A DNA stretch of 64,000 nucleotides from Octopus sinensis (taxonomy: Eukaryota). Below the pieces are notes generated by a model. The model did not search any database and was not told the origin of the DNA. It worked only from the letters and a program-made list of their open reading frames with translations. A program made the position numbers and the translations under genes. Shown here piece by piece: positions 1 through 64,000 of this stretch (position 1 is its first letter; every line of letters starts with the position of its first letter). The stretch covers positions 49,600,001 to 49,664,000 of the forward strand of contig NC_043010.1 of NCBI RefSeq assembly GCF_006345805.1, written 5' to 3'.

Positions 1-215
1 CAATTTTTTTATTATATATATCAGGGTATATATCTGTGTGTGTGTGTGTGCATACCTGAATATGTGTAAAAGTATGTGTATGTCTGTGTGCATGTGTGCA
101 CACACACACACACACACACAGAGTATATGGCTGTATATGTGTATATAGAAATAGGTAAGACTTTATATATAAAGTGAGAGAGAGAGAGAGAGACATACAC
201 ATGCATGTATATATA

Positions 216-343
216 TCATCATCATCGTTTAATGTCCGCTTTCCATGCTAACATGGGTTGGACGATTTGACTGAGGGCTGGCAAACCAGACTCCAATCTG
301 ATCTGGCAGAGTTTCTACAGCTGGATGCCCTTCCTAACGCCAA
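216..343 (-). mobile_element. 3' fragment of an RTE-type tail element (family B, (GAT)n tail)
   Basis: catcatcatcgtttaatgtccgctttccatgctaacatgggttggac is the reverse complement of the tail seen at 7100-7350 and 50165-50469. Confidence 0.7.
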
Positions 344-430
344 TATATATATATATTTATCAATCATTTAAAGTCCATTGTCCAGCATGGACAACAAACA
401 GACTTTAAATGAATTTTGCTTAAATGTATT

Positions 431-800
431 CTTTTACTTGTCATTTGACTGTGGCCATGCTGGAGCACCACCTTTAGTTGAGCAAATCGATCCCAGGACT
501 TATTCTTTGTAAGCCTAGTACTTATCCTATCAGTCTCTTTTGCCGAACCACTAAGTTATGGGGACGTAAACACACTAGCATCAGTTGTCAAGCGATGTTG
601 TGGGGACAATCACACACGCACACACACATATATATACATATACATACGATGGGCTTCTTCCAGTTTCCATCTACGAAATCCACTCACAAGGCTTTGGTTT
701 GCTCAAGGCTATAACAGAAGACACATGCCCAAAGTGCCATGCAGTGGGACTGAACCTGGAACCAAATGGTTGGTATGCAAGCTACTTCCTACACAGCCAT
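431..800 (-). mobile_element. tRNA-type SINE, family A
   Basis: Full-length reverse complement of the family seen at 30441-30865, with an internal (CA/TA)n tract. Confidence 0.8.
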
Positions 801-1169
801 GCACATTAATTAATGACAAAAAACATGACTTGCGTAATCATATTCAATGGCTTAAAGCCCTTTCCACCAAGCGAATATCATGAAGAGGCATCTTATTGCT
901 TCATCAGAGCCTTCTCAATGTGTGTGTGTATGTGTATATGTGTGTATATATATTATCATCATCATTTTAACACTCGTTTTTCTATGCTTATATGGGTCAG
1001 ATGAAATTTGTTGGACAGCCTTTTTTGACACAAGCAAGAATACAGAAGTGGGCATTAAAATGCCAATTATGATGATGATATATATTTGTGTATGTATGTG
1101 TGCGTGTATATGTATATACATATATATATATATATATAAGTCCAAACCATGCCAGCATGGAAAGCAGAC

Positions 1170-1500
1170 ATTAAATGATGAAGTCCAGAAAGGTACTACC
1201 TCTGTTAGTATTGAAGGACCTCTCCCTCAGAGTGAAAGGCAGATTGTACGATGCTTGTGTGCAAACAGCTCTGCAATGTGGTAGTGAGACATGGGCTATG
1301 ACTACTGAGGGTATGCGAAGACTCAAAAGAAATGAAGTCAGTATGCTCCACTGGATGGGTAATGTCCATGTACATATATATTGGAGTGTATGTGATTTAA
1401 GAGAAAAACTGAGTGTATGAGGCATCAGATGTTGTGTGCAAGAGAGAAAACTACACTGGTATGGCCATGTAATGCATCTGAATGAAGACAGTTGCTAGAA
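1170..1500 (+). mobile_element. RTE-clade LINE ORF2 C-terminal fragment (degenerate)
   Basis: KGRLYDACVQTALQCGSETWAMTTEGMRRLKRNEVSMLHWM...*GIRCCVQERKLHWYGHVM shows the RTE YGSETW and LRWYGHV motifs, with an in-frame stop. Confidence 0.85.
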
Positions 1501-1764
1501 TGTCAAGGGGTGAAAGGTTGTTTAGCTAGCTAGCTTAGGTCAGGATGCATATACATATATTTGTACATACACTCACACAAGAGATGTTGACCCACCCACC
1601 CATATGGTCAATTTTAGTAGCTTGTATAATTTATGGTTGGAAGATAATCTCACCATAAGTCTGTCATCGCAGTCACCTCAAGTCTAGGGCAGCTCGCAGT
1701 CAGACTGACCGTTATACAAAATAAAAATTAATACCATATCCATCTTCTGGTTACTTAAGAAATT

Positions 1765-1818
<54 letters not shown>

Positions 1819-3363
1819 TATACACATAAAATGGACCATTTTAACCTCTATATCTGAGTCTCTGTAGTCTGCTCATTTCTGTCTCTCTCTCTCTCACTCC
1901 CCACCTTATTCCTTATTATTGATATTCATCACTCATGTTCTCTCCTGTCGCTCTGTTTCTTCAATTACTTCTTCCATTACCCAATGATCATATAGCCATG
2001 TGTCACTCTTATTAATCTCACCTCTGTTACCCTCTTACTCTGGTTCTTGCCCATTTTGTTCTGTTACATTTTTGGTCATGTGTTTTGTATTCAATCCCCC
2101 TTACCAATATCTTAATTTAACTACTTCACAATCATTTCTTTCTATTCATTCCCTTCACCAACAACCATCATACAACTGCCTACCACATTCTCTCTTCCAT
2201 TACTCTTCTATAACATTCCTACTCTGGTTTTCTTCTATAATTTTCTCACATCTATTATTTCTTCACTCCTATCACCTTCGCCTTCTTCAATCTCACCATC
2301 TTCTTACCCATTTGTATAGAAAAAACAAAAAAGAAGCAAATGAATGAAGAACACAGTGAAGAAGTAATACTTTAATTTTTCTGGGGATGAAGGAATAAAT
2401 GAAGAGAGTATTCTTTAGTCATGCTGGAACAAAACAACTCCTCCAGTACTGGTGCCTTGATAAAATACATCAAGTACACTCTCTAAAGTGGTTGTCGAAA
2501 ATAATGGCATTTAGGTATAGAAATCTTTCAACAAATAAAATATATTGGTAAAATGTAATCTTTATGGCTATAACTCTGAATAAAAACCAATTTAAATGGT
2601 GACAACCCATTTAATGCATGCCACCAAGCAGACATAAGATGGTGATGATAGTGTGTGTGTGTGGTGTAAATAGTAATAGAATAACTTAGTTTGAAAGACA
2701 GCTTAAATGAAAAATAGTTTAAGCTTATGTGAAAATGCAGTACTACCGATGTTCTCTTCCTAATGATCCATCTATAGATGTTCTTAGCTAAGAGTTTGCA
2801 ACATTATCCAGTGTTCTTGGTCTGGGGCAGATCTTTGACCAGAAGCCATGTTCTCAATAGTCTTGTAGTCACTAAAAAAAGCTAGATGTAGATGAATAGT
2901 TTATGAGAACCAGGCATACCATGTGCAGAAATGCTATTATCAAATAATGTAGTATGTAGATATCCATCAGAGTTCAGTTCTCAGCCCTTATGATTGATTA
3001 ATTTTTTAAGCCATAACATGGAAGCTTCTGTATTTTGATGACCTTATTCTCATAACTGAATCTCTTTTTATTTTTAATTGTTAGAAGTAAATCAGTTATC
3101 AATAATTCCAAGCAATATTTTTTCTTATGTATTTAACATTTGATAATCTTTAGTCACTTTCTGGTTTATTGTACGTCTTCAATAGAGACGCTAGGATTCC
3201 TTCTTTATACTATTTCAAAGAAGAGGAATTTTGTGTTGCTTTGTTTCCTGAGAAAGGACTCTAAGAAATATGATAAAGTTTATATATTGAGTTCAGAATA
3301 AAATAATGATGCTTAATTATTTTCCTGCTAATGTTTGGATTAGTTGATCGGATGTTTTATATT

Positions 3364-3613
3364 TTACTTGTTTCAGTCATTAGACTGTAGCCATGCTAGG
3401 GTACTGCCTTGAAGAATTTTTTAGGCTAACAAATTGACCCTAGTACTTATTGTTTTTCAAACTTTGTTCTTATTCTGTTGGTCTCTTTTGCCGAACTGCT
3501 AAGTTATGAGGACATAAACACACCAATGCTGTTGTCAAGTAGTGTAGGGAGGACAAACATAAGCACACACCCGTGTGTATGTATATATGTATATATATAT
3601 GTGTATGTGTGTG

Positions 3614-3644
<31 letters not shown>

Positions 3645-4070
3645 GCAAATGCAGAGTACCAAAAGCACAAGTTCCACTGAGTTGGAAATGTCACAAGGTT
3701 CACAGACAGCAGGTGAACTGGTGCAGATGCTAAGTGGTATCCAAGAGACCAGAAAAAACCACTTGGAAGGCTGCCATGATGATGGGAAGATGATTTAGTC
3801 AAGCAGTTTGGGTCAAGATGGAAGAGAATGATGCAATCAAAACAAAATTGGAAGTGCATTGTGACAAGCAGTGTAAAATAGCACCTAATGGCCTGGTCAA
3901 TAGTGTGATATATGATGAGTTTTTTTCAGTTTCTATCTACCAAATTCATTCACAAGGCTTTGGTTGGTCTGAGGCTATAGTAGGCAACACTTGCTCAAGG
4001 TGTAATGCCATAGGACTGAACCAAAAAACATGTGGTTGGGGAGCAAATCTCTTACCATATTGCCACATTT
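3364..4070 (-). mobile_element. Family A SINE split by an inserted LINE fragment
   Basis: 3' half at ~3364-3640 and 5' half at ~3915-4070 both match family A. Confidence 0.7.
3645..3895 (+). mobile_element. RTE-1-like LINE 3' fragment nested in a SINE microsatellite
   Basis: Joining frames gives ...KRPEK/PLGRLP*RWEDDLVKQFGSRWKRM, resembling the RTE C-terminal KRPxGRPxxRWxDD motif. Confidence 0.6.
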
Positions 4071-6221
4071 GTGCCTATTCCAATATTTTGGAAAACTTCT
4101 ATTTCTACTTTTACTTTTCATTTGGTTTCTGTCATTTTAACTACTCTGTGTGTTGATTTTGTGCTCAAAAGACAAACTGGGCAATGCATGGCTGTTGCAT
4201 TCATATCTTGTCCATTGTGTGATGTTGAATGTTTTTTAACTATCTTTTGCAAATAAAAGTCATGTTAGGATTGGCTGTTTTTAAGCTGAAGCTGGTTTGT
4301 CAATATGGTGGATGGTTCATTCATCTTATTTTAGGGAATGAAGCTTATGAAGAAGGCTCGAGTTGGAAAATAATCAAATATTCTTTCATCCATGGAATGG
4401 CTAAAATGGCTGAAAACTAAGAAAATAAAATGCTGAAATGGAAATTTTCCAATACATTGAAATATCTGATCGCCTGTTCTTGGTTTAGGAAGGAAAATAA
4501 TTACCATTCATGTTTAATTCATTTTGACATCATTTTCCTTCTACCTCTTCTGAATTGATATTACACAATGCAATCCCAGAATTGGCACTGAAGATGCACA
4601 ATATGATGGAACTGAACCACCTGCAGATTTAGAGATTGTTCGATATTAAATATAGAAGAAATAATATATAGCCTTGAATTATTAATTATTTGCTTGTAAC
4701 AACCTGAATAAAAAAAAATAACTTCCTCATATGCTTCTTTCTACATAAGATGTATGAACCATTCTCTATTTTGGCAAAGAAATTTCAGTCAAACAGCCAA
4801 TTGCACCGTGGCTTCTATTTACATGAACTTGGCTTTGGCATATTCAACGTTGGACAATGGTTGAAATAAAATATGAGAGCCATGTTTTGCTCAGCTCACA
4901 CTTCAGGAACATAAACACATGGAATGGTTAAATAGCTGAAGAAACAAAAGACAATAAAGCTAAAACTAATATTTTCTGAAATACTAAAATGTCTGATTAA
5001 CTGCCTCAAGCTTTAACAGCAAAAGAATTATTATTCCTTATGTTATTCTAAATGTGTTGACCTTACTGTTTTTATACCATTTTTTTTTCTTTTTCTGATA
5101 ATGAAGCAACACAAATTCTTCTTGGGAGAATTGCTTTCCTGAGACAGTTACTGCAGTGTAGGTCTTTCCATGTTTGAACGTACAGGAACATGTTAAATGT
5201 AATTGTACAACCTATATTTCAACCATCACTATTTAGTGTGCCACTAATTAATGAATTCCAGCTTGACAAAGCTTTGCACATGACAGCAAATGTTTTATTT
5301 GCTGTTTAATGATTGACAGTTTCTTAGTAGGCAGTGAATGATAGATTTGGTGTCTTTTACTGGTGAAGTATAATAATGCAGAAGCATGTATCTCACCATC
5401 AGATGACATTGTTCATAATTCACGTCTGTGTAGTTAAGAAACTTGCTTCCCAACTATGTGGTGCTGGGCACAGGCCCACTATATGGTACCATGGGACATT
5501 AAATGATGATGAGGATGAAACAGTTACTGCAGTGGAATGTCTTTCCACATTTGAGTGTACACAAACATGTTAAATACAAATATACACAACTTTATTTTAT
5601 ATACATACAAAATAAAGTGAGGATGGGTAGAAAAAGAAAAACATCTTTGTCAAGGATCCCCCACTCCCAGTTCATTATAAAGTTTATTTCTTTATGTATT
5701 TTTTATTTATTTGAATCTTACCATACTCATTTGCCCTTGTTTTAATTTTTAATTTTGATTTTATCTTTTACGACAAATTTTTCTTAAACTTTTGATTCCT
5801 AAAATGGCCTTTCTTTTTTCACTGCGATTATTATACCTATTTCCATGTATGTAGGCTTTTGTTTTGTTCACTTTTTGTCTTTAATGTTTATATTTTTTAT
5901 GTCAGTCATTTTCATCTCACAAGTTCCTGTTATGTTGCAAAGTAATAAACCCCTCTCTAATCAGCTTTAAATGTTTATTTGATGAACTTGTAAATAATTA
6001 TGACTGCATCATTTATAAACATTTGTAAGCCATCATATTGTATGATGATCGATTACATGAAACTCTAAGTAACAGTTTATGAAGTCTTTTCAGTTTCAAT
6101 AGAACACTACTTTATCTTTCTTTGGTATTTGTGTACTATTTTGTCCAATGTGTTTTGCACCTGTGTGCTTGCACATATGTACAAATACACACACACACAC
6201 ACGTATGTGTGTGTGTATATA

Positions 6222-7070
6222 TGAGGGGGTGCCCAAAAGAAACCAGAATTTTTCAATATTATTTTATACACTTAGTTTTACATGTTTAAACTTTTGCCCT
6301 GAAAGTATTATAAATTTGAAGCAATGCATAAGACCAGATGGATTTTTCACTGTTTGAAGCAGTCCTGGAACTCTTGTGAAGCGATGCCTTTTAATGCCTC
6401 CATCAAATTTTTCTTCTCCTCTTCCACATCTGCAAAACGTTTTCCCTTAAGGATGTTTTTCATTTGGGGTAACAAAATAAAGTCACAGGGAGCAAGATCA
6501 ACTTCCAGCTGTTCTTTCAGTTCACACCATGTGCTCAGTCATGACTGCTTTTGATTTTCCATGTGCAAGTGAAGCACAAATTTTGCCGCAATTCTTTTCA
6601 TTCAGAATTCCTCATTCAAAATTCATGAGCAGAAACTCCAGGACACACCAAACAAATTTGTCAATTGTTCAGTGATGGCCCTCCAAGATCAGTTCATGAA
6701 TTTTTGTGATGTTTTCATTCATTTGGGGGATCGATGGTCACCCTGAATATGGTTGGTCTTCAAGTGACCATTCCTAAAGCATGAAAACCACTGCTCATGG
6801 CAGTGTCCTTGTAAGCAGTTTGAAGCATGATAACTGTTTTAGCTATCATTTGCTCCAGCAGAAAACAGAACTTCAGGGAAGCATGTTCCTTTGTTTCAGC
6901 CATCACAAAAATCGACAAACAGGGAAGAAGCATTGCAAAACAAAGACACACTATGTGGCAGTACAACTCCACTGGATGCCAGACTGATGCCTGAGGGTTG
7001 CATCAAGTGTCTTCTAGTGACATACATGCACACACACACATCTGCAATTGCCCTCTTTTGGTTATTTATT
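6222..7070 (-). mobile_element. Internally deleted mariner transposon relic
   Basis: Minus strand gives MAETKEHASLKFCFLLEQMIAKTVIMLQTAYKDTAMS (mariner N-terminal HTH) and MKRIAAKFVLHL (KFVP motif). TIR-like gagggggtgcccaaaagaaaccagaatt at 6222. The other end is not resolved. Confidence 0.75.
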
Positions 7071-7099
7071 ATTTTTTTTACCAGTGCTGCCTTGAGTGG

Positions 7100-7350
7100 C
7101 TTCCGTGCCGGTGGCACGTAAAAAGCACCAACCGATTGTGGCCGTTACCAGCCTCGCCTGGCACCTGTGCCAGTGGAACGTAAAAAGCACCCACTACACT
7201 CATGGAGTGGTTGGTGTTAGGAAGGGCATCCAGCTGTAGAAACACTGCCAGATCAGACTGGAGCCTGGTGCAGCCTCCTGACTTCCCAGCCCCCGGTCGA
7301 ACCGTCCAACCTATGCTAGCATGAAAAACGGATGTTAAATGATGATGATG
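7100..7350 (+). mobile_element. Family B RTE-tail element
   Basis: ggcacctgtgccagtggaacgtaaaaagcacccactacac...gaagggcatccagctgtagaaac...gttaaatgatgatgatg. Confidence 0.75.
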
Positions 7351-7933
7351 GTAGAAGGCATCTATGGAACTTCCATGCTGGTAATGACTAAAAACCAAAT
7401 GCAATTCCTCCCCACCTCCAGTTGAAGACCCCAGCAGCAGCACAAACAGGGAAGGGCAACACCAGACAGACTAGCTGAGAAGGTGCCAATGTAGACTATA
7501 ACTGACACAGCAGCAGGTCAAACAATTTTAATACCTGACTCTGTCTGGTTCTACATATATTGCTGAGCCTGGTCATGAAACCATAGCTTGTGGGTTACTC
7601 TTTATCAAGTTAAGAGTTATTGTAAACAAATTCATGCCATTAGCATTTTCTCTTGCTGATAGTTTGTTCAACAGTATTTGTATTTTATATGCAGAGATTT
7701 CTGCTGGAGTATTTTTGCTCATCCATATTGTTGATATTCATAACTAGCCTCACAAAATTTCCTCTGTTTCTATGAACATATATTGATCACTTTTAGTTTT
7801 GCCTACTGGGGAGAATATGTTTCACTGAGGAGGTCAAATATGACTGCAACATTTCTGTCACTGTCATCAGTCAGTTTAAATGTCAAATTTAACCCCCACT
7901 TCTGCAGTCATCTTTCTTAGTTTTAGGTTTTAA

Positions 7934-8153
7934 CCCTTTAGCATTCAGATTAATCTGTCTGCTGTAATGCTTATTTATCCACATGGTTTCAAATTGATCA
8001 TACTTTATCTTGTAGCTTTGTGATTTCAATGATGTAATTATTTATGTTTAGAATGACATTGTAGTGTAGGTGTGAGAGGCCAGATCTGACCAGTGTGAAC
8101 ATAAAATAGGTCAAATATGTGTGCCAGCTATGGCCTGTTTGAATGCTAAATTG
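7934..8153 (+). mobile_element. piggyBac-type MITE family 1 (TTAA target site)
   Basis: TTAA|CCCTTTAGCATTC ... GAATGCTAAATTG|TTAA, 220 bp. Related copies at ~24568-24766, 36333-36550, 44582-44802 and 45622-45838. Confidence 0.8.
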
Positions 8154-9378
8154 TTAAACACCTCAGAAGGAATTTTTGATCACTGTTTGTATGGATAATG
8201 TCAGTTAATCTAAAGTTTTCGACTTAGAATATTGTGTATAAGACACCCTACCATATTTGATTTTAATGCAGATATTCTGTCTGTTTTTTCTCTTTCTCAT
8301 TGAGCCTTTTCTCCCTTACCCTTTACTGTAGAGTGTTACTATTTGACAAGTTTAATTCTCTCTGAATATTTATAATTATCAATTAGGTTAGGAGGGAAAA
8401 TAAGTTTTCATTCACAAGATATTTGGTTTTGTTTCTTCTCATTTACTGAATGGTGGGGGGAAACCCCATTCACTTGCCTTTAGATACTTAAGAAATAATA
8501 AGTAGGGTGAACTCATGAATATCTCCATAGAATTGATATAAATGATGAAATGCTGAAAACATTAGAGTTTGTTCATTTTAGATAGATGGCTTTAATGTGC
8601 AATATTTTGCAGGAATTATTTGAACAGCAGCTTTACAACTGGATGATTTACTTGATATAAACTATTCCATTTTGAAATACCATATCTGATCTTAAATTTA
8701 TAGACAAAGCAAACAGTGCATTATGCTTTGCTTAGAGAAAGAATGCTATGTATGCTTGTGCCAGAATTCCATTTCTTGTTGCTTTGGTTTAATAGCCTCA
8801 ACACATAGTATTCAGTTGCTATACTTTGTATAACCAATCTTATAATAGAGGGTATTGCCTCTAGGCAGAAATGCAGTTTGAATAAATAGACTTCACATTT
8901 AAACTCGTCACACTTATCAGGCAGCTGATCAATAGAACATTGGAGGAGCATTTCTTGTAGCAAAATGGATAGAGAAATAGCCTTGGTATAAAAATTTCAG
9001 TGTGTGCTGATATATAGATGCATTTACATTTTGATGCATTCCATTTCCTGCTCTGTCTATAGGCAAATTATCTCATAGAGACATAGGAGTTGAACTATTG
9101 ATTAATTATGTTTTGTGATATCTATTTGTAAGAAACTTTAAATTTATCTGCCAAAAGCCTCATGACCTAAGCTGATTCATTCATTTCTAATCCAGACAGT
9201 TGCTTGTTAACACTTCTGTATTTTCTTTAATGAAAGAAAATTTCTTGTGACTATAGTATTATAGTATGATAGTGTGGCAGAAATATTCCCAAAAAAATTC
9301 TATATAGTAATTGCATCTTGCTTTAATTTTTGCCAATTAATTATCAGTGAGGTATAGGAATTAAATATTGATTACAAA

Positions 9379-9590
9379 TTTTGGCACAAGGCCAGCAATT
9401 TCAAGGGAGAGGATAAGTTGATATAATCAACCCCAGTGTTCAACTGATATTTATTTTATCAATTCTGAAAGGAGAAAGGTAAAGTTGACAAGGCAGAATT
9501 TGAACTCAGAATGTGAAGATGGCAATGACAATGAGCAAAATGCTTAGCATTTTGGTCATCAGTTTTCCCACCTCACTGCCTTATGTGAAT
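9379..9590 (-). mobile_element. tRNA-type SINE, family C
   Basis: Contains gaaaggagaaaggtaaagttgac...agaatttgaactcagaa (B-box-like gagttcaaattc on the minus strand). Related pieces at 11455-11640, 33300-34110, 50940-51045 and 58790-58975. Confidence 0.7.
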
Positions 9591-9925
9591 TAAATATTAG
9601 TACTTGTAAGAGGAGTTATATTCACAAGTTACTATTTATTAGATGAAGCTGAAGAATTTAATAAACAAAACAGTTAGTTTGCCCAACTAATACTATGTTG
9701 TTAGTTCTCTCTCTCTCGGTAATTGATTTCATTTTTTCTCAGAAGTAGAACCACTACTTTAAATCTGATATTAGTTTGTTCATTTGGGCCATTTAGTTTT
9801 TTACAACACAGGAGATATAATAATGTTCTTTTACATTTTTTTTTCTTTTCTCCTTCCCTTAGCAAAATTTTTAGTGACAAGGAATACAAGTTCATATACA
9901 TAATGAGCAAATTTGTTAAACTTAA

Positions 9926-10115
9926 CCCTTTTGAATCCAAATCTCTGCTAAAATACACAGTTTTGTTTTCAATTACTTTTGAAAATAATGAAAAATTTAG
10001 TAGAACGACTCTGTCGTTAATATGCTAGTATATGAAACACAAATTAACATGAAATTTTGATGGACAGTTTTGAGATCACCTTGAATTAGTCTCAGGTGGG
10101 TTGGTATCAAAAGGG
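9926..10115. mobile_element. piggyBac-type MITE family 2
   Basis: TTAA|CCCTTTTGAATCCAA ... TTGGTATCAAAAGGG|TTAA. Second copy at 13978-14207. Confidence 0.8.
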
Positions 10116-10536
10116 TTAATTTTGAGGTCAATATTGAGGCATTATTCAAGGGATTACTTTCTTTTTTTGCTTGCAATTTTAAGATTTTGGTCGTAACAAT
10201 TTTCTCTATTTAAATTTTACGTTTAAATTATGTTTCAGGTTAATGATCTGCTGTAAAAAAACCCCAAAAAATATATATATATTCAAAATGAAATTACTTA
10301 GATTTTTGACAGTTGAGGAAATTGCCTTTTTTTGTCTTTCTTTATAGCGTTATTCTTTTAATTCTGCTCTTTTGATTTAAATTGAATTGTCATTTTGAAT
10401 GTGATGATATCACTGAACTATTGGTGTCTGTCACTATTTCTAATTTAACAATAATTCTTTTCCATACTATTTACTCTACCTCCATCTTTTCCTTCATTTT
10501 CTGTCTTCTTTACTGAAAAGTAGATGCTAAAATGCT

Positions 10537-10540
<4 letters not shown>

Positions 10541-10577
<37 letters not shown>

Positions 10578-11080
10578 ATATATATATGTATATATATATG
10601 TATGTATGTATATGTTTATATGTATATATATATATGTATGTATGTATATGTTTATATGTATATATATATATGTATGTATGTATATGTTTATATGTATATA
10701 TATATATGTATGTATGTATATGTTTATATGTATATATATATATATATGTATGTATGTATATGTTTATATGTATATGTTTGTATATATATATATATATGTA
10801 TGTATATGTATGTATATATATATATATATGTATATGTGTGTGTATGTTTGCATATATGTGTGTGTATATGTATGTTTGTATGTATATGTTTGTATATATA
10901 TGTTTGTATATATATATGTATCTATATTTATGTATATACATACATATATATATATATATTGTATATATGTGTGTATATGTATGTATGTATGTATGTGTGT
11001 GTGTGTTTATATATATTTATAGATACATACTTATACGCACATATTTATATATTAATATATACATGCACACACACACACAC
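10541..11080. repeat. Compound (TA)/(TATG)/(CA) microsatellite with a 36-bp higher-order unit
   Basis: GTTTATA recurs at 10614, 10650, 10686, 10722 and 10762. This tract is the source of the spurious 133-209 aa Y/I/M/C/V ORFs. Confidence 0.95.
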
Positions 11081-11454
11081 ATTTTTGTTCGTGTATCTAT
11101 TACTTAATATGAGCAAAAATTCTTGTCAATCTATTCTTTTGATTTTGTTATGAAATTGGTATTTTTGTATGAGAATGTGGAGTAAAAGTATAGGACTGCC
11201 AGCAGTAATAGGAAGTTGACAGAAAGAAATATATAGATATAATTCAAACTGTTCCATGTACTTAAGATACTTTTGCATGAATAAGCAGTTATTTTTTTGG
11301 ATAGAATTCTGCAGAATTGGCATTATAAATAAATTTTTTGTGAACATGCCCAAAATAGATCAGAGTTTGTTGAAGGAAGTTTACAGAAGAAATAACCCTA
11401 ACTATACCTCTAGTTTTTATTATTATTATTATTATTGTGCTGGCAGAACCATAA

Positions 11455-11640
11455 GGAGGAATTTTTTTCATTTCTTTACATTATGAGTTCAAATTCCAAT
11501 GAGGCCAACTTTTCTTATCATCCTTTTGGGGTCAATAGAATAAGTATCAGTTCAGCACTGAAGTGCCTCCTCATCGACTAGCCTCCACCCCCCAATTTTA
11601 GGCCTTGTATCTGTATGAGAATGGAGTGTTGTTGTTATTA
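11455..11640 (+). mobile_element. Family C SINE fragment
   Basis: ttatgagttcaaattccaatgaggccaacttttcttatcatccttttggggtcaatagaataagtatcag. Confidence 0.65.
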
Positions 11641-11939
11641 GTCAGACCATATTTCCTTTAATTTCCATAAAATGGGCTTTCCATTGCTTCTTATAATTCG
11701 GTGATAATATGCTGATTAATTTTGGGGATGTTAATTCTCACATATAGCATTGTTTCATATAATCACTGTGAATTTTAGCTTCAATTCTGGTGTGTCATTT
11801 TGAAAATTAAAACTTACATCTCTTTAAGAGACATAGTTCTTGGTAGAAATTGTTGCTTTATAAATACGCTTATGAATGTTTCATATGTTTACAGAGTGAA
11901 TTAAGATTACAGGACCTTCTTTTGAAATTTTTGACTTGA

Positions 11940-12120
11940 CCTCACATTCAGTCCACTCTGTAAAGTGGTTGGCATTAGGAAGGGCATCCAACTGCAAAAA
12001 GCATGCCAAAACTGACCTCACTTATACTGGTGCTACGTAAAAAGTACTCAGTTCACTCTGCTGGCTGGTTGGTGTTAGGAAGAGCATCCAGCCATAAAAA
12101 CCATGCCAAATTAGACACAC
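11940..12120 (+). mobile_element. Family B RTE-tail element (degenerate, internally repeated)
   Basis: gtggttggcattaggaagggcatccaactg and a second ggttggtgttaggaagagcatccagcc. Confidence 0.65.
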
Positions 12121-12344
12121 ACCCAAGTTTATGAATATTTTTCTCCCTTTAATTTGTCTATTGTTCAAATCAGATTTGGATTATCTTCCTCTTTATCAAT
12201 TATTTATATATACAAAATAGATGAGGAGTTTAACAGAGAGAAAAACTCTTCTTTCTTTTAGTTTCGTTTACTGCTATGAAGTTTGAAGTTCTCTTTTCTT
12301 TTATAAATTGAAGGATTTTAAAAATTTTATCCTTTTGAGCTTAC

Positions 12345-13491
12345 CAGAGGATGGGATATGACATACAGATTGTTTAAGATCTTTACCTTTTGACCTACAG
12401 ATTTAAAAAATAATTTTTTGTAACTATACTCTTTCAAACTTCGTATACTGGTAGAATGTGTCATATAAAATGCCTTTTACTCTTAGCGTTTTTGAGAAAA
12501 GTTTATGTTTATAAAGTTATTTCGTATTGAAGTTCTCGTATTTTGGTAATTTCAACCAACCAATGACTTGTATTCAGCTGAATAAAATTACTGCCATTGT
12601 TTGTCAACAACTATCGGTGGTGTATTTTTCGTTTGTCACTGTTATTTATGACATTGTTCATGCATTTGTACTGGTTTTAGCTTTAAGGTTTTAGGGTTAG
12701 GGTTAAGGTTTTAAGGTTAGGGTTGTAATAAATAACAGTGACAAACGAAATAACTTTATGAACATAAACTTTTCTCAAAAACGCTAAAAAGTGTTTTATA
12801 TGACACATTCTACCAGTATACGAAGTTTAGTTAAAAAAAATTATTTTTCAAATCTGTTGGTCAAAAGGTAAAGATCCTATATTTAAGCTTGTTGTTTGTG
12901 TCTTTTACACACTACAGTTTCATACAAGTACTAAACAGTTTTTAGATTATATCATTCATTTACTTATTGTTTAATTAACAGTAAGAATAATTGTGTTTAT
13001 GCTTTTGAGTTTCATTTGATAGATGTAAGCTGCTTTGGTATCAGAGAATAGCTACAATATGATCCTGAGTTATAATTATTACCTCGTGTACTTTGATAAA
13101 TATTTGTGTATTTTGATCAAATATTTTTACAAAATCCTTTAATAAACAGGTGTCTGTTTTATTACATGATAAGTGTTACTAAGAACAGAGGATGGGATCT
13201 GACATAGAGATTGTTATATATTTACGCCTGTTGTTTGTATTGTTTACACTCTTCAGTGTCACACAAGTACTAAACAGTTTTTAGATTATGTCATTTATTG
13301 ACTTATTGTTTAATTAACAGTAAGAATAATTGTGCTTATGCTTTTGAGTTTCATTTGATGGATTTAAGCTGCTTTGGTATCAGAATAGCTACGATATGAT
13401 CGTGAGTTGCAATTGTTACTCTGTGTACTTGAAGAAATATTTTGATAGAATATTTTTACAAAACCCTTTAATAAACAGGTGTTACTAAGAA
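12345..13491 (+). repeat. Two-unit tandem duplication (~306-338 bp); unit 1 carries the fold-back insertion
   Basis: Both units start cagaggatgggat (12345, 13186) and end gtgttactaagaa (13185, 13491). Confidence 0.9.
12377..12877. mobile_element. Fold-back/MITE element with long TIRs, TA target duplication and a central TTAGGG-like tract
   Basis: Left arm gatctttaccttttgacc...aaagttatttcgt is the reverse complement of the right arm acgaaataactttatg...ggtcaaaaggtaaagatcc. TA at 12375-76 and 12878-79. Confidence 0.85.
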
Positions 13492-13839
13492 CATCTAATT
13501 TCTGTGAAAATAGATCCATCCAGAATACAAATATGTTAATTCTAACACTCAGTTGAATTGTACAACAGTGTTACACATACAAACCCCAGCACCTCCCTGA
13601 CAGACAGGCGGGCAAGCAGACAAACAGGCAGCAAATCTTTAAGTCATACATTACAAATGACTGCAGTATTTGGAACCATAAAAACCTGCAAGACCTTCTT
13701 GAGGTGTAAAGGCTGATGACCAAAACAAGATGCTTTCCTTTACGATCATACTACCAAGTAGGTGGCTAATCAACATTTACTCTAGATTAAAAATGGGAAA
13801 GAGATCAACATATTAATTAACTTTTGCAAGATAACAGTT

Positions 13840-13883
13840 GACAGTGACCAGGGTTTCAGCTTGATTGCCTTCATCAGACAGGC
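13840..13883 (-). ncRNA. Minimal type I hammerhead-ribozyme-like motif (Penelope-type relic)
   Basis: Minus strand reads GCCUGU-CUGAUGA-AGGC AAUCAA GCU-GAAA-C CCUG G-UC-ACUGUC. The catalytic core is intact; stem I has mismatches. Activity is unknown. Confidence 0.55.
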
Positions 13884-13977
13884 TACCTGAAACTTTGCAG
13901 TCCCTCTCAACCTTTTCTCTGTTAAAATTAATATATATGTACTCTTCTGAAAAGTATTGAGTAATCCTTCGGTTTAA

Positions 13978-14207
13978 CCCTTTTGTTACCATGCTTCTGT
14001 TGAAATACACTGCTTTTAATTTCAGTTAATTTTGAAAATAAGGAAGAATGTAGTAAAATAAGTTTGTTATATTAAGCTACTGTTTGAAATATAAATTAAG
14101 AAATTTTGATGTGAGGTTATAATTTAAATCACCTTAAAATAGGAAGTTTGTATCATAAAGTTAGGGGTAGTCTCAGGTGGCTTCAGACGGTTTGGTATCA
14201 AAAAGAG
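13978..14207. mobile_element. piggyBac-type MITE family 2, second copy
   Basis: TTAA|CCCTTTTGTTACCA ... TGGTATCAAAAAGAG|TTAA. Interior is similar to 9926-10115. Confidence 0.75.
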
Positions 14208-14324
14208 TTAATGTTAAATTGTTTTTATATATAACCCTGTATAAAAACAAACATTAATTTATGTAAACCTACATGGTAAACATACAAACAAGGAAAATTT
14301 AACTATTTCTCTGTATATAATAAT

Positions 14325-14540
14325 TCATCATCATTTAGTGTCCGCTTTCCATGCTAGCATGGGTTGGACAATTGTATATATATGTTTATGTGTGTGTGTG
14401 TGTGTGTATATATATATCCAGCCGTAGAAACACTGCCAGATCAGACTGGGCCTGATGCAGCCTTCTGGCTTCACAGACCCCAGTTGAACCGTCCAACCCA
14501 TGCTAGCATGGAAAGCGGACACTAAGTGATGATGATGATG
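14325..14540. mobile_element. Two family B tail fragments in inverted orientation
   Basis: 14325-14369 and 14491-14535 are near-perfect reverse complements of each other. Confidence 0.85.
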
Positions 14541-16715
14541 ATATATATATATTTACACACACACACATATATATAAAGTGTGAAATTACTTTAGTTTGAT
14601 TTGGATTTCTAGATCCTTCCATTTCTATTCATGTTCTAGAAATCACTTATCTATGTTTGGCATATTTTCAATATCCAGACTTTCATTTATATACTTTCGC
14701 ATGTATTATATTTTCAAGTTAAAACAATCTGGCATGTTCTGACCTCTGATTGATAGTGTTAAAGATTTTTCTTATTAACACATATTGGTTTTGGCTTTGT
14801 TTTATGGTTGGATTCTCTTCCTCTCACCAATAACTGTACCAAAGTGGACTGGGTGTGCTTACTGTACCACTAATGCTAGTGAACTTGTTCTGCTTGTTTA
14901 CACTATTATTGGTTTTGTTTCAGAATATTTGATCTCATAGATGAGTTGCCATCACTCTAGCATAAGGAGTTGCATCTCAACTGAGCAGAAGTTGGCAAGG
15001 AATAAAGGGGATAGATAGAAAAGGAAAAAAGTGCATACTCAACTGCATAAGTTGCCAGTATAGATTGAGTTACTTCATGGGAGGGACCGATAGTTGTGAT
15101 TGCTTTTCGAATAATTCATGCTACTAAGTTCATTTTTCTATTTTCCATGAATATAAACAGCTATTTTTGTGTCTACTAAAGTTTTACTATCTTTTGTTTG
15201 TGATTTGTTTAACAGCATGTTAACTTGATGTCAATATGTAACTCTTTCCTCAATTACTTTACTTATTGAGTCTTAAGATTCAATGTAAATGCATTATTGT
15301 TTATGGTACTGTTGCAGTTAATCTTTATTAGTTTAGTTTTTTTTAAGCTGAGAAGTTAATAGTAAAAAATGACAAGGAGATATTTATATTTTGCAAAATA
15401 TATATTAGCAACAGAAGCAACAAGCTAACTGGCTAACTGCGACACTAGTGCCTGTTCTGGCACTGTCAATCTATATATCACTGGTGGGGAGATGAATCAC
15501 TGTTGCCTCTTGTGGTTAAGTGTCTGTCCATCATTGACAAGACCAAACAAGATTGAAATCATGTGATCTGATTGTCTTGGTGCGAGAGGTAGTGGGGATT
15601 TATCGCCCAGCTAGCAATATAAACAAAAGTGTATTTGGCACCAAAAGACCAATATGAAAGCTTTTCTCATGATAACTACCACAGTAAAGTTTGTTCTAAT
15701 AGGACATCCACATTTAAGTGGAGATAAATAATACCTCTCATATTTTACACTTATTGCTCTGACAACTTACCCAAGAGTATTAAAGTATTATAAGGTTGCT
15801 CAGATATAAGAACTAGAATTCTAGATCCAAAGAGAGGAAACATTTTTAATTTGTTTGGGCAAAAGTGGACCAAGGCTTCTTAATGCAATATTGCAGAAAT
15901 TGGAAAGTATAATTTGTTTGGTATCCTTTTCTTGTTCACTGGTGTCATATAAATATTGAAAGTATTTTTAGAAGATAATTGCAAAACATTTGTCAAGTAA
16001 AAAGCAATCAAGGAGTTTATTCTCTTGCTGAAATCTGCTTCTTGTATTCAAAGTGATAAGAAATTAAAGTTAGAAATGCACTTCTAAAAGGAACCCTATC
16101 AACTGCACAATCATATGTTCTAATGGTGATACATATAACACTTTGAAATGTACAGTGAATTACAGTAGCTAATTTTAAAAGAATGATGGAGTTTGTATGA
16201 ATCTAGATATCCTTGGAAATAAAGAATGCCAAGGCACTGTATGGTATGACTGTTGTTGAGTTCATTCATGCTGCTTAGAGACCAGAAATATATCTTTGCT
16301 AACAATAGGAGTTTTTAAATAAGCAGCATATGAATATCAGTATTTCAAGAAAGATATCTTGAAAAATAAATTAGCTGTAACTTATTTAAGAAGCAAAAAC
16401 TATTGTTCATATTGTATCGCATTTACTTTGAGACTGTAGTCTTTCATCCATTTATTGCTTTTTTATTTTTTTGATAACTCCAGAAAATTTAATTCGAATG
16501 TTTAACATTACAAGAGTAGATGTAATGTGTGAAAACAATAGCTCTCCTCCTGAGAATTTCACTTCCCGCTCTCAAGGGAAAATCATGAAAGATAAGTTGG
16601 AAGAACACATTATCTAGTTAAAAGGTGATATTAAAATAATCAAAAATGTAAAATTGAACAGGAATTCTAAAATCTGAGCAAAAGAGTAGAGAAATGCTGT
16701 ATGAATCTGCCTGGT

Positions 16716-17063
16716 AGGCAGTTGTGGCTATGTTGTAAGCTTGCTTCCCAACCACGTGGTTCCGGGTTCAGTCCCACTGTGTAGTACCTTAGGCTGACCA
16801 AAGCCTTGTGGGTGGATTTGGTAGACAGAAAGTGAAGGAAGCCCATCATATATATATGTATGTATATGTTTGTGTGTCTGTGTTTGCCCCCCCCCCGCTT
16901 GATGTTGGTGTGTTTAAGTCCCTATAACCTAGCAGTTTGGCAAATGAGACCAATAAAATAAATACTAGGCTTACAAAGAATAAGTCCTGGGGTTGATTTG
17001 TTTGACTAAAGGTGGTGCTTCAGCATGGCGACAGTCAAATAACTGAAACAAAACAATAAAAGA
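16716..17063 (+). mobile_element. Family A SINE
   Basis: caaccacgtggttccgggttcagtcccactg...ggatttggtagacag...ctgaaaca tail. Confidence 0.8.
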
Positions 17064-17081
17064 ATATATATAATTATATAT

Positions 17082-17137
<56 letters not shown>

Positions 17138-17199
17138 GTTAATAAGTATTTGTATTAATGACCTGGTGGTTTCAATGTTTACCATAGCTTTAAGAGCAT

Positions 17200-17542
17200 C
17201 TTTTACTTTTCACTTTTCTAATCATGATGCTGCTATGATGGGGCATCACCTTGAAGAGTTTACTTTAAGAAATTAACCCCACTATTTATTTTAAGTCTGG
17301 TACTCATTCTATCTGCTTCTTTTGCTGAACCGCTAAGTTTTAGGAATCCAAACAAGCAACACTGGTTGTCAAGTGTTTTTGGAGGAGAAACACAATACTA
17401 AGACACACACACACACAATGGGTTTCTTTCAGTTACCGACTACCAAATCCACTCACAAGACTTTGGTCAGCCTGTGCTCTTGTCCAAAGTGTCACACAAT
17501 GGGACTGAACTCAAGACCACATGGTTGGAAAGGAAGCTTCCT
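17200..17542 (-). mobile_element. Family A SINE (degenerate)
   Basis: Reverse-complement match, including ctaccaaatccactcacaag and gggactgaactc. Confidence 0.7.
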
Positions 17543-18002
17543 ATTAAATGTTTTAGGATGATTGATGTAATTTGTGCTTTAAAACTATTTGATTTCAGGC
17601 TCAGTGTAAATTTTTCTGGCAAATTTATCAGAATGCATTGAGTAAAATTTTATAATTTAGTATTTCTAAAAAAATTTAAGTAACAAGGAACAATCCAAGG
17701 TTAAAGCTAAAAAATCATATGACCCAATAGATAACTTTATTATTTATTTTACAAGTCCTTGATGACATTGCAAACTGTTTGGTTCAGTATGCAAAGAAAG
17801 ATGGCTACAAATTCAGAAGTAATGTGTTTAAAGGAAAATAACAAAACAAAACAAAAGCAGTTTAGTTAGTAATATTCCAGATAGGTGACAGCTAACTCAA
17901 ATTTCCACCTTGTTTCACATTTATGTGCTTACTCCGGTGTATATATATATATATAATATATATATATATAATATATATATATATATATTATATATATATA
18001 TA

Positions 18003-19263
18003 TCGGGTCATCCCATAAATAATGTTTTTTTATACTTCTTTTATTTTTTCAAAATTAAGATAAACAAAGTTCTTCTTTAATCTAAAATATACTCTCCTTC
18101 ATTTTCTACAATACTCTTCTATCTGTCTGGTAGAATTGTAGGGGCCCTCTTCCAAAATTCTTTTGTTCATGATGAAAAATACTCGTCTAATACTTTTCTG
18201 ACCTCATCTACAGAATTCATATGTTTTCTGTCCAAATGGTTTTGAAGACTGCGACATAAATGATAATCAGATGGGGCAATGTCTGATGAATATGGTAGGT
18301 AGGGCATTGTTTCCCATTTAAAATGCTCCAGCCTTTGGAATGTCATCCTCGCTGTATGTGACTGAGTATTATCCTGATGGAAGAACAACTTTCGTCTGGA
18401 AACCAAAGATGGTCGTCTTTCTTCTAGTGCTGACTTAAGCCACTCGAGTTGTCTTTGTTATCTTTTGATTTGGGTTTAAAAGTTCAAAGTGGACTAAACC
18501 TTTCATAATCCCACCAAATTAATAACAACACCTTATGTGGCTGAAGACCTTCTTTAGCCTGGTGTGCCTGTGTTTCTCCTTTTCCTACCCAGTGTCTTTG
18601 GTGCTTGACATTTATAGAGAACCCATTTCTTGTCATCAGTCACTATTCAGTCCAAAAAAAGGTTAATTCGTGAGAAATGACAACAAAGAAGAGCACACAT
18701 CCATTCTTTGTGCACAATTAGACTCGGAAAGTTCATGGGGAACCCACTGACCCAATTTGCTGACTTCTCCAATGGCATGCAAGTATCAATGAATGGTTGA
18801 ATGACCAGATCCAAGCTTCTCTGCTAGTTCCTCAACAGTCATGATGGGATTTTGTTCCAACATTTGCAGGGTGTCTTCAAGCTCTACAGATTTTCCAGGG
18901 TGAGGTTCATCTTCTAAACTGTAGTTTCCGGCTCAGAATTTCTGGAACTACCATTGACACTGGCTTATAATTATTGTCTGACCCCCATATACCGCATTAA
19001 TATTCCTCACAATTTCCATTGCGTTGTTGCGTTTATTGAACTCAGAAAGCAAAATATACTGAATATGTTCCTTTGATACTTCCAACACAGCTTTGAAAAA
19101 GGTAACTGTTAAAATCGAGCTGCACTCTTCAAAACTTGCACTGAGAATAAGAACAAGGTAAAATTATTACCTGCTTTTAAGTTGATGCAGGTAGTTTATC
19201 CTGTCCCCTCTGACTTTTAATTCATGGAATTGAAAAAAAGCCCATTATTTATGGGATGACCCA
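18003..19263 (-). mobile_element. Full-length but decayed mariner (DD34D-type) transposon
   Basis: 20-bp perfect TIRs gggtcatcccataaataatg (18005) and cattatttatgggatgaccc (19243-19262), inserted in (TA)n. Minus-strand peptide QLEWLKSALEERRPSLVSRRKLFFHQDNTQSHTA...YLPYSSDIAPSDYHLCRSLQNHL. The ORF is broken. Confidence 0.92.
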
Positions 19264-19669
19264 TAATATATATATATCTGTATATGCATGCACACGCACA
19301 TATCATTTAATGTCTGCTTCTTTGTGCTTGCATTGGTCAGATGGAATTTGTTGAAACAGATTTTCTACAGTCCAACCCCCTTGCTGTTGTCAGCCAACAA
19401 TTGTTTTCACATAAAGTAATATTTTCCCCCCATGTCTAGATATGTTTCCATAGAATTTGGGGGATGGACACTACTTGCATGACAGTAACACTCGTTACAA
19501 CTACCACACTATTTCATAGCAAGGAGACAGTAACACACATTCACACAGAGCCACATGTATACATATGCATATGTATACAATGGGCTTCTTTCCGTTTCCA
19601 GCTTTCAAATCCACTCAAGGCTTTGATCAGCCCAGGGCCCTCTCAACCACATGATTCTGGGTCCTACTG

Positions 19670-19703
<34 letters not shown>

Positions 19704-19914
19704 TGCCTATGTGTATATATGTGTATGTGTGTATGCTTTACAAAATGATGAGATTGTGTACATACACACATACCAGGCCAATTTATCCCCTCCTTTGAAA
19801 TTGCTGGCCTTGTGCCAAAATACGAAACCAATATTTTGTTTTCATTTTTTTGTGCTTAAGAACCGTCTGTTGCATATGAGCTCAAAGTCTGTATAGTTTG
19901 GAGTTAAATTTTAT

Positions 19915-20532
19915 CTTTTACTTGTTTCAGTCTGTGGTCATGTCGTGCTTGAGCACTGTCTTGAAGGATTTAGTCAAACAAATTAATCATAGTATTTTTT
20001 TTCCTTTTAACCCATATATGCCCATTAAAAAATGAAGTGTTAAAATTTCACTGTATTTAGATTAAACGTTACGATAAGCTTTCACAATCTGGAAGAGAAG
20101 GACAGTATGCAACTATTAGTGATAGGTGTCGACTACCCACTGAACATTTTGTATGCTCATGTTCAAACAAGTAGGAGCTGATTTTGCGTTATGAAAATGC
20201 AACCAGGGGTATATATGGGTTAAGTTTGGTACTTATTCTATTGGGCACTTTTGCCAAACTGCTAAGTTATTGGGATGTAGACAAATTAACACTGGATGTC
20301 ACATGGTGCAGGCGGGAACATAACAAACACAAAGGCGCACAAAATCATTTATACGTATACACACACACAGATATATACCTGATGGGCTTCCGCACAGTTT
20401 CCATCTACCAAATTCACTCACAAGGTTGGCTCAGGGCTATAGTAGAAGACACTTGCCCAAGGTGCCACGCAGAGGGACTGAACCTGAAAACATGTGGTTG
20501 GTAAGCAAGCTACTTACTACACAGCCACTCCT
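19915..20532 (-). mobile_element. Family A SINE interrupted by a TTAA MITE
   Basis: Family A sequence lies on both sides of 20011-20219. The 5' head ends at cacagccactcct. Confidence 0.8.
20011..20219. mobile_element. piggyBac-type MITE family 3
   Basis: TTAA|CCCATATATGCCC ... GGGGTATATATGGG|TTAA, 209 bp. Confidence 0.85.
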
Positions 20533-20635
20533 GTATACAAAGCCATACAAATGCTTTTTTTTTTTTTTTCACTGAGTATATTTATGCTGGTATAGCCATT
20601 CAGTGTGCATGTTAGATATTTACACACTGATAAAG

Positions 20636-20955
20636 ACTCCGCCGGTTACGACGACGAGGGTCCCAGCTGATACGATCAACGGAACAGCTTGCTCGTGAAA
20701 TTAACGTGCAAATGGCTGAGCATTCCACAGACACGTGTACCCTTAACGTAGTTCTCGGGGATAATCAGCGTGACACAGAGAGTGACAAGGCTGACCCTTT
20801 GAAATACAAGTACAACTCATTTTTGCCAGCTGAGTGGACTGGAGCAACGTGAAATAAAGTGTCATGCTCAAGGACACAACGCGTCGCTGGGAATCAAACT
20901 CACAACCTTACGATCATGAGCCGAATGCCCTAACCACTAAGCCACGCGCCCTCAC
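20636..20955 (-). mobile_element. Young tRNA-derived SINE (family D) with a 15-bp target-site duplication
   Basis: TSD tacacactgataaag at 20621-20635 and 20956-20970. Minus-strand head GTGAGGGCGCGTGGCTTAGTGGTTAGGGC...GAGTTTGATTCCC has A and B boxes. CpG-rich. Confidence 0.92.
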
Positions 20956-21679
20956 TACACACTGATAAAGTGTTATGAGCTGTCGATGATGAATTAGCTC
21001 TTCTCTTTTTTCCTCCCCATTTCTACAGAAAATTGACCAGATCATAGAAAATGAAATTGAATCAAATTACATAAATGTATTTTGATAAAGGTGTTTGACA
21101 GATAGCAAAATCCATAAAGCACTAACAGTCTGAAAAATTACTTTCTAATGAGTCAATTTGGAATAAAAATTTCTGTCAGAAGGAAAACTTCTTTAAAATG
21201 CACTCAGTTCTATCTATGATGGAGTTTTTGTTAAATTGAAAGTGATTTTCTTCTTTTCTTTTTGAAGTATGAACAAAAATAGAAGAAAGAAAAGAAAATT
21301 TAAAGAATGTTGTTAATTTATTTATTTCTCTTATATAGTGTATTAAAAAAAATGTCAACTAAGATATTATATTTGATGCCAGCACTTGCTGTTTTATAAA
21401 ATGCACTTCGAAGTAGAATTATCACTTGGTTGAAATAAGCTTTCATCTCTGACATTTCTAATGCAATCAAAGTTGTTGACTTTGAAAATCAATTACTGTC
21501 TAATGTATTCTGCAGAGAGTGTGACTTCTATAAGAATGGATTCTCTGAAAGTATCATTTTTGCAGTTATGTAAAGTTTATTTTTCTTGTTGATTTCCAAA
21601 AGTTAAAAACTAGTTCAGTAATTTTCTTTTTTAATCATTATATTTTTAAGGAACATTTTATTTCAAACACACACGCATG

Positions 21680-21729
<50 letters not shown>

Positions 21730-22399
21730 CACATTCATGTACTCACCTGTACATTACACACTCATGCTTGTATATACACAACTGTATAGGCTACAAATGC
21801 AAGTGATTTTCAGTTACACAAATGTTCCTGAACTAAAAAGCTTTTGCAGATGTTGTAGGCAAGGTAGTATTCATTTCTCCCCTTATCTTTGTCTACCTGG
21901 CTGATGATAGCATAGTTTGAATTCTATAAAAGACCAGATATCTACTTCACTTCAGAAAAGAGTAGCCTAAATTAAAAAAAGATCCACCTGGGTGTGAAAA
22001 AAATACTTGCTTCAGCAACATGTATGGCTGCAGTTCAATGACTGAAATAAGTAAAAGAACAAAAGATTATAGGAATCATCCCATTCATTCAGATGAAATA
22101 ATATATATAATGTCAAGAAGTTATGCTCAGCTGCAGTTCATTATACATAATTTCAAATTATGAAAAATACTGGAAATAATTATTTTTGTGAAGTGCTATT
22201 CTTTTCTGTGACAAAACTCACCTGGCATGAAAACCTAACTCAACAGTATTCATATCTAGTGTTTGATCCACTTCACATGGTTATGCTGTATCAATGGTTA
22301 TCTCAATATACCTTTACAATTCAGTGATATATCTGCATATGCTCTGTGACATTGGGTTTAATTTCTTTGTGAAAATTCTAAAAATGAATTACAGATATA

Positions 22400-22810
22400 T
22401 ATCTTGGTAACCACAGAAAGGAAATGGATCACCTTTCAATATTAATAGCTCAGAAAGGGGATTTTTAAGAAGTTTTATAATTCAATAACTACTTGGCATC
22501 TGTAATATGAGCTCATTACAGATAATCTGGATTGGAAGAACACTAAAATTTTCTTGTTTTTTACTGGAAAGCTATATTCTCTGCATTTACCTTCCCTTCT
22601 ATGAACTACCAATATCCTGTATATTACATCCTTGCAGCCAAGAAATTTTACTCTCCATGGAGAATTGCATACAGACATTTTGAACTGTAAGCTTGCTTCA
22701 ATCATCAAAGATGTCATTTCTGTAGTCTCTAATGATTGGAACAATGTTGATATATCAACATTGAGGAATACTTGGCAAAGACTTTGGCTTACATCAAATA
22801 TTTGAAACGC
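22400..22810 (+). mobile_element. Highly decayed pogo/Tigger (DDE_1) transposase relic
   Basis: Fragments ERKWIT, YLPFYELPISCILHPCSQEIL (compare FLPPNTTSLLQPMDQGII) and IIKDVISVVSNDWNNVDISTLRNTWQRLW appear in the expected order. Confidence 0.5.
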
Positions 22811-23462
22811 ATCTGGAAAATGAAAACTTCGAACGGTTTCATGGCAATGAGATGATTTCATACTATTATATCATTATCTCTTAAGTTTACTTCATTACAA
22901 AGCTAAAAGTGTCAATAAATTAAAGGAAACTGATATTAAAAATAGTTGGACATTGAGAAATGTTCAGCTATACATTCCTTGAATGATGTAGAAATTTGTT
23001 GAAATGATGTTAAATGTTGCTTAGTATGAGGACAGTAATAATGATGGTGAAACAAGTCTCTATAAATTATATAGTGAAAATGTGTGATAAATTTATTACT
23101 GGTCTTGAGCAATGTTTATTTGTCCATAAGCAAGAGATTGTGGCAGTATATTTCAGTAAAAGAGACTGCTTAAGCATAACTGGCAGAAATACTTTCATTC
23201 TTCTATTTCTGATACTAGCATATTCAGGTCATAAAAAAAAAAATGATGATAATATTATTTATGATAGAAAATTGCACACTCGTTCATAATATGAAAAATC
23301 CACAATAAATTTCCTACCTAAAAGACTTTGCATTTGTATTTGTTTTTTTTTAGTAGAAAAATATAACAATAACTCATGCTTTTTACATCTATGAAAATTT
23401 TGTAACAAATCTTTTAATATAAATGTGTGCATGTGGGTGTGGAGAGAGGGAGAGATAGATAG

Positions 23463-23494
<32 letters not shown>

Positions 23495-23688
23495 CACCAT
23501 TTCTGTATCATACTTAATGCAAATAGATCATGAAAGGTAAATTAACTGTGGTATTTATCCAGGGGCAATATCTCTTATGGACTTAGTGTGTTTAAAACCA
23601 CAAATATATCGGTACCAGATGAAAGTTGGCCAGCAGAATTGGTAATAATACTGGATGCGCATTTCTGCTTCTTTGAGCAGTGTCAGTG

Positions 23689-24567
23689 GCATGTACTATT
23701 CACTGGTAACCACATACTAAGACAAAATCTGACGCTACTTATAAAAGAAGACAGTGATTGATAAGTCACTAATGTTGCAATTAACCATCTAGCTGACTAA
23801 AATATATATGAAATTAAATATTAAACTTATTTTTTTTCTAAAATGATCAACAGTGTAATTTGTTAGTGATTGATTGTTGTGTATAACATTCAGTGAGAAA
23901 AACAAATATTATATTGTTTTTGTGTGTTTGTGCTTGTTTATGTATGTTTGACTATCCATCATTTAAGATCAAGACATAATATGTTGCTTACAATTCTTTT
24001 CCATTTTTTCCTTTTGAGTATATATGAAATTATGTGAAAATATTTTGCAAAATTTAGGACAAAATTTACAGTGTCATTTTGATCAAAATACCTGTTACTC
24101 AGGCTTTTGCAAAACCTTTCATCACAGCTCACTTTAATTATAATTCCTTCACTTTTCCTCACCTACACTTAACATCTCTAGCTGCTACTCACTCCCTCTT
24201 TATATGTTGTTTTAGTCTCCTACTAACGTGAATACAAACAAAGACATGTTTTATTATATGTAATATATATATATATTATGTGTCTCATTTAATTTTAAGA
24301 ATAATCAAGAATTTTAAGTGATTAAGTAAAATAATTTTTCGCTATTAATCGTTTAGCATGTACTATTCACTGGTAACCACATACTAAGACAAAATCTGAC
24401 ACTACTTATAAAAGAAGACAGTGATTGAAAAGTCACTGATGTTTCAATTAGCCACCTAACTGACTAAAATATATATGAAATTAAATATTAAACTTATTTT
24501 TTTCTAAAATGATCAACAGTGTAATTTGTTAGTGATTGATTGTTGTGAGAAAAACAAATATTATATA
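23689..24567 (+). repeat. Direct repeat of ~210-225 bp (23689-23913 and 24356-24567)
   Basis: Both copies begin gcatgtactattcactggtaaccacatactaagacaaaatctgac and remain highly similar to the end. Confidence 0.9.
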
Positions 24568-26656
24568 TCAGACCAAAATTGTCTATTGGTTTTATGTTCA
24601 AACTGGTCAGATCTGATCTCTTATACTTATCCTATGATATTATTCTAAAAATAAACAGTCATGTCATTAAAATTTCAAAGCTTCAAGATAATGCATGACT
24701 AATTCAAATTGATGTGAATAAATAAGCATTATGCTTGACAGAGTAATCTGAATGCTAAATGATTGAGTCAGGGTTTGAAACAACCTCATCAAAGTTCTAA
24801 TTTTGAATTATGGTGGAAGGATTTAAAATAGAGCCAAACACATTAACATTGGCAATTTTATATCTTAGAACCAGAGGCTGTCTCAGGCAGATTGCTGTAT
24901 AAAGTGTTATCAATAGAAGTTAATTAGCCCTAGAACTAACCTGATTTAGCAAACCTAAGAGAAAAGGTTTTCTTGCAGTGGGTATCCTGCCTTTTGCATT
25001 AACATAGTGGACCCAAGACCACATTATTCAATATGTCCTTTTTTTCAAAGACAGTTAGGTATTATTTGAAGGAAATTTGGCTGTTGTAGCAAGTTGAGAG
25101 ACAATGTACCTATTCAATGTGATCATTCAGTTTGCTGAAGATAACAGCCAAATGTGCTCTAATTGTTGGTTTGACTAGAAGAAATGTTTAATAATCTCAC
25201 CTGTAATGTAACAGAATCCTGTGTCTGGGGTACCCATCTCTAGAGTGATGATGAAGACAACATTTAGGTACAATATTTTCAGAATTTAAGTAAACTTTAA
25301 TATTGTTAACTGTTAATAAAGGTCCAAGGAAACTAATGATACTCTGTAGTTGAAAAATTCATCTCTCTCTCTCTCTCTCTCACATATGAAAGTCTTTGCT
25401 GTAAACATCAGCACCCTGATCTTACATACAAACTTATCCCAAATTTCTAAATACTTTTAGTCTTTATTTCATTAGTATGACTATTTGTCATGTTTATGAC
25501 AATCAAATAAGTCCACAGCAATTAGTTCAAATCTTCAGACACCTGTTGTAATTATGTTTCATGATTCACCAGCATTATCTTAGTGACACACCATAAAACC
25601 TGTTCATTAGTCACCTTAAATAGTCCTGACCACACGCAACCATGCAAAATACATGCACTACCCCATTAGCATAACAATGGTGTCTCAGACTAGATAGATA
25701 CATACTGTGTGCAGATGTTGACCGGATGTGTTTATATATTAATAATAGAATGGAGAGCAAAGCAAGCGACTATCCACAATACTGTAAATATAACACAATT
25801 CACCTGTTTCACAACAGAAATAAGAGTATATTTGATGACAGGTGTCATTCCAGATCTTGATAGAAGTTGTTACTTATAATAGAAAATGTACACATTTTAA
25901 AACCATTAAAAAAAATGTATAGATTATTAACTCTTCTTGTTTATTTTCTTTATGTTTAAGTTAAGTGGAAAACAAACTGTTGAGGCCCTGTGCTCCACAA
26001 GGGGCAAAAAGGATTAAGAGAGAGATAGAAGAGATGTTTAAGTTATATGTTGTTGTTTAGTCCTAACTCTGCCCTATTTGAACAGATCTATGATCAGAGA
26101 CATTCCTGTTATTAATCATTGTTTTTTTCTTTTTTCTTTCTTTTTTTTGTATATTGGGAACTGCACTGCCCAATCTGAACTTTTTCCTTTATTTAAGATG
26201 GTAGTGTGTGATGTGAGGGAGATGTGACTTTTTTTTTTTTCCTCCCCAAAAAGAAAAGCTCAACTTTGTAATTTGTCCCCTCTGTGTTCAGCTCTGTGTG
26301 GCTAATAAAGAAACATAGAGAAACATATTTCTAACAGGCCAAATAACTGCATAGAAGCTTCTTTATCGAATCATCTCTAAGCTATTGTATGTTTGTCTCT
26401 GTAAGCCTGTGTATATGTGAAGGCATTAAAAAATTCCCAATTTACTAATAAAATTATTTGAACTTATACAGGGAAAATAATTTTGAAAAGTTGATGTAAA
26501 ATATATATAAATTACCTTATTTAATGTCTTTCAACATAGTGTATATAACTTTTTAATAGAAATAAATGAAGCTATTTTCAAGAATTTATTTCATTTTTAT
26601 TGTCTAGTCTTTCAAAGTTGATCATGATAATTTATGAAAACTTTTACAAATTTCAG

Positions 26657-26809
26657 ATACTGGTAGAATTTGATGGAATAAGTTGGGACAAACGAGAATG
26701 GATTAAAATCTATGAAATATGTCAGATTTTCCTTGTGGAGTACTCAGTTGTGTTAGTTCCAAGAGAATTTCCAAACAGATCACCATCTCAGATGAAATGG
26801 CCTGCTCTG
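26657..26809 (+). CDS. KDM3: Internal coding exon of a KDM3/JMJD1C-family JmjC histone demethylase (N-terminal module; equivalent to vertebrate coding exon 2)
   Basis: Translates as ILVEFDGISWDKREWIKIYEICQIFLVEYSVVLVPREFPNRSPSQMKWPAL. This matches, from memory, human JMJD1C VYVEFDDLEWDKREWVKVYEDFSTFLVEY...QIQWPAL and KDM3B IFVEFDGCNW...QWPAL. Acceptor tttcag|ATA at 26656/26657, donor CTG|gtaagt at 26809/26810. 153 bp, phase 0-0. Confidence 0.93.
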
Positions 26810-27021
26810 GTAAGTTAATGCCATCACATTTTATTCATAATACTTATAACTAATGCATCATTGTAATTCGGTCATAAACCCAATTATTTTCTTTTTTCAC
26901 TTTCTTGGTACCGTTGTACTTAATTCACTTGAGTGGGGAAAAAGAATGGTAGTCTGAGACAAATTTACAGCAGTTTTGTTGTAAAGGATACTGACCCTTT
27001 AATAATAAATGAAAATAGTTT

Positions 27022-27815
27022 GTAAGGAGAAAAACAATTAGTTTTAAATCTCCAAGTGAGAAATAAGTAGTAACAATGCTACAGAGTAAAGTCTATTTGC
27101 CAACATAACGTGGCAGTCTTGATTAGGATGGTGTTACTACCTGTTTAGCTAGCTGTCAACGCACAACTGCATCCTTATACCTCAAACAAGGGAGCTAATG
27201 TCTCCACTCACCCTTAAACGGTACTTGCAGACCAATGGTTTCTGGGTTATTTCTCTTCATTGGCACAGGATAACCGTTGGCTAAAGATGCCAGCACTAGG
27301 CCTTGCTTGCGGTATAAAGGGACACACAGCTACTGATCTCGTAAGTAGAAAAGCAATTAGTTTTAAATCTCTGAGCAAGAAATAAGTAGTAACAGTACTA
27401 CAGAGTAAAGTCTATTTGCTAACGTAAAGTGGCAGTCCTGGCAAATAGATTTTATTATGTAGTACTGTTACTACTTAATTCTCACTCAGAGATTTAAAAC
27501 TAATTGTTTTTCTCCTTATGAGATCAGTGACTGTGTGTCACTTTAAAACTATATACCTCAAGTGAAGCCTAGTGCTGCCATCTCTAGCCAAGGTTATCCT
27601 GTGCCAATTAAGAGAAATAACCCAGAAACCAACGGACTGCAGGTACCGTTTAAGGTTGAGTGGGGACATTAGCTCCTTTGTTTGAGGTATAAGGATGCAA
27701 TTGTGCATCGATAGCCAGCTGAAAAAGATGTTTTCCTGGAGTTAAAAAAAGGTAGTAACACCATCCTAATATGAACTGCCACTTTATGCTGGCAAATAAA
27801 TGTTACTCTATATAG
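27022..27815. repeat. Fold-back palindrome built from a 319-bp tandem unit
   Basis: Unit starts at 27022 and 27341. From 27438 to ~27815 the sequence is the reverse complement of ~27079-27420. Confidence 0.92.
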
Positions 27816-28423
27816 TTTGTACTTGATTTAAATTGCAATTTGTTCTATGGTTTCATCATGGGTAGAAGAATGGGGTAGTCCATTACCTGGCTAATGAATG
27901 GCCAATGAACTGAGAAACATGTTAGGGTAATCTCCTTTATTTTTTTCTATTAATTAAGAGAATGTCAGGGTCTATTCACATCTATTTAAAGTTCTACAAT
28001 AAAAATCTGAAGGTTAACTACTTCAAATTTACCTTAGATTTTCTAATACACACAGTGTTGTGCGTAAATATTTACTTATTAAACATTAATAGAAATATTA
28101 AATATTAGATCACCTTTTCTATAATTACTAACAAACAAGTCACTGTAAATAATTTTATGAATCTTGGAAAATACTCTTTTCTTTTTGCTCATAAAAAAAA
28201 AAATAATACAGTTATTTTTTTATAACTTCAAATTTTTAATATTTTTTACATTTCCCATATTTTAAAATAATATTTGCTAATCCTTATAAAGCAGATTATC
28301 TAAAGAGTAGTTTACAGTAATGAGAAAATTAACATTTTGTTTTCACTTCTTTGAATTGTGCAATATATATTATTGATTAAAAAAAAAAACCCAAGTATAA
28401 ATATTCAGTTGTGTGTGTGTGTG

Positions 28424-28466
<43 letters not shown>

Positions 28467-28488
<22 letters not shown>

Positions 28489-28518
28489 ACCCATGCTACC
28501 ATGGAAGGTAGACGTTAA

Positions 28519-28552
<34 letters not shown>

Positions 28553-28592
28553 ACCCATGCTACCATGGAAGGTAGACGTTAAATATATATAT
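28467..28592 (+). repeat. Tandem duplication of microsatellite plus an RTE-tail stub
   Basis: (GT)n-acccatgctaccatggaaggtagacgttaaat-(AT)n occurs twice. Confidence 0.85.
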
Positions 28593-30440
28593 ATTAAGAG
28601 ATCAGGAATTAAAACTCCTATTTATTACATTAATAACTTTCTCAAAAGTGTTAGCATTATAAAAGAACTGCAGTGAACCCCATCCTGAAATCAGGTGATA
28701 GATTCAGTTAGTTTGACTCATATGATATTTATCACTGTAACATTAATGTTGTTTTAGCTTCTGGTCAGCCCTGATCAGACAGAGTTATATCCATAAGCGT
28801 TCCTGTTAGCATCATGTCATCTTTTCTCTTCAGTCAGTTTTTCTATATCTAGAACTACATCATTCACTGTATTCTATATTTTAGGTGGTAATTAACTATC
28901 TGCCATCAGGTAGAGTGTGACATGAGGGAGATTTAGTTATTATTTCCAGCTGACTGAGTGAGCAAACTAAGGCTCCTTTAGCTCATTGATTTCTTTCCCA
29001 GCTGCAAGGCTTCATAGATGTTTAAGGGATCAGGAATGAAATTCATGTGATATTCATATGTTTTTCAAGAACATTAACCCAGCTCTAACGATTTAGCACT
29101 CAACACCATATTATTAATAATGTTTTGCTAAGAATATTGAAAGCTATGGAGTTCCTTTGCACATGAGACAGTTTCACTGAATTTATGCAGCCATTGTACT
29201 CCAAACATAAACCGTTCTGATCACAGCTATTGCTTGGAATAGCTTTAATGCTTCTTTGATATAGCTGCCAAGTTGGCATAGTATTCACTAGATGGCTTTT
29301 TATTGCATTTCATTTCAGTATCATTTGATTGATTGATAGAGTTGCAACCTGCAATTAAATCTTCTTTTGCTCTTGATTTTCTCAGTTCAAACAGTGTGCT
29401 TGTGTATGCTTATTCGATAGATTGTTTCCAATTTGTCATGTATAGCTGTGTTAAAAGACAGTTGTTTTTTTTTTTAAGTTAATGTGGTTTGTCTACTTGT
29501 TACAACTACATATATATATTACATATGTATATTTGTGCATCATATTTGAGTGTTCATGCATTATATACACACACATATACATACATATGTTATATACATA
29601 TAAAACATTGTTTTACCTCTGCTTTATCTATGCTGACATGGGTTAGATGAGGCAATATTCTATGGCTGGATGCCATTCCAGTTGTCAACTCTCACTAGTT
29701 TCCATGCCCAACAAACTACTCAACTGTAAAATATGTTATGACATTGTCTTGACTTAGTTTTATGCTAAGCATGTAAACATAATACAAACTAGCTGACCAT
29801 GTTCCATCAATAATGACAGCTAATTGTAGTATTTTATACATAAATAAGGTACAAAATAAGGTACATTATAATCACACATACAAACATTCACGTACTTCCC
29901 TTGTACATGCACACATATATTCGCACAGAGTTGAAATGCTGATTTTTTCCCACCCCTTCTTTTCACTCACTGTCTCTCAGTCAGGGCTATTACTCTCACT
30001 ACCTCTCCTTCACTGAATTACTATTTTTTCTCCGCATCCGGTGTGATGCTGGACAAATATACATATATACAAATATATAAAAACACTACGCTCATTATTA
30101 TATTAGGAGTTGGGGAAACACACACACACATACAGTATTGCCTGTGCATACACACCTTTTATATGCAATATCTTAGATGTTTAGTGACAATGAATGAGCC
30201 TGTCTAACTTGTGTGTTGCAATATCTTTTTTGTTAATCAGCTGAACTGAATAATGTTTTCCATGCCTGTTGAACAAATATTCATTTGGCCTGTTTATGAG
30301 AGTAAAACTTTAATTTTCTTTCTAAACAACAAATAATTGAAGCATTTTCAGATTCATTTGTAATGTGCAGTTTACAAAAAGTAGATAGTTGGATCATGTA
30401 AAAGCATATTTTTAAAGTTTTCTACAAAATTTTCATACTT

Positions 30441-30865
30441 AGGAGTGGCTGTGTGGTAAGTAGCTTGCTTACCGACCACATGGTTCAGGGTTCAGTCCCA
30501 CTACGTGGCACCTTGGGCAAGTGTCTTCTACTATAGCCTCGGGCCAACCAAAGCCTTGTGAGTGGATTTGGTAGACAGAAACTGAAAGAAGCCCGTTGTA
30601 TATATGTATATATATGTATGTGTTTGTGTGTCTGTGTCTGTCCTCCCAACATTGCTTGACAACCGATGCTGGTGTGTTTACGTCTCTGTAACTTAGCGGT
30701 TTGGTAAAAGAGACCGATAGAATAAGTACTAGGCTTACAAAAATAAGTCCTGGGGTCGATTTGCTCGATTAAAGGTGGTGCTCCAGCTTGCTCGATTAAA
30801 GGTGGTGCTCCAGCATGGCCACGGTCAAATGACTGAGACAAGTAAAAAAGAGAAAAAGAGAAAAG
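30441..30865 (+). mobile_element. Well-preserved family A SINE with an internal 27-bp duplication
   Basis: Head aggagtggctgtgtggtaagtagcttgc...ggttcagtccc. ttgctcgattaaaggtggtgctccagc occurs twice near the tail. Confidence 0.88.
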
Positions 30866-31299
30866 TGAAGTTAGACATGTTCTTTCTTCAATTCTGAGTG
30901 TTCCTTTAGAACAAGTGTGAATGTACCTTTAACTTTACATTCAGAACTATGGTAAAGATCTGGATTACGCATTTGAGATGTCTCAGTCTGTATACAATTT
31001 CTGTTTTTGTTAAGTAATCTGCTGACTACTGACAAGCTTGATTAAGCAAAACCTGATTATAGTTGTTACAAACAATTCGAGACTGGAACATTTATACTGT
31101 GATGTGCTCTACTTCATATATTACTAAGTAAATGTCATATTTACAAGTATTTCTCCCACCTTCAATCACAATTTGGCTGAATAGTTTATCTACTAAATTG
31201 AAAAACTAATGAGTTCAAAATTTATCCATGGCATTCTTTCACTGATTTAGTTCGCTAATCAGTAAACCTTGAACTTCTTTCCATTTCATAACTGTCTTG

Positions 31300-31687
31300 C
31301 AAACCTGGGCACCAAACCGTTAATCGTTAATTAAGAAAGTTAACACTTTCGTTAACAGTTTAACTTTTAAGTTAACTTTGGAAATCATTATTGGACTAAT
31401 TATCTTTTGTTACATTTAACTTCTGTTAACTGAATTCCACTTGAGTTAACTTCTGTTAACTTCAATTTGATTGATGTGAACAGATTTTATAGTTTTGGCA
31501 CATTTTAAAGGTGGTTTTAGAACAAAAACTGTTTTTTTTTTTGTTTTGTTTTTTCCATAATAAAAATTAATGTTAATGGTTCATTGATAAATTCTGTTAC
31601 ATTTGGAAATAAGTAACTGATTAACAGTTATCGGGGCTAACTTTTTGGTTAATGAAGTTAACTTTTCGATTAACAGTGCCCCCTTTG
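31300..31687. mobile_element. hAT-type non-autonomous element, GTTAAC-rich
   Basis: 8-bp TSD ctgtcttg at 31292-31299 and 31688-31695. CA...TG termini with imperfect TIR CAAACCTGGGCAC / CAAAGGGGGCAC. Confidence 0.8.
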
Positions 31688-34600
31688 CTGTCTTGTGTAT
31701 ACAGATATCTTGTAAATTAATTCTCTACTGTTTTTTTTTCATAAAATACTCCAATTTGAACATGTTAAAGCAACTCTGGAGGTCTTTCTTACAATAGTTA
31801 AACTAAAGGCTATATTTGATAACTGACTTAAAATTGATATGTACAACCAGTATTTGACTAGTGCTTATACAAAATGATACTGAAGAATATTCTCAACAAG
31901 ACAAATATAGGTAAAAATTAGAAATATAGTTCCATAGCTAATTTCCTGTTTTTGGTACAAAAAGGAATGTGTTAAAAGTACTACTGACTGGGCATTGGAC
32001 CAAAGTAGTGTCATTATTTTCTTAGATTTTATTCTATAGAGGTTGCTACTAGTTTCTGACATCAATGTAACTGGCTCTGAATTTGAACTGTTTCCAGGTG
32101 ATATAAATGTTTAGAAGCTGATAAATTCTCTTGAAGTTAATTACTGTTGCCAAAAAGATCTAACCTCAATACTTTGCTGGATTGAATTAAATTAAATTGA
32201 GTTCAAGTAAAGTTTGATGAACAAAAATAGAGCAAATTGCTTCATAACTCCGGAAGTTCTTTAAATTTTATTTGAATGTGTTGGAAAATCTTTATTTGGC
32301 TTACACATTTCTCACAGTCCGTAATTGAAACAAGTATGTGTGTACATGGAGGGGTTTGTTTTCATTTTCAATTCAGTTATATTATTGGACCTGTTTACTA
32401 TAGAGACTTACGTACTCTGACAGTAGAAGCAATTTAGAGTAGGAATTCATATTAGCTAATCAGAAAAATCTTCCTGACATACAAAATAATTTGTTTGCTA
32501 AAATTCCATGACATGTGATTTATGATTTTAAATAAGTGAAAATTCATACTTTAATGTAAATTAGAATTTTCTGATTTAATTTTCTTATTTAAGTGGCAAG
32601 TATTGGCAAATGAGTAAATAACATTGATATTGTGTTTTTTGTTTAGAAACCAAGAATCCTTTAAAAAGTGGAACTTGTTTCATTCAAACCTTACTAAAAG
32701 TCATAGTATAGTGTCCATAATCAAGATATTACTTGCCAAGTTTTCCTAAATGACAACAGGTCCTAATCCTAATTTTTGCTTCTGTAGTTAGTGAAAGTAA
32801 GGGCACTCAACTGAAAAAAGAAAAAAATTCCTTCAGTAGAAACAATCTGAAAAATGTCTGCACAAATAAATGGATATAAAACTGTAAAAAAAGAAAAAGG
32901 AAGAAAATATAATAAATAAATTCAACATTCTTAATTTAAATAAATTAATGTAATTACTGTCACAAACATTCATAACAAAATGTTGTCAAAAGGAAATGAT
33001 AACAGCTTTGGGACACAAGGCAAGTTGTAATTTGCTGATGGTATAAACTAGTTTTATATTTGTGATGATCCACTGGCTTTACTAAAAGTTCTGTTTTGCT
33101 CATTGTTTGCTTTTAATGGCTTTAGTCAGTGTACATATGTTAATTTGAAATCAGATAAAACCACTTGAGGTTAAAATCGGAAATATGTTTCATTGAGATA
33201 TTGTCCATGCCACTTTTCTGAATCTATTTTTATATATTATAATATGAACTACAAATTATAATATTAAAACATAAGTATATCTATGTTGATATCATTATTA
33301 ATTGAGATCGATTTTACCTTTAATCTTTCTGGGATTGATAAGTACCAGTCATCTACTAGAATCATTTCAATTGACTATATTCCTTCCCTATAAATGTGCT
33401 AATGGATGGCAGTTCAAATACTGTCTGGGTCAACTGACTTTCTTCATTTTGGGAACAAAATATTTTCATAATCATTAAGGCTTTAGTGAATTGCTTTACG
33501 GTATTCACTTCAGTACGAGGCTTCAGGATTGATAAAATTAGTACCAGTAACATAATGAGGTTGAATCAATTCATTATATCTACTCCTTCCCTATGAATAT
33601 GCAAAACTGACTCTGGGTTTTGCTAAAAGCTAATCCTTTTCTGAACCACCAGTATTTATTTCACCTTTTGTGGCATGAAGTAAATGAGAGATATCCTTCT
33701 GGATAGGAAACTGAACACTCATTGGGAAACATTTTTGTCACTGAATGGTACTATAAGCCAGCAAATTCCTCATTTATTCCACTACTACTGCTACTTAAAG
33801 TGGTCATATAACCTGCACTACATACTTTACATTTGTCTTTGGCATTAACATCAGAATGGTTACTTTAATTCCTTTAGCAGTATGTACAATCATGTTTCAG
33901 AGTATTGCCATGTTTTGCTGCTTATTTTATTTATTCTTCTGTTCTTATTTATAAGTGTTGTCAAAGGATTTTACCACCTACTTGATCAAGTCAGTGAATA
34001 TGTTCCTTGTTCAGAGATTTTAACACTATCAATCTTTGGAATAAATAAATAAAATAATTATCAGTAATATAATGAAGTTGAATCAATTGACTATGCTCCT
34101 TCCCTATGGAAACAAGATTCCATCTCTGCTCTAAAATTTGACATTTGACATTTCCAGCTGTATTAAGATAAGTACTAGTCAAGTACTGGAGGTTTATTCA
34201 ACTTTAAACCCCATATTCAAGTTATAATGCATTACAAACCCATGGTCTCTAAATTCTCTTAAATAGAAGGTGGATTTCAAGCTTTAAATTCTTGCTGTAT
34301 GTTGATGCGGTCCTATTTTTTTAGATTTCAGTTTTATTGCAGAACAATTGAACAATATTGATATTAAACAGTTTGTAGTGATGACAATTGTATAAGTAAG
34401 CACCCTAGTGAGATGCTAATGCAGTCTAGTTTCAATTTCATTTCACATAAATTATCAATGAAACTTAGTAAAATACATAGTTGTCATTTCATCTCATCTC
34501 TCTTTAATTTTGTGGCCTCATGTTGAGCCCAGTTACTCCCACTCAAAAAAGAAAAAAAGGGAAACAGAAAATTATAATATTCTACAATTCAGCAAAGCCT

Positions 34601-36332
34601 TGGAAGCTTAAGAACTTCATGCCTAATGAAGAAATCAGTATTATATATTAATGTCTTTACATTCAGTTTCCAGACCAATATTAGTTGAATGCTTTTATGA
34701 ATTCAGAATTGTTGAAACGGATATTTTACAGCTGAATGCTCTTTGTAAAGTTAACTTGGTTGGATATAAAATCTCCAGACATAACCAATATGGTATGGCT
34801 TTTCATTAGTTGGTTGGTATATTGTGTATTTGCTATACAAAGGAAGTAGTATTATTGAAGAGTAAACTGTCTTTTGTGTTTAAATAAGTACAAAGCAATG
34901 ATAACCAGGCAAATTTATTTTCCTTGAAAGTGGATTTACCTATAATTTTGGTCATCAAGTAGCTAAATATGTTCAAGGAACACAATAGCACATATTATTA
35001 TTTATAAAGACCATTTAATCTAAACCACAAGTTGTCTTTTTCCTTTTAAGCAACACTTTTTTTTTAATATCTTTGTGCTCAGAAAATCTTTTAAGTTGGT
35101 ATGGAAATTTCTGAATAAAATATTTAACTGTATGGATTCTTTCCTCTACAGACAAATGTACATTTGACTGTTGTTTTTTTATTTTTTTTATTTTTGGCGG
35201 TTATCTTAGTTCTACAACTAAATACTCACATGTATTTTACTTTTGTCTATTCTATCCCCCCCCCCCTACAAAAAAAAAAGATGGAACTTAGTTATTAAAC
35301 CAGTACAAGGGAGTAAATATCAAAACTAGTGTAATTGTATGAATAACACTGTGTAACATGATTTTTTTTGTCCTTGGAAAGCAATTGTTATTTCCTATTT
35401 GCTTACTTTTAGAAAGTATGAAAAATTGCTAATATTTCCTTCAAACTTTGATTTTGTTGCATTTGTTTAAACCCCAAAGAATCCCTCTCAACACATGGTC
35501 ATGATGCTACACCACTACTCCTGCTCATGTTCAGAGATGCACATATTGTCAGCCACTAAGGGACATGCTCAAGTGCTTACGGTCAACCAACTGAAAAGCA
35601 AATCTGTGATATTGAGCAGAATATTTGCTATAACAATATTTCTGCTTCAGCAACTCAGTGCAAAATCTGAAATGTGATGGAAAATAGGTCAGTTTCAAAA
35701 CATTGATGTCTAGGCCATAAAAGCAAAGTTTGAATGGAATAGAAGTCATTTCCTGTGATTTCTTGAGAGAAGCAAATAAGAAATAACACTTACTAACCAA
35801 AGATAAATAAATGATTTTAATTTTGTTACATACTGTAAAATCAATTTAAATTTGAAAACAAGTGATAATTGTTTTATATTCTGTTGACTAAGATGAGTTA
35901 TATGACTTTCTTAAGTTATGTTAGCGCCAGATTTTAAGATTTGGATTTTTTTTATTAGTAGTGTAACACCTTTCAGTAAAACAATATAGATGTACAAGTG
36001 ACTGTGTCATTACTTGACCTGATAAAACTGCCACCAAATCTCTCTCAAATTACATCCTACCATCTTGGGGTAAAAATGGGAAAATACATTAGATAATGTA
36101 ATGTTGTCATAGATAAATCGTCTGAATATAAGGTGGGATGGTCATGGCCAGAATGCCTTTTATCTTGGGCCTTTTTGGTCAGGACTGACATTAGTGCAAA
36201 CAATAATGCTTGAATATTAAAAAAAATTCTCATTTAGAATAGCATGCTGATTCAAAATAGAATATTGTGTATGAAAGAATGTTTAAATATTTTGTTGTCT
36301 TAGGAAATATGCAAATATATGTTAAGTTTTAA

Positions 36333-36550
36333 CCCTTCAGCAGTTAAACTGGCCATATGCAGCCAAAATATTCTACCTGTTTTATCTTCAAACCAGCTAG
36401 ACCTGGCCTCTCAAACCTACTCTACAACGTCATTTTACAAATTAACGACATCATTAATCTCTCAAAGCTATGATATAGTGCATGATCAATTGAAAACTAT
36501 GTAAATAAATAAGCATTACATTTGACAAAGTAATCTGAATGCTGAATGAC
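36333..36550 (-). mobile_element. piggyBac-type MITE family 1
   Basis: Reverse complement of 7934-8153, with TTAA at 36329-36332. Confidence 0.75.
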
Positions 36551-38410
36551 TAAACTGAAAGTTAGGGCAATGTGCCTACTTATTTAAAGATAAGCAAAGT
36601 GACAGCCGTAATATTGTTAAATCGAATATTGGAATATTGTTATAACATCATTTAAATACACAATATTCAAGATATTTTGATTAGAAAAAGTTTTTGATGC
36701 TGAAAAATTATTCCGTGCAACAGAAGTATGAGGCATAGAAATGGCCCATCATCATTGTTTTAATGTCTACTTTTCAATGCTTGCATGGGTTAGATGGAAT
36801 TTACTGAGGCAGATTTTCTACTGCTGGATGCTCTTCCTTATGTCAACCCTTACCTGTTTCTGAGTAAGTCAGTATTTCCCCTTGTCTTGACATCACATGT
36901 TTACTGTGAATAAATGACATTCATTTACAACAATCATGTGTAGTAAAGTGAAGGAGAGACAAACATACATTTCCTCACATACATATACATACACATATAT
37001 ATGATAAGCTTCTTTCAGTTTCCATCTATCAAATCTACTCACAAGGCTTTAGTCAGCTCAGGACTACTCATTAGAATTGAACCTGAATTTATGTAGTTGG
37101 GATGCCAGCTTCTTAACCACACATCCACACCTGTACCTATTCAAAGACGTGTTTAATATTTTTTCCTTTGTTCAGATGAAGGAAGAACATTGTATGTAGG
37201 TTACTCTTGACCTAAATGCTATCATTACATGTAGTGTTTCAAGTTAATATCAGCTTTAACATCATTCAGGCTTCGATCATAGAGTGCTTCTACTCATAAA
37301 TAGTTTACAGGTTTAGAAATAATGGGCATCACAATTATTTCTCTTAACAAAAAAGGCTTCTAGTTCGTGAGAATTCAAATAGGGTTGCTGAAAAATAGAT
37401 GAGTAAAATAACAGGATTATATAACAATGATACAAAAGATCATTATTTGAATCTATAAACCAATATCAATATTTGTTTTTATTTTATTATCTTTTAAATC
37501 ATGTATGTAAATTAATCCACCAGCCTCAAGGACTAGTTATGGTAATCTGGTATTCTACTACTCTCCATTGCAATAGAATTCTGCTTAATTGAGATAACAT
37601 CCATATATACCTTTTCCTAACACGCAGGTGAAGTGAGACATAGAGAATCAAATGAATTTCTCTAAAATACAACAAAACCCTTGCAGTGAATTTGAATTTT
37701 AGGTATCTGAATTTGTAGTCCAATATATCTAGTTAGCCAGTTTTGCTTCTAAACCTTTAAAACACATCAATTATTCCTTAAATATTTTTATATGATAACC
37801 ATAAGTGTAACAATAATGTGAATATATACAAATATATGTTTACAAATGAACTGGTACTCATCATTCTCTCTAGTACCCTGACACATAAGGCAAGCTCTCT
37901 AGGAAAAAAGAAAATGATTAGGATTGAAACAATAAATTCTGAATAAAATATGAAATATAATGTACTAGATCCCACAGCAGGACAGAAAAGGAAGACAAAG
38001 CATTAAATGTAATAAATGAAGTGGCATGAATGTTATAGCGTTCTTATATCGTGGAGCTAACACAAAGAATAATTCAGGAGATTCTTGTTTAATGTCAAGA
38101 GTTCACTATGTACTTGATATCAAGGAGAAAAAAATGTGAGTTATGAATATCTGTAAGATACAAGATATATGAGCACAGTATGACAACAGTGAGAGTGAAG
38201 AGAGGAAGTAGATATTTTCCTTTTCAAATGAGTTCTGCCTCCTACAAGCAATTGAGATAAGTTCTCAATGGCCCTTCATAGTTAGTACAAACTGCCCTGG
38301 ACTCTAAATAACTGACTTTGTATAATGCTGTGTACTTATAATGTTCTGTACTTCAGCCCCGTAAATACAAAAGTTAAATTCTGGTTTTCAGCTGAGAACC
38401 TTCAAATGTA

Positions 38411-38718
38411 TCTTTTACTTGTTTCAGTCATTAGACTATGGCTATGCTGTGGCACCACCTGGAGGAATTTTTAGTCAAATGAATTACCCCCAGTACTTGT
38501 ATTTTATTAAACCTGGCACTTGTTCTATCGGTCTCTTTTGCTGAACTGCTAAGTTATGGGGATGTAAACACACACACACACAATGGGCTTCTTTCAGTTT
38601 CCATCTACCAAATCCATTCTCAAGGCTTTGGTCAGCCTGTGGCTATAGTAGAAGACACTTGCCCCTGAGCATGGAACCATGTGGTTAGAAAACAAGGTTT
38701 TTTTATCACACAGCCATG
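38411..38718 (-). mobile_element. Family A SINE
   Basis: tcttttacttgtttcagtcattagact...cacacagccatg. Confidence 0.8.
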
Positions 38719-40857
38719 TCTACGTATCTTGAGTTTTTACCCCTATCTTCTGCAGGCTTGATATTCATATTGTGGTGTAGTCAGTTTAATTGATCGAAGT
38801 ATATATCTAGTGTGTATTTTATAAACACATGGAGAGGTTTGAATTAGAAGCATAAAAGACACAACTAAATACTTCAAGTCATTTAATCTATTTCTGCCAC
38901 TCTCCACTTTACCTAAACTAAATATTGATTTATTTTAGCTAGACACAATACTAACTTTTGTATGGGAAAAATGCAGCTGATTAAATCTGTCCCACTCACT
39001 ACATTACTGATAATTTAATAAAGGCAAAGTTAGCCAAATGAGGATTGAAATTAGATTGCAAAGGATGAAATTGAACGTTGTAATACATCTGGACTGATGA
39101 TCTATGCAACTCACTGCTCTTTTAAACTAAATATTAAAGATTTTGATTATAAATATTGTGCATTGAAATCTCTGAAGATTATTATAAATATAAAACTCTC
39201 TACCACAATGTAAATTGGAGGCTTAGGTCAAAGCAAACCATTGCTGAACAGAATTCTAATTAGCATGTAATTAAAAACAAAATTATTTACAGTTTATTAG
39301 TTTGGAATACCAAAACTGTTCTTCTGTTATGTTATTGGTGGATGCACAATGTTGGCAATAGGAAGCTATCCAGATGTAAAATCTCAGCCAAAACCAATAA
39401 GCGAAATAGCAGAACTTAAAATACTACTGCTACTGCATTAGCAGAAATGGCGAATATCATGCTGATGCTGTGTATAGTAGAGCTGGTATCCAGTAGGAGT
39501 AACGGCTGCATATTATCAACCACTTTCATTGTTCGTTTCTGTTATTTATCTCCAGGTAAGCTAGAATTGATATAGGAGTAATAATCAAGACTTGAAAGGT
39601 AGGCAGATATGATGTGATCTGATGGAAAGACTGCTACATATTAAAGTTGTTGGCTTTTAATATGCACAAGTATTGAAGATAGATGACTTCGTTTGTAGGA
39701 TCATAGAATGAAAGAAGGTGATCTGTCCTGGCTTAAAATAAGCTACAAGCAGAGACTGATAAAAATGAAAAAAGACCTGGTGAAAGAGTAGCTCCAGTGG
39801 ATCTTAGAAAAATGAAGCTTTTTCTAACAAGATGATATAAGGCTGTAACAGGAGAATAATGTTATACTAACATACTTATTCAACCCCCACTAGGATAGTA
39901 AATAAATACAAAATCAATGAAAATAATAAGGATGCATGAAGTTAATACTAATGATTGTTCAAATCGGTGAACAGTGGAGTAGATTAGTAACTAAGTGGCT
40001 ATTTGAGTATTTGTGTACTAATCAGGTGCAGTAATAACTAAACTTTATCAGATTAAAATATTTAATATTGATTTTCAGCTTAAAATATAATATATGAAAT
40101 AATATGTGCAATAATATCAGTTTTGGAGTATGTGAAGTATTGAAAGGCAAGATGATAATTACATATGAGAGAAATTGGCAGATTTATCTTATTTTATGCT
40201 TCACTAGGTGCCAACATTTTTTTATATATCATTTTTTTTTTGTTGATTTGACGAGATATTATCTTTGGATGAAAAGGTACTCTGGTTTTTATAACCCCTA
40301 TTTGTATAAACCCTAATTTTTTTTGTTTTATCTCTTAATTCATTGATAAAGCTACATAATATAAATAAATAATTTGATATTTTTTACATGGAACAATGTA
40401 TGCTAGAGGTGTGCATGAATGTGAGGAGGGAAAGAAAGTGCTGCTCAATTAATTTCTTCATCTCTGGTGGCTTTAGCATTATCAAGTTTCCTGAAAGAAG
40501 ATTTGCATTAGGAGGATGTGAGAGTAAATTGCTTTTGGGAGTTGTGATTGAAAGGTTTTCCATTTGTTGTGCAAGTGTGAGTGCGTGCATGTGTGTCAAA
40601 GCCAACATTTCACACATCTTATTCAAATATTACAAGCCTTAGCATCCTTCTGTCTTATTGTATATTGTTACACTCAGCCTTTCCATTCTAAGACTTATAG
40701 ATTTCTCACCTGATTTTCTCGAGTCAATCAAAGAGGAACTTGCATTCTTCAGTATCTAGTTACAATGTTCTTTACCCTCCCTCTCTAATATACCTGAACG
40801 CACACACACACATATATGTATACATTTCTGTCTCTTTTATATATTGATCCATCTTTG

Positions 40858-40891
<34 letters not shown>

Positions 40892-41249
40892 CACTCTAAT
40901 AAGATTGGATTCCCTTTGAAATAGTCTCACCTTTCTGTGTTACCTTATTCTCCATCTTTTTTTGTGAGTATGCAATATTTGTGTTTGTGTGTGTTTGCAT
41001 TTGTGAGCATGCACACACAATATGTATTCAAATTTTTACATTATGTGTGGAAGAGTTTTTCTTTTTAATGTTTAATCAAGTGAAATTTTTATCTTCTAAT
41101 CTCTGTTCAGTATTAAAATTTTAACTTTTTATTGTGGCTTCTTGAAACATTCAGAGAAATTTTGAATGTTGCCAGCTATTTTGAATCCAGGCTTAGATGG
41201 TCTATTTGTTTAATATCTGAGTTTATGGTAGGAATAGAACCACTAACAA

Positions 41250-41745
41250 TATCAGAAACTAAGAGATGTATAATTCATGCTGGAGCATTGCCTTGCAGGA
41301 TTTTAGTCAAAGAAACAACTCCAGTACTTAGTTTTCAAAGTCTGGTATTTATTCTAACTCGTCTTTTTTTGCTGGATATAAATTAACCAACACCAGTTGT
41401 GGACACACGCACGCACACATGCACGCACGCACACACCACACACACACAGGGAGAATTCACAAAAAAGACAAAGACAGGTGGTGTAGACAACAGACAGATG
41501 TGTTAGTATAACGCTCAAGAAGTGAAAAAGTCTTTAATGTTTCAAGCCTACACTCTTCCACAGAAAGGAATACAGAAAGAAACAAGGAGATGGGCTTCCA
41601 CACAGTTTCTGTTTACCCAGATTCACTCACAAGGCATTGGTTAACCCAGGGCTATAGAAGAAGTACACTTGCCCAAGTTGCTGTGCAGTGAAACTGCACT
41701 TGAAACCATGTGGTTGCAAAATGAGCTTCTTAACAACACATCCTT
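41250..41745 (-). mobile_element. Family A SINE with a nested Penelope-like terminal fragment (~41450-41590)
   Basis: SINE halves flank gggagaattcac...gtttcaagcctacactcttccacagaaagg, which carries a hammerhead-like relic on the minus strand. The Penelope assignment is recalled/inferred. Confidence 0.6.
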
Positions 41746-43711
41746 ACTTGTACAGGTGAAAAAGTCAGAGTTAATGAAAAATTTAATTTTGAATTAGTAT
41801 TTGTTTTTTTATTAAAAAAAAAAACAACCTCCCATGCACATGTGCAAGTATGTTTTTGGGTTTTTTTTAAATACAATAAATACAAGTCAATTTTCTCAAT
41901 ACCTGTTGTAGTGCAATGGCTATGAGATTAAGTTGTTAAGTGTAACAATCTTATTGTCATGAGTGACAGTTTATCTGACAAGACAAATTCCTCTCCTATT
42001 TTGTTGCTGTTGCTTAATCCCAAGTCAGCTTTGACTGAGCAGATTTATAAACAAAGTGACTAACATGTATATCTCAGACAACCTTATCTTGTGCATCCTT
42101 CCTTTCTTTTTAAGACAGTAAGAAATGGATGCTATTTCAAGCAGACCAGGCTTCCTCATTGGCTTGTCTACTTAGTTGTTAAGTGGTTAGCTGTATGAAA
42201 GATATCTAAGCTGTAAGCAAAACATTGTTTGAATACATAACATCTTATTCATACTAACATCCTACAGATTCTTCTCCATACTGTTAATATAGAAGAACTG
42301 CATGTTTTAGACATCCTCAATCCAAAGTTGCTACTGTCCTCCCTGTGCTAGTAGAGGAAAAATGCATATAGATCATCCCACAGTTAACTTAAGCATGACA
42401 TGACATCAGCTGAAGTATGAAGGATGAAATTTCTATTTGATAATTGTTGCAATAATTTCATCCTTTAACAAGAGGCACTGAGATGTTGGAGACAGGGGGA
42501 AATAAGATTGTAGAATCTATGCTTTTTGTTTCATAAATGAAGCCATTCCAACAGTGAATTTTAACTAAGTTGTGAAATCATTCTTTTGGTGCAGGTAATA
42601 TTTTCTATTACTTGGCACAGACATGGCTGTGTAGTAAAAAGTTTGCTTCCTAACCACATGGTTTTGGGTTCAGTCTCAATGGGTGGAACCTTGGACAAGG
42701 GTCCTCTGCTATAACCCTGAGCTGTGATTTTGGTAGATAGAAACTGAAAATATGTATGTGTGTGTTACTATCTTCTTACCTTGAAATACGTATGTGTGTG
42801 TTACTATCTTCTTACCTTGAATTTATGTGATAGTTGTAAATGAGCGTTACCATCATGCAAGCAGTGTCTTCCGTTTCCAGTCTTCCATGGAATCCTGTCT
42901 GGTCATGAGGAAACACTCTACATGAAACCAGGTGGAGGTGCTATTACAGGAAGTGCATACAGCTATAAAAAAAATCTGCCTCAACAAATCCGGTCCAATT
43001 TATGTGAACATAGAAAAGTGGATGTTAAAATGATGATGATGACTTCAAAGCTTTTATGACAAACCCACAATAATAATAGTTACCGTAGATAATGATTCTA
43101 AATAATTATAATTAAAATAATCTTCAATCATATTTTATGGATGGAATGCTATTTTAATTATAGTAATAACACTGAATTCCTATGCTAAAACACAATACCT
43201 TCAAATTTTTATGAGAAAGGAAATGGAATGCTGTGTTGTTTGTATTTTTCCTCACAGTGTGAGTGTTGTGAGTGAAGTGAGATATTATCATCTAGGAATG
43301 AAAACTGCACCACATTCTTGGCTTCATGTGAGCTTATACTGTGTACTGTCAAAATAGTTAAAATATTGCTAGATGTCATATAGATAAGAAAGAACAACAC
43401 AGCATAAGTTCAATTGTTCATTGTAGAATAAATTTAGTCTGGTACATGATGATGGTTGTCTAATTGTTAGATGAGCATCACCATTGTTTGATAGCTAAGT
43501 CTCAGCTATGCTTGTGTAAGAGTTTTGAGATAAATGTGGCTTGCACAACATCACAATGACTCTCACTAGGAATACCAAAAACCCCAGAGATATGCAAAAT
43601 ATCTGGTTCAGTAGAAAAATAGGTTTTATATATGAGTTAGCCTCCCCTTAGTGGGATGCCTTAACAAAGACCAAGAGTCTCCTCAAGCACACACACACAC
43701 ACACACACACA

Positions 43712-45083
43712 CAGGATTGGACAAGCTAATGGAATTTTTATTATTTAGTACAGAGTTTGTCCACCTTTGGCATCAGTCACAAGAAATTAACTTGTAATGG
43801 TCCTGAGCAGTTCTTGGGGAATTTTGAGGCATTGTTCAATTATAACCTGCTTTAACTCTTTCAGTGACAATGGCTGAGGGAAGCAGCTCCTCACTTGCTG
43901 CTCCAAAATACATGATAAATGTTCAGTTATATTGAGATCCAGTGGTTGTCAGGGACAGTCCAAGTGGTTTACTTCACTTTTATGCTCTTCATACCAATTT
44001 TGGAAAATGGGTGATAAATGATGATGATGATTAGCCATGTGAATTGGAACATTATCATTTTGGAAGATTGTGGTACCATCAGAGAGCAGTGCTTTGCCAT
44101 AGGATGGACATGATTAGCCCAAATGTTTAGGTATTCATTGTGTTGACTCAACTAAAGAGCCAAGAGAATTCCGTCATCACAGAGCCAAACAGTCAGAGAT
44201 AAAGGCTTCTTTATGCTGTCTCCAGGCATAAATTCACCCCAGAGTGGGGAATGATGATTCATCAGAAAAGATGACATTGTTTCATTGAGCAAATGATGAC
44301 TTTTGAAAGTCTAGTCAACATTTTCTCCACTTACCAGTGTTGATGGTTGACAGGGTACCACCTATGGTATCCAGTTTTATGAAACTTGTGATGAATAGTT
44401 TTGATTGACATAAGACAGGCATGGTCATGGTTTAGCTTTGCTGTTGCTTTTGTTACCATAGTTTGATGGCTTTTAGACACAGTGGTTCTGCAGTAAGCTC
44501 CATGAGCTTAGCTTCCCATCCAGAATTATGCTTGCCAGAGCTGGTTTTACTTTGGTTTTGGGGTGCCAGCATGATTTTTAAAGCCTTTAGCATTCAGGTT
44601 TCTTTGACAGATGTATTGCTTATTTATTCACATTGTTTTGAATTAATCATGCATTATGTTGTAGCTTCAAGATTTCAATGGTGTGTTTGTATATTTTTAG
44701 AATGACATTGCAGGGTTGATGTGAGAGGTTGTATCTAGTCAGTTTTAATATAAAACAAGTAGAATTTTTGAGCTGGATATGGCCAGATTAGATGTTAATG
44801 GGTTAAACAATTCAGTAGTTTTAGTTACTGAAGCTCCAGCCATCCACACCCTAGCAATTTGTCCTCTTTGGAAATCACATAGGCTGTGTATTTTAACTTA
44901 TTTAAATATAAATAATATACAAAAAAAATATTTGAAAAAAAAAAACATACTATATACCATGAAGTGCAAGGCAAACATTATACATATGAACTCATATATA
45001 CAGACTAGAAATTTTGAATTTGTCATATTGGCAATAGAAAACATAAATAAATATATCTCATTGCTATTATTTTGTCCATCCCA
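43712..45083 (-). mobile_element. Decayed Tc1-family (DD34E) transposon with a nested MITE
   Basis: Minus-strand pieces in order: DFQRGQIARVWMAGASVTKTTELF, TIHHKFHKTGYH, NNVIFSDESSF, FQNWYEEHKSEVNHLDCP*QPLDLNITE, ILEQQVRSCFPQPLSLKELKQVIIEQCLKIP. Degenerate TIRs caggattggacaagctaatgg and ctattattttgtccatccc. Confidence 0.85.
44582..44802 (+). mobile_element. piggyBac-type MITE family 1 inside the Tc1 ORF
   Basis: TTAA at 44578-81 and 44803-06. It splits the Tc1 N-terminus. Confidence 0.8.
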
Positions 45084-45093
45084 CCACTCTGTT

Positions 45094-45128
<35 letters not shown>

Positions 45129-45621
45129 ATTTATATATATATATAAACCATAAAGTCAGGTAGTGCAATATGGATTTTTTCCCCATTTGACTTCCATATG
45201 ATTGCAGCCATTTCATAACCTTCATCATATAGTATCATTAATTCCAGTATGCAAAATTACATATATATCTATATATAGTGACTGTTTGCCTGTTGCAGAG
45301 TTTGACCTCTTCTTGCACCTGTAATTGCTCTTTCCTGGCATGAGATCTTAAATGATTTTCGAGCCCTGAAAGGCATTAGAGATCTACTCACAAATACAGC
45401 AGCAATGTCTCATTTTTGCATTGGCTCCATTTTCCACTTGTTTATTTTGATTAATGTTCAAGTGCTGCCTCATTCACCTGTGTGATTGAAAAAAAAAAAG
45501 CTCTCTATGTGCGTGTGTGTGTACATGCATTGTATGTATGTGTGTGTGAATGACTTGCTCACTCTCCCTACATGCACACAAAGAGAGCAGAAATGATAAA
45601 TAATACATATAACTGACTTAA

Positions 45622-45838
45622 CCATTTAGCATTTAAACCAGTCATATCCAGGCCATATATTCTACATGTTTTATGTTCAGACTAGCCAGATCCAGCCTCC
45701 CACATCAGCCTTACACTGTCATTCAAAAATAAACAATCACATCATCAAAATCTCAAAGCTACAAGATAATGCATGCTTAATCCAAAACAATGTGAATAAA
45801 TAAGAACTACATTTCACAGTGACCTGAATGCTAAAGAG
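45622..45838 (-). mobile_element. piggyBac-type MITE family 1
   Basis: Reverse-complement copy, with TTAA at 45618-21. Confidence 0.75.
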
Positions 45839-46299
45839 TTACGATGTAAATTACAGCTTCTTTCAAATCTCAACAAATTTAACTTTCAAAGATTTGTCCT
45901 CTGAGTCATATATAAATCATGCCGCGTCAGGTGGGATATCAAAATCCAAGAAATATTTTATACACACAGTAGCTGAAAATTATGTTTTTTCAGTTTCTAC
46001 TATTGTTACAATGTGATTATGTGTGGATATTCAAGTGACATAGCTGAAGAGGCACCTCGCTCAATGTTTTATATCTGGCTTAGTATGACCAATTTTGGCA
46101 ATGAAATTTCACCTTCTTCTGCTGTCACTAATAACATATCAAGTTGGCCCCATCATTTATAAAATAAGCCTTCTATCCAGTTATAAGTAATCATTGTAAG
46201 CAATACTCTTTATTCCAATTTCTTCTTCTTCCAAATTCAAAAATAATCAGAATATTAATATATAGAGTTTCTATTTACCAGTTAAGTCTGGCAGAAGGG

Positions 46300-48170
46300 A
46301 ATGTTTCCATGGCCTTTGGGATTGATGCTATTAGGATTTCATATATGCTGTTGCAAGTCTAACAGCTGCTAGAAAGACATGTGGGGAGAGGAATTTCAGA
46401 TAGCTGACATTCTGCCGAGAAAGTAATTGACATAGTAAGTAGTGTGGGACCTGGTGTGTTGGATACAATATGGATAATTAAAGGAGGGAAGGCAAGTGAG
46501 TCAAGAGTACTTGAGTAGCAGTGGTATGAGACCTGCCATGTCCAAGGAGCAGGTGTTGTAGCAGCTTTAGAAAAGAGAGAGAGGTGGGGAAGAGACAGCA
46601 CACTTATGGGTCAGAGGTTAGAATGTGAGTGACTTCATCATGCCAGTCAGTTGAGTAGCTTTTTCTGAGTGCAGTTTTTGGATGCTTGTGTGTACTGCAG
46701 TAGCACTATCCAGATATGGGGACAGTACTTTGTGTGTCTCACCTGAGCTTTTTACAGAGTTAAAGTTGTTCAGAAGGCTAAAGTATTTTGTGGCATCTCA
46801 TAATAGAGGTCTGACATTTGAATTAATTGCAATGGTTCAAGTTGCATGTTGCTCATATCTAAGGAGGGTAAGGTACAATGATGTTTTTTGACTGTTGAAG
46901 GAGATAAGATTGGCATGACCTCATTGTAGAATGTTTCCAAGACCACTGTTCATGGAGGGAGAGCAGATTCAGCACAAAGGATTTAGACTGCGTGTGGATG
47001 ACACCTGGGGATGATAAGTTAGGGAGGAATAAAGGATTGTATTTTCTGTGTAAGAGGGAGCATTGTTGGCGGTAATAGTAAGGAGATTGTTGAAAAGTGG
47101 TGGGGGTAGGGGTGGAGAAAACAAAACCTGCAGTGCACCAGATTTGATTGTATGGGTTGGAGAGAGAGAGAGAGCTTCATCAGCACACACTTTAATAAAG
47201 TGATGTGACAAGAAACCACAGATCCAATAACTGAGAGGTGGATGGTTTTGACAGGAGATTTTGCATTCCAAGCATGACCAAAAGTTTTACTGATGTTAAG
47301 GGCAATAACATTGCTTTCAGCAAATAAATCTTAGATGAGATCCCACTGGTAAGTGACATTGGAGATTAGATTCCTTGTAGATCTGGTTTTACAAAAGTCA
47401 TTAACAAGGGAGAGAGATTCAAAGTGTTGGAGAATGTTGTTGTTGAAGACTGCTTTCATTATCTTTGAGATCCTGAAAGTGTTTGAGGGAAGATGATAGC
47501 TGACAAGATCAGAAAGACTGGAAAAGAGACATTGATGCATGTTTCCAGAATTGGGGTGCATAGTTTGAGGGTAATGAAAGGGAATTGTCAGTGTTTGTGG
47601 CCTTGCTGGTTCAAAGTAACCAGAGATGTTTTTGCATTTGACATGCATATGTGCATGGTGGTGAGTAATCTGGAGTTGGATACTAAGTAGGCAGGGAAGC
47701 TGGTGACTTTCTTTATAGAAGTATTACTCAGAGAATCACTTTAGCCTAGATGTGGAGGGAAAAAGAATTCACAAAATTGGTAGAGAGTCTTATGGCTAGG
47801 GATTGATTGGCTTTTGTTTGAGAGCAGGAGAGTTTAACGGCTGTGTGATGTATGGAGGCATTTTTCATAGGCTGGATGCTAGTGTTGCAGGAGTTTCACT
47901 GTTGGGTAAGATCTGGTTAGTTTGTAAGGCTGGGTACTTTTTACAAAGGTTTGCAAGCCTGCAATTTTTTACTTGATCTGCTGTAGTACAACTTGGGGTA
48001 CTGTGAACTATGACTTTTGGTTGTGTGAAGCACATGTTTTGTTGTGGAGGGATATGCACATGAGGAAAGTTTCAGTCACTCATGTAGCCTTTTCTAATGG
48101 GTCAGGATTGAAGCACATGCCAAGGATATTTAGCACAGAACTTGTTGCACAATATCTTGCAATTTAAATA
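46300..48170 (-). mobile_element. Degenerate CR1/L2/Jockey-group LINE ORF2 (reverse transcriptase and C-terminus)
   Basis: Minus-strand pieces ISKIMKAVFNNNILQHFESLSLVND, IKSGALQVLFSPP...FNNLL (compare GVPQGSVLSP), SYTEN (compare YADD) and terminal WNSLPTHVFP-like sequence, in collinear order. Many frameshifts. Confidence 0.75.
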
Positions 48171-49884
48171 ATAAAAATCTTAAAATGTCTAGAATTCCAA
48201 AATTTTTATTCAACATAGTCTTCCATTTAAATGTCTATAACTCTGAAATATTTATCCGATAGTGTCTTCCATTTAAAAATATAGAGGTTAATGGCAGTTA
48301 CACAGTAGAAATGTATCTGATTCAGAAATTCTTTCCTTTGTACTATTGTTGATGGTTTTACAATGTAAATGATATTGTAGTGGTTTTGAATATGTGTCTC
48401 AAATGGGCTATTGTACTTCATCAATTGAAATGACCATTAGAGAAAAGTTTTGAAAATTAAGATGAAAGTGTTATCTAGAATGGATACAATGATTAGACAA
48501 ATAGAAAGAAAAATTATTATGGCAGATTTTAAATGGCCAGGTGTGAAAGGTTTTGATTTCATTTTTGTTATGGCATTTCATTGTATCATTGAACAAAACT
48601 TATTTCTATATTCTGTTATTGTTTAGTCATAGAACAGCCCTGATCTTATAACAAAAACATTCCATCTGTTGGCCATCTTGCCTTTTTGAGCACCAAGCAT
48701 TACATTGTCCAATGTGTCTTTGTTTTTTTTTTTGTTTTTTTGGAGATAGTGAGATATTGTATGAGGGTGATTAGGCTATTGTATCTAGCAGGCCATGTGA
48801 GTGGTTAAGCCCTCTAGTGAACCTGTGTTTATACAAGGTTTCAAGTACAAAAACAGCAACAACAAAAACAAAACAAAGTACAAGATAACAATTTTACACT
48901 ATAAGGAAGGAACAGAGAAGAGTTCAGTGTTTCTGACTATGGTCCTTCATTGTGAAAAAATAGAAGAGAGAAAAAAAGGGAAAAGAGGAACAGAATATTT
49001 TATGGGAAGTAATGCTTTTATAATGAATGCCACATTCTTTCAATATGTAGATTTTAAATGGTCAAGTATGGAAGACTCTAATTTGGGATGATGGTGGTCT
49101 TCATTCTAATTACTTGTTATGGCATTTCATTATATAAGTAAATGATTATCTAAAAAGGTTACCCTAACAAACAAGTAACTTTATATTACCCTATAAGTTT
49201 GTATTCCACCCATAATACTCTACCACAGACTTGAAAATTAATAGTCAGTCTGAACACATCCAGTCTTCATGAGAAGCTAAATTAAATTAAAAGACAATTG
49301 GTATACAAACTATTATTATCATGATAGATAAAGATCAATTAAAGTTTGTTTTTTAAAGCATACTTTCTGAAAGTACAATACTATTGTTTAATACAAGCTA
49401 TTTTGTTCAGCATTTTTTTCTTTTTAAGTAAATGTTCCACACATTTAAGTAGTTACAGAAATTATTAAAGTCAATGTTTTATTGCAGAGTAAGCTTCCTA
49501 TTGTTGGGTAAACAGTAGTATATACCTTTACTGTGGTTGTTAGAACTGAAGTAATGTGCTTTTATTTAATAGCATACACACTCTAGAAATAGCAGTATTA
49601 CATTTATTGCTCCTTTGGTCAGTAATTGGAAAGTTAAATGTTTGAGAGGCAAGTTTTCTATTAAATTCCATTACTTGTGTTATAAGTAATCAATTGATAC
49701 TATTTATAATTGAGAAGAAAGGCAACGATATTGCATCCAATGTTCAGTGCTACAATGTTTGTGTGTAGATTATTTATTTTGCTGTTATCATCTCTTCACA
49801 GAGGAGCAAGACTCAGTGTTCTGCTAAATTCCCTTTGTAGCTTATGTATAAGAACCTTGTTTGTGTTTTTTTTATTTAGTTGTC

Positions 49885-50130
49885 TTGCAATGCTCCTCGA
49901 CACATCATCAGAGATGTTACCTGGGGTCATTGGATGTTTCAGGTCTTTCAGCAGCCAGACACTCTTGCTCAGGCAACCAGCTGGGTTAACCAAGCACCAG
50001 TTTGTACCCAGTTAGCTGTACTCCATCCATAGATTTTACACCTTCTGATCCACAGCCACTTCAGTTGCCTCTGTAGCTAACTTGATGGCCTTCCCTCTGC
50101 TGTTTGGTTATATTGATGAAAATTTCAGTC
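49885..50130 (-). mobile_element. 3' end of a Hero-like (R2-group, REL endonuclease) LINE
   Basis: RGKAIKLATEATE.../KWLWIRR followed by gacctgaaacatccaatgaccccaggtaacatctctgatgatgtgtc, resembling recalled Hero C-terminus and 3' UTR. Confidence 0.55.
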
Positions 50131-50164
50131 TACTATTTATTGCTTCAATCAGTTATATTATTTC

Positions 50165-50469
50165 TCTGGCACCTGTGTCGGTGGCACATAAAAAACACCA
50201 TCCGAGCGTGGCCGTCTGGCACCTGTGTAGGTGGCACATAAAAAAACACCATCCGAGCGTGACCGTCTGCCAGCCTCGTCTGGCACCTGTGTCGGTGGCA
50301 CATAAAATCACCCACTACACTCTCGGAGTGGTTGGCGTTAGGAAGGGCATCCAGCTGTAGAAACACTGCCAGATCTGACTGGCCTGGTGCAGACTTCGGG
50401 CTTGCCAGACCCCAGTTGAACCGTCCAACCCATGCTAGCATGGAAAGCGGACGTTAAACGATGATGATG
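50165..50469 (+). mobile_element. Family B RTE-tail element with an internal ~50-60 bp triplication
   Basis: tctggcacctgtgtcggtggcacataaaa occurs three times, followed by the standard tail ending gttaaacgatgatgatga. Confidence 0.85.
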
Positions 50470-51592
50470 AAATATGGACCAATTTATCATCACATGTGAC
50501 CTTTATTTTATAATGATAAGGAGTGGCTTAAAAATGATTTGGCTCCTATTCTATCAGGCCAAATGATTGCATAAAGATTTGAAAGACAGCTTTGTATTTA
50601 ATTAAAGAAATGAGAACTTCACCATGTAATTCACCATGGAAAAGTCTTCTTTTCCAGTGTCAATTTTAGTTCTTTTTCTCTCAAAGTGTGGTGCTCTCAA
50701 AGTCATCTTCAGAATAACCATGATAGCTTATGCTTATTTATTTATTTATTTTAGTCTATGAGAAATGAAGTATTGTTTCAGGTATAGATCCATAAAAAAT
50801 TTTAAAGCAATATTAAGAAAACACAGAACAGGTTATTATTTTTAATTACATTGTCATGGGCTATTGTTGGTAAATTATTAGAGGATCAGGCAAAATATTT
50901 TAATAATGAACCTTTATGGTTTAAATTAAAATCTGGATGGCATCAGTTTTGTTCTTTCATCCTTTTGGGTCAATAAAATTCCAGTCAAGCCCTGGAATTG
51001 ATACTCCCCAACCCTCCAAAAAGTGTAGGCTTGTGACTATGTTAGAAATTGGTTTTCAGTGAAACAAAATGCTGTCTAGGAAAAATAAAATGGAAAAGGC
51101 ATTTGAAATGACAGCTATTAGTTTTTCAATCTTTGTATGATTGCAAATATAAATAAATAAATAAGTTCAATACCTTCATTTTTTTTATAGCAACTTCAAA
51201 GTATTTTATATTCTTTATTTTGTTAAGCCTTCTGTTCCATTTCCAGAAGACTAAATATATTATGTAAATATATATATGTATGTGTGAAGTGCAGAATAAT
51301 AAATTACTTTGAAATAAAGTTACTTGAAGCAACTAACACATGCACACACTGTCTCAAACACTCACATACTTGTGTGTGTATGCGTGTGTCTGTGTGTGTG
51401 TGTGTAGTATGCATGTGTGTGTATATATATATGCTCCTTCAAATGCATGTCTATACTTTGCAAATAGGAATCTGTTTCATCAATCCCATAAGATGGAACA
51501 GGTGCTTGACTCAGGCTATAATCTTATACAGTGTAACATTTAATTCATTTGCAATAATTCAGTGAGAAAGAATATTTACAAAAATAAATAAG

Positions 51593-52100
51593 TAGGCGTA
51601 GGCATGGTTGTGTGGTAAGAAGCTTGCTTCCTGAGCACATAGTTTTTGGTTTGGACCCAGTGTGTGGCATCTTTGGCAAGTGTCTTCTAATATAGAATCA
51701 AGCTCACCAAAGCCTTGTGAATGGATTTGGTTGACGGAAGCTGAAAGAAGCCTGTCATGTGTATGGTAGTATGGTGGTAAGTATCCCTGCCTGTCACGCT
51801 GGAGACTGGGGTTCAATTCCTTGCTGGGGAGGCTCATATTTTTACTGGCATGACCATAGCCTTAGAGCTGAAACATGAAGAAGAGTAAAAGAATGTGTGT
51901 GCGTGTGTTCGTCCCTCACTACTACTTGACCGCCGGTGCTAGTTTGTTTACGTCCCATAACTTAGCGGTTCGGCAAAAGTGACCGATAGAATACGTACCA
52001 GACTTCGAAAAGAAAGTACTGGGGTGGATTCATTCAACTAAAAATTCTTCAAGGCAGTGCTCCAGCACGGCCGCAGTCTAATGACTAAAACAAAAGGAAA
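51593..52100 (+). mobile_element. Family A SINE carrying a tRNA-Asp-headed insert
   Basis: 5' half at 51593-51756 and 3' half at ~51893-52100. Confidence 0.8.
51767..51831 (+). pseudogene. tRNA-Asp(GTC)-derived pseudogene, 5' truncated
   Basis: TAGTATGGTGGTAAGTATCCCTGCCTGTCACGCTGGAGACTGGGGTTCAATTCCTTGCTGGGGAG aligns to metazoan tRNA-Asp from position 8. The 5' acceptor strand is missing, the anticodon stem has a T-T mismatch and the T stem has several wobbles. Confidence 0.85.
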
Positions 52101-52584
52101 GTTTGAACATGAAAAAAAAAAAACACCAGTGATGATACAATATTATATGAATCAAGCAGAACAACTTGCTTTCTTTTTCTCTTGTAATTATTCTTTATGG
52201 TGATTTTAAAGCAACTAAACTAAGAAAATACACCTATTTTTTCTCTTACCACACCAGTTTTAAATATTGGGTGGGGTAATAATTTCTGGCAACTGCGACT
52301 TACGTGTAGGGGACATAACTCAGTTTTGTATTTGTTTTGATTTAATTACCTCATTGTGAAAGTGATAGAAAATTACTAGAGCATTTAATGTCATAAAGCC
52401 GCACTTTCTTACTCTATAATGTATTTAAAACAAAAAGACAAAAAATCTACATCTTCCTGCATTTTTTCTCAAAAATTTTTGGAGTTTTATTAAAGAAAAT
52501 TATTATTTTTATATTTTAATTTTTCAATAATACAGAATAATGAAGCCTCATTTGTTTTCTCCTGTAAATTACAGCTATAATATC

Positions 52585-52655
<71 letters not shown>

Positions 52656-53211
52656 GGGTGTTTTTATAAGGATATTTATTTCTATTACATTGTAGCTTAT
52701 GCATTTCAATGAAAATCAAATGCTTAGATATGTCAATATTTCTTTTCCTGAATATTCTTTTGATGAAAGTTCATGTTGCATTATACTTTGCATTTATACT
52801 AAGTCATTTAATACTATCATGATTAAAGGCTGTTTGCAGTCAAATGGATCTGTGCTGGTACTCAGATCAGTTCACTTCTTAATAACAAAATTTTTAAAAA
52901 ATTACAATTGAAAAAACTTTCCAGTGTTAGTAGTTGTGATAGAGAGAACATATGTAGTGGAAAAATTAAGATAAATATAAATTTCTAAATACACTGGTAG
53001 ACTAACCACGATACTGGAAGCTGACTGGATAATAATAATCTATGTGGAGCTCTAATCTATTTAGTAGTATTCATACATCCTAATGTACACACAAGATAAA
53101 AAGAAAAACGCTTTTCTAAAGAAAATCTTTTCTAATCATGATTGTGGTTTTTAGTTACCAACTGGAACTGCTTTGCTTCAGTTAAAAATATGTTTTGACT
53201 AAAAATTGGTG

Positions 53212-53590
53212 CAGGTGTGACTGTGTGGTTAATAAGCCTGCTTCCCAACAATATGCTCTTTGGTTCAGTGTCACCATGTGGAACCATGGGCAAATGTCTT
53301 CAGACTGACCAATGCCTTGTGAGTGGAGTTGGTAGACAGAACTGAAATATATATATATATACGTGTGTGTGTGTGTGAATCTTTGTATTTGTGTTCTGTT
53401 TGTCCCTGCCATTACCTCTTGACAATTTGTGCTGGTTTCTTTGTATCTTTGTAACATAGTGGTTTGATAAAATAGACCAATAGAATAAGTACCACGCTTG
53501 AAAAATTAGTACTAGGGTCAGTTTGTTTGATAAAGCCCTTCAAGTTGGTGCCCCAGTATGACTGAATCGAGTAAAAGATCAAAGATAAGA
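53212..53590 (+). mobile_element. Family A SINE (degenerate)
   Basis: gcaggtgtgactgtgtggttaataagcctgcttcccaac...gagtaaaaga. Confidence 0.75.
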
Positions 53591-54802
53591 ATGATTAATT
53601 TTCTCTCTGAGGTAACACATATAAAAGGGGTATTTTTTCTCTAATTTTAATTAATTATTTTTTCCTTTTTTGTTTATTTAAGTCACTTTTTGTTATCTAT
53701 ATTATAATTCTGCTTGTTTGTTCATTCACACAGTATGCTTTAGTTTGTTAGAGATAGAGAGAGAGAGAGAGAGGAAGTGGGAGTGAAAGAGATAGCAGAT
53801 AGCCACTGCCACTAACCATGCTGTTACCATAATGGAATTGAAACTAAACATGTAAATAAAAACATTGTGTACATTAATTGCGTATAATGATAAAACATTA
53901 CACAATAAGGAATATGCAATTATATAGTAATTTTGGAGTTTCTGTAGAATTTTAAGTACTAACAAATGATATGTGTACTAAATATTGCATAGATTGTTAT
54001 TGTATATTTTTCTATCATTTATTGCACAAGCAATAATAAGATTTGTATGCAATAAAAATGCAAATCATTGTTTCTTTCTTAAATAGCTCCTCTTAATTTT
54101 TTCATTCCCTGGTATTTCCATGGGCCCGACTAGTTTTTATTAATGCATTCGTGTTCTAAATTATTTTCCACCATCAGTTTAACAATACTGCCTCAGATCT
54201 TTTGAAAATTCATTTCTTTCAGCTCCCTCTGATACAAATTTACAAATTCGGTTAATGAATTTCTTTCTCCAACCCAGTTCTCTTTTTTTTTTTCTTTTTT
54301 TTTTTTTTGCAAATAAATATGAAATTTACTATTAAAACATTACACAATTGCCTTTTTTTCATGTATGAGGAAGCCCATTGTTATCAAACACATGAGAACG
54401 TTTTTGTTTTTAATTTAGTTGAACTCTTTCGAATCCTAATCACCATGGTTCACTATCAACATTGATTAGGTCATTCATTTATTCATCACGCACATATGCT
54501 TATCTGTTTTTGTACATTGATTGATTACATTTTTAAAACATTTAAAATAAAAGCATACTATGAACCTGCATTCTCTTATGCACTTCCTATTGTATTTCTT
54601 CTACCCACTCCCCTGCTTAGTTTACTAATTTTGTATGCAAAAGTCTCACTAATTATCCAATGTTCTTGTTTACAAAAATGTATTCACAAAACGTACCTAA
54701 TTAGATCAACCATTTTATTTATTACGAAGGTGCTAGGTATTTATATTATTTCATCCCTGACAAACTGAAATGAATGGGATTATATATAAATCCTAAAGTG
54801 TT

Positions 54803-55232
54803 ATCTATTACTCGGTTCAGTCATTAGACTGAGGCCATGCTGGGGCACCACATTGAAGAATTTTTAGCTGAATGAATTGACCTCAGAACTTTTTTTTTAT
54901 TTTTCAAACCTGGGTCTTGTTCTATCAATGACCTTTGTTGAACCACTGAGTTATGGGGATATAAACACACCAATAATGCTTGTCAAGCAGTGTTGGGGGA
55001 CAAAACACATACAAACACACACACAGATATATGTGTATGTGTGTGTGTGTGTATATATATATAATATATATATATATACACATACATACATACAACAAGC
55101 TTCTCTCAGTTTCCATCTACCAAATCCACTCATAAGGTTTTAGTAGGAGATACTTTCCCAAGGTGCCATGCAGTGGGACTGAACCTGGAACCATGTTGTT
55201 AGGAAGCAAGTTTCTTACCACACAGCCATGTC
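54803..55232 (-). mobile_element. Family A SINE
   Basis: cagtcattagactgaggccatgctggggcacc...ttcttaccacacagccatg. Confidence 0.8.
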
Positions 55233-56405
55233 TGTTATGTTTATTAATTAGTCCAAATTCCTCTGAGAGAGATGAGACTCTGCCTCAGACATGAGCAACT
55301 TTTCTGAGAAGTGGGCCATGATTCATCATCAGTTGGGCCACAATACTTTAAAAATTTAAGTAATTTTTCCTTTTTCAGAAAGTTCTGTGGAATACTGTTT
55401 GCCCTTTATTCTACATGGCTGCTCATCTTGCTAGAACCAATAGCAAATTCACTCTCAGAACGCACACTACTCCCTTAAAAAAGAAAAGGTCACAATTAAA
55501 TTGGTCAATGCAAGAACACCTTTCATCATAGATCTGCTCATTCAGTACTGACCTGGTGTTTAAACTACAACTTTATCAGAAAATACAATGACGATATTGA
55601 GAGATAAGCCTGCTTTAACCGGTCAAAAATTTTTGTTTTTACAATGTAAGGAAGTGCAAAATCTGATTCCAAAATCTCTAACTATAGTATTTATTTCATG
55701 ATATTTTAACTATTTATTTATTCATTTTTTTTTTATTTGTAAGCTAGTTGAAGAAAGAAGAGAATGTTCTGTGACCTTTGCACACTGTTGAGATTGATTT
55801 ATTTAGGCAATGCAAAATTATTGCTTCGAAAAAGGTATTATTGTTAATTTATATCTTAGTTATTCTTGATTCCATGACATGACGTGTAGTACATAAGTCA
55901 TATTATGAAAAATAACTAAAATATAATGTAAGAAAGATGAGAGGAAAAACAGTAGGATATAAAAGTTTCATAGATATTTTTTTGTTGTTTTTTTACAAAA
56001 TCACTTTTGCTTTCTTCCTCTATAGATTTTTTAAACAATTTTCCCTACCTTTTGTATTGTGTTTAAAATAGATGCCCTATTAGCTACTAAATGTGTCAAC
56101 TTTCTTATTATAAATGAAGGTTCTTTAAATTTATCACGTTTTACTTGTGCCAGGAGAGGTGCCACTTTTAGCAATTTATATTGGTAAAATACAGGCTAAA
56201 TGTTTAGTTTTGGATTTCATAGACCCTCATCCATCAAAGTGCCAACTTGGCATAACTATAGTGATATGCTGGGAAAGTATTTACTATGCCAATTGGCCAT
56301 CACAGGACCTATTTCCTATGATAAGTAACTTGGAATGTAAGTTATGCTGTGACATATGTCTACAGAAATCTTACACACACACACATGCGTGTGCATATAA
56401 ATGTA

Positions 56406-56449
<44 letters not shown>

Positions 56450-56459
56450 AAATACAAAA

Positions 56460-56900
56460 TGGGACAAGAGCACAAAATATCCAGACAGTTAGGTGAAACA
56501 AAAAAGGGACAACAAAACATCCAGATAGACGATATAAAGAAAACAAGGACGGGTCATTCAGAGTTTTCTTTCCTCAGTTGAATTCCAGATTATCTTTGTA
56601 ATTTCAGCTGGTTATACTCGAGATTGCTCCAATCTGGCCAGCCCCAAGGAAAGATTAAGCTAAGAGCATTAGATTCCTTGGACAAAAGCAGCGAATGTAT
56701 AGAAAACAAGGACGGAAAAAAATGGAGAATGTTATACAAATGCAAATAACAGGACATAACAACAGGTGTCTTTCGACTAAGGACAAATTAAATTAGGCTG
56801 GCATGCGTGGAAGTAAAGCCTTATGGCAGGGATACAAGATTTCACAGGCACAGGGAGGAATATAGATGTTGCATGGATGGCGGTGGCCGAACCAAGAAAG
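56460..56900 (-). mobile_element. Probable Penelope-like element terminal fragment
   Basis: Non-SINE complex sequence between microsatellites, containing a hammerhead-like relic at 56544-56581. Family assignment is from recall only. Confidence 0.4.
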
Positions 56901-57135
56901 AAAGGTCAGGCTTGGCCAAACACTGGTCATATGGGGTGAGAAGAGAGAGAAGTAGAGGCAGAGGGACAGAAGAAATAAGGAGGGGCGAGAAAAAATGACA
57001 GAGACACAGTGAAGTGAAGAGGAGGGAAAGTGAGCATGAAGAGAAAGCAAGGAAATGTGAGAGGGGGTTAACGAAAGAATGAAGAGTGGAATGAGGGAAG
57101 TAAGCATGAAAGGGCTGATAGAAAGAATAAAAGAA
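56900..57135. repeat. Purine-rich (GA) low-complexity tract
   Basis: Almost entirely A/G on the plus strand. Confidence 0.8.
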
Positions 57136-58321
57136 TAGTCATACAAGATTTAGATAAATATATACTTACACATAAGAGACCAAAGTGTACATACGCCACT
57201 ATAAATATATATATATATTTACTTGTTGAAATAACTTTGCTGGAGTTGGAGTTAAGAGAAGATCCTCTGCTGTGTTTTGAACAGTTATAATAATTCCATC
57301 TTGTGTCCCAATCTGTAGGTTAGACTCACATCTTGCCTAGGGCAGGTGTTAATTTGTTTCTTTAAGTTCCTTAAGAAGGGTTTATTGTTCTTTCTTATTT
57401 AAGGGTGTGTGGTGAATTTGAAGACTGACATCCTTCCTTCCTTGTTGAATTAACAATGTTAAAGTCTCTAAAAATATAATTGCTTTATGAACATCTGTGA
57501 ATTTAAGAAATTTGACAGATCTAGGTAACAGTGTCCAGCAGACAGAAAATTATATGACTTTTAAATTTATTCTACCCCTAGGGTCTTTTCAATATAAACT
57601 TCTATTTTTCACCCTCCCACTTCTCTTTTAACTGCTATATTCTTTCTAAATGCAACTCGGTATTCTGTTAATTAATTAGAAAAATTTTTAATGATAATGA
57701 TCTTATTGTATACAATATTGAGGTGCTCTATAAGTTGTTGGAAAATGGTAGCAAAGAGGACAGAAAGCAGCAATAAGTCAAATAAAGACAGACAACAATG
57801 ACAGCCAAAAGTACATGCTTAGACATAAACTTAAGAAGACAGAAAAATGAACAGTAAAAATGCCATAAAAAGGTGAATAGGAATATCAGTAGTGTTAGAA
57901 AATTTGAGGAAGCAAAGAATTTTTGAAGGACACAATGTCCTGACAGCTATCAACCAATTTCGGTAGTCTATTTGAAGCATTTGCTATTCTGAGCATTCAA
58001 AAATTTTTCCAAAAGTCGTAGAGGCTGTCTTTCAAAGATAATCTCATTGAAATATATTTTCTTTATCAGTGAATGCTGTTATTGTAAAATTAGAATATGA
58101 ATTCTGTTTTACAAAAAATAGTTATTTTTTTCTGAATTTAGGGGAGACTTGAAGCACTTAAACAACCAAACACAACTTTCATTATGTAGGTTTGGCAGCC
58201 AAAACCATATTGTACAATATGAAGTTTGGAATAACAAAGCTTATGAAAAAGAATCATATTGAAACCTACTTATGTATTTATTTCTATTATCAAGTTTATC
58301 AGATATAATTATCTGAATATA

Positions 58322-58357
<36 letters not shown>

Positions 58358-58789
58358 TCTGAAATAATTAAAATATGGAAATCTATAAAGTGCATTGAAA
58401 AAATTCAATGGAAAAATTAAGCTAAAAACATTGATAAAATATCATACCAGGATTGGCAATTAGGATCTTTTATTTAATTTTTACAAGCAATTTAATAAGA
58501 TTATGTTACAATTAAAGGAAACAAGTTTACTTTAGCTAGATAGGCTTTCCATTGGCCTTGGCCAGAGTTGATCATGTGTCTGCACATATATGTATGAAGC
58601 TATGGGCCAGATTTTTTTAGATAAACTGGCAGCTCCCCATGCATGCAGATGTCACCTCTCCATGATACTTCTATTATCCAAGGGAAAAACTCTTGACTTG
58701 GGCCAATACTGCTTAGCACCTAAGTTATCACAGGTATTACTGTCAGAATACAGAGTCAGAAAAGATACTACAATGCATCTGTAGTATTA

Positions 58790-58975
58790 TTTCTGATCCT
58801 CTATCAATTCTACCAATCCCTTAGTCTGGATTGATACTTTTTTTTTTATCAACCTCAGAAGATGAAAGGCAATGTTGATCTTTGCAGGATTTGAACTCAC
58901 AGAGTGCAGAGTCAAAACAAATACTGTGAGACATTCTATACAATACTCTAACAACTCTACCAATTTGTTACCTGA
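58790..58975 (-). mobile_element. Family C SINE
   Basis: gatgaaaggcaatgttgatctttgcaggatttgaactcacag. Confidence 0.65.
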
Positions 58976-60500
58976 ATCAGTGAACTTAAATACAGTAAAA
59001 CCCTTGAAGGGTGCCATTTCATTGGAGTTTATGCTTTCCAGTGAAGAATCCTGCCCAAAATATTAGACATTTCCTCTCCTCATAGGATGCTAATATGCTC
59101 TTTTTCCTTCTTTTACTCTGAAGTTTAAGTTGATTTTTACATGATGTAAAAAAAATAGCTCTTATTTAAGCTAGCTATCATTTGATATTCATTTCTGCGA
59201 GTGGGAGGATGGGGACTGTGCCCATGACTTTTATAGGTTCTCTGAGACAGAATTGATGAAATTGATATTTAGTTTGAACAGTTATGAGTTAATGTCTGTG
59301 GGAAAACAGGGGCCTGAAAGGAATTCCAGTAGTTAGTATGGAAATCTGATGGGAGAAGGAATCATAAAATGGATTAGGAGAGATGGTTGTGATGGGAGGG
59401 CTTTGGTGGAAGTGTTGTGCACTCTGCTATTTTGTAGAGTATAGACTTTTGTAGTAGCAGTAGAAGAGGCAGGGAGATGGAAGTACAATAGAGGGATGGA
59501 GGTTGGAGCTTCTTTGTGAAAGAATTTTTTTCCAGTCATCTGAGTAGCATTCTTTTGAATGCAGTCTAGGTCTATTTATTTATTCATTTATTTATTTGAT
59601 TTAGTTATTGTAACAGTACCATTGTAAATGTGTGAGCAGTGTTCCATTGTAGATCTTATTTGGATCTTACAGGAATGCATTCACATATGAAATGATACAA
59701 AAGATTCATGGTTGATCAAAAGTGCCAATGAATCAACTTTTATTCAAAGCAAAATGTATAAAAACCAATTATGTTTGCTAACAATTGTTTGGTTCAGTTG
59801 AATTTGAAAGATTTTAACTGCTTAACTACTTTGTGTAATCTCTAATCACCTAAAAGGAGATGAGTATTTTTTTTTATGATTAATTTTATTTATTTATTGG
59901 CATTTGTTTCCATGATAGAATGAATTAGGTGATTTTGTAAATTCCAACATTTGCATAAAATATTGAAGCAGGTGCTTCGCAACTAAACAGTTCACTGAAC
60001 TGTGAAGTAAAACATAATCCAATGCTTGTGGCAAGATTAGTAACAATTGCTATGAACCTAAATTTTATAATTATTTAAAACAATTTTTTCTTCTACATAA
60101 AGCTTCTGTTGTGCATATCAGATCACTTTCTATAAATGAAGGAAAGGGACTTTTCTAAACATTTTTTCTTTAATAACAATGCTATGTATTGATTGCAATG
60201 CCTTTGACCAAAAACATTCAAACAATTTTCACCCTCCAAAGCACACCATCACTACATTTTTGTTTCGTCAAATTTTTGGCTTGTTCTTCACAGATGACTG
60301 GCATTTCATGGTTATATTTCTTCAGCTAAACTGTAACTTAACTCAAAGTAAATTACATTTTCTCTTTGCTTCTAACTGCTGCTAAAATTCTCTAAACAAC
60401 ATCTATTACTTTGAAAAGTGCTCTTCATTCAGCACTGTGCTATTGTATCTGTCACTAGTTATGACATATTAATTGTAGTTTTCTGGTCACAATATTCTTT

Positions 60501-60770
60501 ACCTTGGGGTGTCTTTTATTATAACCCTGGGCTGACCAATGCCTTGTGAATGAATTTGGTTGAAGGAAATTGTGTGGAAGCTTATTATATATGTGTGTCT
60601 GTGTTTGTATCTGTTCCCCTCCCCCACTACTTGACAACCAGTGCGTTTAAGTCCCCAAAAGAGACTAAAAAAAAAAGTAACGGAATTGATCTGCTCTGCT
60701 AAAACCCTCCAAGGCTGTGCCCCAGCAAGGTCACAGTCCAGTGACTGAAATAGTAAGAGAGAAAAGATAC
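60501..60770 (+). mobile_element. Family A SINE (5' truncated)
   Basis: ctgggctgaccaatgccttgtgaatgaatttgg...gactgaaatagtaagag. Confidence 0.7.
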
Positions 60771-61397
60771 TCAAAGATTTAGTGACATTTATTATGTCCA
60801 TGATAAATGTTCAAATATGTAAATATTTTCAAGTTCAGTTTTAGTTTTTATTTAGTTTCTCTTGGATTTGGGATTTACAGAATTTTCATGACAATCCACT
60901 CTATCCATTGTTACGTTTAATTAAAACAAGCAGAAAATGTCATTTGAGATTAAGGTTTATTATGCAAAAATATATGATGAGATATTAATCACACCGCTAA
61001 AGTATTATATTACTATTTAAACCACAATTTCAGAAATTTGAATGAAATTAGATATTTATATGATGTATAACAATAGCAATAATTTTGGAGATGTGACTGA
61101 AATAGAATTCTTTGCAAAGAACTACTCTGTTGTGCACAAGAATATTGAATTCTCAGTATTATTGAATTCTGCTAAATTTATTGATATTGTCAAAGGATTT
61201 CTAATTTAATATCCTATCCTAAAGAATTAAAGTTAAAACATCTTACTCTTGATGAGAAAGTTTATTGGCTGAATGGCTTTGTGATATTTACATACAGTGT
61301 AGATTATGTAATTTTCTTTGAATATTAGGTGAGAGGAACTAAAACTACAAATATGTTGGAAAATTCTGACTTACTTTGAGGTAGAACAAATATTTTT

Positions 61398-61738
61398 TGT
61401 GTGGATAAGAAGCTTGTTTTGCAACCATGTGGTTTCAAATTCAAGTTCATTGCGTAACACCCTCGGCAAGTGTCTTCTATAGCCTCTAGCTGACTAATGT
61501 CTGTGAGTGAATTTGGTTGACTGAGACTGTGTGTGTGACTTTGTGTTTATCCCTTCCCCACACTTCACAACTGGTATTGGTGTGTTTATGCCCCCATAAC
61601 TTAGCAGTTCAGCAAGAGACTGATAGAATAAGAACCAGACTTTAAAAAGATAAGTACTGGAGTCTGTTTGACTGTCTTTCAAGGTGGTGCCCCAGCATGG
61701 CCACAGAGATTGGACAAAAATGAATAAAAGAGAAAAGA
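61398..61738 (+). mobile_element. Family A SINE about 310 bp upstream of the 62050 exon
   Basis: ggcaagtgtcttctatagcc...ggtgccccagcatggccacag. Confidence 0.75.
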
Positions 61739-62049
61739 ATTGTTATGAATGACACATTTGTTTCTTGTCGTCATCTTTATTAAGCATTATTCCAGTAATT
61801 TTTTTTATTTTAACTTTTTTTACTTGATTATTTTCAAGCACCTGTCAATTAATTTTACATATTTTTGAAACCTAATTTATCAACTGCACACTGGCTTCAT
61901 TAAATTTTTTTTGCCTTATGTTTACAACCCTTTCACATATAGACAGACACATGTTTATAATGAGTATTTCTTCTTTCAGACATTGTTCTGATAATCAAAG
62001 CTTTTTAAATTAGTTTTTATTTGTTATTCTATTTTTTCCTATTGTGCAG

Positions 62050-62166
62050 AATTTCAAACCCCTTATTGACAAAGTTGGCATAAGTAACAGCCGCCAGAAG
62101 CCTGTTGAATTCTTTGTTGACAGAGAATTATTGGTTACAGATGAAAAAGAAATCATTAATTACAAG
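62050..62166 (+). CDS. KDM3: Next coding exon of the KDM3/JMJD1C-family gene (equivalent to vertebrate coding exon 3)
   Basis: Translates as NFKPLIDKVGISNSRQKPVEFFVDRELLVTDEKEIINYK. It continues directly from WPAL, like KDM3B [30 protein letters not shown] and JMJD1C TFKPLVERNIPSSVTAVEFLVDKQL. Acceptor ttttttcctattgtgcag|AAT, donor AAG|gtaagc. 117 bp, phase 0-0. Confidence 0.93.
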
Positions 62167-62599
62167 GTAAGCTTATTAACTGAAATTATACATGTGTGTG
62201 TGTGTGTGTGCATGTTGTATTATGTATTGATTATACTTTCCACAAGCGTGGTCCATGTCAAAAGTGATGGGGTTTATTTCTGTATCCTTTCAGTAATTCT
62301 CAATCTTTCTACTTCAAGCCTTGTTCCTTTTTTTGTTCTTGTGTTTTGCTTTTGTCTTCCTACAGTTATTCTTAATCTTTTTATTTTGTGCTTTACTTCT
62401 TGTGTTATTTTACTGTACTACTGCTACTACTACTACTACTACTACTACTACTCTCTAAATCACATTGAGCATTGACGTCTTGTGATAATCTTCATCTGCT
62501 TTATTCAGATCGAAGTTGAGCAGTTTCTCTGTGACAGAGAACTTCCTTTGTCTGTTTGACTTGCAATTACTTTGGAAAGTTGGCTCTTTACTTCCTTGC

Positions 62600-63120
62600 T
62601 TTCACAATCTCCCCCCCCCTTCACTCTCCTTCATTATTCTCGCTTATGTTATTTTCTCCTCTCCCTCTACATCTTGTTCCTTGTCTTTACTTTCAATCAA
62701 AATCTGCCTCCACTGCATCTTGCTAAGTTGCCAATGCTTCCCTCCAGGATACACTTTGATATCCTGCCTGAATCTCTCTCTTTCTCTCTCTCTCTCTCAA
62801 ACACACACATTCTATTGTTACCTCTCTATTGTAGAGCTCTTCTTTCCACCCTCCTCTCCTACTTCATTACTTACTAGTGCTGTCTCATTCTCTCTCACTC
62901 TTTCTTTCATCACTCTTTATATTTCAATGTCTGCTTGCCTGACAACTTGTTTCACCAACATACTTGTCTGATAATTTTCTCTCTTTCTCACTCCACCCTA
63001 TCCCCAGCTGTCTGTCTGTCTCTCTCTTTCTCTGTCAATCTCCCATCTATCTATTTTTATCTAATCCAACTTTCTTTCTCTTCCACCTCTCTCAGCTCAG
63101 TCATTACTTTCCACATTTCT
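62600..63120. repeat. Pyrimidine-rich (CT) low-complexity tract; a similar tract lies at 1860-2320
   Basis: C/T-dominated with (CT)n remnants. It explains the L/S/F-rich ORFs here. Confidence 0.75.
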
Positions 63121-64000
63121 CTAGCATGGCAGGAAGACAGAACCCAATGAACCATAACAGTCACTTGGCTTGTTATACAGAAGATTATTGCAGTATTGAA
63201 TGCAATGTTTGCTGGTCCATTGATCTTTTGTGTAATATGTTGAATTTGTAAAACTCATATAACATTTCTCTTTGAGAACAAATTTTATAATTGAACTTAA
63301 CATTTGTTGATATAAAAATATCTAATTAACTGCATGCAAATAATTTAATATATGTCAGGAATTGAAATATTGTGTTTATACATGCATATGTGTGTCTAAT
63401 TTGTTTTAAACGGAAAAAGTTACTATTTTAATGAGATGAGTACAATGTTTATTTGAGTCTGAAGTATAGGCCAAACAAGCTATTTGGCATCAGTATGACA
63501 AAAACAGAAAGATTACTGAAAAATATTGAATTATTTGAAGATATAGTTTTTGTAGTTTTTAATTACAGCTTCTGTCTCGAAATTATTTTTCTCTCTCTCT
63601 CTCTCCTTCATATTTCTCTTATCGTCTGTTTAGTGTCTCTTTTCCATGTTGCTGTGGATTGCTTTGTGCTAGCATATGACATACGAGCAACCCCCCCCCC
63701 CCGTCCAATGGACAGTACTGAGTTGTCAAACATTTAAACCAAATTTTCTCAAGACAACTTGTCCGACCATCCCATAGGCCTCCCCTTTGAGAAACACTGA
63801 TAGACTTTTTTTCTATTCCAAAGAAAAATAATTTTATTCACACAAATATGCAACCGAAGAGTTTAAAGTACCAGTAATGATAAGGCTGTTGACTGGGAGA
63901 ACACAAACATGGTTTAAACAGTAAGCTTGGCAGGAAAGAAATGTGCCTTTAAGCAGTACAAAAACAACAAAAAATGGAAGGTGCAGTTATGCAATCTCAC

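Follow-up and report, generated by a model that had tools for sequence, protein, structure and literature searches.

A fold-back of a non-coding 319-bp repeat unit in a KDM3 intron resembles a one-step Penelope-type insertion

Insertions of Penelope-like elements consist of partial tandems with an adjacent inverted, truncated copy and are flanked by target duplications of 8-10 bp (PMC8557442; PMC3846280). They also show a one-sided "tail" of 31-40 bp and palindromes at the inversion junctions, which have been ascribed to self-priming, and the same architecture is seen in sequences mobilised in trans by Penelope-like elements (PMC8557442; PMC3846280). Penelope-like elements are present in Octopus species. 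Among the foldback elements, Tetris contains ~220-bp tandem repeats within long terminal inverted repeats and has 8-10-bp duplications (PMC4079207). Non-LTR retrozymes are tandem hammerhead-bearing repeats of ~170-400 nt, and a preprint on vertebrates describes them as depleted from introns (10.64898/2026.07.22.740005). With regard to RNA, hyper-editing acts mainly on the dsRNAs formed by inverted repeats, and an exceptionally high density of such loci is reported for Octopus bimaculoides (PMC5625713). In mammals, long intronic stems near edited sites boost the efficiency of editing (PMC5654063).

Here we describe a fold-back of ~0.8 kb at positions 27022-27823 of the window, that is, of the whole 64-kb stretch of DNA that was analysed. 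It lies inside an intron of a KDM3/JMJD1-family gene and consists of about 2.4 copies of a 319-bp unit. We lean towards the explanation that these non-coding copies, in part tandem and in part inverted, entered the KDM3 intron in a single old insertion and have since decayed neutrally. By analogy of architecture, a Penelope-like insertion appears to be the best match, followed by the foldback transposons; we describe the locus as resembling a one-step insertion of the Penelope type and do not assign it to that family.

The unit (U, 319 bp) was defined as a segment A of 100 nt followed by a segment B of 219 nt. Repeat searches and the alignment of the arms showed 1.3 unit copies in the direct part (27022-27440) and 1.1-1.2 copies in the inverted part (27441-27823), essentially where the first-pass annotation had placed a 319-bp unit, a partial second unit and a reversal. 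The left arm, on the plus strand, is composed of A1 (27022-27121, unit 1-100), B1 (27122-27340) and the partial second unit A2 (27341-27440), and corresponds to U(1-319) + U(1-100); A1 and A2 form a direct repeat with 88% identity and a spacing of 319 nt. The right arm, on the minus strand, is composed of A3' (27441-27519, unit 1 to ~83), an inverted copy of B designated B2' (27520-27745), and A4' (27746-27823, unit ~48-100), and corresponds to the reverse complement of U(~48-319) + U(1-~83). With ~400 and ~383 nt, respectively, containing 1.3 and ~1.15 copies of the unit, the arms make up most of the element and the middle domain is short.

Four collinear inverted blocks with complementarities of 79-90% were detected. 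B1 matched B2' with a 132-nt core (27144-27275/27592-27723, 89%), and a block of 105 nt (27315-27419/27441-27545, 89%) adjoins the centre. A1 was 90% complementary to 27439-27518 over 80 nt (from 27023 to 27102), and A4' was 79% complementary to 27069-27146 over 78 nt. The last 21 nt of A2 (27420-27440) form the hairpin loop between TCTATTTGC (27411-27419) and GCAAATAGA (27441-27449). The central junction is asymmetric, and the only microhomology shared by A2 and A3' there is the 2-nt TG at 27439-27440. When 27065-27418 was aligned globally to the reverse-complemented 27441-27824, 307 matches, 42 mismatches (25 transitions and 17 transversions) and 40 gap columns were obtained, corresponding to 88% identity. 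Most of the gap columns come from two additional blocks in B2', one of 25 nt (27721-27745) and one of 8 nt (27546-27553), and a 3-nt indel is also among the differences. The structure is near-loopless with diverged arms, as had been noted before.

At the outer ends, the left arm begins with 47 nt (27022-27068) for which no significant mirror partner was found, and the palindrome did not extend significantly past 27022 or 27823, where alignments of the outer flanks were equalled in 76/500 and 228/500 shuffles, respectively. A degenerate extension of A4' to ~27848 is possible and was not significant in the shuffle test. The right end given in the first-pass annotation, 27815, has to be moved outwards, since the arm is secure to 27823. 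The extreme termini of the fold-back are not complementary to each other. Microsatellite blocks aside, it is the sole inverted repeat of such size in the window.

Near-loopless palindromes are a known class of assembly artefact, and tandem or inverted structures of the Penelope type are reported to trouble assemblies (PMC8557442); a mis-join, or a long read that is chimeric and palindromic, was therefore considered as a possible source. A fold-back arising at the level of a read would, however, leave near-identical arms, whereas those observed here are 12% diverged, mostly by substitutions with transitions and transversions at 25:17, and differ in addition by the indels of 25, 8 and 3 nt. There are no gaps or runs of N in the region. 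We find an artefact of this kind scarcely credible.

The age relations among the copies were examined with A1, A2 and A3', which have 81 columns in common, and the phylogeny below refers to these 81 columns only. The identities were 72/81 for A1/A2, 72/81 for A1/A3', and 71/81 for A2/A3'. A1, A2 and A3' had 4, 5 and 5 private changes, respectively, with no shared changes and no site at which all three differed. The identity of the arms (88%) also equals that of the direct repeat (88%). Such an equal divergence, that is, a star, indicates that tandem part and inversion have a common time of origin and that each copy has decayed on its own from then on; judging from the sequence, the two formed in one event. 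Drift since that event amounts to ~6% per copy, or ~12% between pairs. The fold-back is ancient and was formed at one time, and its divergence and indels probably also stabilise the palindrome at the DNA level.

The first-pass annotation had concluded that the structure is not a simple recent mirror copy, on the ground that, at the unit junction, the right arm is closer to unit 1 than to its mirror partner. That conclusion was not borne out, because the positions in question are substitutions private to A2 and the A copies form a perfect star. An internal star test of this kind can distinguish one event followed by neutral decay from a stepwise or selected origin at a single locus with no second genome, and it could be used on other fold-backs obtained from scans.

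The same comparison bears on whether two members of one repeat family were inserted independently and came to adjoin by chance in opposite orientation. Interspersed repeats often occur as inverted pairs in this region, as exemplified by 44585-44806 and 45618-45836 in the same intron (80% identity), and one site (GCCAG versus GCCAA/GCTAA) groups A3' with A4', apart from A1 and A2, as separate insertions would. The equal divergence of A1, A2 and A3', on the other hand, would require simultaneous insertions from identical sources; moreover, just 21 nt lie between the copies, and the candidate target duplication described below flanks the whole structure and not each arm. Two independent insertions thus appear improbable.

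The outer borders carry a candidate target-site duplication of 7-10 bp, ATAGTTTGTA. Its left copy (27015-27024, plus strand) straddles the start of the repeat, and the right copy (27812-27821, plus strand) is a direct match at 10/10 positions, overlapping the outer 12 nt of A4', a sequence that also aligns with the left arm at 9/12 positions. With 30 and 40 nt taken as the border windows, shuffled sequence produced an exact shared 10-mer in 29 of 20000 trials, and control positions elsewhere in the window did so in 48 of 8629 cases (p ~0.002-0.006); a wider gapped alignment of the flanks over ~27 nt was marginal (p ~0.03). Microhomology-based priming can make a border copy partly element-derived, and the right copy of ATAGTTTGTA may likewise derive in part from the element rather than from the target. 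The GC content of the fold-back, 38.8%, lies at the 89th percentile of 800-nt windows in the 64-kb window, and since this is higher than the local background, the composition looks foreign.

These borders are central to the most serious alternative, in which no mobile element took part and a local intron segment was tandem-duplicated and inverted by one template-switching or fold-back repair event. A single complex rearrangement would fit the star phylogeny equally well, no other copy of the unit was found in the window, and an asymmetric junction with a 2-nt TG microhomology and a 21-nt spacer is what template switches leave. A 10-bp border repeat is nevertheless expected of an insertion and not of an inverted duplication in place. 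In addition, direct repeat and inverted arm have outer limits (27022 and unit ~48-63, respectively) that nearly coincide, suggesting a discrete unit, and the GC content is above the local background. We consider a local rearrangement rather unlikely, and infer that a mobile or extrachromosomal repeat was inserted.

The same A-to-B and B-to-A junctions occur in both arms, suggesting that the template that was copied was already periodic, either tandem or circular. For an insertion, we propose that a polymerase or reverse transcriptase would have made more than one round of copying on such a template, tandem or circular, before switching strands. Penelope-like retroelements and their non-autonomous derivatives commonly insert in this manner, whereas foldback transposons possess the structure from the outset. 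The copies would accordingly have come in pre-arranged, as a partial tandem A-B-A joined to a slightly shorter inverted A'-B'-A', the target site would have been duplicated by 7-10 bp on insertion, and all copies would have drifted apart neutrally since then. The pre-insertion (empty) site is predicted to have read ...AAATGAAA-ATAGTTTGTA-CTTGATTT..., which can also be given as ...AAATGAAA ATAGTTTGTA CTTGATTTAAATTG....

Compared with Penelope-like insertions, the 100-nt direct repeats A1 and A2 around B1 correspond to a pseudo-LTR partial tandem, and a shorter inverted copy adjoins the direct arm, here with a spacer of 21 nt and from the same event as indicated by the 4/5/5 star. A palindrome is found at the inversion junction in both cases, and all parts of the present structure are of one age, as predicted by one retrotransposition event. 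The candidate 10-bp repeat, whose right copy overlaps arm-like sequence, can be set beside the published 8-10 bp. One end is longer than the other, which is comparable to the "tail", but the excess is 47-62 nt as against 30-40. There are also clear differences. No hammerhead was found here, whereas the canonical clades carry one in the pseudo-LTR and the Naiads are without it; nor is there any coding sequence for a reverse transcriptase (RT) or GIY-YIG, the whole element being only ~0.8 kb in length.

The foldback transposons (Drosophila FB, Galileo and Tetris) share with this locus the long inverted arms that make up nearly the whole element and the very short middle. Tandem repeats a few hundred bp long (~220 bp in Tetris), comparable to the 319-bp unit, lie within their arms, and these transposons are non-coding with 8-10-bp duplications, as the fold-back is non-coding with the candidate ATAGTTTGTA duplication that overlaps arm-like sequence. 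However, each arm contains only 1.3 subrepeat copies here, and foldback transposons need matching termini. Since the extreme termini of the fold-back are not complementary, a canonical foldback mobilised by a transposase is argued against. As for the retrozymes, the 319-nt unit and its tandem form would fit a small circular template copied in rolling-circle fashion, but retrozymes require a hammerhead, and the hammerhead core CUGANGA...GAAA was absent on either strand. The fallback reading of the first-pass annotation, an unclassified fold-back element, comes close to the explanation that we prefer.

Subsequently, other copies of the unit and matches to known families were sought. No second copy was found in the other 63 kb by blastn with a word size of 9 or by sensitive blastn, which returned only noise at E ~0.5, and a profile made from the two arms gave a best E of 4.5 with nhmmer over the window and revealed no related sequence. 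As no further copy was found in the 64-kb window, a dispersed family is hypothetical. Exact 21-22-mers of the unit had 0 matches in metagenome, prokaryote-genome and viral collections, which was expected and is uninformative on copy number. A six-frame query with the palindrome had no match in the protein collection, the SINE-like positive control likewise had none, and 21/21 ORFs from the window were absent from the collections in exact look-ups. Because the positive control and the ORF look-ups were negative as well, these external negatives say nothing about copy number.

With regard to known families, an Rfam search of the unit at a permissive threshold (E <= 10) returned no family and no ribozyme, the sole scores being trivial, miRNA-like ones at the central hairpin. 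A tRNA search of the fold-back found none, and no frame of the unit matched Pfam, including reverse transcriptase and GIY-YIG. The 319-bp unit is non-coding, of a known kind and of an unclassified family. If it belongs to a family that always inserts as a partial tandem with an inverted copy, the unit would represent a compact, non-autonomous element that inserts in the Penelope manner. A ready-made dsRNA hairpin would then be created whenever a member of such a family inserts, which would help to explain the richness in ADAR substrates of genomes such as that of the octopus.

The exon upstream of the fold-back (26657-26809, plus strand) consists of 153 nt, or 51 codons, in phase 0/0, with the acceptor tttcag and, at 26810, the donor CTG/gtaagt. 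Weak collinear Pfam matches indicated that it extends from the end of DUF7030 into the start of PWWP_KDM3B. A phmmer (HMMER) search through all 1.84 billion representatives yielded 99 homologues, and the full-length homologues of the exon (1411-2572 aa) have the architecture DUF7030-PWWP_KDM3B-Tudor_KDM3B-JmjC. The tblastn match to KDM3 agrees with this assignment. By these homologies, the exon is a genuine KDM3-family exon, as splice sites, Pfam, phmmer and tblastn all support the identification made in the first-pass annotation. A word-indexed protein search with the same 51-aa exon gave no match, where the exhaustive HMMER scan gave the 99 homologues, one of them at 80% identity; negatives from the word-indexed search are unreliable for short eukaryotic ORFs.

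Residues 17-68 of P0004 mapped to 26654-26809 and residues 69-107 to 62050-62166, placing the next KDM3 exon at ~62050-62166 and delimiting an intron of ~35.2 kb (26810-62049, plus strand) with the palindrome inside. On the sense strand of the gene, the repeat starts 212 nt 3' of the donor, at the 5' end of the intron, and the stem starts about 255-260 nt 3' of the donor, close to the ~270 nt estimated previously for the stem, although the repeat itself begins nearer. The closest homologue of the exon, P0001 (80% identical, also at the nucleotide level), is located on the 1978-bp Logan contig L001 (ERR12408771_697274). For this one homologous locus from a distant species, alignment with the KDM3 locus was limited to the exon and the introns were too diverged, so that the insertion cannot be dated from L001. 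The homologous ORF lies at 309-620 of that eukaryotic genomic contig and was called with TGA read as tryptophan.

The A segments open with donor-like GTAAGG or GTAAGT (GTAAGG in A1; 27022-27027 and 27341-27346), and in the right arm, at 27500-27521, the reverse-complemented sequence yields a polypyrimidine tract with an AG behind it. Cryptic splice-site-like motifs were thus carried by the insertion to the vicinity of the real KDM3 donor.

Folding of the RNA of 27000-27840 gave a minimum free energy of -499.5 kcal/mol, whereas dinucleotide-shuffled versions reached -201 +/- 6 (z = -48). If the intron transcript is made, it is predicted to form an imperfect duplex of ~350-380 bp, consistent with the ~350 bp that the first-pass annotation had expected. 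The longest perfect Watson-Crick run was 22 bp and the longest run with G.U allowed was 43 bp. Both strands folded equally (-499.4 kcal/mol for the plus strand and -502.1 for the minus strand). Among the 42 arm mismatches, wobble-preserving transitions numbered 12 on the plus and 13 on the minus strand, the other 17 being transversions. Neither the arm mismatches nor the folding of both strands revealed strand-specific or compensatory constraint on RNA pairing. With no strand bias in G.U changes and equal folding of the two strands, there is no sign of selection on the RNA structure.

Inverted-repeat pairs that are hyper-edited by ADAR are, like this locus, intronic and non-coding and have a long, nearly perfect predicted duplex. 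They differ in that they are two dispersed copies hundreds of nt apart, whereas here a single event gave rise to both arms, and the loop between them is 21 nt long.

A very stable predicted hairpin of ~380 bp at 212 nt from a donor raises the question of co-option, whether as an ADAR-recruiting stem that raises recoding editing of the KDM3 exon, as a tuner of the inclusion of this 153-nt exon, or as an endogenous-siRNA hairpin-RNA locus. Intronic stems do raise nearby editing in mammals (PMC5654063), and skipping of the exon would preserve the reading frame owing to its 0/0 phase. Set against these points, wobble-preserving changes have no strand asymmetry and the strands fold equally, the arms decay at the rate of the direct repeat, and no conservation was seen in the one homologous locus retrieved from a distant species (L001). 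The exon with its proximal intron (26640-27021) is also without excess structure relative to shuffles (z = +0.83). We judge a selected RNA element of any of these types to be very improbable; in the case of an ADAR-recruiting stem, it would be an editing inducer element that arose from one repeat insertion in a lineage whose RNA is heavily recoded.

An ordinary intronic source of dsRNA, rather than a selected regulatory hairpin, is probably what this locus represents. We infer that A-to-I editing of the intronic hairpin would be a promiscuous by-product with no dedicated role in KDM3, and beyond such editing the effect on KDM3 is probably nil. For annotation, the locus would best be masked as a repeat-derived inverted duplication and not entered as a regulatory RNA.

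As a separate candidate, a duplex holding an edited site within the KDM3 exon was considered and rejected, as 26640-27021 folds no better than shuffles.

Several other repeats were observed in the window. An interspersed repeat of ~220 bp, unrelated to the 319-bp unit, is found at 44585-44806, 45618-45836, 7928-8169, 36328-36546 and 24565-24759. The first two copies form the inverted pair mentioned above, lie ~810 nt apart in the same KDM3 intron and constitute a second potential dsRNA site, so that dsRNA-forming repeats are ordinary here. A SINE-like repeat with a core of ~160 bp has at least 10 copies with 68-84% identity and recurrent pseudo-ORFs containing "IYQIHSQGFG"; copies lie at 3908-4066, 30445-30603, 20395-20508, 644-773, 38583-38662, 51613-51749, 55098-55228 and 42614-42750, among others. 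Another family (79-87% identity), with the pseudo-ORF text "SDLAVFLQLDALPN", occurs at 7097-7350, 50217-50469, 14416-14537 and 214-343. Downstream of the fold-back, 28424-28594 consists of a (TA)n tract and, after it, a 64-nt unit that is rich in TA/TG dinucleotides and present in 2.2 copies. Finally, a low-complexity block of ~600 bp of the TA/TG type at 10524-11153 is the source of long spurious ORFs and of spurious inverted repeats.
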